DNA of 61,579 nt, the filler included, from Candidatus Woesearchaeota archaeon CG1_02_57_44 (lineage in GTDB: Archaea > Nanobdellota > Nanobdellia > Woesearchaeales > CG1-02-57-44): assembly GCA_001871415.1 (NCBI GenBank). It is 5 parts of 5 records of this genome, joined end to end, with 100 filler letters (N's around TTAATTAATTAA, not from the genome) between each part and the next. Parts side by side here need not be neighbours in the genome. Positions count along the whole stretch, not along the records: positions 1 to 28,595 come from MNWW01000037.1; 4 more parts are not named here. One strand, written 5' to 3'. The notes beneath the pieces are model-generated. The model was given only the letters and a program-made list of their open reading frames with translations. It did no database searches and was not told the origin of the DNA. The first letter of the stretch is position 1; the number at the start of each line of letters is the position of its first letter. The translations under genes and the position numbers were made by a program. Positions 1 to 61,579 of the stretch are shown in pieces.

Positions 1-1
1 A

Positions 2-355
2 ACCGATGTCCTGCTACGGCTCAAGGAGAAAGGGGTCAAGATAGGGCTGGTCAGCAACACGGACAGCTTCTCTGTCACCGCGGTGCTCGAGAAATACAAG
101 CTGCCTGAGCTCTTTGACCACATCAATCTCAGCTGCGATGCCGGCATGCTCAAGAGCAATCCGGACATGTTCGCAACCTCGCTGAAAGCGCTTGGCGTCT
201 CCAAGGAGGACACCGTCATGGTAGGGGACTCCATGGAATCCGACATCCTCGGCGCGCAGGCGGCAGGCATCAGAGCGATTCTCATCGACCGGCGCAACCG
301 CAGGGAGTACGAAGATAAGATACTCAACCTGGCGGAACTGGAGCGGATGGCATGA
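2..355 (+). CDS. HAD-family hydrolase (5' partial)
   Basis: Frame open from the window edge; motif II GLVSNT, motif III K, motif IV MVGDSMESDILGA. Confidence 0.9.
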   Translation, partial: TDVLLRLKEKGVKIGLVSNTDSFSVTAVLEKYKLPELFDHINLSCDAGMLKSNPDMFATSLKALGVSKEDTVMVGDSMESDILGAQAAGIRAILIDRRNRREYEDKILNLAELERMA

Positions 356-765
356 GCTGCATCTTCTGCAAGATAGCCAATGGCGACATCCCCGCGGACA
401 TCATCACCAGTGATGAGCAGGTCATCGCCTTCCTGGACATCAACCCGTCAGCAAAAGGTCATGCGCTGGTAGTCCCTGTGACGCACGTGGAGGACCTGAC
501 AGCGCTCGACGATACCCTTGTCTCCGCGGTCTTCTCGACCGCTCGCGAGGTCGGCAAGGCGTTGATGGACACCCTCGGCTGCGAGGGATTCAATGTCATC
601 ATGAACAACGGCTCTGCGGCAGGGCAGGTCGTGTTCCATGCCCACACGCACGTCATCCCCCGTAACCACGACGACGGCGTCATGCCGAAGATGGCCCGGG
701 CCCAGTACGCTGACGGAGAATCGGCAAAGCTCGCAACGACACTGGCAGGACACCTGAGCAAGTAA
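352..765 (+). CDS. hit: HIT family nucleotide hydrolase
   Basis: N-terminal CIFCKI; GQVVFHAHTHVIPR histidine triad; ATGA overlap with the HAD gene. Confidence 0.95.
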   Translation: MSCIFCKIANGDIPADIITSDEQVIAFLDINPSAKGHALVVPVTHVEDLTALDDTLVSAVFSTAREVGKALMDTLGCEGFNVIMNNGSAAGQVVFHAHTHVIPRNHDDGVMPKMARAQYADGESAKLATTLAGHLSK

Positions 766-927
766 CGGGCAGATATGTCCTCTTCTCCGGCAATGCTTCG
801 CCATGCGCGCAGTAGCCCGCATCCGGGAGGGCCGCAGATTCTCTGGAAAAACAGCAGGAATGCACATTAAGCAGCGGCAACAGCCAATGCATCGCATCTT
901 GCGGTCGTGGCAAGGGCCAGGCAGCAG

Positions 928-1743
928 TCATGCTGCCTGTTCCAGATCCTCAAGCAGCGTATGGCTCTCATCCGTGCCAGTGACCCTGCCATCCTGCGAC
1001 AAGGCAGGCCTGCGAGCCAAGGACTGATACGATTCCTGCTCATCCCTGCCCAGCCGAAAGCGCGCCAATGGATCCCGCTCACCATGGTCGTACGCGCCCC
1101 CTGTCAGCGCATGCAGACGTGATGGACCCCCCTGCAAGGCGTGACGCACCGGTCCCTCCAGCTGCACCAGCCGGTCGATGTGCTGGCGAATACGGCCGAT
1201 AAGCTCATTGCAGACCCCTGCGTGCTCGGAGCGTCCCAGGTCGATGCGGAGGGGCTCGTTGTGCTGATTGACCGCCACGTCGTGCGCCCTGTGCAGGTCT
1301 ATTATCAACTCGGTGAATTCCCTGAGCCCCGTTCCCAGTGCCTCAAAGATGGTGAGGAACTCGTGCACCACGACCATACCACGGAACTGGCGCAGGTCCT
1401 GCGCAAGGCCATCATCGAGGCGGATCCCCTGCCCAGACACCAGATGGTAGTAATGTTCCAGGCGGTTGATGTTATCGTGGCGACCCATATACCAGAGGAA
1501 TCCCTGCTCTGCGTCGAACTGCATGTCAAGATGCCCTTTGAGCGCGTGAAGACCTTGCATGACGTGTGGGAGGCGATCCGCCACGTCTTGCGCAAGTTCC
1601 GTGTCGTGGACCCTTGTCTCCTTCACCAGAGACGCGTCCTTGGGTGTGAAGCTATCCCATCGCTCCGCGATCATCCTCGCTCTTGCCGTCAACTCCGACT
1701 GCTTTTGTACCTGCAGCCGATAGCGCTGCCATACATCAGTCAT
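928..1743 (-). CDS. hypothetical protein (271 aa, helical)
   Basis: Long ORF with an ATGA overlap to the upstream membrane-protein gene; no recognised motif. Confidence 0.7.
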   Translation of the reverse strand: MTDVWQRYRLQVQKQSELTARARMIAERWDSFTPKDASLVKETRVHDTELAQDVADRLPHVMQGLHALKGHLDMQFDAEQGFLWYMGRHDNINRLEHYYHLVSGQGIRLDDGLAQDLRQFRGMVVVHEFLTIFEALGTGLREFTELIIDLHRAHDVAVNQHNEPLRIDLGRSEHAGVCNELIGRIRQHIDRLVQLEGPVRHALQGGPSRLHALTGGAYDHGERDPLARFRLGRDEQESYQSLARRPALSQDGRVTGTDESHTLLEDLEQAA

Positions 1744-2933
1744 GGTAGATCACCTCGATGGAATCGCGGCCCCCAATGGGAGACATAGATACCGATATCA
1801 TTTGACAATTGATGGTGACCAGCGACCAGGACCCGCACCCGTTGGTTGTCCGCGGGTACCATGCGCGCCGCATCCCGGTGCCCCCAGATATGCTCCTCTG
1901 CACGCACCACATTCTCTGCAGCACGCTGCATATCGTCCACCAGATCCTCCCACGCGTCAATCTCCGCATCGGGCACTGCAGGACCAACCGCGCCCACCTC
2001 AGCGTGCCTGCGCCGCAACAGATCAGTGCCGGTCGTCTGCACCCTTACGGTATGCAGATGATAATCATTGATGCACCTGGTCAGCTCAGCTATCTGCCGG
2101 GAAAAATCCGGCGGCGGCTGGTTGTTGTTGGCATTGCCGCCACCCGCGCCTCCACCTCCGCCTTGGTTGCCGCCCTGACCAACGCCTCCTCCACCCTGAT
2201 TGCCACCTCCGCCTTGGTTGCCACCCTGTCCCTGCGGTGCCCAGGGCATATTGGCCACCGGCACGTTCGGTGGCAGCGGATCCTCCTGGCGTGGCTGACG
2301 GGTCGCGAACCCATGCATGACCGCGAAGAGCACACCTGCCAGGGTCATGACCAGCCAGCCGATGCTCCAGATGTTCGGTGCCGCGAGCATGTAGCCGACC
2401 CAGAGCATGCCGATGCCTGCGGCGATGAGCCCCCACGTCCACGCAGCACCGCCCGCCTCGTCCCTGAAGGCAAAGAAGATGAGCAGCCCCACGATCGCCG
2501 CGACGAGCAGCCCGCCCAGCACACCGAATGGCGCAAGCGTCTGCATGAGGATTGCCGTCATGCTCTTGTTGTGGTACTGGTTCCAGAAGATGGCTAAGGT
2601 TGAGAGCGCCGCCATGGCCAGGCCGACGATCTTTCCCTGATGGCTGATGCCCTCCGATATATCCTTGCCCTTGCGGAACACAGGGATCCGCTTGAGCGTC
2701 GCGTGGAAGATAGCATAGAGCATGACGAAGAAGAGAAACACGGTCAAGGCATAGACGATGCTCGTGTCCTGCGTGAGCCGGAACATCATGCCCAATCGGC
2801 TGCCGAGGGACCCGACGATATCCGCGCGGACCGAGGGGAGCATGAGCGACACCAACAGCACCAGTGGCAACGCACTGATCGCACTCCTTACCGAAGATGC
2901 GACCACACGCCGGGGAGCGCTTGCTGACAGCAT
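1740..2933 (-). CDS. multi-pass membrane protein with Gly/Asn/Gln-rich linker and helical C-terminal domain
   Basis: Signal-like N-terminus, about 5 further hydrophobic segments, GGNQGGGG repeats; start chosen just downstream of the ArsR stop. Confidence 0.75.
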   Translation of the reverse strand: MLSASAPRRVVASSVRSAISALPLVLLVSLMLPSVRADIVGSLGSRLGMMFRLTQDTSIVYALTVFLFFVMLYAIFHATLKRIPVFRKGKDISEGISHQGKIVGLAMAALSTLAIFWNQYHNKSMTAILMQTLAPFGVLGGLLVAAIVGLLIFFAFRDEAGGAAWTWGLIAAGIGMLWVGYMLAAPNIWSIGWLVMTLAGVLFAVMHGFATRQPRQEDPLPPNVPVANMPWAPQGQGGNQGGGGNQGGGGVGQGGNQGGGGGAGGGNANNNQPPPDFSRQIAELTRCINDYHLHTVRVQTTGTDLLRRRHAEVGAVGPAVPDAEIDAWEDLVDDMQRAAENVVRAEEHIWGHRDAARMVPADNQRVRVLVAGHHQLSNDIGIYVSHWGPRFHRGDLP

Positions 2934-2943
2934 CGCTGATCGC

Positions 2944-3249
2944 CTAACCACTGCCAAGCACCTCCAAAAGCTTCTTGACGCGCTTCGCGTCTGCGAGTGA
3001 GTAGCGCATCTCCCGGCCGTCACGCTGCTGCTCGACGAGATTGGCGGCCAGTAACTTGGCCAGCGCTATGGACACCGCAGGCTGACTACGGTCCGTTATC
3101 GGCACAAGCTCGGTCACGGTCCTGGAGCCGCCCAGCAGCGTCTCGATGATGGCCAGCCGGGTGGTGTCTGCGAGCGCCTTGAGCTGCACTACCGTTGCCG
3201 CGGAGGAAGCGGCAGCGGCGTGGGCAGCTGATAGAGGTTGCGATGCCAA
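2944..3249 (-). CDS. ArsR/SmtB family transcriptional regulator
   Basis: LKALADTTRLAII...TVTEL...SQPAVSIALAKL...LVEQQRDGREMRYSL winged HTH; TTG start inferred. Confidence 0.9.
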   Translation of the reverse strand: MASQPLSAAHAAAASSAATVVQLKALADTTRLAIIETLLGGSRTVTELVPITDRSQPAVSIALAKLLAANLVEQQRDGREMRYSLADAKRVKKLLEVLGSG

Positions 3250-3262
3250 GAATTTACAGATA

Positions 3263-3280
3263 TAAATATATTGATATTTA
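3263..3280. promoter_or_regulatory. palindrome TAAATAT-N4-ATATTTA, putative ArsR operator 1
   Basis: Perfect 7-4-7 inverted repeat just upstream of the ArsR start, overlapping a TATA-like box. Confidence 0.65.
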
Positions 3281-3472
3281 AATTTTACTATATGTTGGCC
3301 GCCTTGTCGACTACCTATCCCCCCATCGATGCGCAGCAGCAGGGCAACCCCCTTCGCCACCACCAGAACCTTGCCTGCAACGACCCAAAGAGACCGTGCC
3401 CCGAAAGTAATTTCCAGACGCGCATCAGGCAATCGCATGCGCGTAGCCCATGCAGCAGCACATTTATAATTT

Positions 3473-3490
3473 TAAATATTAACATATTTA
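3473..3490. promoter_or_regulatory. palindrome TAAATAT-N4-ATATTTA, putative ArsR operator 2
   Basis: Second copy with identical arms, upstream of the TctA-like gene. Confidence 0.65.
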
Positions 3491-3662
3491 GATATTTATA
3501 TTTGCTTATCTATTGCGCAGACACTCGCACAGACATGCGACCATGCGGTCGTGAGGGAGTCATGCGATGCCGCACCGACAATGATGCTCGTTTCGCCTGT
3601 GCTGCAAGCTTTCCGGAATATTTGATGCAACGCATATCAAGCAGCGCAACAGACCTCGCGGC

Positions 3663-4847
3663 ATGATAGCCGCAAACATGACTGGCCTGCTGGCCATCCT
3701 CGCTGGCGCAGGCGCCGGTCATCTCGCGGGCATGATGACAGGCCTCACGCCAGGCCTGCACATCAACCTGGTCGCGCAGATGCTGCTGCTTGCCTGGCCA
3801 CTGTTGACAGTCAGTAAATCGGCCGCGCTCGGATTCTTGGTCGCCATGGCCATAGCCCACACGTTCTTTGACGCAATCCCCAGCATGTTGCTTGGTGTCC
3901 CTGACGAGGGCAGCATATTGGCAGTCATGCCAGCGCATAAGCTGGTCATGAAGGGCCGGGCGCGAGAGGCACTCGCGCTCAACCTTGCTGGAAGCATGGC
4001 CGCCATGCTGCTGTTCGCTGTGGCGCTGCCATCGCTCCTTTTGACACTGCCGACTTTGGCGCATCCGCCCCTCATCGTAAGAACCGTCGTGCTCATCGGC
4101 CTCCCATTGCTCGCACTCCTGGGAAAAAACACCTGGACCAATCTTGCGCTGTTTGCTGCTGCTGGATTGCTGGGACTTGCCACCATGCAACAAGACCTGC
4201 TCATGCCATTGCTCACCGGCCTGTTTGGCATGCCGACGCTGCTGGCTGCCGCAGGCAAGCTGCCATTCCAGCGCCGCAGATGGCCTCGCATCCGTCCGCT
4301 ATGGTCAGCAGTGAAGGCATTACCTGCGTGCGGCGCTTCATTATTTTCTGCTTTGCTTCCAGGCATCACCACCGCGCACGCGGCCTGGCTGTCAAGTGTT
4401 GGTGGAAGAGGGCAACGCAGCTACATTCTTGCCGCAGGCGCCATAAACACGTTTGACATGACCGTATCGCTGCTGCTCTGCGCGTTGACTGGCGTTGCGC
4501 GCAATGGCATCGCCATCGCCCTGGAAGGATTAGGCCTTGCCGGCCAGGTACGGCTTTGGCCATCAGTCGCAGGCACCATGCTCGTCTCAGCAGGAACCGC
4601 AGCGTTGCTGCTGCCTAAGGTAGCTGATGTCGCCATCGCAGTGCTGGATCGGGTACCTTATCGCACCGTGACCATCCTGCTCGCACTAGCGCTCACCCTG
4701 CTCGCATTCCTGACGTCAGGACTGCTTGGATTGATAGCACTGGCGACAGCGACAGCGCTTGGGACCGTCTGCTTGTCTGTCGGCGGCAAGCGCAGCAGCA
4801 TGACAGGAGTCCTGATTGCGCCGGTGCTTGTGTACTATCTGAGCTAA
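3663..4847 (+). CDS. TctA-like (DUF112) tripartite tricarboxylate transporter permease
   Basis: GLTPGLHIN, HTFFDAIPSMLLGVP, MPAHKLVMKGR motifs; very hydrophobic. Confidence 0.85.
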   Translation: MIAANMTGLLAILAGAGAGHLAGMMTGLTPGLHINLVAQMLLLAWPLLTVSKSAALGFLVAMAIAHTFFDAIPSMLLGVPDEGSILAVMPAHKLVMKGRAREALALNLAGSMAAMLLFAVALPSLLLTLPTLAHPPLIVRTVVLIGLPLLALLGKNTWTNLALFAAAGLLGLATMQQDLLMPLLTGLFGMPTLLAAAGKLPFQRRRWPRIRPLWSAVKALPACGASLFSALLPGITTAHAAWLSSVGGRGQRSYILAAGAINTFDMTVSLLLCALTGVARNGIAIALEGLGLAGQVRLWPSVAGTMLVSAGTAALLLPKVADVAIAVLDRVPYRTVTILLALALTLLAFLTSGLLGLIALATATALGTVCLSVGGKRSSMTGVLIAPVLVYYLS

Positions 4848-4854
4848 TAAGAGC

Positions 4855-5020
4855 ACGAAACAAAGAACCTGGGCGAATGTGAGAAAAAATGCGAGAAAGA
4901 AAAAGCAAAAAGAGCAGAAGGAAAAAAAAGGAAATGAAACAAAGGAGGACAATGACGGAGAAGAGAAAGGAAAGAAAGAGATAAGAAATATAGACAAAAA
5001 AAATAATAGGAAAAAACAAC
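4855..5020 (-). terminator. long purine-rich tract (U/C-rich on minus strand), probable terminator region of rpl15e
   Basis: About 165 nt that is almost all A/G on +, between convergent genes. Confidence 0.45.
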
Positions 5021-5022
5021 AG

Positions 5023-5586
5023 CTACCTGCCTGTCACTTCCTTACTGGGTCGGACTTTCTCAGCGCCCTTGCCCTTGCGGGTCAGGAGGCCTCGGCTGCG
5101 CTTTGCTGACGCGGTCAGGCCGCGATGCGCCCTGCCTTTCTGGCGTGAGACCCAGCTCAGCTGCGGATCGCTCTTGACGCGTGAGTTCTCGCGCTCCACC
5201 AGGATGACCTCGAAATAATAGTAGCGGCCATCCTTTGCCAAGAAATAGGAATTGAGCACTTCGCAGTTCGGGTACGCGCGCGACACTCGCTCCTCGGCGA
5301 TGGTCTGATAGGACTTGTCCACAATCTTCCTGCGAGTGTTATGCTTGCTTCGCCGGCCAGCCCTCATTTGCTCGCGCTGACGGCCACCGCGGATAAGGCG
5401 CTGGCGCACCATAAAAACACCCTGCTTGGCTTTATAGCCAAGAGCCCTTGCCCTGTCAATCCTCGTCGGCTTGTCAACGCGCACGGTGGCATTGCTCTGT
5501 CGCCATTCCATGATGCGGGCAGAAAACTCATCAGTGTCATAGGCACGCTTGCGCCATAAATCAGTCACATACTTCAGATATCCCAT
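5023..5586 (-). CDS. rpl15e: 50S ribosomal protein L15e
   Basis: MGYLKYV, PTRIDRARALGYKAKQG, NCEVLNSY, GRAHRGLTAS. Confidence 0.98.
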   Translation of the reverse strand: MGYLKYVTDLWRKRAYDTDEFSARIMEWRQSNATVRVDKPTRIDRARALGYKAKQGVFMVRQRLIRGGRQREQMRAGRRSKHNTRRKIVDKSYQTIAEERVSRAYPNCEVLNSYFLAKDGRYYYFEVILVERENSRVKSDPQLSWVSRQKGRAHRGLTASAKRSRGLLTRKGKGAEKVRPSKEVTGR

Positions 5587-5589
5587 GTC

Positions 5590-5715
5590 GCTTCACCTCA
5601 AGATTCAGGGGCCCCGTCCCGCGTCAGGCCATGTCACCCATGGCTGCAGGCCTTTATCGCGCAATATAGCGTAAGGCGGCGGGTCCGGCTCGCGTCCCTA
5701 CATTTCTCGGATGGG
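5590..5715 (-). ncRNA. structured 5' leader of rpl15e (candidate eL15 r-leader)
   Basis: Multibranch fold: GCCATG/CATGGC 5628-5644, GCCTT/AAGGC 5650-5677, CCCGC/GCGGG, AGGG/CCCT; lies between TATA box (5734-5742) and SD GAGGTG. Confidence 0.55.
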
Positions 5716-5838
5716 CTTCGGACAAGGGGTTGGTTTATAAAAGTTTGCCAGTGAATACATCAACGTATTGACCTGCTAGCGACAAGACGAAAGAAGATCG
5801 CAATGCCAACCGTCCAGGCCATATGTCAGAGCCAGACA

Positions 5839-6474
5839 TCAGATCCTGATCACTCCTGGGTACGTCGTTGCCGCGACATCCTGCGCGTCTCCGAAGAACA
5901 GGAAACCGTATTGATAGTAATCTTGCTTATTATTATGGACCCTGATGGTGGCATCGCCGGTATAATGCCCGTCCTGTTTATTGTAGGTATTCGCGACAAT
6001 GGCCTGCAATTCAATGCCATAGCCCCTGAAGACAGCCGCATTGGCCTCTACAACTGCCTCTATCAGGTCCCCGTCATTTTTGCTCAGTATCGCAACCGGA
6101 ACAGGAGACACCTCTACATACGCCTGCACCCCTGCCAAGCGCGGATTCACCTCGACCGTATCCAGCATACGCGTCAGAAATGACTCATAGCAGAGCCCTT
6201 CCAGACCCTTGGCCATGGAGCGAAGATGCCCCTCATTCGGCAGGCCCAGGAAATCCTTGGCAACGCAAGCCACGCCGTGCAAGAGCAGATTGATAACGCG
6301 TTCAGTTTGACCATTCGCAGCCATGAAGTGCAATGCGGCATGATAATGCCCGCGGACGGCGCAACCATCAAAATCTATCATAGCACGCACGCCCCTGTGC
6401 TGAAGTTCGATAGCAATCTCCTGCGGAGCGCCTTGTGGTATCCAAAGGCCCATACACGAAGAGAAATTTGGCAT
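5839..6474 (-). CDS. hypothetical protein
   Basis: 211-aa ORF filling the gap; no motif. Confidence 0.6.
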   Translation of the reverse strand: MPNFSSCMGLWIPQGAPQEIAIELQHRGVRAMIDFDGCAVRGHYHAALHFMAANGQTERVINLLLHGVACVAKDFLGLPNEGHLRSMAKGLEGLCYESFLTRMLDTVEVNPRLAGVQAYVEVSPVPVAILSKNDGDLIEAVVEANAAVFRGYGIELQAIVANTYNKQDGHYTGDATIRVHNNKQDYYQYGFLFFGDAQDVAATTYPGVIRI

Positions 6475-6605
6475 GGTTTAGAAATTTGCCGTTCTGAACA
6501 GGAGTGCGTATGATTGCATAATCGACCAGGTCCGATAACCTGTTTTGTACGGGCATTTTTGTCCGCATACGCCACCCACAAGCTTTAAATAACGTTCCCG
6601 TATCC

Positions 6606-6675
6606 GGCGCATCAGAGGTATTTCCACGCCCTGTGCCCCTGGTGTTTGGCCAGGCATCAGGGCCTTTGAGGTGTC
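6606..6675 (+). promoter_or_regulatory. long hairpin in the fusA 5' UTR that covers the SD
   Basis: GGCGC-A-TCAGAGG pairs with CCTTTGA-G-GTGTC; inner CCCTG/CAGGG and CTGG/CCAG; TTTAAATA about 20 nt upstream. Confidence 0.45.
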
Positions 6676-6678
6676 ACA

Positions 6679-8877
6679 ATGGCAGAAAAAATGGTTGACC
6701 GCGTCAAGCGGCTGATGAGAGATCCAGAGCACATCCGCAACATCGCCATCTGCGCGCATATCGATCACGGCAAGACGACCTTCTCAGACAATCTGCTGGG
6801 CGGCGCGGGTATGATATCCGAAGAGCTCGCGGGACATCAGCTCGCCCTTGACTTCCACGAGGATGAGCAGGAGCGCGGCATCACCATTGATGCGGCAAAC
6901 GTCTCCATGGTCCACGACTTTGAGGAAGCGGGCATTAAGCAGGAATATCTCATCAATCTGATTGATACGCCAGGCCACGTTGATTTCGGCGGCGATGTCA
7001 CGAGAGCCATGCGCGCCATCGACGGCGCTATCGTTCTTTGCGACTGTGTCGAAGGCATCATGCCGCAGACAGAAACAGTACTGCGCCAGGCGCTGCGTGA
7101 GCGCGTCAAGCCCGTGCTGTTCATCAACAAGGCCGACAGGCTCATCAAGGAGCTGCAGCTTGGCCCTGAGGGCATGCAGGAGCGCTTCCTGAAGATCATC
7201 GCCAGCGTCAACCAGCTGATAGTGCGCATCGCTGAAAAAGAATTCGGCAGCAAGTGGCAAGCGAATGTCAACGAAGGCAGCGTAGCGTTCGGCAGCGCGT
7301 TTCACAAGTGGGCACTTTCCATCCCCTACATGAAGCACAACGGCATCACGTTCAAGGACATCATCAACTGCTATGAGAATGATAATTACAAGGAAGCGGC
7401 AAAGATAGCTCCGCTGCACAAGGTCGTGCTGAACATGGTCGTGCGGCATCTGCCAGACCCCAAGCAGGCGCAGCCGTACCGCGTGCCAAAGATCTGGCAT
7501 GGCGATGTCGACAGTGTGGAAGGCAAAGCGCTTCTCAGCTGCGACCCGAATGGCCCTGTCGGCTTTGTCACCACCAAGATAGTATTTGACAAGCACGCAG
7601 GCGAAGTCGCCGCAGGCAGGCTGTTTTCAGGCAGCATCCGTAGCGGCCAGGAGCTCTACATGAATGGCCTGAAGCAGACGGTCCGCGTGCAGCAAGTGTC
7701 TGTCTATAACGGCGCCAAGCGCGAGATCGTCGACGAGGTCGTGGCAGGCAATATCGCAGGCGTCGTCGGGCTCAAGAACGTGTATTCAGGAGAGACCGCG
7801 AGCACCAACCCGATGGAGCCGTTTGAAGCCATCAAGCACATCTTTGAACCTGTGGTCACCAAGGCCATCGAGGCCAAGAAGCCCGGCGACCTGCCCAAGC
7901 TCATCGAGGTATTGCGTCAGGTCAACAAAGAGGATCCGACCATCACAGTGGAGATCAATGAGGAGACCGGCGAGCACCTCATCTCCGGCATGGGCGAATT
8001 GCATCTGGAGATCATCGAGAACCGCATCAAGAGCGAGAAGGGCGTGGATGTGCAGAGCAGCGCGCCTATCGTCGTGTATCGCGAGACCGTGCTCAAGAAG
8101 AGCGGTGAAGTGGAAGGAAAGAGTCCAAACAAGCACAACAAGATATTCTTCATTGTTGAACCGTTGGCAGATCCCATCTACAAAGCCATCAAGGAAGGCA
8201 GGATTCCTGAAATCCGCGTCAAGAAGAAAGATGACGCGCTCTGGGAGGCACTTGAGGAATGCGGCATGGACAGCAAGGAGTCCAGAAGGGTCAGGCAGAT
8301 CTTCAACGGCAACCTGCTCGTCGACGGCACCCGCGGCATCGTGCATATCGGCGAGGTCATCGAACTCATCATGGCCATGTTCGAGGATGTCATGAAAGCG
8401 GGCCCATTACTGCGCGAGCCCTGCACCAAAGTCAAGGTCATTATCGCGGACATGAGCCTGCACGAGGACACCATCCACAGGGGCCCTGCGCAGATATATC
8501 CCGCGGTCAGGGACGGTATCCGCGGAGCCATGCTGTCAGCGCAGCCCAGCATCCTGGAGCCACTGCAGGTCATCCAGCTGGACGCACCGTCAGAGTATAT
8601 GGGCGAGATCAGCAAGCTCGTGCAGAACAAGCGCGGCCAGCTGCTGGACATGAACCAGGAAGAGGCGACGGTGCAGGTCAAGGCGAAGATACCGGTCGCG
8701 GAGATGTTCGGCATGACCTCAGAGCTTCGCAGCGCGACCTCCGGCAGGGGCGTGCAGAGCGTCATCGATCAGATGTTCGAGCGCCTGCCTGATGAGCTGG
8801 CCCAGAAGATAGCCGGACAGATACGACAGCGCAAGGGACTCAAGCAGGACGAGACAGGAGTGGCTGTGCCGGCATGA
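6679..8877 (+). CDS. fusA: elongation factor aEF-2
   Basis: AHIDHGKTT, RGITI, DTPGH, NKAD; diphthamide loop HEDTIHRGPAQ. Confidence 0.99.
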   Translation: MAEKMVDRVKRLMRDPEHIRNIAICAHIDHGKTTFSDNLLGGAGMISEELAGHQLALDFHEDEQERGITIDAANVSMVHDFEEAGIKQEYLINLIDTPGHVDFGGDVTRAMRAIDGAIVLCDCVEGIMPQTETVLRQALRERVKPVLFINKADRLIKELQLGPEGMQERFLKIIASVNQLIVRIAEKEFGSKWQANVNEGSVAFGSAFHKWALSIPYMKHNGITFKDIINCYENDNYKEAAKIAPLHKVVLNMVVRHLPDPKQAQPYRVPKIWHGDVDSVEGKALLSCDPNGPVGFVTTKIVFDKHAGEVAAGRLFSGSIRSGQELYMNGLKQTVRVQQVSVYNGAKREIVDEVVAGNIAGVVGLKNVYSGETASTNPMEPFEAIKHIFEPVVTKAIEAKKPGDLPKLIEVLRQVNKEDPTITVEINEETGEHLISGMGELHLEIIENRIKSEKGVDVQSSAPIVVYRETVLKKSGEVEGKSPNKHNKIFFIVEPLADPIYKAIKEGRIPEIRVKKKDDALWEALEECGMDSKESRRVRQIFNGNLLVDGTRGIVHIGEVIELIMAMFEDVMKAGPLLREPCTKVKVIIADMSLHEDTIHRGPAQIYPAVRDGIRGAMLSAQPSILEPLQVIQLDAPSEYMGEISKLVQNKRGQLLDMNQEEATVQVKAKIPVAEMFGMTSELRSATSGRGVQSVIDQMFERLPDELAQKIAGQIRQRKGLKQDETGVAVPA

Positions 8878-8991
8878 GAGCAGGCGCAGAGCCAATAGGA
8901 GAGCATCCAAAAGTTTTATAAAGCACTGGAAAAAACCCAGAAACCGTCGCATAGACGGCAAACTCCCTATCCAAGGGCGGAGGATTCAAAA

Positions 8992-10284
8992 ATGGCAAGC
9001 ACCAAGGAGCACATGAACATTGTGTTTATCGGTCACGTTGATCACGGCAAGTCCACGACAGTGGGCCGCCTGATGTTCGATTCAGGCAACGTCCCTGAAC
9101 AGGAGATGCGCAAGCTCAAGGATCTGGCCCAACAGCTGGGCAAAGGCGGCTTTGAGTTCGCGTTCGTCATGGACAATCTCAAGGAAGAGCGCGAGCGCGG
9201 CGTCACCATCGATCTCGCCCACAAGCGCTTTGAGACCCCGAAGTACTACTTCACGGTCATCGACGCCCCTGGCCACAGGGACTTTGTCAAGAACATGATC
9301 ACCGGCGCGTCACAAGCTGACGCAGGCGTCCTTGTCGTCTCCGCCAATATGAGCGATGGCGTACAGGCCCAGACCAAGGAGCACGTGTTCCTGTCAAGGA
9401 CCCTTGGCGTCAACCAGCTCATCATCGCGATCAACAAGATGGACATGGCCAAGTATGACGAGAAGCGCTTCAATGATGTCAAGACAGAAGTCACCGCGCT
9501 GCTCAAGACCGTTGGCTACAATCCTGAGAAGATCCAGTTCATACCAATCGCAGCACTTCCAGGAGACAATGTCTTCAAGAAGAGCGAGAACATGGCATGG
9601 TATACTGGCCCGAACCTGTACGAGGCCCTTGACAAGCTGGACCTGCCAGAGAAGCCGACCAATCTTCCGATGCGCCTGCCCATCCAGGATGTCTATAACA
9701 TCACGGGTATCGGCGTGGTTCCGGTCGGTCGTGTCGAGACTGGTATCATGAAGGTCGGCGACAAGGTCATCATCATCCCAGGAAGGGAAGGAAAGGGTGT
9801 CAATGCCGAAGTCAAGAGCATCGAGATGCACCACGAGCAGCTCACTGAGGCCAGGCCAGGAGATAACATCGGCTTTAACCTGCGTGGTGTCGGCAAGAAG
9901 GATATCGCCCGTGGCGATGTTATCGGCCATCCCGCGACCCCGCCAACACTGGCATCAGAATTCACGGCCCAGATGATTGTGCTCAACCACCCGAGCGTCA
10001 TCACGGTCGGCTACACGCCAGTGTTCCACATCCACACGGCACAGGTGGCATGCCAGGTTACCGCCATACTGAAGAAGCTGGATCCAAAGACAGGTCAAAC
10101 TGTCGCGGAGAACCCTGACTTCATCAAGAACGGTGACGCTGCCATCCTGACCATCAAGCCTATGCAGCCTCTGGTCATCGAGCGCCAGAAGGACATCCCG
10201 CACATGTCACGCTTCGCGGTCAGAGACTCTGGAACCACGGTCGCTGCCGGCATGTGCATCGATCTGGTGGAGAAGAAAATATAA
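8992..10284 (+). CDS. tuf: elongation factor aEF-1 alpha
   Basis: [30 protein letters not shown]. Confidence 0.99.
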
Positions 10285-10352
10285 TTTTTTTATTTTCATA
10301 TACCATTCATGGCGAGCGTTTTTCTCGTCATGAGGTACACACGTGATGACCC

Positions 10353-10664
10353 ATGCAAAAAGCGAGAATCAAAATAGCAAGCACTGACATCGAGAAGGTC
10401 AATCAGGTGTGTCAATACATCAAGGACATTTCTGATAAGACGGGCGTAGCAATGCGCGGCCCCATACCCCTGCCTACCAAGAAGCTCAAGATCACCACCA
10501 GGAAAAGCCCTGATGGAGAAGGTAGAGCAACCTGGGAACGCTATGAGATGCGCGTACACAAGCGCCTCATTGACCTGGGCATTGATGAGCGGGCCTTGCG
10601 CCTGGTCATGCGCGTGCAGATTCCAGAAGGCCTGAACATCGAGATTGAAATGATTGATGTATAG
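10353..10664 (+). CDS. rps10: 30S ribosomal protein S10 (uS10)
   Basis: [22 protein letters not shown]...[14 protein letters not shown]. Confidence 0.99.
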
Positions 10665-10785
10665 GTTTTACTTGTTTTTGCGCAAGAACTTTTAGAATTT
10701 TGAAACTACTTGAGAGTAGTATGCAATGTATAAGGAAGGTATAGCTAAAGACTTTTAACTGGAATTGACATTCCCGGGCATCCGA

Positions 10786-11121
10786 ATGGCGAGCAATCTA
10801 CAGTACGCAGGTGACGAAGGCGCCTTATGGTACGCGGGCATCCTGGTAGGAGATTCATACACATTACGTAGCATCACCCCGCTTACTGAGCGGGAAGCAC
10901 GTACGTACAACGACCCTACGGTGTGGTTTCTCAGACCCAGCGCCACGGGATTTGACGGCATCACGCAACATTCGCTTCTACGGGGCTTGTCACCAGCCCC
11001 CATACAAATCAACACGTTCCAGGTGCCTGTCGATGAAGATACCCATGCTGAAGTGGGCCCTGAAGGGCTCACCTCACTTCTCGATGCGTTGGTTGCTGCG
11101 CAAGAAGCAGCAAAACAATAA
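10786..11121 (+). CDS. hypothetical protein
   Basis: ORF of about 111 aa followed by a T-tract; no motif. Confidence 0.5.
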   Translation: MASNLQYAGDEGALWYAGILVGDSYTLRSITPLTEREARTYNDPTVWFLRPSATGFDGITQHSLLRGLSPAPIQINTFQVPVDEDTHAEVGPEGLTSLLDALVAAQEAAKQ

Positions 11122-11193
11122 TAAGCAGTGGTTTCTTTTTTCAGGCCAATTGCAGTCTATAAGTTGTGCAGTAGCACAATTGTCTGGAAACAA

Positions 11194-11217
11194 GGGTCTG
11201 TAGTCTAGGACTGTGAC
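11194..11217 (+). pseudogene. degenerate tRNA-Val 5' fragment (acceptor 5' strand plus D arm)
   Basis: GGGTCTGTAGTCTAGGACTGTGAC, a near copy of 11284-11308. Confidence 0.7.
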
Positions 11218-11239
11218 ACAAAAAATGACCTGGGAACAA

Positions 11240-11490
11240 GGGCCCGTAGTCTAGTGGCTATGACGCAAAGAAAAACCATGCAAGGGTCTGTAGTCTAGTG
11301 GCTATGACGTTGCCTTTACACGGCGAAGGTCGTCGGTTCGAGTCCGGCCAGACCCATGGTTTTTCTTGCGCGCGAAATCCCCTGGATTTCGCTGCGTTGC
11401 CTTTACATGCCAGGCTCTGCCTGGCGACCAGAAATGCACAGACATTTCTGTGCACGGCGAAGGTCTCCGGTTCGAGTCCGGACGGGCCCA
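11240..11490 (+). tRNA. interrupted tRNA-Val(TAC): segments 11240-11265, 11397-11407, 11455-11490
   Basis: Joined segments give a 73-nt cloverleaf with acceptor GGGCCCG/CGGGCCC-A, T stem TCCGG/CCGGA and loop TT-TAC-AC; inserts are 131 and 47 nt. Confidence 0.65.
11284..11356 (+). tRNA. tRNA-Val(TAC), intact, nested in insert 1 of the interrupted copy
   Basis: GGGTCTG/CAGACCC-A acceptor, TTGCC-TTTACAC-GGCGA anticodon arm, GTCGG-TTCGAGT-CCGGC T arm; no encoded CCA. Confidence 0.97.
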
Positions 11491-11586
11491 GTTTTTAATC
11501 CATTCTGAAAGACCAGCCAGCTGAGCAAAGCGAACGCTGGCTTTGCTTTGAACGACCTTTACACAAAAGGTCGCCGGACGGGCCCA
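11491..11586 (+). repeat. 96-bp tRNA-linked unit regenerating the tRNA-Val 3' end
   Basis: CCGGACGGGCCCA at 11478-11490 and again at 11574-11586; also holds an anticodon-loop remnant CCTTTACAC. Confidence 0.75.
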
Positions 11587-11674
11587 GGTCATTCTTGTGT
11601 ATGAACAACACAACACAATATTATGTCAGCCACCATGCAAAAGCCTTAAATGCAACGAGTTTCTTTTCAGGTCC

Positions 11675-11929
11675 ATGCCAAAGTACTGCATCTCGCACAA
11701 CAGACCGGATTGCATCGGCTGCGGCGCGTGTGCGGCAATCGCGCCCAAGAAGTGGCACATGGACGACGAGGGCAAGAGCCATCTGGAAGGCTCGAGCACC
11801 AACGATGACGGTTGGGAGCTGCTGGACATAAGCGATGATGAATTCCAGGAGCAGATGGACGCCGCCGAGTCCTGCCCGGTCAATGTCATCCACATCAAGA
11901 ACCTTGCTGATAAGAAAGAATTGATTTGA
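11675..11929 (+). CDS. ferredoxin (single Fe-S cluster)
   Basis: CIGCGACAAIAP...AAESCPVNVI. Confidence 0.93.
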   Translation: MPKYCISHNRPDCIGCGACAAIAPKKWHMDDEGKSHLEGSSTNDDGWELLDISDDEFQEQMDAAESCPVNVIHIKNLADKKELI

Positions 11930-11956
11930 CCGCACTTCCTAGGTGATTCAATTTGT

Positions 11957-13549
11957 TCATTGTTTGTTAGCGGTGCTCAGTATAGCAGCTGCCTTCTCTC
12001 TTCCCACGGCGAGCAAAAACGGCGCCAGTCTTGGACCTCGGTCTTTGCGCAGCAACACCTGATACGCGGCCTTGAAGAAGTCACCCGGTTGCATCTTGAC
12101 CTGCTCGCGGATGATGTGATAGCACTCTGCGAAGATTCCTTCTTCATCCCAGTCCTGGCGCCCCAGCGCATCCGCAAGCAGAAGCAATGCCTGACGCTGC
12201 TGGTCGGTCAAGAGGACACCATCCGCGCTCTCCTGCAGCTCGAGCTTCTGGTCAGGCGCGTGCAGCTGCACCCATGCCTGCGCCTTGGCCACGCGGTCAA
12301 GGATCGCATCACGATTCGCATCGTCAAAATGGCCCGTCTTCTCCAGAATAGCAGCCCTGCCAGCGTCGTCCTCCGCAAGTTGGCCCACCAGCGCCGCATG
12401 GCTGAATGTGAAGGGAGGAACATAGGAATATTCCATCACGGAAAGAGCGACAAGCCGCGCATCATGCGACTGCGCCTCGGCCTGCGCCGCTGCCTTGCGC
12501 ACCGCATCAAAATCATCGTAGAGGACTGCCAAGTCCTTCCAGGAAAAAGAGCGCGTCTTCATGAGCCGCTTGTTATAAAAGAAGCGCAGCAGATCAGAAC
12601 TCGCAACCTTGAGCCAGTCGCTTGGGTAGATGACATTGCCTTTGCTCGCGCTCATCTTCTCATTGTCTATCATGAGATGCTCATAGAACATCGGAACAGG
12701 TGATGGATAATCAAGCACACGCTCGGATATCTCCGCGTTCACCCAGAACGCGCTGTTGGGCACGATGTATTCCTTGCCCGCGCCTTCAGCGCTTATCTGC
12801 CAGTGTTTCCATTGCGCGGCCCATTCGCTCTTCCAACGCAGCTTCCCAGGGTCTTTGCCAGGAACCGCTGTCCCCTTGTGACCGCATCCCGTGGCGATTG
12901 TGGACTCAAAGCGATAATCTTCGCAGACGTACTCGACAGCGTCCTTGCTGACGGACAAGACCTTTGGCGTCGCCACCTTGCCGCAGTTCTGACAGACAGG
13001 AACCCAAGGAGTCCAGTCAGGCGCAAGATTATCCTGGTAGCGTCCGAGAATCTCGCGAACCTGCGCCATGCTCTGCATCAGCGCCTGGATTTCCTGAGTG
13101 AAAGAACCTTTAGCGTATTCGTCGGCCATGGAAAATCTCTCCATAGGTTCTGAAACGAACTGGTCGATCACCTCAAAGTAGTCCTTCTTGAAGCCATCAG
13201 CGTAATTGCCCGCCCGACCCAACGGGTCAGGTACCTGCGTCACGGGCATGCCCAGAAACTTACTGAAACTATCAGGCACGCCTTCAGGTATCTTACGCAG
13301 TGGGTCGGTATCCTCAGCGACCCAGATGAGCCGCGCCTTGACACCCGCGTCACTCAGGGCATTGCGCAGGGTGTCACCCCTGATGGTATCAGACAGGCGC
13401 CCCAGGTGCAAAACCCCTGACAATGACGCTGAGGTCTTGACCGTGAATACCGCAGGTGAGGCAACAGGCTTTGCCGTATACTTGGTTTCCTTGCGCGAAA
13501 TGATATCAGCCGCCAATTGGTCAGCCCAGAACTGCGATTCCTCAGACAT
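11957..13549 (-). CDS. lysS: lysyl-tRNA synthetase, class I
   Basis: FWADQLA, SGVLHLG (HIGH), DPLRKIP, CQNCG Zn site, KMSASKGN (KMSKS), GPRLAPF. Confidence 0.97.
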   Translation of the reverse strand: MSEESQFWADQLAADIISRKETKYTAKPVASPAVFTVKTSASLSGVLHLGRLSDTIRGDTLRNALSDAGVKARLIWVAEDTDPLRKIPEGVPDSFSKFLGMPVTQVPDPLGRAGNYADGFKKDYFEVIDQFVSEPMERFSMADEYAKGSFTQEIQALMQSMAQVREILGRYQDNLAPDWTPWVPVCQNCGKVATPKVLSVSKDAVEYVCEDYRFESTIATGCGHKGTAVPGKDPGKLRWKSEWAAQWKHWQISAEGAGKEYIVPNSAFWVNAEISERVLDYPSPVPMFYEHLMIDNEKMSASKGNVIYPSDWLKVASSDLLRFFYNKRLMKTRSFSWKDLAVLYDDFDAVRKAAAQAEAQSHDARLVALSVMEYSYVPPFTFSHAALVGQLAEDDAGRAAILEKTGHFDDANRDAILDRVAKAQAWVQLHAPDQKLELQESADGVLLTDQQRQALLLLADALGRQDWDEEGIFAECYHIIREQVKMQPGDFFKAAYQVLLRKDRGPRLAPFLLAVGREKAAAILSTANKQ

Positions 13550-13571
13550 GCAGCAGCGGACGCTCAGAGCG

Positions 13572-14189
13572 TTAATAAGGTTTTTGCCAGGATCGCACAT
13601 GGATGCCTGAACGCGTGTGCAAAAAGAGTTCTCCTGGCATTGGTTTTCGACGAAGCTGCTCTTGAGCAAGAGGGGATAGTGTGTCGATTCGGGCAAGGCA
13701 CGCGTGCGCCAGCAGCGCGCCCAAAGGCACAATCAAAGAGCGATACAGCGCAGGTGCGTCCTGAACACTTGCTCCTACGGGCAATTCCATGGCCAATTGC
13801 CCGAGGACAGGCCCTGCATCAAATTGTTCCGCCACCAGATGAACCGTTATCCCTGTCGCGTTCAGGCCATCTGAGAGCGCCTTTCCCAGGGGATTGCCGA
13901 CACCGCGATAGGTCGGTAACAGGGAGGCGTGAAGATTCCAAAGCCTGCCCCAATGGGCACACACCATACTCGGCGGTAACCGCTTACTGTAAAATGCGAG
14001 CAGAAAATAATCAGCGCTCCCTGGCATGATCGCAGCGAGTTCATCGTGGGTCCTGAACTGCTGGACGGGTAATGATGTCTGGATGCCTTGTGAGAGCAAC
14101 AGCCATGGCACGTCGCACCCTTTGGACACTAATGCCTTGGCTACTGCGACAGAAAAAACACTGTCGCCAATGACAGCAAGAGATGGCAT
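13572..14189 (-). CDS. formyltransferase (Fmt/PurN superfamily, N-terminal domain only)
   Basis: NLHASLLPTYRG, TGITVH, FDAGPVL. Confidence 0.88.
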   Translation of the reverse strand: MPSLAVIGDSVFSVAVAKALVSKGCDVPWLLLSQGIQTSLPVQQFRTHDELAAIMPGSADYFLLAFYSKRLPPSMVCAHWGRLWNLHASLLPTYRGVGNPLGKALSDGLNATGITVHLVAEQFDAGPVLGQLAMELPVGASVQDAPALYRSLIVPLGALLAHACLARIDTLSPLAQEQLRRKPMPGELFLHTRSGIHVRSWQKPY

Positions 14190-14298
14190 AGGGTTGCAAG
14201 CAGCGAGCCCTTTTTGTTGCTTTTGGTTGACGCGATGGGAATTGACATTAATGTCTGAAAACAAACATTAATATATGTCAGACGAGCCATAAGACTCC

Positions 14299-14922
14299 AT
14301 GAGCATCGCTTCACGCGTCGAGACCTATGTCGAAGGACGCCCTGGTATCAAGGACGCCATCTTGCTGGGCATCGCCAATTACTCCGCTATCGCCCGGCTG
14401 ATATCTTCTGAATTGGGCATTGCTGAAGATGCCGCCATCATCGCCGCGCTCCGGCGGTATTCGCGCAAGACGACCGGCAGCACCCATGAGAAACGCATCA
14501 GAAATGTTCTGGCGGAAAGCACCATCACGAGCCGCGACAGGATAGCGGTGGCCATCGTGCGCAAGGACGCTCACCCTGACACGTTGCTCGGATTCCAAAA
14601 GGATATCTCTGGCGTGCATAGCCACCAGGTTGAAGGCACCCAGACCATCACTTTTATCCTCGACGAGCAGGGATTGACTACCCTGCGCGCGAGGTTTCGC
14701 AAGCGCATCATCAAGACAGAATCCGGATTGGCAGAGATCACCATCAAAAGCCCACCGAGCATGGAAGAAGTCAGCGGCGTCACTGCCCACCTGCTCAGCA
14801 GGCTCGCCGCGCGCAGCATCAATGTCATAGAAGTCCTGTCGTGCTGGACTGACACCATCATGGTGGTCAGAGAACAGGATATAGGCCCTGCCATCGGGGC
14901 GCTCAAGATGTCACCCGAGTAG
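14299..14922 (+). CDS. ACT-domain protein (archaeal type)
   Basis: N-terminal NYSAIAR...ALRRY; C-terminal ACT GVTAHLLSRLAARSINVIEVLSCWTDT. Confidence 0.8.
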   Translation: MSIASRVETYVEGRPGIKDAILLGIANYSAIARLISSELGIAEDAAIIAALRRYSRKTTGSTHEKRIRNVLAESTITSRDRIAVAIVRKDAHPDTLLGFQKDISGVHSHQVEGTQTITFILDEQGLTTLRARFRKRIIKTESGLAEITIKSPPSMEEVSGVTAHLLSRLAARSINVIEVLSCWTDTIMVVREQDIGPAIGALKMSPE

Positions 14923-14960
14923 CTCTGGAAGCAAGCATCGCAACAGCGCTACATCCGTTG

Positions 14961-15170
14961 TCAGGACCGCGGGGTATCAGCGCGTCGGGCATGCTGCGGT
15001 TTTGATTTCAGCGCAGAGGCCATATGCGCGCGCAGCTGCGCGTTCTCGTGGCTCTGCTTGAGCGCTGATGCCAGCAACGCGCGATTCTCCTGCTCGAGCT
15101 CATCGATGCGCTTTTGCCTGCGAGCTATCTCCGCCTCGTAGAATGTCCTGTCTTTTGCATCCAGTGCCAT
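14961..15170 (-). CDS. small coiled-coil protein
   Basis: EIARRQKRIDELEQENRALL heptads. Confidence 0.6.
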   Translation of the reverse strand: MALDAKDRTFYEAEIARRQKRIDELEQENRALLASALKQSHENAQLRAHMASALKSKPQHARRADTPRS

Positions 15171-15244
15171 GTGGTGGAAGGGAGCCTCTGAAATAGATAA
15201 GGGTTTGCGAAATATTGTTAAAGCCTGCCGATGCCCGCAGGCAC

Positions 15245-16132
15245 ATGCTCACTGATGAAGAACTCGAATTGCTCACGCAAGCTGGAAAGATAACCGCGCA
15301 GGCCCGCGAGTATGGCCGAGAGCTCCTGGTCAAGGGCGCATCCGTGCTCGATGTTACCAAGAAAGTGGAAGCTAAGATACGGGAACTTGGGGGCGAGCCT
15401 GCGTTTCCGGCGCAGATAAGCAACAATGATACTGCAGCGCATGACTGCGCGACGTTCGAGGATCCGCGGGCGCTCTGCTCTGGCGACCTGGTCAAGCTGG
15501 ACCTTGGCGCTCATTGCGAGGGCTTTCTCGGCGACACGGCCGTGACGGTGAACCTCGGCGAGCACGCGACGCTGGTGAAAGCGGCAGAAGAAGCGCTTAA
15601 GGCGGCGCTTGAGCTGGTCAAGCCAGGAGCGCCCGTAGCTGTCATCGGTGCCACAATCGAGCAGACCATCAAGGACGCAGGTTATATTCCGGTACGCAAT
15701 CTTTCAGGCCATGGTCTTGAGCAATGGGGCGTTCACATGCCGCCGACCATACCCAATTTTGATACTGGAGATTCTACGGTGCTGGAGGAGGGCATGATGA
15801 TAGCAATCGAGCCTTTCGCCACTGACGGCGCAGGACTCATCGGCGAGAAAGGTCAGGCAGAGGTCTTTGATCTGCTCATGCACAAGGGTGTTCGCACCGG
15901 CTTTGTCCGGGATATCCTGTCGTACATCGAGACATACAATGACATGCCTTTCTGCCGACGCTGGCTTGCGCAGGAGTTCGGGATAGCCAAGACCAATTTC
16001 GCGCTACAAGAGCTCACACGACTCGGCATGCTGAATTCCTATGAGCCGCTCGTCGAGCGCAACAACGGCCTGGTGGCCCAGGCAGAGCACAGCGTCTATG
16101 TGCTCGACACCCCGATAATATTGACCAAGTAA
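15245..16132 (+). CDS. map: methionine aminopeptidase type II
   Basis: PAFPAQIS..AAH, KLDLGAH..GDTA, NLSGH, AIEPFAT, AQAEHS. Confidence 0.97.
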   Translation: MLTDEELELLTQAGKITAQAREYGRELLVKGASVLDVTKKVEAKIRELGGEPAFPAQISNNDTAAHDCATFEDPRALCSGDLVKLDLGAHCEGFLGDTAVTVNLGEHATLVKAAEEALKAALELVKPGAPVAVIGATIEQTIKDAGYIPVRNLSGHGLEQWGVHMPPTIPNFDTGDSTVLEEGMMIAIEPFATDGAGLIGEKGQAEVFDLLMHKGVRTGFVRDILSYIETYNDMPFCRRWLAQEFGIAKTNFALQELTRLGMLNSYEPLVERNNGLVAQAEHSVYVLDTPIILTK

Positions 16133-16193
16133 TAGCTACACTACAAGTAATAGCTACACTATCACACCGAGCTACACTATCACACCGAAGCTA
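16126..16193 (+). repeat. overlapping 18-bp tandem duplications
   Basis: CAAGTAATAGCTACACTA x2 followed by AGCTACACTATCACACCG x2. Confidence 0.8.
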
Positions 16194-16254
16194 TTGCTTT
16201 GTGAAGGCACACTGTTCGGGCTGCATCGCCTTTGGCCCTGATCCTGTCCCTTCA

Positions 16255-16689
16255 CTACTGCTCGTTCAATGTCAGACGCTGAGGCCTTGCGTAGGTATTG
16301 CCGCCCAGGTACTTGCTGACCACATACTTGTAGTTGCGACTGACCGTGGTCGCGGTAATCATACCGACAATCTGGTCGTTTTCTAAAACCGGAAGCTTCC
16401 TGACACCGTGCCTGTCCATGAGATCCGACGCTTCATAGATATGCACATCAGGCCTGATTGTGATGAGCGGCGCGTTCATGATGTCGCAGGCAAGATACGC
16501 CTTCGGGTCGCGATTCAGGGCGACAATCTTCTTGAGGATGTCCTTTTCCGTGACGATACCTATTGGTGTATGGTTATCAGTGATGAACACAGCTTCAGTA
16601 CTTCGCTCCACCATAGCCCTGCTGAGCTCAGCGATGCTTGCTGTTCTTGGCAAAAAGACAGCCTTCTCCATAATGTCGCGCACATGCAT
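16255..16689 (-). CDS. CBS-domain pair protein
   Basis: VRDIM, GIVTEKDIL, DIMNAPLITI, VRKLPV, GMIT. Confidence 0.9.
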   Translation of the reverse strand: MHVRDIMEKAVFLPRTASIAELSRAMVERSTEAVFITDNHTPIGIVTEKDILKKIVALNRDPKAYLACDIMNAPLITIRPDVHIYEASDLMDRHGVRKLPVLENDQIVGMITATTVSRNYKYVVSKYLGGNTYARPQRLTLNEQ

Positions 16690-16810
16690 CTGGACATCAC
16701 CCCCATTGCTTATGTGGCATCCATGGTTTATAATATTTACTCTAGGGAAAACAAATAGGTACGAAATGCGTCGGAGTTGACCAGGCGAGAAGAGGACGCT
16801 TAGAATGAAG

Positions 16811-16906
16811 TGGACCGGCCGGGGTACGAGGAATGTCAACGCATTCCTGGACTCCAGCCGAACCGAACACAAACAAACGCACAGCAACGCGCCCAGAAAG
16901 ACAATA
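16811..16906 (-). repeat. 96-bp tRNA-linked unit regenerating the tRNA-Ala 3' end
   Basis: TGGACCGGCCGGG at 16811-16823 and 16907-16919; hairpin AGGAATG/CATTCCT at 16829-16848. Confidence 0.75.
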
Positions 16907-16980
16907 TGGACCGGCCGGGATTTGAACCCGGAGTCTTCCCCTAGCCAAGGGGACACGATACCAGATTTCGCCACCGGCCC
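16907..16980 (-). tRNA. tRNA-Ala(GGC)
   Basis: GGGCCGG/CCGGTCC-A with G3:U70; TCCCC-TTGGCTA-GGGGA; TTCAAAT T loop. Confidence 0.96.
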
Positions 16981-17197
16981 ATTGCTCTCAGACTGTTCGT
17001 TCTGGTAAGCTTCTACCGTGCGATGATGCGTTGCTTCATCGCACTTGCCGTTGCGTGCCAGCCGAGCGCAACCAGCTGCCTGGTTTCGCCACCAACACAT
17101 GTGGGCGCTTTTTCCGAGAACCTGGTGGGGTTTAAAAAGATTATGGCCAATGCCAGCACTGCAAACTCATAAAAACACCAGGGAAAGTCCGAAGGTC

Positions 17198-17641
17198 ATG
17201 AGCGCCGCCACCTTGCCGAATCTAGAGGTTCTCGCAGAGACCCCGCCAGCAGTGCGCACCACATCCCAGAAAGAAAAACCACCGTCGGAAGGGATGCGCA
17301 CCCTTGTGACATGGCATGACTACGATGGCGTTTTTGGCCTGGTGTTTCGCTCGCCTGAACTGAATCTGGAAGGGTATCTGAACACGCCGAGCCATGCAGC
17401 GCTGAAACGCGAAACACCTTTTGAGGTCCAGATGGATGCCTGGCAGCTGGCCCATGACGCTGGCATAGAACCTGACCCCAGCACAGCTGTGCCACACCAG
17501 GACTGTCTTCGTGACAAGGGCGCGCTGGTGCTCGTCTACAATGCAGCCCACAGAACCTATCTGACATCAGTGCTCAACCCCATCTTCACCGCTGATGGGG
17601 CACCTGACCAGGACGACCACAGCAAAGATCAGTTGAGATGA
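17198..17641 (+). CDS. hypothetical protein
   Basis: ORF downstream of TTTAAAAA; start uncertain. Confidence 0.55.
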   Translation: MSAATLPNLEVLAETPPAVRTTSQKEKPPSEGMRTLVTWHDYDGVFGLVFRSPELNLEGYLNTPSHAALKRETPFEVQMDAWQLAHDAGIEPDPSTAVPHQDCLRDKGALVLVYNAAHRTYLTSVLNPIFTADGAPDQDDHSKDQLR

Positions 17642-17767
17642 CCATCCCCGAGGATTCTGGACCCGAAGCCTACCTGCTATGCAGATAGCAGGGTTCTTTC
17701 GTAGATTCTGCCATTCAACTGTGCACCACGCGATGCATCAGCCAACCAGTGTGGACCGCAATACCAA

Positions 17768-18310
17768 TCATGCGTGGTAATCCACAATCTTCCCTAAGCC
17801 ATTCTCCTTCACAAAGGACCGCGCGATCTTATCAGCAGGGCTTGCTGCCAGCACAACCAAGGGGTCATGCAGACTGAGGCCGTAGGTGTCTTTGATGTGC
17901 GGCGCATAGCCAAGATAACTCAGCAGCATCAATTTCAGATTGCCATAAAAACCATTCCCCTCAAACTCAGAGGGGAATCTTATCGACACCTGTCCTGATG
18001 GATACCTGTCACTTTCCGCAAGGATGTAGGTCGCTCCTTTCAGCACCACACTTACAGGGTCCAACCTGCACTGAGTCCCCTGGTCGCCGGTAGCAATCTG
18101 GCTGATATCGGCAAAAAATGGCGCACTCACCCGCCTCACGCAAGCGCAGCAATGCGCGATATCGCCACCCAGAACCTTATCGAGCCCAGGGACCGTCTGC
18201 AGCATCTTACGCATCTCACCCAGATGCCCCTGCTGCAGGTCCAACATGACCTCCAGAACCCTTGGTTGCACGGTCACCAGATGGATCAGGCGGTCGGAAG
18301 CGTATTGCAT
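17768..18310 (-). CDS. hypothetical protein
   Basis: 180-aa ORF with a TATA-like box about 25 nt upstream. Confidence 0.6.
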   Translation of the reverse strand: MQYASDRLIHLVTVQPRVLEVMLDLQQGHLGEMRKMLQTVPGLDKVLGGDIAHCCACVRRVSAPFFADISQIATGDQGTQCRLDPVSVVLKGATYILAESDRYPSGQVSIRFPSEFEGNGFYGNLKLMLLSYLGYAPHIKDTYGLSLHDPLVVLAASPADKIARSFVKENGLGKIVDYHA

Positions 18311-18461
18311 ATGACGGGGCAGATTTCACCGCATTTATATAGTCGCTGCACATTCAGCAGCGTGGAAGAGCATAACCTCAGGCTCGAACCTTTATGTCTT
18401 GCCGAGGAAGCATATCCGAACCATTAGCTTTAAATACCCCTTGCTTGTTCTGGACATCCAT

Positions 18462-18839
18462 ATGGCCAAATCATCTTGGAGAAGCAGCAGAAAAGTGTCT
18501 GGCGGACGCTATCGCCCGCTGCGCGGCAAGCGTCTGATGGAGAAGCAGAACAACTCCCGTCTGACCACGGTCGGCAAGACCAAGAGGATAGTCGTTCGCA
18601 TCCGCGGTGGCACTACCAAACAAGCACTGCTTACTGCTGACTTCGCCAATGTCTATGATCAGAAGGAAAACAAGCACGTCAAGTCCAAGATCAAGAGCGT
18701 CGTCGAGTGCCCTGCCAATCGCAACTATATCAGGCGAAACATCATGACCAAGGGCACGGTCATCGATACCGAGGCAGGCAAGGCGCGCATCACCAGCAGG
18801 CCAGGACAGAATGGCAGTATCGAAGCTGTGCTGCTGTAA
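18462..18839 (+). CDS. rps8e: 30S ribosomal protein S8e
   Basis: SGGRYR, RIRGG, NRNYIRRNIMTKGTVI, ITSRPGQNG. Confidence 0.97.
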   Translation: MAKSSWRSSRKVSGGRYRPLRGKRLMEKQNNSRLTTVGKTKRIVVRIRGGTTKQALLTADFANVYDQKENKHVKSKIKSVVECPANRNYIRRNIMTKGTVIDTEAGKARITSRPGQNGSIEAVLL

Positions 18840-18946
18840 ACCACTATCGCATGTAACTTCTGTAGATGTTGTGAACGATAGCGGGAGGAATCAGTACATG
18901 AGTGTCCGCCGCAATGTTTATATGGCCATACGCGGTCCCAGGATCC

Positions 18947-20569
18947 ATGCAACCGAACACTCTGACGGGCAATCTCGTCAATGTCATCACCGGAGAGATC
19001 TATGGCGCGACCATCACGTTCACGGACACCATCCAGAGTGTCGTTGCGACCGGCAAGAAATATGATACCTTCATAGCCCCGGGATTCATCGACGCGCACA
19101 TCCACGTTGAATCAAGCATGCTCTGCCCCTCGCGCTTCGCCGAGACTGTCGCCCCGCACGGCACGGTGGCGACTGTATCCGACCCTCACGAGATAGCCAA
19201 TGTCCTTGGCATCCCTGGCATCAAGTACATGATCGCCGATGCCGCGAACACTCCTCTGAAGATTCGCTTCACCGCGCCCAGCTGCGTACCTGCCACGCCC
19301 TTTGAGAGCGCTGGCGCGACGCTCGGACCTGAGGAGGTCGCTGAAATACTGGCCCTGCCGGAAGTCGTTGCCCTCGGCGAGTTCATGAATTTTCCCGGCG
19401 TCATCAACAGGGACAAGATGTGCATGGCAAAGATTGACGCCGCCAAGAAAGCAGGCAAACCTATCGACGGGCACGCTCCCCTGGTCACGGGCGATGGTCT
19501 GCAGAAGTATGCAAGCGCAGGCATCACCACAGACCATGAGTGCACCACTGCGGAAGAGGCGAATGAGAAGAGCCGGCTGGGCCTGAAGATACTCATCCGC
19601 GAGGGAAGCAGCGCTAAGAATATGGAAGCGCTCATCGGCATCAAGGCACCCTTCGCCATTGTCAGCGACGACAAGCACCCGGATGATCTGCTCAAAGGCC
19701 ACCTGGACAGCACACTGGCAAAGGCTGTCGCGCTCGGCATGAATCCGGTCGTGGCATTGCAGTGCGTGACCATCAATCCGGCAACGCACTATGGCCTGGA
19801 CACGGGAGTCATCGCGCCTGGCAGGCCCGCGGATCTCGTCGTGCTCAAGGACCTGAAAAATTTTTCCGTGATGGCCACCTATGTGGATGGCATGAAGATA
19901 GCGGAGGACGGTAAGGCGCTCTTCACGGCCGAGCCGCTCCAGACAGAGTCAGGCATGCAGTTCACGATACCAGAGAGAGAAGTGCTGCAGATCGCCTGCA
20001 CCGGCGCAACGGCCCTGGTCAGGACCATCAAGATAATACCCGACCAGATAGTCACGGACGAGGGCGAAGCCATGCTGCCGGTCGTCGACGGTACGCTACG
20101 ACTGAGCAGAGGACAGGATGTGCTGAAGATAGTAGTCGCAGACCGCTACGGCCATGGCAACATCGCGGTCGCGTTCGTCGAGGGCCTGGGCATCAAGGAA
20201 GGGGCCATCGCCAGCACGGTCGCGCATGACAGCCACAACATGATAGTCGCGGGAACCGACGATGAATACATCCTCACCGCCATGGCCGCGTTGGCCGAGA
20301 CCGGCGGCATGGCCGTCGTGACGCCAAACGAGACCACGGTCCTGGAGCTTCCCATCGCGGGGCTCATGACTGACAAGCCGGCGAAGCATGTCGCGGCCCG
20401 CATGGATGAGCTCAACGCGCTGGTGAAAGGTCAGGGATGCCCATTGCATGCGCCGTTCATGACGCTCAGTTTTCTGGCATTGCTCGTCATCCCCAAGCTG
20501 AAACTCTCCGACAAGGGGCTTTTTGACGGCGGCACGTTCTCGTTCGTGGACGTTATCAAGACACATTAA
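18947..20569 (+). CDS. ade: adenine deaminase
   Basis: PGFIDAHIHVESS, DPHEIANV, DGHAP, DHEC, SDD, AHDSHN. Confidence 0.97.
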   Translation: MQPNTLTGNLVNVITGEIYGATITFTDTIQSVVATGKKYDTFIAPGFIDAHIHVESSMLCPSRFAETVAPHGTVATVSDPHEIANVLGIPGIKYMIADAANTPLKIRFTAPSCVPATPFESAGATLGPEEVAEILALPEVVALGEFMNFPGVINRDKMCMAKIDAAKKAGKPIDGHAPLVTGDGLQKYASAGITTDHECTTAEEANEKSRLGLKILIREGSSAKNMEALIGIKAPFAIVSDDKHPDDLLKGHLDSTLAKAVALGMNPVVALQCVTINPATHYGLDTGVIAPGRPADLVVLKDLKNFSVMATYVDGMKIAEDGKALFTAEPLQTESGMQFTIPEREVLQIACTGATALVRTIKIIPDQIVTDEGEAMLPVVDGTLRLSRGQDVLKIVVADRYGHGNIAVAFVEGLGIKEGAIASTVAHDSHNMIVAGTDDEYILTAMAALAETGGMAVVTPNETTVLELPIAGLMTDKPAKHVAARMDELNALVKGQGCPLHAPFMTLSFLALLVIPKLKLSDKGLFDGGTFSFVDVIKTH

Positions 20570-20725
20570 TCCGCAGCACCCAACCGCATGGATGATGTCC
20601 TGCCGGAAAGGATTGCACCATACGCACCTTGAAGAATGACAGGAAGAGCATAATCGCTTGGCGAGATGCCCTCCGGTGCCAAGTCAGTCACAATATTTAT
20701 TAATACCGCGCTCGTCGGCATGCCC

Positions 20726-22045
20726 ATGAGCGTCTTTAAAGCGTACGATGTCCGCGGCGTGTACGGCGAGGACCTGACGGACGATATCGCCTATCGCACG
20801 GCTCGCGCCTTTGCCGCGCAGTTCTCCCCGAAGAAGGTCGCCATCGGCCATGACATGCGCCCGAGCAGCAAGCCGCTGGTGGACGCTGCGATTCGAGGTT
20901 TCATTGACTCGGGGGCCCACGTCCTGGACATCGGCATGTGCACCAGCCCGATGCTCGGCTTTACGGTCGCGTCGATGCAGCTTGACGGCGGCATCATGGT
21001 CACGGCAAGCCACAATCCCAAGCAGTACAATGGCCTGAAGCTGCTCGCCAAGAAGGCGTTGCAGGTGCACAGCGGCTCAGGCATGAAAGAGATCGAGAAG
21101 CTCGCGCTCGCCGGCGGGTGGACTGATGGTCCGAAGGGCAGCGTCGAGAAGATGGACATCATGCTATCGTATCTCAAGCACGTCAAAGCATTTGCCAAGG
21201 ACATCAAAGGCATCAAGATAGTCGTCGACGCCGGCAATGGCATGGGAGGATTCACGGCGCAACCAATGTTCAGTCAATTAGACATCGAGCTCGTGCCGAT
21301 GTATTTCGAGCCAGACGGCAATTTCCCGAACCATGAGGCCAACCCTATCAAACCAGAGACGCTTGCCGAATTGCAGCATCGCGTGGTGGCCCAAGGAGCT
21401 GACCTTGGCATCGCTTTTGACGGCGACGCGGACCGGGCGCGCGTCATCGACGAGAAAGGCAACGCCATATCCAGTGACCTGCTGTTCGCTGCGCTCATGA
21501 CGCATGAGCTGCCCGGCCAACAGGACAGGAAAGTCTACTATGACCTGCGCTTCTCCAAAGCCGTGCCTGAAGCAGTGAAGGCTGCTGGCGGAGAGCCGGT
21601 CATCATGCGCGTGGGCAATCCCTTTTACAAAGAAAAGCTGCAATCCGAAGGCGGCTACTGCGCCGCGGAGCTGTCCGGGCACATCATGTACCGTGACAAT
21701 TACTGCGTCGACGATGGGCTTTTCGCCGTGGTCATGGCGCTCTCCATGCGCTGTCAGACCGGCAAGGCCATGTCAGAGCTGATAGCGCCCTTCACGACGC
21801 ACGTGCAGAGCGAAGAGCTGAATTTTACCGTGAAGGATACCGCTGCGGCGCTTGCGGCATTGCAACATGCATTCACTGACGCTGCCGCCTCATTCCTCGA
21901 TGGCGTGACACTGGAAGGCGACGGCTGGTGGTTCAACGCCAGAGCCAGCAACACCGAGCCATTGCTTCGCGTGCGCGCTGAGGCGGACAACCAGCAACTG
22001 CTGGACAAGACCATCGCGACCGTGCGAAAGACTCTGGAAGAATAG
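20726..22045 (+). CDS. phosphomannomutase/phosphoglucomutase
   Basis: FKAYDVRG, TASHNP, DGDADR, ELSGH, RASNTEP. Confidence 0.96.
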   Translation: MSVFKAYDVRGVYGEDLTDDIAYRTARAFAAQFSPKKVAIGHDMRPSSKPLVDAAIRGFIDSGAHVLDIGMCTSPMLGFTVASMQLDGGIMVTASHNPKQYNGLKLLAKKALQVHSGSGMKEIEKLALAGGWTDGPKGSVEKMDIMLSYLKHVKAFAKDIKGIKIVVDAGNGMGGFTAQPMFSQLDIELVPMYFEPDGNFPNHEANPIKPETLAELQHRVVAQGADLGIAFDGDADRARVIDEKGNAISSDLLFAALMTHELPGQQDRKVYYDLRFSKAVPEAVKAAGGEPVIMRVGNPFYKEKLQSEGGYCAAELSGHIMYRDNYCVDDGLFAVVMALSMRCQTGKAMSELIAPFTTHVQSEELNFTVKDTAAALAALQHAFTDAAASFLDGVTLEGDGWWFNARASNTEPLLRVRAEADNQQLLDKTIATVRKTLEE

Positions 22046-22106
22046 TACCTTAGACAACAGGTCCGACCCTGGCTCAATCGATCCCTGGCGGATACCTGCA
22101 GGCCCG

Positions 22107-22889
22107 CTAGTCACCCGAGCCGTCCCCTGGATCGCGCACATGGCGCCCCAGTTCTGTCGCGAGGTAGCCCATGGCCTCAAGCAGCACGTTTGCCGCAGCG
22201 CCTGTCCCCTCGCTATCATGGAAACAATGCGCCACACTAGGGCCCGCACCTGGCAAGGACCCCAATAACCGATGACCATCGCCATTTATGGATGTCACAT
22301 TGACCGGGCCATTAGCTGGCCTGCGCGGATACATGGACGCACCTGGCCGCGCGAGAGAGAAGCCGATGAGCGGACCCTCCATACAAGTGAAGCCCTCAGG
22401 AAACAGACTAGCAGGGACCATCATCCCAATCGTCTCATAGGCGATGTTCTCCTCCTCGGCGACCATCGTCGCCCCCAATGCATACGGATCCGTCGTGAAC
22501 AAGATGCCTGATGTCATCTTCCCCATGCTTTTCGGTCTCAGTGCCACCTCATAGCGCCACCAGGGATGCTCCGAGCTTCGCGGCGTGCGACGGGTGAAGA
22601 GCGCAGAGGTGTCCGTGTCCATGTCAGGATCAAATTCCATATCCCTGTGATGGCGCGCCTTGCCAGTGATCGACTGTCCACGCACTGTCTTGCGTCTCTG
22701 GCGCAGCCACTCTATCCTTGATTCCTCCAGGACATCCACGCGCGCCTCTAATTCAGCGATACCCTCACCGGGGTCGAACAGGCCGTCTATCTGATGTGTC
22801 ACGCCGTACTCAAAGAACCACCGCCGCGGTTGCAGGACAACGCCTTCACTTTGCAGAAGATAGTCCAGATAGGTCTCCAGCTCGGGCAT
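22107..22889 (-). CDS. hypothetical protein
   Basis: 260-aa ORF with a TATA-like box upstream; no motif. Confidence 0.6.
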   Translation of the reverse strand: MPELETYLDYLLQSEGVVLQPRRWFFEYGVTHQIDGLFDPGEGIAELEARVDVLEESRIEWLRQRRKTVRGQSITGKARHHRDMEFDPDMDTDTSALFTRRTPRSSEHPWWRYEVALRPKSMGKMTSGILFTTDPYALGATMVAEEENIAYETIGMMVPASLFPEGFTCMEGPLIGFSLARPGASMYPRRPANGPVNVTSINGDGHRLLGSLPGAGPSVAHCFHDSEGTGAAANVLLEAMGYLATELGRHVRDPGDGSGD

Positions 22890-23161
22890 GCTGCCCTTGG
22901 GAAGCGCGCTGACTTAAATAGTTACCTTCAAGTGACAGTGGCATATACCCCATAGGTGCAGAGAAGCGACACCACCAGACAATGCAGCCACCTATACACG
23001 CGATTCGCTCAACAGAATCCTACCAATGCAGCTTTTCGTCGGGAATAGCAGTGTCACGGAGCCCTGCATGGCAACGCAATCTTTATAAAGAAACCGGGCT
23101 TCCATCAGGCCAGAGAGAAGAAGAGGCGAGGAGTTCTTCGCTTTTTCCTGCAGGTGATTGC

Positions 23162-23482
23162 TTGAAGCGTATGATACCAAGCCTGCGACAGAAAAAACGA
23201 TATATCGTATTTGAAGTCAGCCCAGAGGGCTTTAGCGCTGAACAGGTGCACCGTTGCGTGCAGCAGTCAAGCAACGCGCTCTTTGGCAGCATCGGCACGG
23301 CAAAAATGGAGCCGCGACTGGTTGCAGAACGATACGCGCAGGGCAAAGGCATCATCGCAATCAACCACCCCTACGCACAGGAAGGCATACTTCTTCTTTC
23401 AAGCATCAAGGACATCGCTGGACAGCCAGCATCGGTACACACACTCAAGACGAGCGGCACTATCAAAGCAGCGGAGAGGTAA
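23162..23482 (+). CDS. rnp2: RNase P protein Pop5/Rpp14
   Basis: PSLRQKKRYIVFEV...LFG..G...TSGTIK; SD GGTGA before TTG; precedes psmA. Confidence 0.9.
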   Translation: MKRMIPSLRQKKRYIVFEVSPEGFSAEQVHRCVQQSSNALFGSIGTAKMEPRLVAERYAQGKGIIAINHPYAQEGILLLSSIKDIAGQPASVHTLKTSGTIKAAER

Positions 23483-23487
23483 GCACC

Positions 23488-24231
23488 ATGGCAAAAGGAG
23501 AAGCACTACAACCCATGAACCATCAGATGATGGGCTATGACAGAACGATCACCATGTTTTCGCCTGACGGACGGCTGTTGCAGGTCGAATACGCCAAGAA
23601 GACCGTGCGCCAGGGCAGCACCGCAATAGGCATCGCCTGCAAAGACGGTGTCGTGCTGCTCACAGACAAGCGTATCGTGGACAAGCTCGTTGTCCCCAGC
23701 AGTGTCGAGAAGATATTCCAGATCGACGATCATATCGGCGCGACCGCGGCGGGCATCCTTTCTGACGCTCGCGTGCTGGTCGAGCGCGCGCAGGTCAAGG
23801 CCCAGCAGCATCGCATGCTCTATGACACGGCCATCGACACGCTCAGCATTGTACGCGATATCTGCGATCTCAAGCAGATCTGCACGCAGAGCGGTGGGCT
23901 TCGTCCGTTTGGCGTCTCCATCCTGGTAGCTGGCATTGACAATGGCACTATCGCGCTCTACGAGACAGATCCAACAGGTATCTACTTCAGGTACCTCGCG
24001 ACCGTCATCGGCGAGGGCGAGCAGGTCATTGAGGAGATCCTGCACAAGGAATACACTGAGGAGATGACCGTAGAGGACGGCCTGAAGCTGGCCATCAAAT
24101 GCCTCACCGCATTCCTAGGCAAGGATCTGAAAGCCGAGCGCATCGACGCGGCCATCATCATGGCGTCAGACAAGAAATTCTCCAAGGTCCACCGCACGAC
24201 CATCGAGAAACTCGTCAAGGGAAAGAAGTAA
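23488..24231 (+). CDS. psmA: proteasome alpha subunit
   Basis: GYDRTITMFSPDGRLLQVEYA, RPFGVS, ETDPTG. Confidence 0.98.
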   Translation: MAKGEALQPMNHQMMGYDRTITMFSPDGRLLQVEYAKKTVRQGSTAIGIACKDGVVLLTDKRIVDKLVVPSSVEKIFQIDDHIGATAAGILSDARVLVERAQVKAQQHRMLYDTAIDTLSIVRDICDLKQICTQSGGLRPFGVSILVAGIDNGTIALYETDPTGIYFRYLATVIGEGEQVIEEILHKEYTEEMTVEDGLKLAIKCLTAFLGKDLKAERIDAAIIMASDKKFSKVHRTTIEKLVKGKK

Positions 24232-24312
24232 TGGATAACAAGAAAGTGAGAGACAATAACGTCAAGCGCCCCTCCGGAACAGGCGCGCTTGACACAACAG
24301 GTGCATAAGACA

Positions 24313-25002
24313 ATGGTCAATGTCGACAAAAGCGTCATAGCGCGCTACCACCGTGGACATAAGGGTATTGAGGTGCTCGTTGACTGTGAGAAAGCAATAG
24401 AGCTTCGCCAGGGAAAAGATATCGCCATGGAAGATGTGCTCGCGTTTCCTGACGTGTTCACGGACAGCAGCCGCGGCCTGAAGGCCTCAGACAGCGACCT
24501 TCAGGAATTGCTCGGCACGAATGATCGCATGGAGGCTGCGCGACGCATCATCAAGGAAGGCGAAGTGCAGCTCACGACCGAGCATCGCAAGCACCTGCGC
24601 GAGGAGAAGCACAAGCAGTTGCTGGAGTTGCTGCATCGCAATTATATAGACCCGCGCACCAACGCTCCGCATCCCTTCACGCGCCTGGAAAATGCCATGG
24701 CTGAAGCGCGGCTGCATCTGGATGAGTTCAAGAGCGTTGAAGACCAGCTGGACGCAGTCGTCAAGAAGCTGCAGCCCATAATCCCCCTCAAGTTTGAGCG
24801 CAAGCACCTGAGCGTGCGCATCCCGGCGCAGTACGCTGCCAAGTGCTTTTCCACCCTGCGCGGGCACGGCAGCGTCAAGGAGGAATGGCAGAACGATGGC
24901 AGCCTCATCGCAGAGCTTGAATTGCCTGCGGGCATTGTCGATGATTTCCTGGACAAGCTCAACCATCAGACGCATGGCGACATCGACGTGAAGATGAAAT
25001 AA
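24313..25002 (+). CDS. ribosome maturation factor SBDS/Sdo1
   Basis: IIKEGEVQLTTEHR, IDPRTNAPHP, EEWQNDGS. Confidence 0.96.
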   Translation: MVNVDKSVIARYHRGHKGIEVLVDCEKAIELRQGKDIAMEDVLAFPDVFTDSSRGLKASDSDLQELLGTNDRMEAARRIIKEGEVQLTTEHRKHLREEKHKQLLELLHRNYIDPRTNAPHPFTRLENAMAEARLHLDEFKSVEDQLDAVVKKLQPIIPLKFERKHLSVRIPAQYAAKCFSTLRGHGSVKEEWQNDGSLIAELELPAGIVDDFLDKLNHQTHGDIDVKMK

Positions 25003-25225
25003 TAGAAATTGAGATAATAGAATAAGAACAAGACAAGAGAACGTGAATATCAATGAACAGCACATCGTACGCAGCAAGCATGCAGACAGAAATCAGATTA
25101 AGGCGACAGATAATATCTGAAACCATACCATTTGCAACAACGCAAACGCAGAGGCCAGGACACATGCCTGGCGGTATGCCACATACAACAATGCCGCAGC
25201 AGATACTGCGGCACAGGTGATACAC

Positions 25226-25975
25226 ATGGGAGAACAACTATTGGCGAACAAGGCCATCGCCGTGCCTGGCGAAGAGATCGCCCGAGGCATGGATTTTGTG
25301 CCCGCAGCAGGAACGTACCGCGACAAAGAGAGCATCCTTGCCGCTCGGCTCGGACTGGTCAGCACGGACAACAGGCTCATCAAGCTCATCCCGCTTTCCG
25401 GCAGGTACCTGCCAAAGCGCGGCGACATGATCATAGGCCAGGTCATTGACGTTCAGCTTTCCGGTTGGCGCATTGAACTTAACAGCGCCTACACCGCGCT
25501 GCTCAGCATGAAGGAAGGCACCAGCGAGTACATCGAGAAAGGCGCGGACCTTCGCAAGTACTTTGACCTTGGCGACTGGATAGGCACCAAGATAATCAAC
25601 GTGACCACGCAGAGGCTCGTCGACGTGTCCATGCGCGGACCGGGACTGCACAAGCTGTCCGGTGGGCGCATCATCAAGGTGAACCCAAGCAAGGTGCCCC
25701 GCATCATCGGCAAGCAGGGCAGCATGATAGGCATGATAAAGAACGCCACGAACACGAAAGTGGTCGTCGGCCAGAACGGTGTCATCTGGGTATCGGGCAA
25801 GCCCGGGGACGAGATCCGCGTGCTGGACGTCATCCGCAAGATAGAGCGCGAGAGCCACAAATCAGGACTGACCGATGTCATCAAGACATACCTCGGAGCC
25901 CCTGATGCCGTGGGCGATGGCAATTACGAACAGATGGACGATCAGAATGAAGACACAGGTGAACATCATGAGTAA
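25226..25975 (+). CDS. rrp4: exosome RNA-binding subunit Rrp4
   Basis: VPGEEI, YLPKRGDMIIG (S1 domain), KVPRIIGKQGSM (KH domain), GQNGVIW. Confidence 0.97.
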   Translation: MGEQLLANKAIAVPGEEIARGMDFVPAAGTYRDKESILAARLGLVSTDNRLIKLIPLSGRYLPKRGDMIIGQVIDVQLSGWRIELNSAYTALLSMKEGTSEYIEKGADLRKYFDLGDWIGTKIINVTTQRLVDVSMRGPGLHKLSGGRIIKVNPSKVPRIIGKQGSMIGMIKNATNTKVVVGQNGVIWVSGKPGDEIRVLDVIRKIERESHKSGLTDVIKTYLGAPDAVGDGNYEQMDDQNEDTGEHHE

Positions 25976-26678
25976 GTACCAACGCACAGACGGGCGCGAC
26001 GCGGACGGCATACGCCCCATGGAAGCCAAGGTCGGTGTGATCCCCCAGGCTGACGGCTCTGCCATGTTCAAGATAGGCAATACCATCGCATACGCAGCGG
26101 TGTATGGACCAAGGGAATTGTACCCAAGATTCCTACAGAATCCTGAAACAGGCATTCTGCGCTGCAACTACAACATGATGCCCTTCTCCGGCGCAGGCGA
26201 CAGGGTCAGGCCCGGAGCCAATCGACGCAGCAAGGAGATATCCATGGTCACCGAGAACGCATTGCGACCGGTCATCGACCTGCATGATTGCCCCAACGCT
26301 GTCGTGGACGTCTTTATTGAGCTTCCGCAGACTGACGCTGGCAGCAGATGCGCGGGCATCACGGCAGCGGCCATGGCGCTCGCGGACGCGGGCATCGCCA
26401 TGCGCGACATGGTCTCAGCAATAGCGGTCGGCCGGATAGGCGATGGCAGCTATGTTGATCTCAGCTACGAAGAAGAGGCGCTAGAAGACTATCCGGTCGC
26501 AGACATCCCCATGGCGTTCGTTAACCGCACGGGCGAAGTCACCTTGCTGCAGATGGATGGCGAGGTGCAGACCGAAGGCATCATGGACGCGCTGGCCAAA
26601 GGCAGGGAAGCCTGCAAGCGGATACATGCGCTCCAGACACAAGCGCTCAAGAACAAATTTCAGGGTGATACCCAATGA
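25968..26678 (+). CDS. rrp41: exosome subunit Rrp41
   Basis: RTDGR, ADGSA, VYGPRE, RRSKEIS, DAGSR, LLQMDG. Confidence 0.97.
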   Translation: MSKYQRTDGRDADGIRPMEAKVGVIPQADGSAMFKIGNTIAYAAVYGPRELYPRFLQNPETGILRCNYNMMPFSGAGDRVRPGANRRSKEISMVTENALRPVIDLHDCPNAVVDVFIELPQTDAGSRCAGITAAAMALADAGIAMRDMVSAIAVGRIGDGSYVDLSYEEEALEDYPVADIPMAFVNRTGEVTLLQMDGEVQTEGIMDALAKGREACKRIHALQTQALKNKFQGDTQ

Positions 26679-27460
26679 ATTCAGAACGAAAAATGCACCT
26701 ACTTGACTACTTCAAGGAAGGCTTTCGGCCAGACGGACGCAAGCTCGATGAATTCAGGCCCATCACCATCGAAGCAGGGACTATCAAGACCGCTGAAGGC
26801 AGCGCCATAGTCACTATTGGCGGCACAAGGGTCATCGTAGGCGTCAAGATGCAGGTCGAGAAGCCCTACTCGGACAGGCCCAATGAAGGAACCATGATGG
26901 TCGGCGCAGAGCTGTACCCCATGGCAAGCCCAAAGTTTGAAAGCGGTCCGCCAAACGCGCAGAGCATCGAGATTGCCCGCGTCATCGACCGGGGCCTTCG
27001 CGAGAGCAAAGCCATCGACACCAAGGGTCTGTGCCTGATACCCGGCGAGAAATGCTGGTCTGTCATCATGGACGTCTGCGCAATGAATGAAGAAGGAAAC
27101 CTCCTGGACGCGGGCAGCATCGCGGCCCTGGCGGCCCTCAACACCACCATATTCCCTGGTTTTGACGGCACCATCGTCGACTACAAGCACCCCAGCGACA
27201 GGAAGCTTGAGCTCAAGAAACAGCCCATCGCCATCACGGTCGTGAAGATAGCCAACTACCTGCTGGTCGATCCGACCAATGAGGAAGAACAAGCGATGGA
27301 CGCCAGGTTGACGGTCACGACCACTGCTGAAGGTACTATCTGCAGCCTGCAGAAAGGCGGCGAAGCGAGCCTCTTGCCTGAGGAGATTCAAGCCATGCTG
27401 GAGCTTGCAAAGACCAAGGCAAAGGAGATTCGCGGGAGTCTCTCGGGCAAAGGTTTATAA
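26675..27460 (+). CDS. rrp42: exosome subunit Rrp42
   Basis: [47 protein letters not shown]. Confidence 0.97.
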
Positions 27461-27485
27461 AATGACCAAAGCATCCGGGGGTCCT

Positions 27486-27728
27486 ATGGATCTCACCAAG
27501 TATGAGAAGGCCCGGATTATCGGCGCGAGAAGCCTGCAGCTGTCCATGGGCGCTCCGCCATTGGTCAAGATGGGACCTGCGGATCTTGAGAAGCTAGGCT
27601 ATGACCCGTTGCGTATCGCAGAACTGGAGTTCTCCAAGGACGTGATACCGATAACGGTCAGACGCTCGCTGCCAAAGGTCCTCAATGACCTCCGAAAGAC
27701 CACAGACAAGCCCCTGGTCAATTTTTGA
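27486..27728 (+). CDS. rpoK: RNA polymerase subunit Rpo6 (K)
   Basis: [22 protein letters not shown]...IPITVRR. Confidence 0.95.
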
Positions 27729-27909
27729 ATTCCACGTCGTCAGCCAGGACCGTGCGCCTGCCAGCATGGCGGGCCAATTGCGCTGCCTGACGCGCTTTTC
27801 TTCTCATCTCTGATTCAAGGTAGTACTGGAGCTTCTCTGCCGCGCCTTTGCTAGCCCGTAGGCCCGATTCCTGGAGCAGCTGCTTACAGAACGACAGAGA
27901 GATGGGCAT
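27718..27909 (-). CDS. archaeal histone-fold protein
   Basis: 63 aa; R-A-S in L1, [15 protein letters not shown]-terminal signature. Confidence 0.85.
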
Positions 27910-27969
27910 GAGGATGATGGGCGGGAATGGAGAATAAAAAGGTTTGGATACGAGAGACTGCGCGCGCGG

Positions 27970-28595
27970 TCAGCGCTTGCTGACACCCTTAACACGCATG
28001 TACCTCTTTCGCTCCGATTCGCTCAGCCGCTCAATCGCATAGCGAAGCATGGTGCGCGGCATGACCGTCGCGTGCTTATCCAGGAAGCTGGTGAGGACGC
28101 GCATATCGCGCTTGCCCGCCTCGCGCAGCATCCAGCCGACGGCCTTGTGCATCAGGTCATGCTTGTCTTCGAGAAGCATCTCTGCTATCGCTATCGTGTC
28201 CTGGCACTGGCCCGCGCGGATGAACGCGTGCGTGGCCACTATGGCGATGCGACGGTCCCAGAGCAAAGAGGACTTCGCTCGCTCGTAGAGGATGCTCCTG
28301 TGCTGCTTTGACTGCGTGAGCAGCCACTGACCCAAGAGGTTTGGTGCTGACAGGTCGACCAGGTCCCAGTTGTTGATGCGCTGCGTATTGCGCAGGTAGA
28401 AGTCGACTATGGCTTTTCGCTCTTCTGGCTGGCCTTTGGGGAAGCGCAGACAGCAGATGAGCAGCGCGGTCAGGCGATGCTCATGGACAGGACTATGCAG
28501 CAGGGTCTCGCACTCTCTCAAGGCGAGGTATTGGAATCGCTTCGCCACCTTTCGCTGCACGGGGACGATGACTCCCAGGAAGACATCGCCCTCAC
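27970..28595 (-). CDS. DNA alkylation repair protein, AlkD-like (5' cut by contig end)
   Basis: EGDVFLGV, INNWDLVD, WDRR, HKAVGWMLRE, MPRTMLRYAIE. Confidence 0.92.
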
Positions 28596-28695
28596 NNNNN
28601 NNNNNNNNNNNNNNNNNNNNNNNNNNNNNNNNNNNNNNNTTAATTAATTAANNNNNNNNNNNNNNNNNNNNNNNNNNNNNNNNNNNNNNNNNNNN
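28596..28695. other. artificial contig linker
   Basis: N44-TTAATTAATTAA-N44. Confidence 0.99.
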
Positions 28696-28916
28696 AGAAG
28701 GTTTTTGACTGCCCGGCCGGCGCATCATATTTCATTCTTCGCGTTGATGCTGTTATGATAGCGGTTGCTGCCGGACGGGCCCAAAAACCCATAGAAGGTT
28801 TTTGACTGCCCGGCCGGCGCATTTGCTCATTCTGATGCGTGCGAGCATGATGGCATTGCCTGCTGCCGGGCGGGCCCGGAAATGCGTAGACATTTCCGAC
28901 TGCCCGGCCGGCGCAT
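28696..28916 (+). repeat. tandem array (period 97/94 bp) of structured units ending in a tRNA-Gly-like 3' end
   Basis: GACTGCCCGGCCGGCGCAT at 28707, 28804 and 28898; TGCTGCCGG(A/G)CGGGCCC at 28766 and 28861. Confidence 0.85.
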
Positions 28917-28988
28917 TCGCTCCTTCTGACACACTGCATCAACAATCCAGGCAAAACCTTATATGCTGTGTATGCCAGGACACATCGT

Positions 28989-29435
28989 ATGCGACGCTGG
29001 CTCATCCTCCTGCTCTTGGTCGGTTGCTCGTCACAATTCATGAGCGTTCCTACAAACACCACCCCGAGCCTGTATCAGACCTGGACGCACGCGCCTGAAC
29101 CATCTATCCACGACCGCATCACCATAGCTGAGGGCGTGATTCCTGTACAGGAGGGAATCTATATCCCGGCGAAGATGTACATTCCTGACTGGTGCAGCAG
29201 AGCTCAGGTGCAAGGTGACGTCAATTGTTTCCATATGGACAGCGGAAGGATACCTCAATATGTGACAATCCCTGATTTTGTCGCAAGAAAAGGCGAATCG
29301 AACTTCACCATAACCGTCAACCCGGGGCTGCTCACGCCCGACATTGAGCAGACCACGTGCATCATCGTGATGCATCATCCTGACCCGGGCTGCGGATCAT
29401 CTCATCACATCCAGATAGCAAAGAGTATCAAGTGA
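28989..29435 (+). CDS. putative lipoprotein / secreted protein
   Basis: MRRWLILLLLVGC lipobox-like signal; Cys-containing beta-rich body. Confidence 0.7.
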   Translation: MRRWLILLLLVGCSSQFMSVPTNTTPSLYQTWTHAPEPSIHDRITIAEGVIPVQEGIYIPAKMYIPDWCSRAQVQGDVNCFHMDSGRIPQYVTIPDFVARKGESNFTITVNPGLLTPDIEQTTCIIVMHHPDPGCGSSHHIQIAKSIK

Positions 29436-29444
29436 CCTGCAGAT

Positions 29445-29927
29445 TCATACAAAGCTTGCTGTTGCCTGCTTGGCCAGCCGCCGTGCATGGTGCAAAGGCT
29501 CAGGCCACTTATGAGGCAATACCACAGCGTCCAGAACCATGACTGCAGCTGCCTTCACATCCAATCCGCGGGCGCTGACAAAGAGCGCTCGTGCGTACCC
29601 CTTGGTCTGTACTTTCTTGGCCAAGGGTTCGCCATCAAGGTACACGACAGCATCGCGTTCTTCACCATCTATGGGCGCGCTCTTGGCCACAGCGACGCAG
29701 GGCAAGCGCAGTTCAGCGCCAAGCGCCAGCATGCCCAATGACCCCTCGACCATCAGCAGCTCAGCGTCACCCCCGGTCTTACGGTACGCGGCAGCCATCA
29801 GCGCAATCCGCTGACGTGCGTCACCATCGACTACCGCAGTAGCGACAATCCGTCGAGCGTCCAGAACAGCGCAGGCGACAATGGCCCTGTCCTGACGCCT
29901 GGCAACAGAGAATCCAGCGATGCGCAT
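29445..29927 (-). CDS. endonuclease V-like protein, degenerate
   Basis: IAG..V, LLMVEG, LPCVAVAK, LFVS, WPEPLHHA follow the EndoV motif order. Confidence 0.75.
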   Translation of the reverse strand: MRIAGFSVARRQDRAIVACAVLDARRIVATAVVDGDARQRIALMAAAYRKTGGDAELLMVEGSLGMLALGAELRLPCVAVAKSAPIDGEERDAVVYLDGEPLAKKVQTKGYARALFVSARGLDVKAAAVMVLDAVVLPHKWPEPLHHARRLAKQATASFV

Positions 29928-30000
29928 GCCGTGAGGAGAATGCCGCTGTTTATCTGCTTTAAGGAATGGGGGCGTCGGGCAGGAGCCAAGTCAGGGGCTC

Positions 30001-30660
30001 CTATTGTCTCCTGCTGAACACTTCGGCATCCCTCTCTCGGCTCAGCAACCCGGCTACCCGGTTGGTGGCCCGCAACAGGAAGCGCAGCTGCCTGATGATG
30101 CCTGCCTGAGAGGGATAGCATGCCATGGCACGATCCTTGCATGAGCTATACGATGAAATGCCGATGGTGCGCAGAGGATACGGCCCGAGCGCGATGTTCG
30201 TTGGAAACCAGACGCAGTACTGGTAAAGCTCGCCCGGGTAGCCTATGTTGCGCAGAACCTGCCGGCCCATCAGGGCAGCCGCCCGGTGGTCGCGGTTGAT
30301 GTCGATAGGGCCATGCAGGAATACTTTCCGGGGACGCACGTTGCGCAGGACCTTGGCGACTCCTGCTGCGAACGCATCAGGATGCTGTGAGAGCCGTCGC
30401 TCCGGGATGTCCACGAAGATAGGGGGCTGAGCGCCAAGCGCCTCGCAGGCGTCCCTGCACTCGCGCTTCCTGATGGCAGCGAGGCCGGGTGTCCGCGCAT
30501 CGCTCGTGAGCACGAGCACATGCGCCTCCCAGCCGTCGGCGACATGCGCGGCGATAGTGCCGCCGCAGGCGATGCTCTCGTCATCGGGGTGGCAGGCGAT
30601 GACGAGGAGGCGTCCTGCTGCTGCCCGTTTCGCCTTGCCTTTGAGCGATCGTGCGCGCAT
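30001..30660 (-). CDS. PIG-L/LmbE family N-acetyl-sugar deacetylase
   Basis: ACHPDDE, RKRE, NRDH, YPSQ. Confidence 0.9.
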   Translation of the reverse strand: MRARSLKGKAKRAAAGRLLVIACHPDDESIACGGTIAAHVADGWEAHVLVLTSDARTPGLAAIRKRECRDACEALGAQPPIFVDIPERRLSQHPDAFAAGVAKVLRNVRPRKVFLHGPIDINRDHRAAALMGRQVLRNIGYPGELYQYCVWFPTNIALGPYPLRTIGISSYSSCKDRAMACYPSQAGIIRQLRFLLRATNRVAGLLSRERDAEVFSRRQ

Positions 30661-30793
30661 GCAGGACCGTACGGCTAAGGAGTTGATAAATCTGCGCACT
30701 TGGATGAGCAAGAACCGGGCTCCAAGAAAATGAGGGCATAAGAGGATGGGACCCATAAGAGGAGACGGTGAGGGCCGTTGCCTTACCACGGCT

Positions 30794-31891
30794 TCAGTTC
30801 AGCCGCATCGCTATCCTGCCGTCCTTGAAGATGGTGACCTTCCCGCCGCTCTGCGAGACGACGATAGCGATGCACTGCAGATGCTTGGTGAGCGCGCAGC
30901 AATTGCGATGCCTCGTGCCATAGCCGGGCAGATGCAGGTCAGCAGCGTCGACATTGATGTAGCTGCCCGCTGATTCGATGATGCCCTTATCATTGATGAC
31001 AAAGACTCCGTCCAGCTGCGCGTAGTTCTTGATGGTCTCGCGAAGCTCTGGGTCGGCGATGCGCCGCTTCTCCTCAGGATATCCGAGGAAGGGGTTGATT
31101 ATCATCTGCCGCAGGCTGCCTGAGAGTTCCTCAGAGTTGCCGATGATAAAGGCAGTTCCTATGCGCCGCCCTTCCCTGCCTTCCTGCGCTATCTCCATGG
31201 CCAGTTTGATGACATGCTCGACGCTTTGGCTGTCCAAATTCTCGGTCAGGTGCATGGTGCTGATGTTGAAAAACACTTGATCCACGTCAAAGATAAAGAG
31301 CTGGCCCTTATAACCAAGGCCTAAGCTTTCATCCTCAACGCAGACCACGCGTTCGCCCTTGCGGATGATGCGACGGTTGATGCCTTCCATGAGCAGCTCT
31401 TTTATGGGCGCTATCGACCCAGGCATGAGCTGTTTCATGTTGGTCTGGTAAGCCATTTTTTCCCAAGCGAGCCCATCAGGACTTGACTTGCGAAACACGG
31501 ATACCAGCACTGGCTGATCGGCCTTGCCGCTCTGCTTGCGCTCCAGGCTGATGATGGCATCAGCGCCTATCTCCTTGCCGATCTTCGCTGCGGCAAGACT
31601 GAGCACGTCTTCAATGCGGACTTTGGCCCGGCTGTCGCCTTCAGCGACGCATTCCTGCGCGCTGTCACATCGCTCTTCTGTCAGGGGTGCAGCAGTTTCA
31701 CCTGCCTGGCGAAGCTGCTGCTGCTCTTCAATGCGTGGCATTTCCGGAGTCTTTGCCTGGCGCTCGTACTCGTTCTGAGCGCCCTCGATGAGAGACTGTA
31801 TTTGCGCCTTGATATCGAGCTCACGCTGGCGCGCTGCTCGTTCAGGGCTGATAAACCCCCATCGGGTTATGGGCACATCCTTCATAGTCAT
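30794..31891 (-). CDS. dacZ: diadenylate cyclase (DisA_N, archaeal DacZ-like)
   Basis: EGREGRRIGTAFIIG, LDGVF (DGA motif), GTRHR (RHR motif), VSQSGG. Confidence 0.9.
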   Translation of the reverse strand: MTMKDVPITRWGFISPERAARQRELDIKAQIQSLIEGAQNEYERQAKTPEMPRIEEQQQLRQAGETAAPLTEERCDSAQECVAEGDSRAKVRIEDVLSLAAAKIGKEIGADAIISLERKQSGKADQPVLVSVFRKSSPDGLAWEKMAYQTNMKQLMPGSIAPIKELLMEGINRRIIRKGERVVCVEDESLGLGYKGQLFIFDVDQVFFNISTMHLTENLDSQSVEHVIKLAMEIAQEGREGRRIGTAFIIGNSEELSGSLRQMIINPFLGYPEEKRRIADPELRETIKNYAQLDGVFVINDKGIIESAGSYINVDAADLHLPGYGTRHRNCCALTKHLQCIAIVVSQSGGKVTIFKDGRIAMRLN

Positions 31892-31992
31892 CTCCTCCCG
31901 AACAGGAGACTGATGACCCTGGCGTCTTTCCAGAGGAACAGGGCTGATAACAGTCCGGTCAACCTCAGGAGTTTTTGTTCGTCCATTGCCAT
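31888..31992 (-). CDS. candidate 34-aa small ORF coupled to dacZ
   Basis: MAMDEQKLLRLTGLLSALFLWKDARVISLLFGRR; its stop overlaps the dacZ ATG (ATGA). Confidence 0.35.
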   Translation of the reverse strand: MAMDEQKLLRLTGLLSALFLWKDARVISLLFGRR

Positions 31993-32345
31993 CGCCTTGA
32001 AGAGTGTGATTTTCGTGTGAGTGTGTGAAAAAGGATTGGCCCCCTGCAGCTTTGGGGTGGGGTCGTTCAGAAAGCAGGGCAGCAGGGGAGCCTTTATTAG
32101 GATTTCTGGATTCTTCGCATCACCTCTCGATATCCAATATATGGTGGTAACTTGTATATAAATGTTACTAAAATGTATACTGATTTATCATTTGTAACCA
32201 TTACTACGTTAATGTGGATTGAATGGACAAAAAATCGCAATTCCAAGAAAACAAGCGATTCAAGGCCCATACGGGCAAAATACACAATCCTGCAGCGATA
32301 CGCATCTGAAACATATAAATAGTCTGCATTAAACCAAAGCGCGTA

Positions 32346-33296
32346 ATGGAAGACCAAGGCGCCTCGAATTCCGAAAGACCATTCACAGATAAGGAATTCA
32401 TGGCGCTCTTCAGGGACAACATCTATCTCTCCAGAGAATTCGCCGAGATAGTGGCAAAATCCCTGAAAATGAGGCTGGGAACCGCCAAGATAGGGACCAA
32501 GACCGTATGTACGCTCAACACCAAGACAGCAGGGTTGCATGCCTACACAGGAATTGAATGTGATGAGCTGGAACAGCAGGGCATCCACTATGGCGCGGTC
32601 TTGAATCAGGACAACAACCATGCGAAGCGCCAATCGATGAAGGAATACGCGCTTCTCGCATGTAGGCCCTATCCGGCAGTACGTAAGGACTATCGCAAGC
32701 AGTTCCGCAACCAGGTAGTGCAGGCAGAGAGGAATGGCCTGAAAGTCGAGGCGCTCACAACAAACTCGGCAGGATTCATCCGCCAGCGAAACATCGCGTT
32801 CCAGATATACAGGCAAGCCATCAGGAAGCATAAGAGCTTCTGCATGCCGAGGGAATTGTGTGACGCCATGTCTGCTATGACCGGAGCGAAAGTATGGCTG
32901 TGCAAAACGGATGAGCGCATCATCAGCTACGCCATCGCCCTAGAGAACCGGGAGAACATCTACATCTCGCTCCAAGGCTCTGATTCATCAGCGATGCATC
33001 TGAGGCCGTCGAATCGCATCTATGATACCATCATCGCCCGCGCGATGGACGAGAGAAAGAACGTGCATTGCGGTTGCGGCCTGCGAGGCGAGGGATATCA
33101 GCGCTTCAAGATGAGCACAGGGTTCACGATGCTCTCTGTGAGAGAGCCAAGACACGCAGCGACGCTGCGCGACCTAGGTCATAGTATAATCAAGACCCCC
33201 CTGCTGAACGATGTGATAGGGCTGCTGGCCAACCTCGCAGCCATGACCCCTAGCATGCGAAGAGCGCTCATACAATTGTATGTGCCTTTTACATAA
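32346..33296 (+). CDS. GNAT/FemAB-like acyltransferase-fold protein
   Basis: FRNQVVQAERNGL, LRPSNRIYDTII, GEGYQRFKMSTG resemble FemAB-like GNAT domains. Confidence 0.65.
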   Translation: MEDQGASNSERPFTDKEFMALFRDNIYLSREFAEIVAKSLKMRLGTAKIGTKTVCTLNTKTAGLHAYTGIECDELEQQGIHYGAVLNQDNNHAKRQSMKEYALLACRPYPAVRKDYRKQFRNQVVQAERNGLKVEALTTNSAGFIRQRNIAFQIYRQAIRKHKSFCMPRELCDAMSAMTGAKVWLCKTDERIISYAIALENRENIYISLQGSDSSAMHLRPSNRIYDTIIARAMDERKNVHCGCGLRGEGYQRFKMSTGFTMLSVREPRHAATLRDLGHSIIKTPLLNDVIGLLANLAAMTPSMRRALIQLYVPFT

Positions 33297-33330
33297 ACAT
33301 CACGCACGCATACGCCAAGAAACAGTGTGA

Positions 33331-33379
33331 GACAGGTCAAGGAAAGTATGCCAGAAGCGTGACAGGTCAAGGAAAGTAT
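33331..33379 (+). repeat. 19-bp direct repeat, period 30
   Basis: GACAGGTCAAGGAAAGTAT at 33331 and 33361. Confidence 0.8.
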
Positions 33380-33402
33380 ACCAAGAATAATGCGAGCGTG
33401 GT

Positions 33403-33825
33403 TCAACTCACTTTCTTGAGCGTCATAGACGGTTTTTCCATCTCGCGCAGCCACATGAGACCAAGGCGCACCATCATCTTATTGAAATTATCAGATATCT
33501 TGTAGGTCTTCTTGTACATATCATAATCGATCATGCCCATGCTGCGAAGCGGCGTCAATATCCGGTCATAGAATTGACGCTTGTTGTAGGAGATCTTGAC
33601 CATCTTGCCCTGATATCCTGGCTCGTCGATATGCGTTATCATGTTGCCGTCGTGAAGCTTTGTGGCAAAAAGACTCATCTCGGTCTTGCCTATCTCTGCG
33701 CCGTTCTCTTTGATATAATTGAGCAACAGCTTCGCGACAATCTCCTGCTGTTTGGTAGAGAAGACTATTTCATAGATGTTCTCTGGCAAATTGAATCTGT
33801 CAAAAAGTATGACCATGTGTTCCAC
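33403..33825 (-). CDS. hypothetical protein, possible winged helix
   Basis: FYDRILTPLRSMGMIDYDMYKKTYKIS helix-wing pattern; SD GGTG upstream. Confidence 0.75.
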   Translation of the reverse strand: MEHMVILFDRFNLPENIYEIVFSTKQQEIVAKLLLNYIKENGAEIGKTEMSLFATKLHDGNMITHIDEPGYQGKMVKISYNKRQFYDRILTPLRSMGMIDYDMYKKTYKISDNFNKMMVRLGLMWLREMEKPSMTLKKVS

Positions 33826-34084
33826 CTGATTACTATCGCCTAGGCCCCCTCTCTTCCCTGGCAGTACTGGTATCGTAGCTCAGTATATAAATGTTGTTGC
33901 TGTATGCAATTCATGTAATTTGTATTGTTACCCTACTGGTTTATGCCATTGGGTTCTAGTGTGGTTGTCAGGATGACAGGAGCAGGATTCAGCGTTTCTT
34001 GAGAAAGCTCAATGGGTTGAGCGACAGGGACGCAAAAGACGATCCTGCGCCGTCCGCAGGAAAGGTAATCCCCTCCACCCTTGG

Positions 34085-35254
34085 TCACAGGTTCATGCCA
34101 CGAGCGAGCGCTGCCCTGAGCGCAGGAACACTCGCATCCCAGGACCCCTGCACCAGCGCAGTGGCTCGCGCCCTGCGCTGCAGAGCTGATAGGCACACAG
34201 GATCCAAAACCAAGCCCGCAAGTATCTTCGCCAGCCCCGCATTGTCATGGGGATCGATATGATGGCCATTGACCCCTGGGACAACAGACCGCGACGTGAC
34301 AGACACATCCGTGCAGACAGGCGCAGCACCGCAGCTCATGGCCTCCAGAAGCGAGAGCGATGTCGATTCAGAGAACGACGGGTGCACGAAGATATCGATT
34401 GCCTGTAGGTACGCCACCACATCAGGCACAGGACCCGCCACCTTGCATCGGGGGATGCGTGACAAGCGCGCCGTGACCGCGGATGAGCCAGAGCCGACGA
34501 GCAGCAGCTGCACCCGCCCCGCCACACTCGTCGCGAGCAGTCTCCTGTACGCGCGTTCGAGCAGCGCAAGATTCTTTTCCGGCGTCAGTCGGCCGACATA
34601 ACCAATAACTACCTTGTCATCAGGCAACCCCACCGCGCGCTTTGCCATGGCTCTGTCCGCGGAAGGGATAAAACGGGCCGTATCGATGCCCAGCGGCACC
34701 ACTTCCAGGGCAGGTCCTAGGAACCCTGCCTTGCGGACCAATGTGACCATGCTCTCATGGGGGACCATGACCATTGAGGCCTTGTCATAGGTGCGAAGGA
34801 CAACGGGACGCAACATGCTGCCAGCGCCATTGACCAGTGCCTCCTGGCGGAAGAGCACTCTCGCGACGATCTCCCACTCCTTTGCGTGCAGGGTCGCGAA
34901 GAGACGCTTGTCCTGCCGGACAGATTCTCTCGCCGCGCTGCGCCCGATGGGACCTGTGCCCTGCACCCATACAGCGTCAGCCTGCCTGACCTGCTGGTGC
35001 ACGACTGCCGCGTCGGTCTTGGTCGCGGCGCATCCACGGAATTTGAGGACTTTGCTGACCGGGAAGCGTATCAGTGAGCATCCCTCTGGCAGCGGCGGCT
35101 CCGGGCCGAAATCAGGGGCGAGGATGGTGATGGCATAGTCCTGGCTGATCACTGGCAGCACGGCCGCGAGAAATCTGCTGATACCATCGATACGGGGCAA
35201 GAACCAGTCTGTGGCTATCAGCAGCCTTGGTTTTTCCGATCTTCCATCGCTCAT
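34085..35254 (-). CDS. glycosyltransferase family 4
   Basis: ATDWFLPRIDGI, YVGRLTPEKN, PSFSESTSLSLLEAMSCG. Confidence 0.93.
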   Translation of the reverse strand: MSDGRSEKPRLLIATDWFLPRIDGISRFLAAVLPVISQDYAITILAPDFGPEPPLPEGCSLIRFPVSKVLKFRGCAATKTDAAVVHQQVRQADAVWVQGTGPIGRSAARESVRQDKRLFATLHAKEWEIVARVLFRQEALVNGAGSMLRPVVLRTYDKASMVMVPHESMVTLVRKAGFLGPALEVVPLGIDTARFIPSADRAMAKRAVGLPDDKVVIGYVGRLTPEKNLALLERAYRRLLATSVAGRVQLLLVGSGSSAVTARLSRIPRCKVAGPVPDVVAYLQAIDIFVHPSFSESTSLSLLEAMSCGAAPVCTDVSVTSRSVVPGVNGHHIDPHDNAGLAKILAGLVLDPVCLSALQRRARATALVQGSWDASVPALRAALARGMNL

Positions 35255-35407
35255 ACAGTCATGACAATCGACTATCATATTAATCATGCGGTCGTATCTC
35301 CCAGAAAATGGCTGTGCAGCAAGGAACTGACCAAGACAAGAACTGCTCAATCCTCCCAGGTCCCATCACTGATGGAATAGCTACACAATATCATCAGTTC
35401 GACAGTA

Positions 35408-36535
35408 CTAACAGTACTCATTGATAGCAGTGATGAGCTGCGCGACCGTCTTCTCCCAGCTGTAGCTGGAGACGATGGTCTTTCGCGCGTTGTCCTGCAG
35501 CTTGACCAGCAGCTTTGGCTCCGCCAGCAGCTGCTCAAGTTTTTTCGAGAGCGCAAAGGAGTTCTCCTTGGGAAAAAACAACCCATTGTATCCTTCCTGC
35601 ACATAGTCCTTGACCAGCCCCACCTGCGTGACCACTGGCGCTACCGCGCAGCTCATGGCCTCCATTGTGCACAGCGACGATGTCTCGGTCAGCGACGGCA
35701 ATACGAAGATATCCATGGCCCGCAGGTAGTCGACCACGTTATCGCGCTGGCCGGTGAAGTGCATGCGCTCCTTGTCCATGAACAGGTGCTCAAGACTGGG
35801 TATCCCGAATCCTACCACCAGCAGCTCCACGTCGCGGTGCCTGCGGCAAAGGCGAAGGAACGCTCGCTGCAGCGTGAGCATGCTCTTCTCGCGCGCGAGC
35901 CGGCCAGTGTAGCCGATGACCACATGGCTGGGGTCGATGCCCAGCTGCTGCTTCTCTTTTGCCTTGTTCTCTGATGGAGAGAAATACTCCGTATCAACGC
36001 CAAGAGGAATGATGCGTTTCGTGCTGCTGATGCGCATCCATGTGAAGAGCTCCTTGACCTCGAGGCTCGGGACCAGCAGCAGATCGCAGCGGTTATAGTG
36101 CATGATGGCCGCGCGCTTGATCACGGAACGAATCAGGCGTCGCATAAAGTCATGGGACGTGAGACCCCTGCTGAACAGGTCCCATTCGATGCTGTGGATA
36201 TAGGCGATGATGGGCTTGTTCTGCTTGTATGCCTCACGCCTGGCTGCAAGACCAATAGGCCCCATGGCCTGGATGAAGACCGCATCAGCGCGACGGACTT
36301 GCTCTGCCAGGATTTTCCGGTTCGCCGTCGCTGGCTGAAAGGCGTTGATGGATAAGCGCCAGTGTGGAAAGCGCACCATGGTGACACCGAAGTCTTTTGG
36401 CAGCGGTCCGAAATCAGGCGCAATGACCGTTATCTCAAAGTGCTTGACAAGGCTTGGTATGATAGATGACAGGAATCGTGATATACCATCCCAGCGGGGG
36501 AGGAAATGGTCCGTGGCGATGAGCAAGCGCTTCAT
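35408..36535 (-). CDS. glycosyltransferase family 4
   Basis: ATDHFLPRWDGI, YTGRLAREKS, PSLTETSSLCTMEAMSC. Confidence 0.95.
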   Translation of the reverse strand: MKRLLIATDHFLPRWDGISRFLSSIIPSLVKHFEITVIAPDFGPLPKDFGVTMVRFPHWRLSINAFQPATANRKILAEQVRRADAVFIQAMGPIGLAARREAYKQNKPIIAYIHSIEWDLFSRGLTSHDFMRRLIRSVIKRAAIMHYNRCDLLLVPSLEVKELFTWMRISSTKRIIPLGVDTEYFSPSENKAKEKQQLGIDPSHVVIGYTGRLAREKSMLTLQRAFLRLCRRHRDVELLVVGFGIPSLEHLFMDKERMHFTGQRDNVVDYLRAMDIFVLPSLTETSSLCTMEAMSCAVAPVVTQVGLVKDYVQEGYNGLFFPKENSFALSKKLEQLLAEPKLLVKLQDNARKTIVSSYSWEKTVAQLITAINEYC

Positions 36536-36538
36536 GGT

Positions 36539-37291
36539 CTATTGCACCCGGGTGAATGCTTCTGCGTACCGATAACCATACTCATAGCCGGCGAACAGCG
36601 CTCGCAGGTACACGATCGGAAGCAGGATGCCAAGGCTCATGTACTGGCTATGGAACTTGCGCAGCGCAGCTATCTTTGTGGAGAACTGATCAGTGACGTC
36701 GACGATCAGCCGGGTATGGTTGCCTGGTTGCACGAACAGGAAGTTCCAGATCTCAAAGGTATAGACCTCGCAATTCGAGCGCATGGTACGCAAGGTGTCA
36801 AGCGTGATACGATTGACTGCGCGATGGTCCGCGTGCAGATCGCGCCTGCTGTGCGTGAAGATCTTTGACGGCTTGATGCTCTTGATAAGCTCCTTGAAGC
36901 GGGTCTTGAATCGCTTGTTCTTGACTTCATCTGCGAAGCGGCCCTCCTTGAATCCGAGGAAGACCGTCTGTTTAGCCTGCAGCATGTCGGCTGCTGCCCT
37001 GGACTCCCTGACACGCGTCTTGGCCAGAAGTTCTGGCTGTATCCAGGGGTGGCTGCCCTCGCCATAGCTGAAGATCATAGCGAAGATGTTCTTGCCCTCA
37101 GCGGCGTAGCGCGCCATGGTGCCGCCAGGGCCGAAGACCTCGTCGTCCGGGTGCGCCACGATGACCAGGATGTTCTCCGCGCCGGGCTTACTGACAGGTA
37201 TGCCGTTCACTGCTTCAGCAGGAAGCGCTTTGGCATCCCCTGAAGCGACCTCTGACGCCTCGTCCGCGCCATCAGCAGTTGTGCGGGCCAT
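36539..37291 (-). CDS. PIG-L/LmbE family deacetylase
   Basis: VAHPDDE, RVRES, HADH, FHSQ. Confidence 0.93.
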   Translation of the reverse strand: MARTTADGADEASEVASGDAKALPAEAVNGIPVSKPGAENILVIVAHPDDEVFGPGGTMARYAAEGKNIFAMIFSYGEGSHPWIQPELLAKTRVRESRAAADMLQAKQTVFLGFKEGRFADEVKNKRFKTRFKELIKSIKPSKIFTHSRRDLHADHRAVNRITLDTLRTMRSNCEVYTFEIWNFLFVQPGNHTRLIVDVTDQFSTKIAALRKFHSQYMSLGILLPIVYLRALFAGYEYGYRYAEAFTRVQ

Positions 37292-37422
37292 ATCGGGCAG
37301 TAAAGTGGGCAGTGCTTTAAATATGTTAAGGGAAAGCACACAGTCTATGATTGCAAGAAAAGGAGGGGTAGAAGAGCATACGCATATGCCACCTCATGGC
37401 ACAGTCTACAGATATCATGGAA

Positions 37423-37887
37423 TCACACCCCATCCACCGCGCTCTTCATCTTCGCTTCCACCTCGGCCGCGATAGCGTCCAGCGCAGGGTTCCCGACCAC
37501 GCCAAGCGCTACGGTGGGCAGCATCATACCCACCAGGGTCTTGCCATCCCTGCGACAGACCGTGACATTGCACGGGAGCAGCAATCCGAGATCAGGCTCT
37601 GCTTCCAGCGCCTTGTGCGCGAACGGGGGATTGCAGGCGCCCAGTATCAGATAAGGGTCCACGTCCAGCCCGAGCTTCTTCTTGAGCGTCGCCTGCACAT
37701 CTATCTCTGTCAACACACCAAAGCCCTCGGCCGAAAGCGCCTCGCGCACGGCCATGACAGCGTCAGCAAAGTCCCGAGCAACAGCGCGCACATAGCCGTA
37801 GCTTGGTTGTGTGATATGACATAAGACGTCCTCGTCCTCTGCAGATGACACGGCCACCCGCGTCGATGCATCAGGTCCAGTTTCCAT
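37423..37887 (-). CDS. DUF302 family protein
   Basis: GFGVLTEIDVQATLKKKL, ILGACNP, GLLLPCNV. Confidence 0.9.
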   Translation of the reverse strand: METGPDASTRVAVSSAEDEDVLCHITQPSYGYVRAVARDFADAVMAVREALSAEGFGVLTEIDVQATLKKKLGLDVDPYLILGACNPPFAHKALEAEPDLGLLLPCNVTVCRRDGKTLVGMMLPTVALGVVGNPALDAIAAEVEAKMKSAVDGV

Positions 37888-37919
37888 GGAGTCACCCCTG
37901 CGCTGGCGCAGCCGCATGC

Positions 37920-38564
37920 CTATTTAGCCTTTCCCTTCTGCTGCGTCTTGCGTTCTGATTCCTGCGGTCGCGTCGTCCCCGGTCCCTTTGGCTGGCCCAG
38001 CCAACGATAGGTGAGCCAGAATATCGCCGCGAAGATGAACGCTGCGAGCGCCCACCAAAGCAGGCCGTACCAGAGCCATTGCCCGCCCATCATGCCAATA
38101 CCGTCATAACCACCCATCATGCCATATGCCATCATACCACCTCTTGGATGCGTTCCATTGTAGCCTACTGCCAGCTGCGATTCTGTATCACCCATCATGC
38201 CTCCGCCTATCCAGTTCCCTGCCGCGTCATAGAACTGCATGTCCTCCAGCGCTCCGGTGCAGTACCACTGCTCGGCGAGGTGGATGTGCATGAGGCGCAG
38301 GGATTCGCTTCCTTCTCCGCCCATCATGGCATCCATGGTCTCATGCGCCTCACCAGGGTTCATCTGCTCCATGACATAGTCGCCGACAGATTCCATCTGA
38401 GCCTGGTCAAGGTCCTCGCAAGGAACCTTAGCGTCGATGAGTTGTTTTGCCTCGCTGAAGTCCTCCATGGCGCTGACAGAGACGATGAGCAAGAGCGTGA
38501 TGAGCGCTGCGATGATAAAGGTTTTCGGTCGTAGGACCGGTCCTATGGATCGTGTCGTGTCCAT
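37920..38564 (-). CDS. membrane-anchored Met/Gly-rich protein
   Basis: N-terminal signal, HETMDAMMGGEGS, GGMM repeats, C-terminal TM. Confidence 0.75.
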   Translation of the reverse strand: MDTTRSIGPVLRPKTFIIAALITLLLIVSVSAMEDFSEAKQLIDAKVPCEDLDQAQMESVGDYVMEQMNPGEAHETMDAMMGGEGSESLRLMHIHLAEQWYCTGALEDMQFYDAAGNWIGGGMMGDTESQLAVGYNGTHPRGGMMAYGMMGGYDGIGMMGGQWLWYGLLWWALAAFIFAAIFWLTYRWLGQPKGPGTTRPQESERKTQQKGKAK

Positions 38565-38669
38565 TGTCTTCTCCTCCTGTGCTCGATATGCTCCACCGAG
38601 ATGCTCCCCATCATGAATCTTGTCGTGTGTGCGAGCCATGGACCGCGTTGCTGGCATACTCCCTGTCAC

Positions 38670-39155
38670 TCACTCACCCCATCGATAGATGCGGTCCTGG
38701 ATGGGCGGGATGCCGCTGATGGTGATCGAATACGCGCCATCTGGCACCATATCAAACACTATCTCGCCGTTGTTGTGATGGCTTGCCAACCTTGGCGCGC
38801 TGATCGGATGATACTCAGCTGACGATGTGCGCAGCACGACCGCCTCCTTGAGATTGACGCCGCTGAGGTCTACACTATGGGTATTGGACGCGTACGCCAC
38901 GACGAGCTTGCCATCCCGCATCATTGGTGTGAGCGATACTTCCACCTCTTCCGGGGCAGTGCTGCCGGTGGTCTGCGTGAGCGACGATGCGGCCTGTTGC
39001 GGTGCCTGCTGCGGTGCGGCTGACGCACCTGCTGCTGTCGCTGTGCCTGAGATCACCTGGGCTGCCCCGGCATCGACGCGCCCGAACAGGGCGAGACCGA
39101 CTCCTACGATCACCACCGCCAGCGTGATATACAAGATGACATCCGCGAATTTCAT
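38670..39155 (-). CDS. membrane-anchored extracellular protein
   Basis: N-terminal TM; NTHSVDL and SHH motifs; ATGA coupling. Confidence 0.75.
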   Translation of the reverse strand: MKFADVILYITLAVVIVGVGLALFGRVDAGAAQVISGTATAAGASAAPQQAPQQAASSLTQTTGSTAPEEVEVSLTPMMRDGKLVVAYASNTHSVDLSGVNLKEAVVLRTSSAEYHPISAPRLASHHNNGEIVFDMVPDGAYSITISGIPPIQDRIYRWGE

Positions 39156-39625
39156 GATGAACCCCCTGTGTGGCATCTCTTGACTCTGCGGTCAGCGATG
39201 AGCAGATAGACGCCCGCTACCACGACTGTTCCTCCCATGCCCCACGCGACAGCGAGGCGCGACTGCAGCCAGGGCGCGCCAGCGATGATCAGGCCCGCGT
39301 TGAGGACGATGAGGCCCCGGCTGATGCACCGACGGGAAAGATAGAGATACGACGTCAGCGCGAGCAGCGCGACCGCGATCCACCAGATGGGCAAGGCCAC
39401 TGTGGTGAGGAATGCCAGAGGCATGCCAGACACGGTGATTCCCAGGACCGCGAGCATGGCCACAAGCCCCAGGCAGACATTATGGCAGACCTGCCACGAG
39501 CCAAGGATGCTGGCCGCCCCTGATGCGCTTCCCGCCGCTGCGGCCAGTCTGCTGCCAGCCTGCCCAGGTGATTGCGGGGGATGGCTGGGAGAGCCTGCAC
39601 GCCGCAGCAGGGAGGCCATGCTCAT
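39152..39625 (-). CDS. membrane protein with CHNVC motif
   Basis: 4 TM segments; CxxxC in TM1; ATGA coupling at both ends. Confidence 0.75.
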   Translation of the reverse strand: MSMASLLRRAGSPSHPPQSPGQAGSRLAAAAGSASGAASILGSWQVCHNVCLGLVAMLAVLGITVSGMPLAFLTTVALPIWWIAVALLALTSYLYLSRRCISRGLIVLNAGLIIAGAPWLQSRLAVAWGMGGTVVVAGVYLLIADRRVKRCHTGGSS

Positions 39626-39753
39626 CGTCTCCCGCAGCAGCATGATCCGCCTGTTGCCTTAGCCGACGGTCTGTTCGCCTTGGTCCTACAGCAGCCGTCC
39701 TTCGGGTGCGCCGTATCCCCCACTGTCCTAGATTCCCTCTCCTCCTCAATCAT
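39622..39753 (-). CDS. 43-aa Cys-rich peptide
   Basis: MIEEERES...GCCR...GSCCCGRR; SD GAGGTG; ATGA overlap with next gene. Confidence 0.55.
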   Translation of the reverse strand: MIEEERESRTVGDTAHPKDGCCRTKANRPSAKATGGSCCCGRR

Positions 39754-39862
39754 ACGTTCCACCTCATTGTGCTTCTTTCTTTCTCCTCGCGGGATGGGAC
39801 GATCCTTCCGCCGCCCATCCCCTGCCACGCATCAAGATTTACTCCCCGCCACGCATCACGCT

Positions 39863-40555
39863 TCACCATTCCCTGCAGCAGTTAACCAATTCCTTCATCA
39901 CCTGCGCGATGCGGCTGAGCCCGCGAGGCTGTGATGGTTCGCTCAGGGCGTCATCAGCAGATGCTATTGGCTTGTCGCTTCCGGCGGATCCCTGCTTCTT
40001 GGACCTGCTTCGGTTGTCGTTGGCGCGCTCCTGCGCGTCCTGCTGCGGCGCCAGCGCGGCCTGGAGCGCATCAGGTGGGCTGCTATCCATCGCTCCCTTC
40101 AGGTTGATGGCAAAGAACAGCGACCAGAGCTCAAAGGCGCTGCGGAAGTAGGGCATGGCAGCGCCCTCGCCGTGCGCGGACAGTTCCTTGGTGCCCACTT
40201 CCGAGAGCCGCATGCTCGCCGCGAGCAGGTGCTTGCTGATGCACCACTCCTCTCCCTTGGGCTCCTTAACCATCTTCCTGAGCAGCTGCACGCGAAGCTT
40301 GCGCACCCCGTCCAGCATGGTCAGGTGCTCTTCGCTGTCCACCTTGACCGCAGTGAAGCACAGATGCTCCTCCAGACTGACCAGGTTCATGATCGCGAAG
40401 CTCAGGTCCTCATCCTGCGAGAGGTCGGCCTCGTTCTTTATGCCCTCCAGCCTGGAGATCCATTGCGTGACCTGCGCGTCTGGCGAATCTTCCTCACTGG
40501 CCATGGGCTCAGCCCCTCGGGCGGATACCTGTGGCCGGGTCTTGCCTGTGTTCAT
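39863..40555 (-). CDS. hypothetical helical protein ending NCCRE
   Basis: NLVSLEEH, WCISKHLL, CC terminus; ATGA coupling. Confidence 0.75.
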   Translation of the reverse strand: MNTGKTRPQVSARGAEPMASEEDSPDAQVTQWISRLEGIKNEADLSQDEDLSFAIMNLVSLEEHLCFTAVKVDSEEHLTMLDGVRKLRVQLLRKMVKEPKGEEWCISKHLLAASMRLSEVGTKELSAHGEGAAMPYFRSAFELWSLFFAINLKGAMDSSPPDALQAALAPQQDAQERANDNRSRSKKQGSAGSDKPIASADDALSEPSQPRGLSRIAQVMKELVNCCREW

Positions 40556-41058
40556 AGGATCACCTGCGTCATTACTGCCGCGATGAGCAGCAGACCAAAG
40601 GTCAGCAGCATGCCCTGATAGGGCATCTGTCTGCCACGCTTCGCGCTCACCCATGCGCTCAGCGACGGCGCAAAGACCACGATGGCAGCGCCGACAGCTG
40701 CGGTGACCAGGTACAGGTCGATCACGTATGTGCGCATGAACAAGGTCCCATAGTCACCGAACCAGAAGACCCCCAAGGGCACATTGACAAAGAGGACCAT
40801 GCGCAGCGGCAGCACGGTGGTCAGCCAGGACAGGACCACAAAGACAGGAACCTGCCATCGCATGAACCGCCGGACCCTCCTGCCGATCCAGTACCCCATG
40901 CTCGCCGCGAACGCGCCGATAAAGATGCCGATGACCGCGGGGTGCACGCCAAGCGCGACAGCGCCGCCCGCGGCAGCGGCCGCTCCCAGAGTGCACAGGG
41001 GGCAATGCGCCGCGGCGCGCGGCAGGGCGAGCAGGGACAGCAGCGACGCGAGCATGCC
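40552..41058 (-). CDS. membrane protein with HCPLC motif (possibly 5' partial)
   Basis: Signal peptide followed by AHCPLCT; 4-5 TM. Confidence 0.75.
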   Translation of the reverse strand, partial: GMLASLLSLLALPRAAAHCPLCTLGAAAAAGGAVALGVHPAVIGIFIGAFAASMGYWIGRRVRRFMRWQVPVFVVLSWLTTVLPLRMVLFVNVPLGVFWFGDYGTLFMRTYVIDLYLVTAAVGAAIVVFAPSLSAWVSAKRGRQMPYQGMLLTFGLLLIAAVMTQVIL

Positions 41059-41158
41059 NNNNNNNNNNNNNNNNNNNNNNNNNNNNNNNNNNNNNNNNNN
41101 NNTTAATTAATTAANNNNNNNNNNNNNNNNNNNNNNNNNNNNNNNNNNNNNNNNNNNN
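41059..41158. other. artificial contig linker
   Basis: N-run with TTAATTAATTAA. Confidence 0.99.
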
Positions 41159-41243
41159 CCTATTTTGGGACGCTTCTTTCTGTTGCGGTCTGTTTTGATT
41201 TTTAAGCCTTATTCGTGCTGTATGACTGGCAATGGAGAAGAAA

Positions 41244-41317
41244 TGGGCCCGCGGAGATTTGAACTCCGGACCATCCGATTATCAGTCGGACACTCCACCA
41301 GACTAAGCTACGGGCCC
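41244..41317 (-). tRNA. tRNA-Ile(GAT)
   Basis: GGGCCCG/CGGGCCC-A; TCCGA-CTGATAA-TCGGA; CGGAG-TTCAAAT-CTCCG. Confidence 0.97.
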
Positions 41318-41348
41318 AATCAAGAGGATGCGATATCCAATGGGTACA

Positions 41349-41421
41349 CGCCCCCGGGCAGACTCGAACTGCCGACCTTGCGGTTAACAGCCGCACGCTC
41401 TACCTACTAAGCTACAGGGGC
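41349..41421 (-). tRNA. tRNA-Asn(GTT)
   Basis: GCCCCTG/CGGGGGC-G; TGCGG-CTGTTAA-CCGCA; GGCAG-TTCGAGT-CTGCC. Confidence 0.97.
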
Positions 41422-41561
41422 AACTAGGGCGAAAAATTGGGGAATTGTATTTAAAGTTATTGGCGAGGCCGGCTCTGCCCCGGAGGGAGTAGAGCACAAC
41501 GAACAGGTCGCTATCTGGGCAGGTGCTAATCACATCAGCGCGCAGGGGCATTTCCATTAGG

Positions 41562-43067
41562 TCATTTCACACTGACCGCCGGTACGAAACTGCGGGCAGC
41601 CAAGTCCCGGGCATAGCTAACATTGCTTGCGATGATGTCCGGCACCGCGCCGACGTACAGCTCAAGCTGACCGCCCAGGATGGCCCGCTGCGTCTCAGTC
41701 ATCTGGCTGTGATACGCGTGAGCAAAGTCAGGATCCGTCATAGCCACATCCAGCAGCCTGCTGCCGTCCTTCTGCGCCTGGATAGCAACCTTGTTGACAA
41801 AGTCATGACCGGGCCCGTACGTACTGCTCCGCCATCCTTCGACACCGCGCAATATGGCGGTCATGGCTTCTCCCGGATTGTCGCGGACGCGCTGCAGATT
41901 AGCCTCGGCATTGTCACGCACAATGGTGAGGCCCGGCAGGCACCGCTCCCCCATGCGGGCATGCATCTCATGCACCATGACCATCATGCCCTGCGGCTCA
42001 TAGCGACCCATGACTGAATTGGTCAGGTCGCGCTCCAGGTCAGACGGTATCAGCTCATACACGATGCCCATGAGATGCTTGAGCATCGTCGCCTTGCCGA
42101 TGACATTCTCATAGTTGACAGGATTGTTCTTGGTGGCGTCAGCGCTGCTCAGTCCCAGCAATGCCGCGTCCGTACTGGTGGTGACTTCCGCGATGCCGGT
42201 CGCGTACAGGAGACGGATATCATTCGCGAAGTCGCCCAGCACCATGCCCAGCGTCGCGATAGCGTGGGCAGCATCAGCGAGATTCTCCCGTGGGACAATC
42301 TGCGATGAGCCGCGATGGGGCAGCAGCCCAAGCTGCGCGAGCACATCGCGCTCGAAACCAAGCGCCCCTCCCACACCGACGACCTGCTCGATGCTCGCTC
42401 CGGTGCCGACGATGCCGCGCACTTTGCCGCGAAGATTAGCATAAGCGTCGTCGCATCGCATAAAACGGTCTGCCAGCCGTGCCGCGTACTGGGCGAAGTG
42501 CCAGCCGAAGGTGACAGGGGATGTGCCTTGCAGGTGCGTCCTGCCCACACGAAGGACATCAGCGTCATGCACAGCACGATCGCACAACGTGTGGATGACA
42601 CCCCCGACAACAGGCCTGACCGCCTCCGACCATGCGTCGCGGAACAGCACGGCGCGCAGCGTATCAATGACATCATAGCTTGTCGTTCCCGGATGCAGCA
42701 GGACCGCAGTCTCGTCCGAAAGGTGCCTGCCCATCTCAGCGAGCGAAGCCAGAACGTCATGGCGCATCCTGCCTTCCAGCAGGTGCATGTTCTCCGGGGA
42801 GAAGTCGGCTGTAGCTGCCCGGAACTCCTGTAGCGCCGCGGCGGGCGCCTGCCCATACGCGACACGCGTCGCCAGCAGCGCGTCCTGCACCCGCGCCATG
42901 CCAAGCCACTCAGCGCGAGGTGTCAGGTAGGCGTCCAGCTGATGCCGCTCCTTGCGGTATTTGCCATCATTGGGGCTGGTGCAACCGAGACCGTCCACCA
43001 GATTGTCCTGCTCTTCAGGTCGTAATTCACGGAACAGGTCCAGCGCGTCCGTGCCATCGCGCGCCAT
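41562..43067 (-). CDS. purB: adenylosuccinate lyase (divergent)
   Basis: RHDV, HPGTTSYD, GRTHLQ, SSQIVPR, SSADATKNNP, ERDLTNS. Confidence 0.88.
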   Translation of the reverse strand: MARDGTDALDLFRELRPEEQDNLVDGLGCTSPNDGKYRKERHQLDAYLTPRAEWLGMARVQDALLATRVAYGQAPAAALQEFRAATADFSPENMHLLEGRMRHDVLASLAEMGRHLSDETAVLLHPGTTSYDVIDTLRAVLFRDAWSEAVRPVVGGVIHTLCDRAVHDADVLRVGRTHLQGTSPVTFGWHFAQYAARLADRFMRCDDAYANLRGKVRGIVGTGASIEQVVGVGGALGFERDVLAQLGLLPHRGSSQIVPRENLADAAHAIATLGMVLGDFANDIRLLYATGIAEVTTSTDAALLGLSSADATKNNPVNYENVIGKATMLKHLMGIVYELIPSDLERDLTNSVMGRYEPQGMMVMVHEMHARMGERCLPGLTIVRDNAEANLQRVRDNPGEAMTAILRGVEGWRSSTYGPGHDFVNKVAIQAQKDGSRLLDVAMTDPDFAHAYHSQMTETQRAILGGQLELYVGAVPDIIASNVSYARDLAARSFVPAVSVK

Positions 43068-44171
43068 CTACCACACCTCATAGGCGCCCATCGCCCATTG
43101 CTTGTAGCCTTCGCTCGCCTGCTGCAGCGAGGCGACCCCTGGGAAGACGTCACGTCCGCACCACGCGTTGGCCAGCGCCTGAAACAACGTGGAGCCATGA
43201 TGAATAAGCTCATCCGGGACGCCCGGCGCTGCTGGATACTGGCTCTTGGGAACACCCGCCTTCTTCGCCGTTGTGAGCGCGGCCACCCATCCGGGTTCCG
43301 CCGCATCATAGTGGTCGCGGTAGATCTGCTTGCTCGCATTGACAGCTGCTGCCGGATCATGGTTCTTGCCGGGCACGAACACGTCAAGTCCTCCGTGCAT
43401 GAGCTCGCGCAGGTCCCCGAACCGTCCGATATACGCGCCAGTTATCTCGTCCACAGCGAGCGGAACGTCCGTGAGCACCAGATCTCCAGCTGAGTCCAGC
43501 GCCCATTCCACCTTGAAGTCGAAGGGTAGGTAGCCGACCTCCCGGCCGCGCCCGAGCGCGTACTGGTTTATCTGGCGGGTCATGATGTCGATGGTATTGG
43601 CCTGCGCCACCGGCAACTGACAGAGCTCGCACAGCTGATCCCACGGCAGGTAATCATCCCCAGCGCGAAGCTTGGTGCTGCCATCGCCAAAGGCCTTGGG
43701 CAGCACGACAGGATACGATTCAGGCATGCCCGACAGACCTAGCTCCCGTGGGGTCAGATCTCCGGCTTCCAGCCGTTTTCTCGCGGAACTGGTGTACGTG
43801 ATGACATTGCGGATAATCCATTCAATCGGGACAAGCACATCATGGGTGGGCATTGCTCCCGGCTCTGTCTCCGGGTCAAAGACTGCCACTTCCCTGACAG
43901 CAATGGCATCGTCAGCTATCTGCTCGATGAACGTGGTCGGGATGCCCCTGGCCTCCAGCTGCTCAAAGTTATAGACGCTCATCGCGCAGAGCGCTTCGCC
44001 TTTATGTGGCGTGGTCCAGGGCAGCTTGCCGTAGTCCTTGACTGAGCTATCGTCAGTGAAGCGGAAGCCAAGTATACGGGTCCCCCTGCCATGCGCGTCC
44101 TCCAACACATGGATATCTTTCACAGAGCCGACAGCAAGCAGTTCCAGTCCAGTTGGGTCAAAGAGCGCCAT
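43068..44171 (-). CDS. purC: SAICAR synthetase (divergent)
   Basis: GSVKDI, FTDDSSVKD, KGEAL, PIEWIIRN, DFKVEW, SKQIYR. Confidence 0.88.
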   Translation of the reverse strand: MALFDPTGLELLAVGSVKDIHVLEDAHGRGTRILGFRFTDDSSVKDYGKLPWTTPHKGEALCAMSVYNFEQLEARGIPTTFIEQIADDAIAVREVAVFDPETEPGAMPTHDVLVPIEWIIRNVITYTSSARKRLEAGDLTPRELGLSGMPESYPVVLPKAFGDGSTKLRAGDDYLPWDQLCELCQLPVAQANTIDIMTRQINQYALGRGREVGYLPFDFKVEWALDSAGDLVLTDVPLAVDEITGAYIGRFGDLRELMHGGLDVFVPGKNHDPAAAVNASKQIYRDHYDAAEPGWVAALTTAKKAGVPKSQYPAAPGVPDELIHHGSTLFQALANAWCGRDVFPGVASLQQASEGYKQWAMGAYEVW

Positions 44172-44339
44172 TGCATCACCTCAGGTCGAGCCAAAATCAG
44201 AGCATATATAGTTTACGCAGAAAGGCCAGCCCCTTCCGTAATTTCAAGGTGAAGATTTGTGACCGAGGCATGACAAAACAAAAAGAAAATAGAAATAGAG
44301 TAAGAGTAGCAATGACGATTCGAAATAAGGCTCGTCAGC

Positions 44340-44981
44340 TCATTCCGCCTGCGCCTTCTTCCAGAAAGCCATGTCCTGCAGCTTCGTGCGCCACGCAATT
44401 AGATTCGGATAGCCGCTCAGGTTGACCTCTGCGCGCTTCGCGGCGTCGAGCACAGACAGCAGCACGACATCCGCGAGCGTCAGCTGACCCGATGCAAGAT
44501 GACCCTGCTTGCCGAGTTGCGCCTCGATGATAGGCAGGAACCGGTCAAGGAACTGCTGCCCTTCAGCAACAGCAGCTTCATCCACAGGCTTGCCGCGCAG
44601 GGGCCCATAGACCTTCGCGCCCATTATCTTATACATGGCGCCGCCCACATGCTGGATGGAGAAGTCTATCCACTGGTCGACCAATGCGCGCTCCCTGATG
44701 CCAGACGGATACAGCGCCGCGGACGCCGTTGCCGCATCGCCACCGCCCCCCGCCGCCTTCGCGCACAGATACTTGCACATAGCGACGCTCTCGAAGAGCG
44801 CGAAGCCATCATCGTCTAGCGCCGGCACTTTGCCAGCGGGGTGTATCTTCAGGAACCATTCCGTCTTCAGGTCCTTCTGAAAATCCATCTCCCTGAACGA
44901 ATACTCTAATCCGAGTAATTCAGCCGTATACACGACCCTGTTGCTGTTGCCTGAATGCTTATTGCCATAGATAGTCAGCAT
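44340..44981 (-). CDS. gst: glutathione S-transferase
   Basis: SGNSNRV, HPAGKVPAL (cis-Pro), LFESVAM, TLAD. Confidence 0.93.
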   Translation of the reverse strand: MLTIYGNKHSGNSNRVVYTAELLGLEYSFREMDFQKDLKTEWFLKIHPAGKVPALDDDGFALFESVAMCKYLCAKAAGGGGDAATASAALYPSGIRERALVDQWIDFSIQHVGGAMYKIMGAKVYGPLRGKPVDEAAVAEGQQFLDRFLPIIEAQLGKQGHLASGQLTLADVVLLSVLDAAKRAEVNLSGYPNLIAWRTKLQDMAFWKKAQAE

Positions 44982-45137
44982 GTGTTCACCTCGTCATCAG
45001 GGGATCCTCTCCCCATAATCCTTGCAGGACCATAAGTTTGCAGTACCTAACTACGCAAGCAGCACCCCATAATAAATCTTGTGGTAGCCCCGAGGATGAT
45101 AGCAAAGCATAAATATCACGGACAGGCCGCCCTGTGT

Positions 45138-45749
45138 ATGCCAGTACATCATCACGAGCACGGCGGCAGATCCTCCGCAGAGCTTGTCGACATACCAAAG
45201 ACTATCAGCCTGCTCGCAAGACCCGGCCAATCGCTGTTGGACATCGGCTGTGGACCGGGGGATTACCTCACCGAGGCCAAGAAGCAGGGCATCGCCGCTA
45301 TTGGCCTTGACATCCACGGGCCGTCCCTCGCTGCTGCGCGTGGTCGCGGCTGCGAGGTGATAGAGGCTGACGCCACGGAGAAGGTTCCCCTGCCCACCGC
45401 GAGCCAGGAGACGATCCTGCTCGCTAATGTGCTGCATGGCTTCGTCGCCAATGGTCAGGCGCAGCAAGCCTTCAGGGAGATACGCAGGGTGCTCAAGACC
45501 AACGGCACCCTCGGGATAGTGGAGTTCTATAAGACAGATGAGCCCGGGCCGCCAAGGAGCGTGCGGCTCACCGTGGCAGGCGTAAAGCTGCTTGCCGGGC
45601 GCAATGGATTCACACCCGGGACCACGACCCGTGTGGGCGCGCATAACTACCTGGTGCTGCTCCAGAAGAATGCGCGACCAACGCTCCGAGCCGCAAGCAA
45701 GAGGAAAAGCCCACCAAGGAGAAGCAGCCGCAGACCTGCAAACCAATAA
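45138..45749 (+). CDS. class I SAM-dependent methyltransferase
   Basis: LLDIGCGPG, RRVLKTNG; His-rich N-terminus. Confidence 0.9.
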   Translation: MPVHHHEHGGRSSAELVDIPKTISLLARPGQSLLDIGCGPGDYLTEAKKQGIAAIGLDIHGPSLAAARGRGCEVIEADATEKVPLPTASQETILLANVLHGFVANGQAQQAFREIRRVLKTNGTLGIVEFYKTDEPGPPRSVRLTVAGVKLLAGRNGFTPGTTTRVGAHNYLVLLQKNARPTLRAASKRKSPPRRSSRRPANQ

Positions 45750-45771
45750 GGGACCAGGGGGTACCATCACC

Positions 45772-46215
45772 ATGCCACATCGCGACATCTCCTGCATCGT
45801 CATCCTTCGCGAAGAAGACAACGCAGTCCTGCTGCAGGACCGCACCGGCATCTCCAAGTTCGGCGAGGAGTGGACCATCTTCGGAGGCGGTGTCGAACAG
45901 GGCGAGACCTTCGAGCAGGCATTCGCCCGCGAAGCCATGGAAGAGCTGAAGCTGGACGTCACCACAGTCCCCTACAGTCTGATAGGGACCTACGAAGAAG
46001 CGGAGACCAATCTCAAAGGCGAGTTCTGGACACTCAAAGCCAAGGCATTCCTGATGCGCCTGACGCAGACTCAGATAGACTCATTGGTCCAATGCGAAGG
46101 ACAGGGCATGCGCATCGCGTCGTTTGATGAGGCAGAGCAGCTGCGCATCGGCCCATTCGACCGCAGGATAATCGCTGACCTGAAGAAGCTGCACCCGACA
46201 CCCCCACAGTCCTGA
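45772..46215 (+). CDS. NUDIX hydrolase
   Basis: GGGVEQGETFEQAFAREAMEEL Nudix box. Confidence 0.93.
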   Translation: MPHRDISCIVILREEDNAVLLQDRTGISKFGEEWTIFGGGVEQGETFEQAFAREAMEELKLDVTTVPYSLIGTYEEAETNLKGEFWTLKAKAFLMRLTQTQIDSLVQCEGQGMRIASFDEAEQLRIGPFDRRIIADLKKLHPTPPQS

Positions 46216-46263
46216 ATGTTCGGTCCATCAAATTTATATAGAAGTTCTACAAATTCGCTTTGC

Positions 46264-46719
46264 ATGAAAAAGACCATCACCACAATCCTCGCAGCGCTCG
46301 CTGTTGTCGCCCTTGTCGGCGGCGTGGTGTTCCTCAGGGCTGATGCCCCCCGCGCGCCGCCACCGACAGCGACCACAGAGAAGACCAACGCATACCCCGA
46401 CATGCCATCAGGCGGCATGCAGAGGGACCAAGCACCACCCTCAGTCCCTGACGATGCTTCGATTAGCGCTCCTTCCAGTGGGCCGGCAGTGACTATGGCA
46501 GAGCTTGCCACGCATAATTCCCAGGAAGATTGCTGGGTAGGCTTCGAGGGTAAGGCCTATGACATCACCGCGTTCCTGCCCAATCATCCGGGAAGCGCCG
46601 AGGCCATCGCACCGTATTGCGGGACAGAGAAGGAATTCACCGCTGCATTCACAGGCAAGCATGGCATGGGAAAAATCGATGTGCTGATGCAGGAAGGCAT
46701 CTACCAAGGTGATATCTGA
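46264..46719 (+). CDS. membrane-anchored cytochrome b5-like heme-binding protein
   Basis: ELATHNSQEDCWV...YDITAFLPNHPG...FTGKH; N-terminal TM. Confidence 0.9.
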   Translation: MKKTITTILAALAVVALVGGVVFLRADAPRAPPPTATTEKTNAYPDMPSGGMQRDQAPPSVPDDASISAPSSGPAVTMAELATHNSQEDCWVGFEGKAYDITAFLPNHPGSAEAIAPYCGTEKEFTAAFTGKHGMGKIDVLMQEGIYQGDI

Positions 46720-47219
46720 TGAACCAGGAAGACAGCGACGACCATCACACACCGACGAAGCAGCCGAGAACAGCGCAGGAGGAGAAGCAGATGCTCCAGC
46801 GCGATCAACGTGCAACAGGCACGAGCCCTCCACCATACCGGCGCTACGCCCCGCTCATCCTGCGCCTGGGCATCAGCGTCGTGTTCCTCTGGTTCGGTTT
46901 CACGCAGCTGAAGAACCCTGCGAGCTGGACAAGGATGGTGCCGGCGGCAGTCTCATCCATTTTACACATCTCCACGACGACGCTCATCTATCTCAACGGC
47001 GCCTTTGAAGTCGTCATGGCGACGCTCTTGTTGCTGGGCCTGCGCACGCGCCTCATCGCGACGCTATTGGCACTGCACCTGCTCGGCATCACGTCCATCG
47101 TCGGCTACGGACCGACAGGAGCGCGTGATCTCGCGTTGGCGCTGGCCACCGCATCGATCGCTCTTGCCGGGCCCGATAGCTTCTGCCTGGACAGGAAAGC
47201 CAATGACGCTTCGACATGA
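46719..47219 (+). CDS. DoxX family membrane protein
   Basis: LILRLGISVVFLWFG, GAFEV, LLLLGL.TR, RDL. Confidence 0.85.
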   Translation: MNQEDSDDHHTPTKQPRTAQEEKQMLQRDQRATGTSPPPYRRYAPLILRLGISVVFLWFGFTQLKNPASWTRMVPAAVSSILHISTTTLIYLNGAFEVVMATLLLLGLRTRLIATLLALHLLGITSIVGYGPTGARDLALALATASIALAGPDSFCLDRKANDAST

Positions 47220-47244
47220 TGACTGGACGCGCCAAAGATGGGCG

Positions 47245-47384
47245 ACGATAACAAAAATCCGCCACTCGGCGCTAACCGCGGCCTGAAGGCCGCGGTATTA
47301 CCGCGCCTCGTCATTGCAAGCGGATTTTTGAATTGCAAAGCACGTCCTGAAGGATGGGGTATTCAACCCCGTGCTTTGCAATAA
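47245..47384. mobile_element. 140-bp palindromic non-autonomous element, copy 1 (IS200/IS605-like ends, PATE-like)
   Basis: Matches 59136-59275 except at 2 nt; two X-CCTGAAGG-X'-GTATT hairpins. Confidence 0.7.
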
Positions 47385-47391
47385 AGAAAAG

Positions 47392-47459
47392 TGGACTCGC
47401 CGGGATTTGAACCCGGAGTCTCCGCCTTGCGAAGGCGGCGTCATACCGGAGTAGACCAC
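47392..47459 (-). tRNA. tRNA-Ala(CGC), 5' end cut by contig end
   Basis: CCGCC-TTCGCAA-GGCGG; CCGGG-TTCAAAT-CCCGG; 3' CGAGTCC-A (U70). Confidence 0.92.
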
Positions 47460-47559
47460 NNNNNNNNNNNNNNNNNNNNNNNNNNNNNNNNNNNNNNNNN
47501 NNNTTAATTAATTAANNNNNNNNNNNNNNNNNNNNNNNNNNNNNNNNNNNNNNNNNNNN
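47460..47559. other. artificial contig linker
   Basis: N-run with TTAATTAATTAA. Confidence 0.99.
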
Positions 47560-48863
47560 AGGAGAAACTCGCGGGCCGCTTCGATGAAGTGACGGCTTGG
47601 CTGAAGCGCGAGCGCGCCAGCGTACAACTTCCTGTCTATGCGAGCTTTGATCTGCGTGATTCCGGGGTCAAGGCCAGCATCGTGGACTCCAACCTGTTTC
47701 CCGCAGGGTTCAATAATCTCACTGCAGAGGCGATGCAGGAAGCGTCAAGACAGGTCGCAGCGTACTTGCCTGGCATCTCGGAAAGCAAGAATGTGCTCAT
47801 CATACCCGAAGCGCACACGCGCAATGTCTACTACCTCGCGAACCTTTGCGCCCTGAAGCGCATGCTGATGAAAGCAGGATACAACGTCACCTTGGGGACG
47901 ACGCTGGATGATGCAGATGATGTCATCGTCCTGCGCGACGCGTGCGACCATGACCTGGTGCTCGAGCGCATGCGTAATGAGCATGGACGCCTGGTGACCG
48001 CCTCGTTCTCCGATGGTATCATCCTGCTTAACAATGATTTTTCCGTGGGCGCCCCCGACCTGCTCAGCAAGCTCACTGACCCCATCATCCCCCTGCCCGT
48101 GTTGGGCTGGGCTCATCGCAGGAAGTACAATCATTTCAAGCACCTGTGCTCGCTTATCAATCGTTTCAGCGCGGACTTCGACTTGGACCCTTGGCTGCTC
48201 TGCACGCTCATCGCCGAAGTGCCTGACATTGATTTTGGCACAGGCAAGCGTGTCGAAGATGTGGCCAGCGCGGTCGATAGGATGTTGTCGCAGCTGTGCA
48301 AGAAGCACCAACAGTATGGCATCACGGAAGACCCCTATGTCTTCATCAAGGACAATTCCGGGACATACGGCATGGGCATCCTGACCGTGAAGAGCGGCAG
48401 AGAAGTGCTGGACCTGAACAGCAAGGCGCGGCGCAGCATGCGCTTCGGGAAGCAGAGATCGGCCATAACGAGCGTCATCATCCAGGAAGGCATCAGCACC
48501 AAGCATCGCGTGGACGGCGCCGCGGCAGAGCCTGTGCTCTACGCGGTCGGCGGGCAAGTCGTAGGAGGGTTCATGCGGCTGCATGATGAGAAAGATCCCA
48601 TGACCAGCCTGAACTCGCCAGGCGCCAAGTTCGACATCCTGCTGAAGGATAATATCACCGCGCCCATCATCGATATCGACCAAAAGGAACTGAGCATCTA
48701 CCGAGTGCTTGCGGATCTGGCCATGATAGCAGTAGGTCAGGAGACAGCGGACGCGCTGGCAGGAGTGAAAGCCGGTGAACATGCAGGCCACATATTACAG
48801 GACCCGCCTGATAACCTCCCTGCAAAGTCCGGCGTGAAATCGCAAGGAGGCGAAAGATCATGA
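47560..48863 (+). CDS. gshA: glutamate-cysteine ligase, ATP-grasp-like GshA type (5' partial)
   Basis: PVYASFDLRDSG..VDSNLFPAGFNNL, PEAHTRN, LLNND, GTYGMGI, IIQEGI, AEPV. Confidence 0.9.
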
Positions 48864-49771
48864 AACTTCTCTTCATCATCGATCCCCTGCAAAAGCTTAA
48901 ATGGGCCACAGATACCAGTATCGCGCTGATGCGCGAAGCGCTGTCCCGTGGACATAAGGTCTGGTATTGCACCACGGTATTCTGGGATGGCAGCACAAAG
49001 GCCTATGCGCACGCGCTGGACGCGAAACTCCATGCGAAAGAAGGACAAGTGATGGACGTATCAGGATTCGATACGGTCCTCATGCGTCTGGAGCCACCCT
49101 ACGACCTGCAGTACCACTATGTCACGTTGCTGCTGGACCTCGCTGATACCCTGGTCCTGAATCGCCCGCAGGCGCTACGCGACGCGAACGAGAAACTGGC
49201 AGCGTTGCTGTTTCCGGCGCTGATTCCTGCCACCTTGGTGAGCAGAGATGCTGATTCGGTCGTAGCGTTTGTCAAGAAGCATGGCAAAGCCGTGCTCAAA
49301 CCTATCCATCTTTTCGGTGGTCAGGGCGTGACGCTGGTCGAGGCGGCTGATGAGCCTGACGATCGACTGCAGCCCAAGGTCGAGCATTATACGAAGGATG
49401 GCTTTTGCATCGCCCAGGAATTCTTGCCTGGCGTCTATAAGGGCGATAAGCGCGTCATGATGCTGGACGGGAAGCTGTTGGGAGCTATACGCCGTGTCCC
49501 TCAGGAAGGCGAGTTTCGGGCTAACATGGTCATCGGCGGCAAGGCCGAGCACATAGAGCTGGATGATGACCTTCGCATCGTAGGCGAGGTAGGGCCCTGG
49601 CTGCGTGAGAGCGGCATCTTCCTCGCAGGACTCGACATCATCGATGGCAAGCTCATCGAGATCAATGTGACCTGCCCTACAGGCATCGTGCCGATAGCGA
49701 ATTTCACCGGCCGGAACGTCGCAGGGGAAATTGTTACTGCTCTGGAGCAAAAGGTTTTAATGCGCACCTGA
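48860..49771 (+). CDS. gshB: glutathione synthetase, prokaryotic type
   Basis: FIIDPL, DTSIALM, VLMRLEPP, ANEKL, GDKRV, FRANMVIGG, EINVTCPTG; ATGA overlap with gshA. Confidence 0.95.
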   Translation: MKLLFIIDPLQKLKWATDTSIALMREALSRGHKVWYCTTVFWDGSTKAYAHALDAKLHAKEGQVMDVSGFDTVLMRLEPPYDLQYHYVTLLLDLADTLVLNRPQALRDANEKLAALLFPALIPATLVSRDADSVVAFVKKHGKAVLKPIHLFGGQGVTLVEAADEPDDRLQPKVEHYTKDGFCIAQEFLPGVYKGDKRVMMLDGKLLGAIRRVPQEGEFRANMVIGGKAEHIELDDDLRIVGEVGPWLRESGIFLAGLDIIDGKLIEINVTCPTGIVPIANFTGRNVAGEIVTALEQKVLMRT

Positions 49772-49784
49772 AATTGTCTGCACC

Positions 49785-50507
49785 ATGCGCCTATGTCTGT
49801 GGCATGATGGACCTGTCCGGGAGACCCCTGCATTAGAAACGCTGCTGGCATCAGGAGATGGTTTTTTTACCTATGCGCCAATACCCGTCCCTGCTGAGCT
49901 CTCGCGAGGATGGAATGTGCCAAAACGTTTGGTTCAGGCATACCAGGATATCGTGACGCTTCGCCGGGTCCGGCACCATGGCGGCATCCACGAGCGCGAG
50001 TATCGTCATGCATGGGCAACGGTTCTTCGCTCGCAGACTGACAGCGTCGCCAGCAGGCATCCTGACTGGATAATACGGGGCAACAAGCATTATGGAGGAT
50101 TCCTGCACCTTGTCGTATGTGATCGTAATGGGCGATTCGTCACGGATCAGGGTCTGGCAGCGATACAGGAATACCGCGAAGCATGGTCCGATATCCGGCA
50201 CCTGGCCAGGCACCTGGACTCACCCCAAGATGTCGCAGATGTGCTCGAGCAGATGCCTTCTCCTCTGGGGCGGGAAAATCTTACCCGCGCTGAATGCTAC
50301 CTGGCCTTTGCCACGCTGGAGACCAATACCAGCGTCATGGACCCTCCCAAGAGCATCATCGATAACCGGGCGGATCTCGGTTCCTACGTCGCCGGAGTTC
50401 TCGCACGCGCGGCGATGGCTCGAAAGACAGGGACCTGGTACGGAACCGAAAGACAGAAATATGACACAGTTGTGTTCTCCGAACATGACTCCTGGGATGA
50501 TGAGTGA
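49785..50507 (+). CDS. hypothetical protein
   Basis: 240-aa ORF packed between gshB and the ABC ATPase. Confidence 0.6.
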   Translation: MRLCLWHDGPVRETPALETLLASGDGFFTYAPIPVPAELSRGWNVPKRLVQAYQDIVTLRRVRHHGGIHEREYRHAWATVLRSQTDSVASRHPDWIIRGNKHYGGFLHLVVCDRNGRFVTDQGLAAIQEYREAWSDIRHLARHLDSPQDVADVLEQMPSPLGRENLTRAECYLAFATLETNTSVMDPPKSIIDNRADLGSYVAGVLARAAMARKTGTWYGTERQKYDTVVFSEHDSWDDE

Positions 50508-51462
50508 GACCGCAGAAGCTGCGCTGGAGATAACTGACCTGCGCAAGACCTATCCAGGAGGTGTGGTCGCGCTCGACGGCATCTCATTTTCGGTTCTCAA
50601 AGGAGATTTTTTCGCGCTGCTCGGCCCTAATGGCGCGGGCAAGAGCACGACCATGGGCATCGTCTCTGGCCTGGTGGTACGCGGCAGCGGACTAGCGCGG
50701 GTGTTCGGCCATGACGCGGGCAGCGTCGAAGCCAAGTCATGCATCGGCCTGGTGCCGCAGGAATTCAATTTCTCCATCTTCGAGAAAGTCGAAGACATCC
50801 TGGTGCAGCAGGCAGGCTACTTCGGCATGCCAAGACGCTATGCGCTCGGGCGCTCCGAGACGCTGCTCAAGAAGCTCGGGCTCTGGGAGAAGCGTCATGC
50901 GCAGGGCCTCAAGCTCTCGGGCGGGATGAAGCGCAAGCTCCTGATAGCGCGGGCGCTCATGCACGAGCCCAGGCTGCTGGTACTCGACGAGCCGACCGCA
51001 GGGGTGGATGTCGAGACCAGGCGCTCCATGTGGGAGTTCATCACCACGCTCAACAAGGCCGGCACGACCATCATCCTGAGCACACACTACCTTGAGGAAG
51101 CCGAGCAGCTCTGCAAGAACATCGCGATCATCGACAACGGTACTATTCTTGCAGACACCAATATGCGCGATTTTCTACGCACGGTCGCCAGGGAGACCTA
51201 TGTGCTGGACATTGAGCAGAAGGTGACTGACGATGCATCGGGTAGGCCTTCAGGCGCGGTTGTCGTCGACGAGCACACGCTCGAGGTGACAGTGGCCAAA
51301 GGTGAAGGATTGAATACGATATTCAAGTCGCTTGATAAGAAGGGATTGACGGTCCTGGGATGTAGGGCAAAGCAGAACCGGCTGGAGCAATTGTTCGTCG
51401 GCATGACCGGCGAGAATGGTAAGGAAGCGAAGACGGGAAGCGGCGACAAGGTGAGCGCATGA
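50497..51462 (+). CDS. ABC-2 type transporter ATP-binding protein (YadG-like)
   Basis: GPNGAGKST, LSGGMKR, LDEPT, STHYLEE. Confidence 0.95.
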   Translation: MMSETAEAALEITDLRKTYPGGVVALDGISFSVLKGDFFALLGPNGAGKSTTMGIVSGLVVRGSGLARVFGHDAGSVEAKSCIGLVPQEFNFSIFEKVEDILVQQAGYFGMPRRYALGRSETLLKKLGLWEKRHAQGLKLSGGMKRKLLIARALMHEPRLLVLDEPTAGVDVETRRSMWEFITTLNKAGTTIILSTHYLEEAEQLCKNIAIIDNGTILADTNMRDFLRTVARETYVLDIEQKVTDDASGRPSGAVVVDEHTLEVTVAKGEGLNTIFKSLDKKGLTVLGCRAKQNRLEQLFVGMTGENGKEAKTGSGDKVSA

Positions 51463-52232
51463 GAGCCGCGCAGCAATGGCGAGCGTTTCTGACATTGCTC
51501 GGCAAAGAGGTCGGCAGGGTCTTTCGCATCTGGACGCAGACCCTGCTGCCAAGCGCCATCACCATGACGCTCTACTTCGTCATCTTCGGTAGTTTCATCG
51601 GCGATCGCATCCAGGATATGCAGGGTCATAGCTACGTCGCCTTCATCGTCCCGGGGCTCATCATGATGGCCGTGTTGACCAATAGTTATGCTAATGTGTC
51701 CAGCAGCTTCTTCGGGAATAAATTCCAAAAGAGCATAGAAGAGCTGCTCGTCAGCCCCATGCCCTCCTGGCTTATTGTCGCAGGATACACTGCGGGAGGA
51801 ATGGCTCGCGGGCTCATCGTAGGCGCCATCGTCACTGCCATATCGCTCTTCTTCGTGCCGCTGCAGGTGCATGCCTGGAGCGTGATCGTCGTGTTCGTGG
51901 TGCTGACCAGCGCAGTCTTCTCGCTCGCCGGCCTGCTCAATGGCATCTACGCGCGCAAGTTCGATGATGTCAGCATCGTGCCAACATTCGTGCTGACGCC
52001 GCTGACGTACCTTGGCGGCGTGTTCTATAGTGTCACCTTGTTGCCGCTGGTCTGGCAGCAGATCTCCCGCCTGAATCCCATCCTGTACATGGTCAATGGA
52101 TTCCGCTATGGCTTCCTTGGCATCAGCGACGTGCCAGTCGCAGGCGGGCTTATGATATTGATTACGCTGTGCCTGGGGCTTCTGGTGCTGGACGTGTACC
52201 TGATAGAGAAAGGTGTGCGGCTCAAGAGCTGA
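51459..52232 (+). CDS. ABC-2 type permease (YadH-like)
   Basis: RIWTQTL, PGLIMM, SIEELLVSP, TPLTYLGGVFYS, NPILYMVNGFRYG. Confidence 0.95.
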   Translation: MRAAQQWRAFLTLLGKEVGRVFRIWTQTLLPSAITMTLYFVIFGSFIGDRIQDMQGHSYVAFIVPGLIMMAVLTNSYANVSSSFFGNKFQKSIEELLVSPMPSWLIVAGYTAGGMARGLIVGAIVTAISLFFVPLQVHAWSVIVVFVVLTSAVFSLAGLLNGIYARKFDDVSIVPTFVLTPLTYLGGVFYSVTLLPLVWQQISRLNPILYMVNGFRYGFLGISDVPVAGGLMILITLCLGLLVLDVYLIEKGVRLKS

Positions 52233-52397
52233 GAAAAAACAAAAGAAGAGGACTATGGAAGAGACACAGGGCACACTGCATCAAGCGGACATCGGTACTG
52301 AATCAGCTCTTTCTCACGTCATGAGGTATTCGATAAGCGCCTGCCAGAGGCACCCTTGCATTAGCGCCTCTCTGCTGGCAGGGGCTTGACGCAGATA

Positions 52398-52592
52398 TTA
52401 CTTCCTGAGCACCGTCATCATCGGCTTTATCGCCAGGATGAGACTGACCACCAGGAAATAGGCCCACGGTGTGCTGATTGCCCAATTCGCAAACGCAGGC
52501 CACACAGACACCAAAAATAGCGTCGCGCACAGGACCGATAGCTTTGTCAGCGATATGTCCACCAAGGTCAGATCCTTCAGATTCAGTTTCAT
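52398..52592 (-). CDS. small 2-TM membrane protein
   Basis: SD GGAGG; DISLTKLS...W..YFLVVSL. Confidence 0.65.
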   Translation of the reverse strand: MKLNLKDLTLVDISLTKLSVLCATLFLVSVWPAFANWAISTPWAYFLVVSLILAIKPMMTVLRK

Positions 52593-52680
52593 GGTCGTGC
52601 CTCCTTGCAAAGTCTGTTTGAAAGGCTGTCGGACTTGGACTTTAATAAATTTTATATTGCAACCGTAATTATTCTGGTCC

Positions 52681-53688
52681 ATGGGCATACTGGCGCATGA
52701 GCATCTTGAGCAGGCGCTGGCCGCTGGGTTGGTGGGACTTGACCAGCATGGCTCTATCGGTCCGCTCTCCATCGATGTCTGTCTTGGAGACGAGTTGATA
52801 GACTCCACGACACGTCGACCCATTCGCATTCCTCCTGATGGGCTCATTGTGGGTCCGCAGGATAGCTACCTCTGGGAGTTTCCGACAGAGCTATCGCTCG
52901 CCGCAGGTCTCATCGGAGAAGTGGTCACTCGCAGCAGCTACGCCAGGCTGGGAATGGCTGTCAGCAGCGAGCCTTCAAAGAGCGTCCTTGAACTCAGCTT
53001 GCATGAGGATCGTGACTTCAGGCCACTTTGCACCTTGGAGACCTTCGGCACCATGGCGCGTGTGCGCCCTGGAGAGCCCCTCGGACAGCTTGTGCTAAGA
53101 ACCGGATATGAACAAGTGCCTGTAGAACAGCTGGGAGCGCTCATGGCAAAAGGCGACCTGGTGGTGGCCGACGACAGGGGACTGCTTTGCGCGGAGCAGG
53201 TGAGCTTCAATGGTGGATTGGAGTTGACCATGGACCGTCATATCAGGGTCTATCGCGCAGGCATGCTGCTTGACCCCCTGCAAGGCGTCGGTGATGACGA
53301 TTTCTTCCTCGTCGATCTCACACGACATCCTGAAGGGTATTGGCTCGGCCAAGATTCCTTCTTTCTCTCATCGTCTAGACAAGCAGTCGCCACCTCGAAC
53401 AAGTACGTCATCTCGGTCACCCCGTTCACCAGCCCTCCTGCTGATGGGCATGATCCTCGCAAGGACCGAAAGACACATCCCAACGCGCCTTACCACGCCT
53501 TCGGGCATGCTGCCCTGCGTCCCCTCACCTTCGAGAACCATGTGCTCTGCCCGGATGGCATCCGCGTCACTGACCGCGGCAAGCAGGCGGAGCTGCATGT
53601 GCACCCGCTCATCAGTCCCAGCGCGTATAGCACTCCCTCGCGCTATCAAGGACAAGAAGGACCCACCATGATGCGGCAAGGACGATAA
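52681..53688 (+). CDS. dCTP deaminase-like protein with duplicated dUTPase-fold domains
   Basis: PLSIDVCLG, TRSSYARLG, GEPLGQL; second repeat ending SRYQGQ. Confidence 0.7.
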   Translation: MGILAHEHLEQALAAGLVGLDQHGSIGPLSIDVCLGDELIDSTTRRPIRIPPDGLIVGPQDSYLWEFPTELSLAAGLIGEVVTRSSYARLGMAVSSEPSKSVLELSLHEDRDFRPLCTLETFGTMARVRPGEPLGQLVLRTGYEQVPVEQLGALMAKGDLVVADDRGLLCAEQVSFNGGLELTMDRHIRVYRAGMLLDPLQGVGDDDFFLVDLTRHPEGYWLGQDSFFLSSSRQAVATSNKYVISVTPFTSPPADGHDPRKDRKTHPNAPYHAFGHAALRPLTFENHVLCPDGIRVTDRGKQAELHVHPLISPSAYSTPSRYQGQEGPTMMRQGR

Positions 53689-53739
53689 GGGCTTGCCAAC
53701 GCGCAGGTCGCCGACAGCGGACAGTCGCATAATGGGCCC

Positions 53740-54579
53740 TCATCGGAGGAATGCCGCAAGTTCCTGATTCGCCGCGGTCTCATCATAGCCCTGGTCGAAT
53801 GCCTGTTGTATGTCAGCTTTTCTGTTGCTCAATGTGGTCAACCACAATTTTGACGAAGGTCTTATCACCAGCACTTTGATTGACGGTGGCACATGGTAAG
53901 CCGCCACATCCCTCTCGGCTTGATAATAGCTCTTTCTGAACGGCTGAAGGCGCATCCAGAATTTGAACGCCAGATTGTCCATCCTGAGCTTTCCGGAGGG
54001 CATATTATGTATTATCAGGATCTTTGTCGCCCCGCATTCTACCGCCTTCCCTATATGGGTCTGCGCCCTTGCCGAAAGCAGACTGTCGCAGTAGAGCGAA
54101 CCACCCACTGCGATGCGCGGGTCCCACTTGTAAGCGATAGGCATCGCCTTTGCCGCGCGTAAGCATTCAAAGACGTCCATCCCCTGATGATTATCAAAAT
54201 AATCGATGTGACCGGTCTTTGTGTTGAGCGCCGGCATGAGAAACCTGGTCTTTGCTTGCAGCACCTTGCGGGCATCCAGGGGATGCTGGCGCTTGCATAC
54301 CTCATCGATGATGTAATCGATGTCAATTATTTTCCAGAACCTCCTACGACTCAGCACCCTCCTCGAGGAGACCATGTCGACCCACAGGTGACGCAACCTA
54401 TCCGGCTGCCCGGCGACGAAGTAAGCCCCGGTCCCCGCGCTGCCGGAACCGCAGATCATCAAGAACGGCTCAGTCACCTGATACTGCTCGGCAAGCGCGA
54501 GCAGCGCGCCCGCGCCGTAGCTTGACTTCACTCCTTGGCCAGATACGATGATGGCAAGTTTTTGCTCCACATTTGCCAT
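53740..54579 (-). CDS. patatin-like phospholipase (divergent)
   Basis: SGQGVKSSY oxyanion loop, GSAG nucleophile, LRAAKAMP, YCDS. Confidence 0.75.
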   Translation of the reverse strand: MANVEQKLAIIVSGQGVKSSYGAGALLALAEQYQVTEPFLMICGSGSAGTGAYFVAGQPDRLRHLWVDMVSSRRVLSRRRFWKIIDIDYIIDEVCKRQHPLDARKVLQAKTRFLMPALNTKTGHIDYFDNHQGMDVFECLRAAKAMPIAYKWDPRIAVGGSLYCDSLLSARAQTHIGKAVECGATKILIIHNMPSGKLRMDNLAFKFWMRLQPFRKSYYQAERDVAAYHVPPSIKVLVIRPSSKLWLTTLSNRKADIQQAFDQGYDETAANQELAAFLR

Positions 54580-54693
54580 AAACAGTCATTCAATAATAAG
54601 GTTGCTATGCTGCAGACAAAGGTCGGACCCTATCCACTGGCCACTGTTCGGACGGCCAAAACGTTTTAAAAGGGGCGCGTTTTGTGGCACAGC

Positions 54694-57627
54694 ATGGACA
54701 AGAGCACACGTTCGGGTGTAAGAAGATCAGCAGCATCAGCATCCTCAGGAATCGGTACCTCCTACATCTCCATCAGGGGCGCAAGAGAGCACAATCTCAA
54801 GAACATCAATGTTGACCTGCCCCGGGACAAGCTCATCGTCATCACCGGCCTGTCAGGTTCGGGCAAGAGCACACTCGCATTCGACACCCTCTATGCCGAA
54901 GGCCAGAGGCGCTATGTCGAATCACTCTCCTCGTACGCCCGGCAGTTCCTGGGGCTCATGAGCAAGCCAGATGTGGACAGCATCGAAGGGCTCAGCCCTG
55001 CCATCAGCATCGAGCAGAAGACCACGAGCAAGAATCCCCGCAGCACGGTCGGGACGGTGACGGAAATCTATGATTATCTGCGTCTGCTCTATGCGCGCAT
55101 CGGCACACCGCATTGCCCGGAGCACGGATTGCCTATAGCGGCGCAGAGCCCGCAGAAGATAGCAGAGCGCATCGCTGAAGACGCGGAGGCGCTTGCTGGC
55201 AAGGGTACGACGAACAAGGGTAAAGTCCTCCGAGGCAAGGCCCGACAGGCAACCGGGACCATCATCATCGCGGCACCCATCATCCGTCAGGTCAAGGGCA
55301 CGCACGAGAAACTTGTGGAGAAGCTGGGGCATGACGGCTACACCAAGGTGCGCATCAACGGGCATTGGCAGCGCACTGACCATGACGTGACGCTCGAGCG
55401 CTACAAGAAGCATGACATCCTCGTTGGCATCGACGAAGTCGAGCCCTGGGACACCGAGCGTCTCACCGAGGCGGTCGAGCAGGCAGTGTCGGTCGGCCAA
55501 GGACTCGTCATCGTGGAGCGCGACGGCAAGGACACGCTCTACTCATCGAAGATGGCCTGCCCCACCTGCGGCATCACCATGGAGGAGCTCAGCCCGCGGA
55601 TGTTCAGCTTCAACGCCCCTTTCGGCGCGTGCGAGACATGCGATGGTTTGGGCATCCGCATGGATTTCGACGAAGAGCTCATCATCCCGGACAAGAGCAT
55701 GAGCATCGCTGATGGCGCCATCATGATATATCGCAATGCCATCGACGGATGGCGCGGCAAATACCTGGGCGCGGTGGCCAAGCACTTCGGCTTTGACGCA
55801 TTCACTCCCATCACCAAGCTGACCAAACGACAGTACAACGCGCTCATGCACGGCAGCGACGAGGACATACGCTTCAAGCTCACCATGAAGGGCGGGGACG
55901 CTGAATGGAAGCACACCGGCACCTGGGAAGGGCTCATCCCGCAGAGCGAGCGATTGTACCATCAGACGAACTCAGATTACCGGAAGCGCGAGCTCGAGAA
56001 GTTCATGCGCATCAGCGGATGCACGGCCTGCAAGGGAAAGCGCCTCAAGCCAGCTGTGCTCGCGGTCACGGTCGGAGGCAAGAGCATCGCTGAGCTGACT
56101 GACCTTTCCATCAAGGAAGCCCTCCTGTTCCTCAGGAAGCTCTCGCTCACCCAGCAGCAGCAGACGATCGCCAGGCAATTGCTCAAGGAGATAGATGAGC
56201 GCCTCAACTTCCTCTCCGAGGTGGGCCTTGACTACCTCACGCTCTCGCGAGCCGCCGGCACATTATCTGGCGGCGAGGCCCAGCGCATCCGGCTGGCCAC
56301 GCAGATAGGCACGAACCTGATGGGCGTTCTGTATATCCTGGATGAGCCAAGCATCGGGCTGCACCAGCGCGACAACAGACGGCTCATCGCGACGCTCGAG
56401 AAGCTTCGTGACCTTGGCAACACGGTCATCGTGGTCGAGCACGACGAGGACACCATGCTGCACGCTGATGTGCTCGTGGACATGGGACCTGGCGCAGGTA
56501 CGCACGGCGGAAAGATAATCGCGCAGGGCACGGCCGAGGAAGTGATGGCCAATAAGCATTCGCTCACCGGACAATACCTCGCAGGGGCGCAGAAAATACC
56601 GGTTCCGCAAGTGCGCAGGAAGGCGACGGGCTCGTTAACGATATCCGGCTGCACGGAGCATAATCTCAAGGACGTCACGGCGAAGATACCCACTGGTGTG
56701 CTGGTGGCCATCACCGGCGTCTCTGGCAGCGGCAAGAGCACGCTCATCAATGACGTGCTCTACCAGGGCATGCGAAAGCTCTTGCACAACAGCAACGATC
56801 CTGTAGGTAAGCATACGTCCATCACGTTCGGCCAGGATATCGAATCAGTCATCGTCATCGATCAGAGTCCCATCGGCAGGACGCCGAGGAGCAACCCTGC
56901 GACCTACACCAAGGCGTTCGACGAGATACGTTCGCTGTTCGCCAACAACCGGGAAGCCAAGATGCGCGGCTACAAGCCCGGTAGATTCAGCTTCAATGTC
57001 CCCGGCGGCAGGTGCGAGGCCTGCCAAGGCGACGGGGTGCTCAAGATAGAGATGAACTTCCTTCCTGACGTCTATGTCCCGTGCGAGGAATGCAAAGGCA
57101 GCCGCTACAACCAGGAGACCTTGCAGGTCCGCTTCCAGGGGCACACCATCGCTGACGTGCTCGCCATGAGCGTGGATGACGCAAGCGAGCTGTTCAGGAA
57201 CCATCGCGGCATCATGCGCAAGCTCTCGCTGCTGCAGCGCGTCGGGCTCGGTTATGTGACGCTGGGCCAGAGCAGCACGACATTATCAGGCGGGGAAGCG
57301 CAGCGCATCAAGCTGACGCGCGAGCTCGCCAAATCACAATCCGGCAGGACCTTGTACCTGCTGGACGAGCCGACCACGGGCCTGCACATGCATGATGTAG
57401 GCCAGCTTATCGCTGTCTTGAACGACCTGGTGGAGAAAGGCAATACCGTACTGGTCATCGAGCATAATCTCGATGTGGTCAAATCAGCGGACTGGGTCAT
57501 CGACCTGGGGCCTGAAGGCGGCGACGAGGGCGGGCGCATCATCGCCGAAGGGACACCTGAGGACATCGTGAAGGCGAAGACCTACACAGGACAGTATCTG
57601 GCACGTGCGCTGAACGGGGGAACATGA
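54694..57627 (+). CDS. uvrA: excinuclease ABC subunit A
   Basis: [25 protein letters not shown] x2, Zn fingers. Confidence 0.99.
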
Positions 57628-59142
57628 ATGATCCCCGGCATGCCTGATTCGCCAGGATGCTACTTGTTCAAGGACGCTGCAGGCGCCATCATCTATGTGG
57701 GCAAGGCGAAATCGCTGCGAAAGCGCGTCGCCTCCTACAGCAGACCCAAGGATCCGAAGACCATGGCGCTCGTCGGCAATATCGCCGACGCTGATTTTAT
57801 GGTGACCTCGAGCGAGACCGAGGCCCTGCTGCTGGAGAACAATCTCATCAAGAAACATCAGCCCAAGTATAATATCAATCTTCGCGACTCACGACGCTAC
57901 GCGTACCTGATGGTCACGGACGAGGAGTATCCGCGCGTGCTGCTCAGCAGGGAAGGCGGACAGTATGGGCCGTTCATCTCCTCAGAGCAGCGCGACACCC
58001 TGCTGAAGCTGACACGCGCCCTCTTCGGCATCAGGACGTGCAATCGCATGCCCAAGCGGGCATGTCTCAGGTACCATATCGGGCTGTGCTCCGCGCCCTG
58101 CATCGGCGCGGTGAGCAAGGAGGAGTATCTGGCGAGGGTCGCGCAGGCACGGCAGGTACTATCCGGAAAGATGAACGAGGTGAAGCAGGGACTGGCGCGA
58201 CAGATGAAGGATGCCAGCGCCGGACAGGACTTCGAGCAGGCGCTGCTGCTGCGCAACAAGCTCTATGCGCTCGAAGGGCTCACCGAGAAGCAGAACGTGG
58301 AGCGGACGAGAGGCGATGAGCACATCATCAATATCCTCGAGGACGAAGGGACCTTGCAGGTGATGCTGTTCGGAGTCAAGCACGGCGTGCTGGAAGGCAA
58401 ACAAGAGTTCTCGTTTCATCGACCCAATGGGCTTGAGGAATTTTTGACCCAGTATTACGCGGAGGAAGAGCCGCCACGCCTGGTCGTCTTGCCAGAGCAG
58501 GTCAGCGACGCGGCAAAAGCGTTCCTGCGACAGCGCGGCGCGCGCGTCATGGTCCCGGCGAAGGGAGCCCGAAGGGAACTGCTCGACCTTGTCCTGGAGA
58601 ATCTTCGTGCTTCAGTGCACGGCGGCAAGGAGCAGGTCATCGCGCTGCAGAAGGCGCTTGGTATGCAGGAGTCGCCATCGATCATGGAATGCTTTGATAT
58701 CAGCCACATCCAGGGAAGCGCCATGGTCGGCAGCATGGTCAGGTTCAGCAATGGCAGGCCGGACAAGAGCAACTATCGCAGGTTCAAGATACGGACCGTA
58801 GAAGGGGTAGATGACTTCGCCGCCATAGCGGAGATTGTTACCCGGCGGTATCGCCGGCTGCTCATGGAGCGCCAGCAGATGCCCGACCTAGTCGTCATCG
58901 ACGGCGGGGCAGGACAGCTGTCGTCTGCATTGTCAGCGCTCAAAGCCCTCGGACTGCAACTGCCCATCATCGGCCTAGCCAAACGCAATGAAGAAGTGGT
59001 ATTGCCTGGCGGGAGGATGCTGCGATGGGACAAGCATAAGAAGGAATTGCACCTCCTGCAGGCCATCAGGGATGAGGCGCACCGTTTCGCGCTCTCGTAT
59101 CATCGGCTCCTGCGGCGAAAAGCCCTCAGGGAAGCACGATAA
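57628..59142 (+). CDS. uvrC: excinuclease ABC subunit C (no C-terminal HhH)
   Basis: GIY-YIG PGCY..IYVGKA, Cys cluster, FDISH, IDGG, RDEAHRFA. Confidence 0.97.
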   Translation: MIPGMPDSPGCYLFKDAAGAIIYVGKAKSLRKRVASYSRPKDPKTMALVGNIADADFMVTSSETEALLLENNLIKKHQPKYNINLRDSRRYAYLMVTDEEYPRVLLSREGGQYGPFISSEQRDTLLKLTRALFGIRTCNRMPKRACLRYHIGLCSAPCIGAVSKEEYLARVAQARQVLSGKMNEVKQGLARQMKDASAGQDFEQALLLRNKLYALEGLTEKQNVERTRGDEHIINILEDEGTLQVMLFGVKHGVLEGKQEFSFHRPNGLEEFLTQYYAEEEPPRLVVLPEQVSDAAKAFLRQRGARVMVPAKGARRELLDLVLENLRASVHGGKEQVIALQKALGMQESPSIMECFDISHIQGSAMVGSMVRFSNGRPDKSNYRRFKIRTVEGVDDFAAIAEIVTRRYRRLLMERQQMPDLVVIDGGAGQLSSALSALKALGLQLPIIGLAKRNEEVVLPGGRMLRWDKHKKELHLLQAIRDEAHRFALSYHRLLRRKALREAR

Positions 59143-59275
59143 CAAAAATCCGCCACTCGGCGCTAACCGCGGCCTGAAGGCCGCGGTATTACCGCGCCTC
59201 GTCATTGCAGGCGGATTTTTGAATTGCAAAGCACGTCCTGAAGGACGGGGTATTCAACCCCGTGCTTTGCAATAA
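59136..59275. mobile_element. 140-bp palindromic non-autonomous element, copy 2
   Basis: Near-identical to 47245-47384; fills the uvrC-uvrB gap. Confidence 0.7.
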
Positions 59276-59276
59276 C

Positions 59277-59389
59277 ATGGCAGGACGAAAAGCAATGGCA
59301 GGAAAGGGAAAGAAACAAGAGAAAGATGGTGTTCAGGCAAAGACGATGATGGAATCTGTTGGATTCAAGCTCACGACTGACATGAAGCC
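59277..59389 (+). CDS. uvrB: probable UvrB N-terminus (cut by contig end)
   Basis: Open frame ending GFKLTTDMKP, like the UvrB FKL.S...P.GDQ start; follows uvrA-uvrC. Confidence 0.6.
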
Positions 59390-59489
59390 NNNNNNNNNNN
59401 NNNNNNNNNNNNNNNNNNNNNNNNNNNNNNNNNTTAATTAATTAANNNNNNNNNNNNNNNNNNNNNNNNNNNNNNNNNNNNNNNNNNNN
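59390..59489. other. artificial contig linker
   Basis: N-run with TTAATTAATTAA. Confidence 0.99.
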
Positions 59490-59819
59490 GCCAATGCCAG
59501 CACCATCAAGGCACAGATGATCGTCGAGGTCGCCAATGGCCCCACGACGCATGACGCGGACCTGCTGCTGGAGAAGCAGGGCGTGCTCGTCGTCCCTGAC
59601 ATCATCGCCAATGCGGGCGGCGTCATCGTCAGCTACCTGGAATGGGTGCAGAACAGACAGGGACTCGCCATGACTGCCGAGGAAGTCGACACCCGGCTCA
59701 AACAGACCATCACCGCGTCGCTTGAAGGCCTTGAAGGTCCGAGCATGCGCGTCGCGGCGCTGCGCAAAGCCATATCACGCATCGCGGAGGCTATCTGCCT
59801 CCGGCATGCTTCTGGCTGA
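59490..59819 (+). CDS. gdhA: Glu/Leu/Phe/Val dehydrogenase C-terminus (partial)
   Basis: EVANGPTT, PDIIANAGGVIVSYLEWVQN. Confidence 0.9.
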   Translation, partial: ANASTIKAQMIVEVANGPTTHDADLLLEKQGVLVVPDIIANAGGVIVSYLEWVQNRQGLAMTAEEVDTRLKQTITASLEGLEGPSMRVAALRKAISRIAEAICLRHASG

Positions 59820-60198
59820 GACGGTACGATACAGCCGCCAGCCCAAGGCAGAGCAGGACAGCCACGCTCGGGTTCAGCCATGAATTGTATGGCGAGAGCA
59901 ATGCTGACTGCGCTATGACCCCTGGCGTCGGACGGCTCAGCAACCCACCCACGAGCAAGAGCAGCACGGAAACCATCGCCAGATCCTCGTAGTTGCGATA
60001 CAGATGCTGATGATGACGCGTGAGGCCAAATTGCGCGTTATGACCTGTGGGGCCAAGCAGACTGTCATCCACAGACCTGACGTCATTCTCTGCCGCATGC
60101 TGATCCAGAGTCTGCTTCGCATCCGCAGATACCCTTTTCCCTCGGTTGACTCCTATTTTTCGCCCTTTGCCTGTCCTTGTCTTTGACATCGATACCAC
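59791..60198 (-). CDS. hypothetical membrane protein
   Basis: Basic N-terminus and two C-terminal TM segments. Confidence 0.55.
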   Translation of the reverse strand: MVSMSKTRTGKGRKIGVNRGKRVSADAKQTLDQHAAENDVRSVDDSLLGPTGHNAQFGLTRHHQHLYRNYEDLAMVSVLLLLVGGLLSRPTPGVIAQSALLSPYNSWLNPSVAVLLCLGLAAVSYRLSQKHAGGR

Positions 60199-60231
60199 CT
60201 TGCCCTTTGTCGAGCGTCACATCCGTCCAGA

Positions 60232-61134
60232 TCAGAGCCCCTGCGAGAGCGTGATGATGAAGAACGCCGCGGTCATGAGCACCAAGCTATGTTTGATACC
60301 GCTCTTCAGGTCACCCTCGCTGAGCTTTCCGGTGACGATGCCCGCGAAAAAGCCCTGTATCATGCTCATCATGAGGAATATGCCTTTGAATGACGCGAGC
60401 CACAAGAGCAGGCTCTCCATGAAGCTGAAGAAATCAGTGTACACGATGATCACATCCTGGTTCATGGGAAGCGGCGATGCCTGCACAGCCACTTCAGAAG
60501 CGCCGGTCAGCGCCGATATGGGCGTGTCCTGCACCTGGCCCAGGTAGGGAATCAAGAAGTTCTGGATGACTATCATGGTCAATAGGAAGACAAAGAAGAT
60601 GACATAGCTCTGCACGACCTGGCCGTGGATGCTCGAGCGCCTGGTCTCGCGTATCTTGCGGATCTCCAGGAGACTTTCCGTCACAGACTCGAGCACATCC
60701 TCGATATTGCCGCCTGACTGCTCGGCCTCGATGACGGTCGCGACGGCGCGCTTGATGACGTGACTTCCGGTCTGCTCAGCGAAGCGCTGCAATGCCTGAT
60801 GCAGCGGGATGCTCCATTCCACCTGACGCGCCAGCTTCTTGACGTGTGGTGTGAGCGCGCCATAATCTGTGTTTGCCACATAGATGACCGCCTTTGCCAT
60901 GGGCATGCCCGAGCGCACCGCGCCGACCAGGTGTCTCACAAACTCCGGGAACTTGCTTTCCAACTCACGCTCAAGCTGATTCTTCAGGAAATAATCCAGC
61001 CAGTAAGTAGACCACGCGAGGGAAAGCGCGACCGCGACCAGGGGCGTGAACCAGGGCGTCGCCCAGAAGAACCAGTAGTCCAGGAACAGGGCGCACATGC
61101 CCACTAACACAGATGTCAGATGTTTTCTTGCCAT
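60232..61134 (-). CDS. type II secretion F / TadC-like pilus platform protein
   Basis: LESKFPEFVR, SGMP, YGAL, SGGNIEDVL, GIKH. Confidence 0.9.
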   Translation of the reverse strand: MARKHLTSVLVGMCALFLDYWFFWATPWFTPLVAVALSLAWSTYWLDYFLKNQLERELESKFPEFVRHLVGAVRSGMPMAKAVIYVANTDYGALTPHVKKLARQVEWSIPLHQALQRFAEQTGSHVIKRAVATVIEAEQSGGNIEDVLESVTESLLEIRKIRETRRSSIHGQVVQSYVIFFVFLLTMIVIQNFLIPYLGQVQDTPISALTGASEVAVQASPLPMNQDVIIVYTDFFSFMESLLLWLASFKGIFLMMSMIQGFFAGIVTGKLSEGDLKSGIKHSLVLMTAAFFIITLSQGL

Positions 61135-61272
61135 GGTGCGATTATCGTCATTGAAGGTTACTATCCAATACGTCCTGTCCCAGAGTTCCTGTCTTTTCGT
61201 GGGACGTGTTCTCTGCTTGTTCACATGATTTCTGTTTCTTGTTTACTGGCGCAAGCACATGCGCGACACCAG

Positions 61273-61579
61273 TCACATGTCCGGCTGTGTCGCCTCCACA
61301 AACACCAGGAACAGGACATTGAGCGCCGGGATGCCGATGTAGGTCACGACGACCATGAGGGTGGAGACATCCATGCCTCCCAGTTTGCCGCCCAGCATAT
61401 TGACCAGCGACATGGTAATGATGAAGAAGAGCGGGGCAGCTATCAGGATGCCGGTGTAGATATCGGAATAGGTGCTGATGACCTCCACATAGCGCTGGCG
61501 CTCCAGGCGGTAGGACAACATGATCTCCTGGGATTTCTGATGAAGATATTCAGGGAGGTCAGCACCCGCCTCGACCGTG
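61273..61579 (-). CDS. type II secretion F / TadB-like protein, C-terminal part
   Basis: GADLPEYL...YSDIYTGILIAAPLFF...YIGIP; runs off the window. Confidence 0.8.
   Translation of the reverse strand, partial: TVEAGADLPEYLHQKSQEIMLSYRLERQRYVEVISTYSDIYTGILIAAPLFFIITMSLVNMLGGKLGGMDVSTLMVVVTYIGIPALNVLFLVFVEATQPDM

Follow-up and report, generated by a model that had tools for sequence, protein, structure and literature searches.

The best reading of a nested tRNA-Val locus in Candidatus Woesearchaeota archaeon CG1_02_57_44 (genome G000), to which we assign a probability of roughly 60%, is that a small cassette, bounded by inverted repeats and carrying a tRNA-Val gene of its own, split a resident tRNA-Val gene at nt 25/26 and replaced it, such that the outer pieces of the resident gene are now dead. 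The locus lies in a window of 61,579 nucleotides, filler included, by which we mean the whole stretch of DNA that was analysed; positions count along this window, and all features described are on the plus strand.

The centre of the locus is occupied by the working gene, a single intact and intron-less tRNA-Val(UAC) at 11284-11356 (ARAGORN; Rfam score of 64.8 bits). Around it lie the pieces of an outer tRNA-Val: piece 1 (11240-11265) provides nt 1-26 with the acceptor strand GGGCCCG, piece 2 (11395-11407) provides nt 25-37 with the anticodon TAC, and piece 3 (11455-11490) provides nt 38-73 with the T stem TCCGG/CCGGA and the acceptor strand CGGGCCC. When joined by coordinate (11240-11265, 11397-11407 and 11455-11490), these give a 73-nt tRNA that is called by ARAGORN as tRNA-Val(tac), with Watson-Crick pairs throughout the acceptor stem (7/7) and the T stem (5/5), which bears out the cloverleaf that a sequence-only reading of this DNA had assembled around the intact copy. 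The joined outer tRNA differs from the inner gene at seven positions (4, 6, 49, 50, 65, 67 and 69); 4:69, 6:67 and 49:65 vary as pairs, but position 50 varies singly (C50-G64 to U50-G64). A repeat search pairs the outer pieces with the inner gene as follows: 11237-11265 with 11281-11309 (93% over 29 nt), 11395-11407 with 11308-11320 (13/13 positions) and 11448-11490 with 11314-11356 (84% over 43 nt); the E-values of the fragments come to 2e-8, 8e-8, 8e-5 and 1e-3 from blastn-short within +-700 nt.

The inner gene is clamped by an inverted repeat, as had been noticed previously: the left arm CGCAAAGAAAAACCATG (11264-11280) and the right arm CATGGTTTTTCTTGCG (11355-11370) are complementary at 13/13 positions in the repeat search (11268-11280 / 11355-11367), with a duplex energy of -18.2 kcal/mol (z -3.1), and the first CG of the left arm doubles as nt 25-26 of the outer tRNA. 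The remainder of insert 1, which separates pieces 1 and 2, holds a perfect 9-bp hairpin, GCGAAATCC / GGATTTCGC (11372-11392), with the direct repeat TGCG on both sides, whilst insert 2 (11408-11454), between pieces 2 and 3, is made up of hairpins at 11409-11425 and 11429-11450. Directly after piece 3 comes a T5 run (11492-11496), and the trailer of the outer gene contains an imperfect hairpin (11508-11549).

A third shell had also been suggested, and its components are indeed present. On the 5' side is a fragment, A, corresponding to tRNA-Val nt 1 to about 25 (11194-11218), with the acceptor strand GGGTCTG, a diverged D loop and nt 1-15 identical to tRNA-Val (E 8e-5, blastn-short), which brings the tRNA 5' starts at the locus to three, at spacings of 46 and 44 nt. 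On the 3' side is a tRNA-Val remnant (11554-11586), consisting of an anticodon-loop-like hairpin and CCGGACGGGCCCA, without nt 39-43 and 49-60, and linked to the end of piece 3 by a 14/14 repeat (11478-11491 vs 11574-11587). Both are joined by an outermost inverted repeat, whose left arm (11216-11234) pairs with the right arm CCCAGGTCATTCTTGTGT (11583-11600) at -25.8 kcal/mol, as seen by repeat search (11221-11234 / 11583-11596, 93% complementary), fold and duplex energy alike. What does not stand is the idea of a matched pair: by inspection, fragment A has an inner-type acceptor and the remnant an outer-type one (CGGGCCC), and their pairing needs two G-U pairs, such that shell 3 is unmatched. 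The minimum-free-energy fold of 11186-11605, at -180.6 kcal/mol (100 shuffles, z = -7.2), is nested throughout, and its outermost helix is formed by the outermost arms.

Independent contigs show the same order of parts: a Logan contig of run X6, carrying no flag as a putative source, spans 10881-11682 with 0 differences to the window, contigs from X7 and from X8 reach across portions of the nested locus, and metagenome contigs L100, L101 and L110, compared by eye, match the window over 540 nt across it. Read joints at 11265>11459, 11320>11467 and 11347>11459 were considered as spliced or empty-site forms and rejected, because other letters intervene between their two sides; we take these to be other organisms' tRNA-Val genes in the metagenomes.

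Splicing of the outer pieces was assessed by scoring bulge-helix-bulge (BHB) motifs, defined strictly as a pair of 3-nt bulges with 4 bp between them and, in relaxed form, by retention of the central helix, and expressed as H, h and h'. With one script, the positive controls, real introns of G000 and its relatives, score 3-4, 2-6 and 5-6 (in G000, tRNA-Met 4,2,5 and tRNA-Trp 3,2,6; Val introns of G032 3,6,6, of G050 3,2,6 and of G005 4,3,5; and intron 2 of the outer gene in G095, a good motif at 3,4,5). At insert 1 no BHB is found, strict or relaxed, the three registers that preserve the tRNA giving H of 1-2/4, h of 0-1 and h' of 0, in agreement with the sequence-only reading, in which a strict motif could not be drawn. 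Similarly, the nested loci of G095, G290:C57 and G026:C30 have no register-preserving junction among the four best of 169 BHB combinations, and a scan of 11150-11650 returns many chance matches of 10-12 points, none of them at piece boundaries. Insert 2 scores below the controls (H 3/4 with two G-U pairs, h 1, h' 5). A 38-nt T-loop intron in G290, for which the best register-preserving form is 4,0,5, we read as a relaxed BHB.

The only TATA-like element in a regex scan of 11100-11640 is CTATAAG at 11157-11163, about 31-37 nt upstream of fragment A, with no TATA-like hexamer between 11164 and 11283, and this box is presumed to be the promoter of the whole array. A second T5 run (11360-11364), included in the right arm of the clamp, begins 4 nt past the inner tRNA; from general oligo-T termination in archaea we take it to be a likely terminator, and its position would argue against efficient read-through. 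With a BHB missing at insert 1, degraded at insert 2 and a T5 run behind the inner tRNA, the earlier proposal that one transcript might give two tRNAs by splicing is not sustained.

The two breakpoints, about 25/26 and 37/38, resemble the interruption sites of multiple-intron, split and tri-split tRNA genes in Thermoproteales and Nanoarchaeum, and had earlier been compared with those of the Caldivirga tri-split tRNA-Gly. Split and tri-split pieces, each with a promoter of its own, join through a BHB that forms at the junction; the complementary flanks seen here are like those of split-tRNA leaders, whereas the BHB was tested for and is absent at insert 1. Moreover, there is one TATA-like box, and the clamp abuts the 5' piece with at least one hairpin of 20-76 nt lying between it and the 3' piece, which makes the junction geometry of a split tRNA impossible. 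G000 encodes a single alpha-type EndA, at about 21.4-22.1 kb of C8, which is built from an N-terminal domain and a catalytic domain, one of each. We had entertained enzyme type as evidence against splicing and dropped it, since one study links the alpha4-type EndA of DPANN archaea with a relaxed substrate range and disrupted tRNAs (PMC5829648), and it is therefore neutral on splicing.

An uninterrupted counterpart of the outer gene is found in a relative, G005. This outer-type tRNA-Val(UAC) is, in its spliced form, identical to the outer join of the window at 70/73 positions, the three differences being at position 32 and the pair 49:65; its 5' part is identical to outer piece 1 (26/26), and its 45-nt intron aligns with insert 2. 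On the strength of this comparison, the G005 gene serves as an empty site for the nested insert, and insert 2 is, by alignment, a degraded copy of a real canonical (37/38) intron that is intact in G005 (BHB 3,1,5 in the window vs 4,3,5). The earlier notion of an intermediate in tRNA gene disruption can thus be kept in spirit, in that an intron-bearing outer gene, uninterrupted in G005, is split at 25/26, and the accompanying caution that the outer copy may be a pseudogene is the reading that we have come to adopt.

The architecture recurs. A pattern search of the 401 genomes of the order finds the shared design (tRNA nt 1-26, GCAAAGAAA…, an intact tRNA-Val, …TTTCTTGCG, at least one hairpin, then nt 25 to 73) in four of them, with seven matches to the part from nt 1-26 to the second inverted repeat, and metagenome contig L102 provides one further match to the architecture. 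The break is at 25/26 in every recurrent locus, the clamp start GCAAAGAAA is seen again in G095, G290 (two loci), G026:C17 and L102, and an equivalent of the hairpin at 11372-11392, set between YTGCG repeats, is present in G095, G290:C57, G026:C30 and at C4 of G000. CG stands on both sides in three of the four loci that have a 3' piece (window, G095 and G290:C57), G026:C30 not being clean. EF-2 of the other three carrier genomes is 71, 68 and 66% identical to that of G000, against a range of 56-76% in 60 relatives, and by this marker the four carriers are not a tight clade. Across 185,579 species genomes, a strict motif gave 36 matches, of which the three archaeal ones are the G095 and G290 loci and the 33 in bacterial records are taken as chance, and a metagenome search gave 13 loci, five with the nested architecture.

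The inner parts of the clamp change from locus to locus (AAACCATG/CATGGTTT, ATGTGA/TCACAT, ATGCAA/TTGCAT and ATTCA/TGAAT), with leader and trailer arms co-varying; inverted repeats of 13-17 nt are present in 6/7 loci, and duplex energies fall between -14 and -24 kcal/mol, again in 6/7. That such a leader-trailer helix is simply a general feature of pre-tRNAs was considered and rejected, as the duplex has a median z of 0.1 over 28 tRNA-Val genes of relatives, and only Val(tac) and one other stand out among the 36 tRNAs of G000. Cassette inserts are 120-181 nt long (inserts overall, 47-181 nt), and the spacer material between fragments comes to only 14-76 nt in all eight loci. Decay is seen in several: L102 has a mutated 5' fragment and a perfect clamp, the outer acceptor of G026:C30 has one C-A mismatch, the 5' fragment of G026:C17 (GGGCATA) has, by inspection of the sequence, no complementary 3' strand downstream, and G290:C15 has no 3' piece at all.

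A viral origin of the cassette was set aside, as viral contigs yielded no copy: there were 0 matches to the leader-plus-tRNA pattern, and of the >120 matches to a looser T-loop-plus-trailer pattern, 80 loci were taken further and 2 passed the filter, neither being a tRNA-Val cassette. Nor did any free-standing cassette turn up at a distance from tRNA-Val genes.

Displaced fragments are present at all three tRNA-Val loci of G000, and Ala-GGC, Ser-GGA, Gly, Met and other tRNA genes have copies of their 3' ends about 80-270 nt downstream. At C4, displaced 3' fragments starting at nt 25 serially follow the tRNA-Val(CAC) gene, and downstream of the Val(GAC), Gly, Met and Ser genes are terminal 3' fragments with repeated trailers. 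The second hairpin of insert 2 has five copies in the genome, each directly before a tRNA 3' fragment and 4/5 of them outside any tRNA. The C4 locus, where tRNA-Val(CAC) sits beside ScpA, matches the window directly (11453-11606 vs G000:C4:25755-25908, 87% over 154 nt), with the trailer hairpin conserved and a paralogous copy of the 3' remnant at about C4:25848-25888; taken together, the outer 3' piece, trailer and remnant are hence paralogous to that locus, which indicates a formerly complete gene with its own downstream region.

ScpA reappears near the nested loci of G095, G026:C30 and G290:C57, and the G005 gene adjoins a likely ScpA gene, as in G095 (first 50 codons compared with G095 by eye). 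None of the window's seven flanking proteins was found by tblastn at the loci of 10 relatives, and ARAGORN found no tRNA around S10 in G003, G007, G052 or G095 (up to 1.5 kb each side; the G057 contig stops short of this interval), from which we conclude that the site in the window is not ancestral and that the ScpA-linked site is. Among 60 ORFs lying up to about 8 kb from the nested loci of G095, G026 and G290 there was no integrase, transposase or other recombinase, nor was any integrase or transposase family found among the seven ORFs beside the window locus; the small upstream ORF at 10765-11121 matches no Pfam family, even at E = 1, and so offers no tie to a nuclease.

From this we infer a direction of events, a pattern of transcription and a mobility of the cassette, present or past, along the following lines. 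The former resident would have been an intron-bearing tRNA-Val(UAC), of the type still intact in G005, that was cut in the middle of the palindrome ACGT, between nt 25 and 27, by a cassette comprising a complete tRNA-Val gene between 14-17-nt inverted repeats (left GCAAAGAAA…, right …TTTCTTGCG), with a 2-bp CG repeat at its junctions. Because the cassette brings a replacement tRNA, the disruption would have come without cost. Transcription would then begin at the old promoter, near 11157, and take in both dead 5' fragments as a leader of about 95 nt, with most transcripts ending at the T5 run within the right repeat and the inner tRNA being freed by RNase P and RNase Z, both of which are encoded in the genome, whilst the old canonical intron (insert 2) would later have lost its splice motif. 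We suggest that the same process acted more than once at the window locus, to give shell 3, and that it may also have acted at other tRNA-Val genes of G000 and in three other families of the order.

Several observations count against the outer pieces being relics: those of the window and of G095 are both flawless cloverleaves, intron 2 of G095 still has its good BHB, and between the two sets of outer pieces there are two fully compensated T-stem pairs (49:65 and 50:64) with no disruptive change, a pattern that would fit continued selection equally as well as recent independent insertions. Against a mobile cassette stand the lack of a recombinase nearby, of a viral copy and of a free-standing copy in the searches described above, and we know of no enzyme that mobilises it. 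Furthermore, the inner-type gene of G059 has no 5' fragment and a weaker clamp (one G-U pair, -12.3 kcal/mol), which hints that the paired leader and trailer may be a property of the gene lineage that acts in RNA, and not transposon ends. The common position of the G095, G026:C30 and G290:C57 loci near ScpA may reflect a single old insertion, since kept.

An alternative that we consider unlikely is classical accretion at att sites, in which larger integrative elements, either plasmids or viruses that encode a tyrosine integrase, entered the 5' and 3' parts of tRNA-Val genes again and again and were later deleted with their ends left behind. Each event would have regenerated the gene and displaced a fragment, and the nesting would come from separate insertions on the 5' and the 3' side added together. 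The serial nt-25 fragments that follow Val(CAC) at C4 and the 3' fragments with repeated trailers after Val(GAC), Gly, Met and Ser speak for this. The locus also shares with integrase att-site scars the direct repeats of tRNA segments that bracket inserted DNA, the intact inner gene and the empty site in G005. In G290, the T arm, with its 38-nt intron, is identical between the Val(TAC) and Val(GAC) genes, while the displaced 25-73 piece has no such intron, and this fits replacement of the 3' part from an attP; in the published tRNA-Thr model for Caldiarchaeum, too, a regenerated gene is preceded by a 5' fragment, and an intron was gained at 24/25 through integration (PMC3293823). Against it, the spacers are short (14-76 nt) in every one of the eight loci, no integrase is present in either set of neighbouring ORFs (seven beside the window locus; 60 at G095, G026 and G290), the ends of two independent elements would not be expected to be complementary, or to co-vary from genome to genome, and the two sides of the outer gene, 5' and 3', agree with each other and not with the inner gene, as expected for one cut gene.

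Less probable still, and in our view rather doubtful, is that these are selected leader elements whose fragments work in cis, the clamp insulating the folding of the inner pre-tRNA or guiding its processing and the tRNA-like fragments acting as decoy attachment sites or processing signals. That the clamp co-varies and persists in L102 despite the decayed 5' fragment, that the G059 clamp, with its G-U pair, has no fragment, and that the clamp start GCAAAGAAA is conserved in families with EF-2 only 66-71% identical, all lend this some weight; set against them, the design is rare (4/401 genomes), the fragments themselves decay, we know of no archaeal pre-tRNA pathway that needs a leader-trailer helix, and the clamp alone is explained, with the matching 3' pieces left over.

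Least credible, and to our minds very improbable, is a true 'Russian doll', that is, a long transcript yielding both inner and outer tRNA-Val(UAC) by a BHB-free route at nt 25/26, as a nested pre-tRNA design selected in several DPANN families, with RNase P and RNase Z freeing the inner tRNA, a 16-bp clamp holding the outer parts like split-tRNA halves, and these parts then being trimmed and ligated and the 37/38 intron spliced. It can draw on the perfect joined cloverleaf in the window and G095, the compensatory nature of the differences between outer copies, a nested fold (z = -7.2) that brings the outer acceptor strands together, the good BHB of G095 intron 2, the ability of the order to handle non-canonical introns such as the 38-nt T-loop intron of G290, and the relaxed specificity with which alpha4 EndA of DPANN archaea is linked (PMC5829648). 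Against it are the absence of a BHB at insert 1 in the window (and of any register-preserving one among the four best in three relatives), the hairpins that part the clamp from the 3' exon, an intron 2 that is degraded relative to its G005 homologue, the T5 run after the inner tRNA, 5' fragments that are decayed or solitary in L102, G026:C17 and G290:C15, and an outer anticodon that duplicates the inner one, so that the outer tRNA fills no need. In the full-text literature outside subscription journals, we found no report of a tRNA gene within a tRNA intron in archaea.

The origin of interruptions and splits at odd positions in archaeal tRNA genes is a long-standing question, and the leading idea, that of mobile tRNA-bearing DNA, has very few natural intermediates behind it. 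SSV-type and pNOB8-type integrases of archaeal plasmids and viruses displace tRNA gene fragments, and the cassette that we favour resembles such integration sites in having a regenerated functional tRNA gene beside direct repeats of its parts; it differs in that the spacers are tens of bases and not kilobases, the fragments are nested on both sides and inverted repeats flank the live gene. It also resembles miniature elements of the MITE kind in its small size, its lack of coding sequence, its terminal inverted repeats of 14-17 bp and the CG that is directly repeated (2 bp) at its junctions; unlike MITEs, it carries a functional tRNA gene and is found only in or beside tRNA-Val genes, not as dispersed copies, and its inverted repeats may act in RNA instead of as MITE-like ends.

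Among described cases, Thermococcaceae have partial tRNA genes at integration sites (van der Gulik et al. 2023, PMC9897764), and in Caldiarchaeum subterraneum a tRNA gene is disrupted by a mobile element (Sugahara et al. 2012, PMC3293823), the latter paper setting out the idea that introns and split genes arise when mobile tRNA-bearing DNA recombines with a resident gene. As there, a 5' tRNA fragment lies upstream of a complete copy, and the 24/25 site of that gene adjoins the 25/26 site here. The Caldiarchaeum insert is, however, 1.8 kb long with a recombinase gene, and the fragment is sometimes distant (PMC3293823), whereas the insert of the window type is 120-181 nt, holds a whole tRNA gene between inverted repeats, has no recombinase nearby and leaves the two halves of the old gene where they were, on either side of the new one.

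What this locus and its relatives contribute is a resident gene with a cut at 25/26, beside the site of intron gain (24/25) in the Caldiarchaeum tRNA-Thr, an insert with its own replacement tRNA at the cut, and the uninterrupted resident gene in a relative; were such an insert ever to gain a splice motif, a two-intron tRNA would arise in which one intron contains a tRNA. More generally, fragment-and-hairpin scars abound at the tRNA loci of these archaea with small genomes, and annotators should be prepared for them and not take them for introns.

Repeat search recovered every piece that the sequence-only reading had listed around the single intact tRNA-Val(UAC) called by ARAGORN and Rfam at 11284-11356 (the inner gene). 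These comprise a 5' piece (11240-11265), a 13-nt middle piece (11395-11407) and a 3' piece (11455-11490) of a second, outer gene, an additional 5' fragment starting at 11194, a 3' remnant that ends at 11586, and two inverted repeats, or clamps. Concatenated by their coordinates, the 5', middle and 3' pieces do yield a 73-nt tRNA-Val(UAC) whose acceptor and T stems are perfect, differing from the inner gene at seven positions; the changes had been described as compensatory, which holds for pairs 4:69, 6:67 and 49:65, altered on both strands of their stems, but not for position 50, altered alone. Folding of the segment 11186-11605 gives a structure that is nested throughout (z = -7.2). Both fragments of a proposed third shell are present, but they are not a matched pair, since the acceptor of the outermost 5' fragment is that of the inner gene and that of the 3' remnant is the outer gene's, and the two strands, as read from the sequence, would pair only through two G-U wobbles.

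The nested arrangement is not an assembly artefact: a contig from a metagenome run not flagged as a possible source of the genome spans 10881-11682 with zero differences, contigs from two further runs bridge portions of the locus, and three metagenome contigs, compared by eye, agree with the window across the 540 nt printed over it. Window positions 1-28,595 correspond to contig C10 from an archaeal genome (1.53 Mb in 77 contigs, 57% G+C, 82% complete), and window DNA is found in groundwater and aquifer metagenome runs. The Val locus is flanked on one side by the EF-2, EF-1alpha and S10 gene row with a small ORF, and on the other by a ferredoxin-like gene together with class I LysRS. The small ORF, immediately ahead of the tRNA array (118 aa; 10765-11121, + strand), matches no Pfam family even at E = 1.

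Across 401 genomes from this order of DPANN archaea, a search for pairs of D-arm starts separated by 25-55 nt gave 30 places in 24 genomes, seven of which, in four genomes (two each in the window's own genome, G026 and G290, one in G095), have the nested tRNA-Val architecture; the other 23 were judged from their matched strings to be chance, a reversed control pattern being similarly frequent. One extra case lies on a metagenome contig (L102), and a strict version of the junction motif occurs at only three archaeal loci among 185,579 species genomes. The four nested genomes are not close kin; EF-2 identity of the other three to the window's genome is 71, 68 and 66%, where 60 relatives span 56-76%.

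The loci share a common design. On the 5' side, tRNA-Val nt 1-26 leads into GCAAAGAAA plus 4-8 variable bases, then 3-7 unpaired bases and the intact tRNA-Val; on the 3' side follow the complement of the variable bases with TTTCTTGC(G), at least one hairpin, and tRNA-Val from nt 25, the hairpin(s) being bracketed by a YTGCG repeat. The variable portions of the two arms co-vary across loci, and at 6 of 7 loci the arms pair with duplex energies of -14 to -24 kcal/mol. Pairing of leader with trailer in this way is not general among tRNA genes of the window's genome, nor among 28 tRNA-Val genes of relatives (median z = 0.1).

The outer genes vary in their state of preservation. In what follows, bulge-helix-bulge (BHB) scores list how many pairs form in the 4-bp central helix (H), then the run of pairs in each flanking helix (h, h'). 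The outer gene of G095 has a flawless cloverleaf and a second intron that still has a good BHB (3,4,5), and that on G290 contig C57 joins to exactly the spliced sequence of its inner gene, which carries a T-loop intron. On G026 contig C30 the acceptor has a mismatch and the T loop holds a second insert, and on contig C17 the 5' fragment, as read from the printed sequence, has no complementary downstream 3' strand; the L102 copy has a decayed 5' fragment and a perfect clamp, and that on G290 contig C15 is without a 3' piece. The tRNA-Val(TAC) and tRNA-Val(GAC) of G290 share the same 38-nt intron between T loop and T stem, at about 59/60 (C57, stretch L062, 1533-2000; C15, stretch L055, - strand), and an intron related to it occupies the matching site of an adjoining tRNA; these make up a family of non-canonical T-loop introns, the best register-preserving BHB form for Val(TAC) being 4,0,5.

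A relative, G005, has a tRNA-Val(UAC) uninterrupted by a nested insert. Its first 26 bases are identical to the window's outer 5' piece, and once spliced it shows three differences from the outer join, one at position 32 and two forming the compensated pair 49:65. Insert 2 of the window (47 nt, at nt 37/38) aligns with the 45-nt canonical intron of this gene (BHB 4,3,5), so it is a real, old intron whose motif has since been lost in the window. The gene just 3' of the G005 tRNA resembles, by eye, the ScpA gene following the G095 nested locus, and Pfam confirms ScpA at the nested loci of G095, G026 (C30) and G290 (C57), either adjoining them or no more than about 2 kb away. In the window's genome the ScpA-linked gene is a tRNA-Val(CAC) on contig C4, followed by a remnant and two more fragments beginning at nt 25. 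Window 11453-11606 is 87% identical to this locus, so the outer gene was once complete, with its own trailer and remnant; it would have been copied from the ScpA-linked locus or share a common ancestor with it. The C4 gene is divergent from ScpA and its remnant is a deleted form (24913-26050, stretch L024). Both nt-25 fragments are preceded by a hairpin between TGCG repeats, and their differing acceptor 3' strands suggest serial replacement of the 25-73 part, anticodon included.

Synthesising these observations, we propose, with a probability of roughly 0.6, that the inner gene is the sole working copy and that the outer pieces are an older, intron-bearing gene cut by a short tRNA-carrying cassette. 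The cassette, a whole tRNA-Val gene between inverted repeats, would have entered the resident tRNA-Val(UAC) gene at the centre of an ACGT palindrome (nt 24-27), making up for the function destroyed by its own insertion, and the same process would have recurred here, elsewhere among the tRNA-Val genes and in further families. A 2-bp CG repeat is present at the cassette junctions of 3 of the 4 loci keeping both sides. Such recurrence suggests that the mechanism is site-specific and possibly mobile; no integrase or transposase was found among the ORFs beside the window locus and around those of G095, G026 and G290, and no cassette copies on the viral contigs searched. Classical accretion of larger integrative elements would account for the serial 3' fragments but leaves the tiny spacers and co-varying arms unaccounted for, and we consider it improbable. 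That the clamp and fragments serve a function in cis is more doubtful again: the clamp is conserved, even without a fragment in G059, yet the matching 3' pieces are not accounted for.

Splicing was assessed with a BHB scorer that known introns pass (window's genome, tRNA-Met 4,2,5 and tRNA-Trp 3,2,6; tRNA-Val of G032, 3,6,6, of G050, 3,2,6, and of G005, 4,3,5). For insert 1, the DNA with the inner gene at nt 25/26, the three tRNA-preserving registers scored in the window reach 1-2, 0-1 and 0, giving no motif for the splicing of the outer gene that the sequence-only reading had envisaged; the central helix is absent, which excludes relaxed forms too. In three relatives with the nested architecture, register-preserving pairs are absent from the four best of 169 combinations. 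Insert 2 of the window scores 3,1,5, its central helix containing two G-U pairs and a U-U mismatch. The 16-bp clamp adjoins the outer 5' piece and the 3' piece is set off by at least one hairpin of 20-76 nt, a spacer with which a split-tRNA-like junction cannot form. A T5 run begins 4 nt past the inner tRNA and a second 2 nt past the outer 3' end, and the sole TATA-like box of the locus (11157) lies upstream of the whole array; transcription probably starts from this box and mostly ends right after the inner tRNA. True nested splicing is the least likely account. Flawless, compensated cloverleaves of the outer gene in both the window and G095 count in its favour; a missing BHB motif, the hairpin spacer, a degraded second intron, a likely terminator and decaying fragments count against it.

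The genome encodes an RNase P RNA, scoring 103.6 bits, as well as an RNase Z-like gene read as such from its HxHxDH signature, so ordinary end processing is available. Its single EndA gene is of the alpha type; DPANN enzymes of this type have been linked with disrupted tRNA genes (PMC5829648), and the type therefore gives no conclusion on splicing. Facing the EndA gene head to head is a 297-aa metallo-beta-lactamase gene, RNase Z-like by HxHxDH (contig C8, 21.4-23.0 kb, stretch L033).

Among published cases the Caldiarchaeum tRNA-Thr locus comes nearest. Its 5' fragment, its 1.8-kb insert with a recombinase and the gain of an intron at 24/25 gave rise to a model in which mobile elements disrupt tRNA genes (PMC3293823); that integration leaves partial tRNA genes is well known (PMC9897764). 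The Val insert differs in being miniature and gene-free, in carrying a whole tRNA between co-varying inverted repeats, in lying inside an old gene with both halves in place, and in recurring at one position. Full-text searching, whose coverage excludes subscription journals, gave no report of a tRNA gene inside an archaeal tRNA intron. The Val locus would represent a natural intermediate on the way to non-canonical tRNA introns.

Displaced fragments are found at all three tRNA-Val loci of the window's genome, and Ala(GGC), Ser(GGA), Gly(TCC), Met and others have 3'-end copies roughly 80-270 nt downstream of the gene. In insert 2, the second hairpin (AGAAATG-N6-CATTTCT) is a member of a family of five genome copies, every one just before a tRNA 3' fragment and four outside any tRNA. 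An 11-nt motif with the sequence of the tRNA-Val 3' end was counted 11 times where 1.5 would be expected; eight of the occurrences are at tRNA loci (Ser and Gly modules included), two of these eight being one sequence at two contig ends. Given that the relatives G059 and G036 have similar 3'-end duplications, such fragment-and-hairpin scars appear to be a trait of the order. On G059 contig C12 (stretch L002) and G036 contig C109 (stretch L005), both at 1590-1790, 3'-end copies with repeated trailers lie about 60-100 nt behind tRNA genes, by eye a tRNA-Gly in G059; the tRNA genes that ARAGORN calls on L005 include tRNA-Leu.

Several single loci are worth recording. About 60-95 nt downstream of tRNA-Ala(GGC) (16906-16981, - strand; module within 16800-16981) lies a hairpin of an AGGAATG…CATTCCT family (16829-16848), accompanied by a 13-nt copy of the gene's own 3' end; the module is of the same type as that of insert 2. 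On contig C40 of the window's genome (3961-4350), tRNA-Ser(GGA) has behind it three near-identical units, each about 53 nt long, with a 96-nt period and T-rich, variable spacers. Every unit holds the acceptor 5' strand, the tRNA-Val 3'-end motif, a AGGAATGCACA(A/G)ACATTCCT hairpin, and 3' strands of the T stem and acceptor of tRNA-Ser, which looks like an array of gutted tRNA-Ser copies. On contig C44 (59830-60200, - strand, stretch L032) tRNA-Thr(GGT) and tRNA-Val(GAC) stand 1 nt apart, the last 14-17 nt and trailer of the latter being copied twice, 154 and 189 nt downstream, around hairpin-rich DNA. The 30-nt leader of tRNA-Glu(TTC) on contig C51 (2374-2449) includes a stretch that resembles a tRNA-Val D arm and anticodon-stem start, and pairs with the trailer over 8 bp. 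Finally, window 47399-47459 (- strand), on a different contig from the Val locus, has an Rfam tRNA match of 41.6 bits over model positions 7-64 only and no ARAGORN call, and may be a partial or interrupted tRNA.
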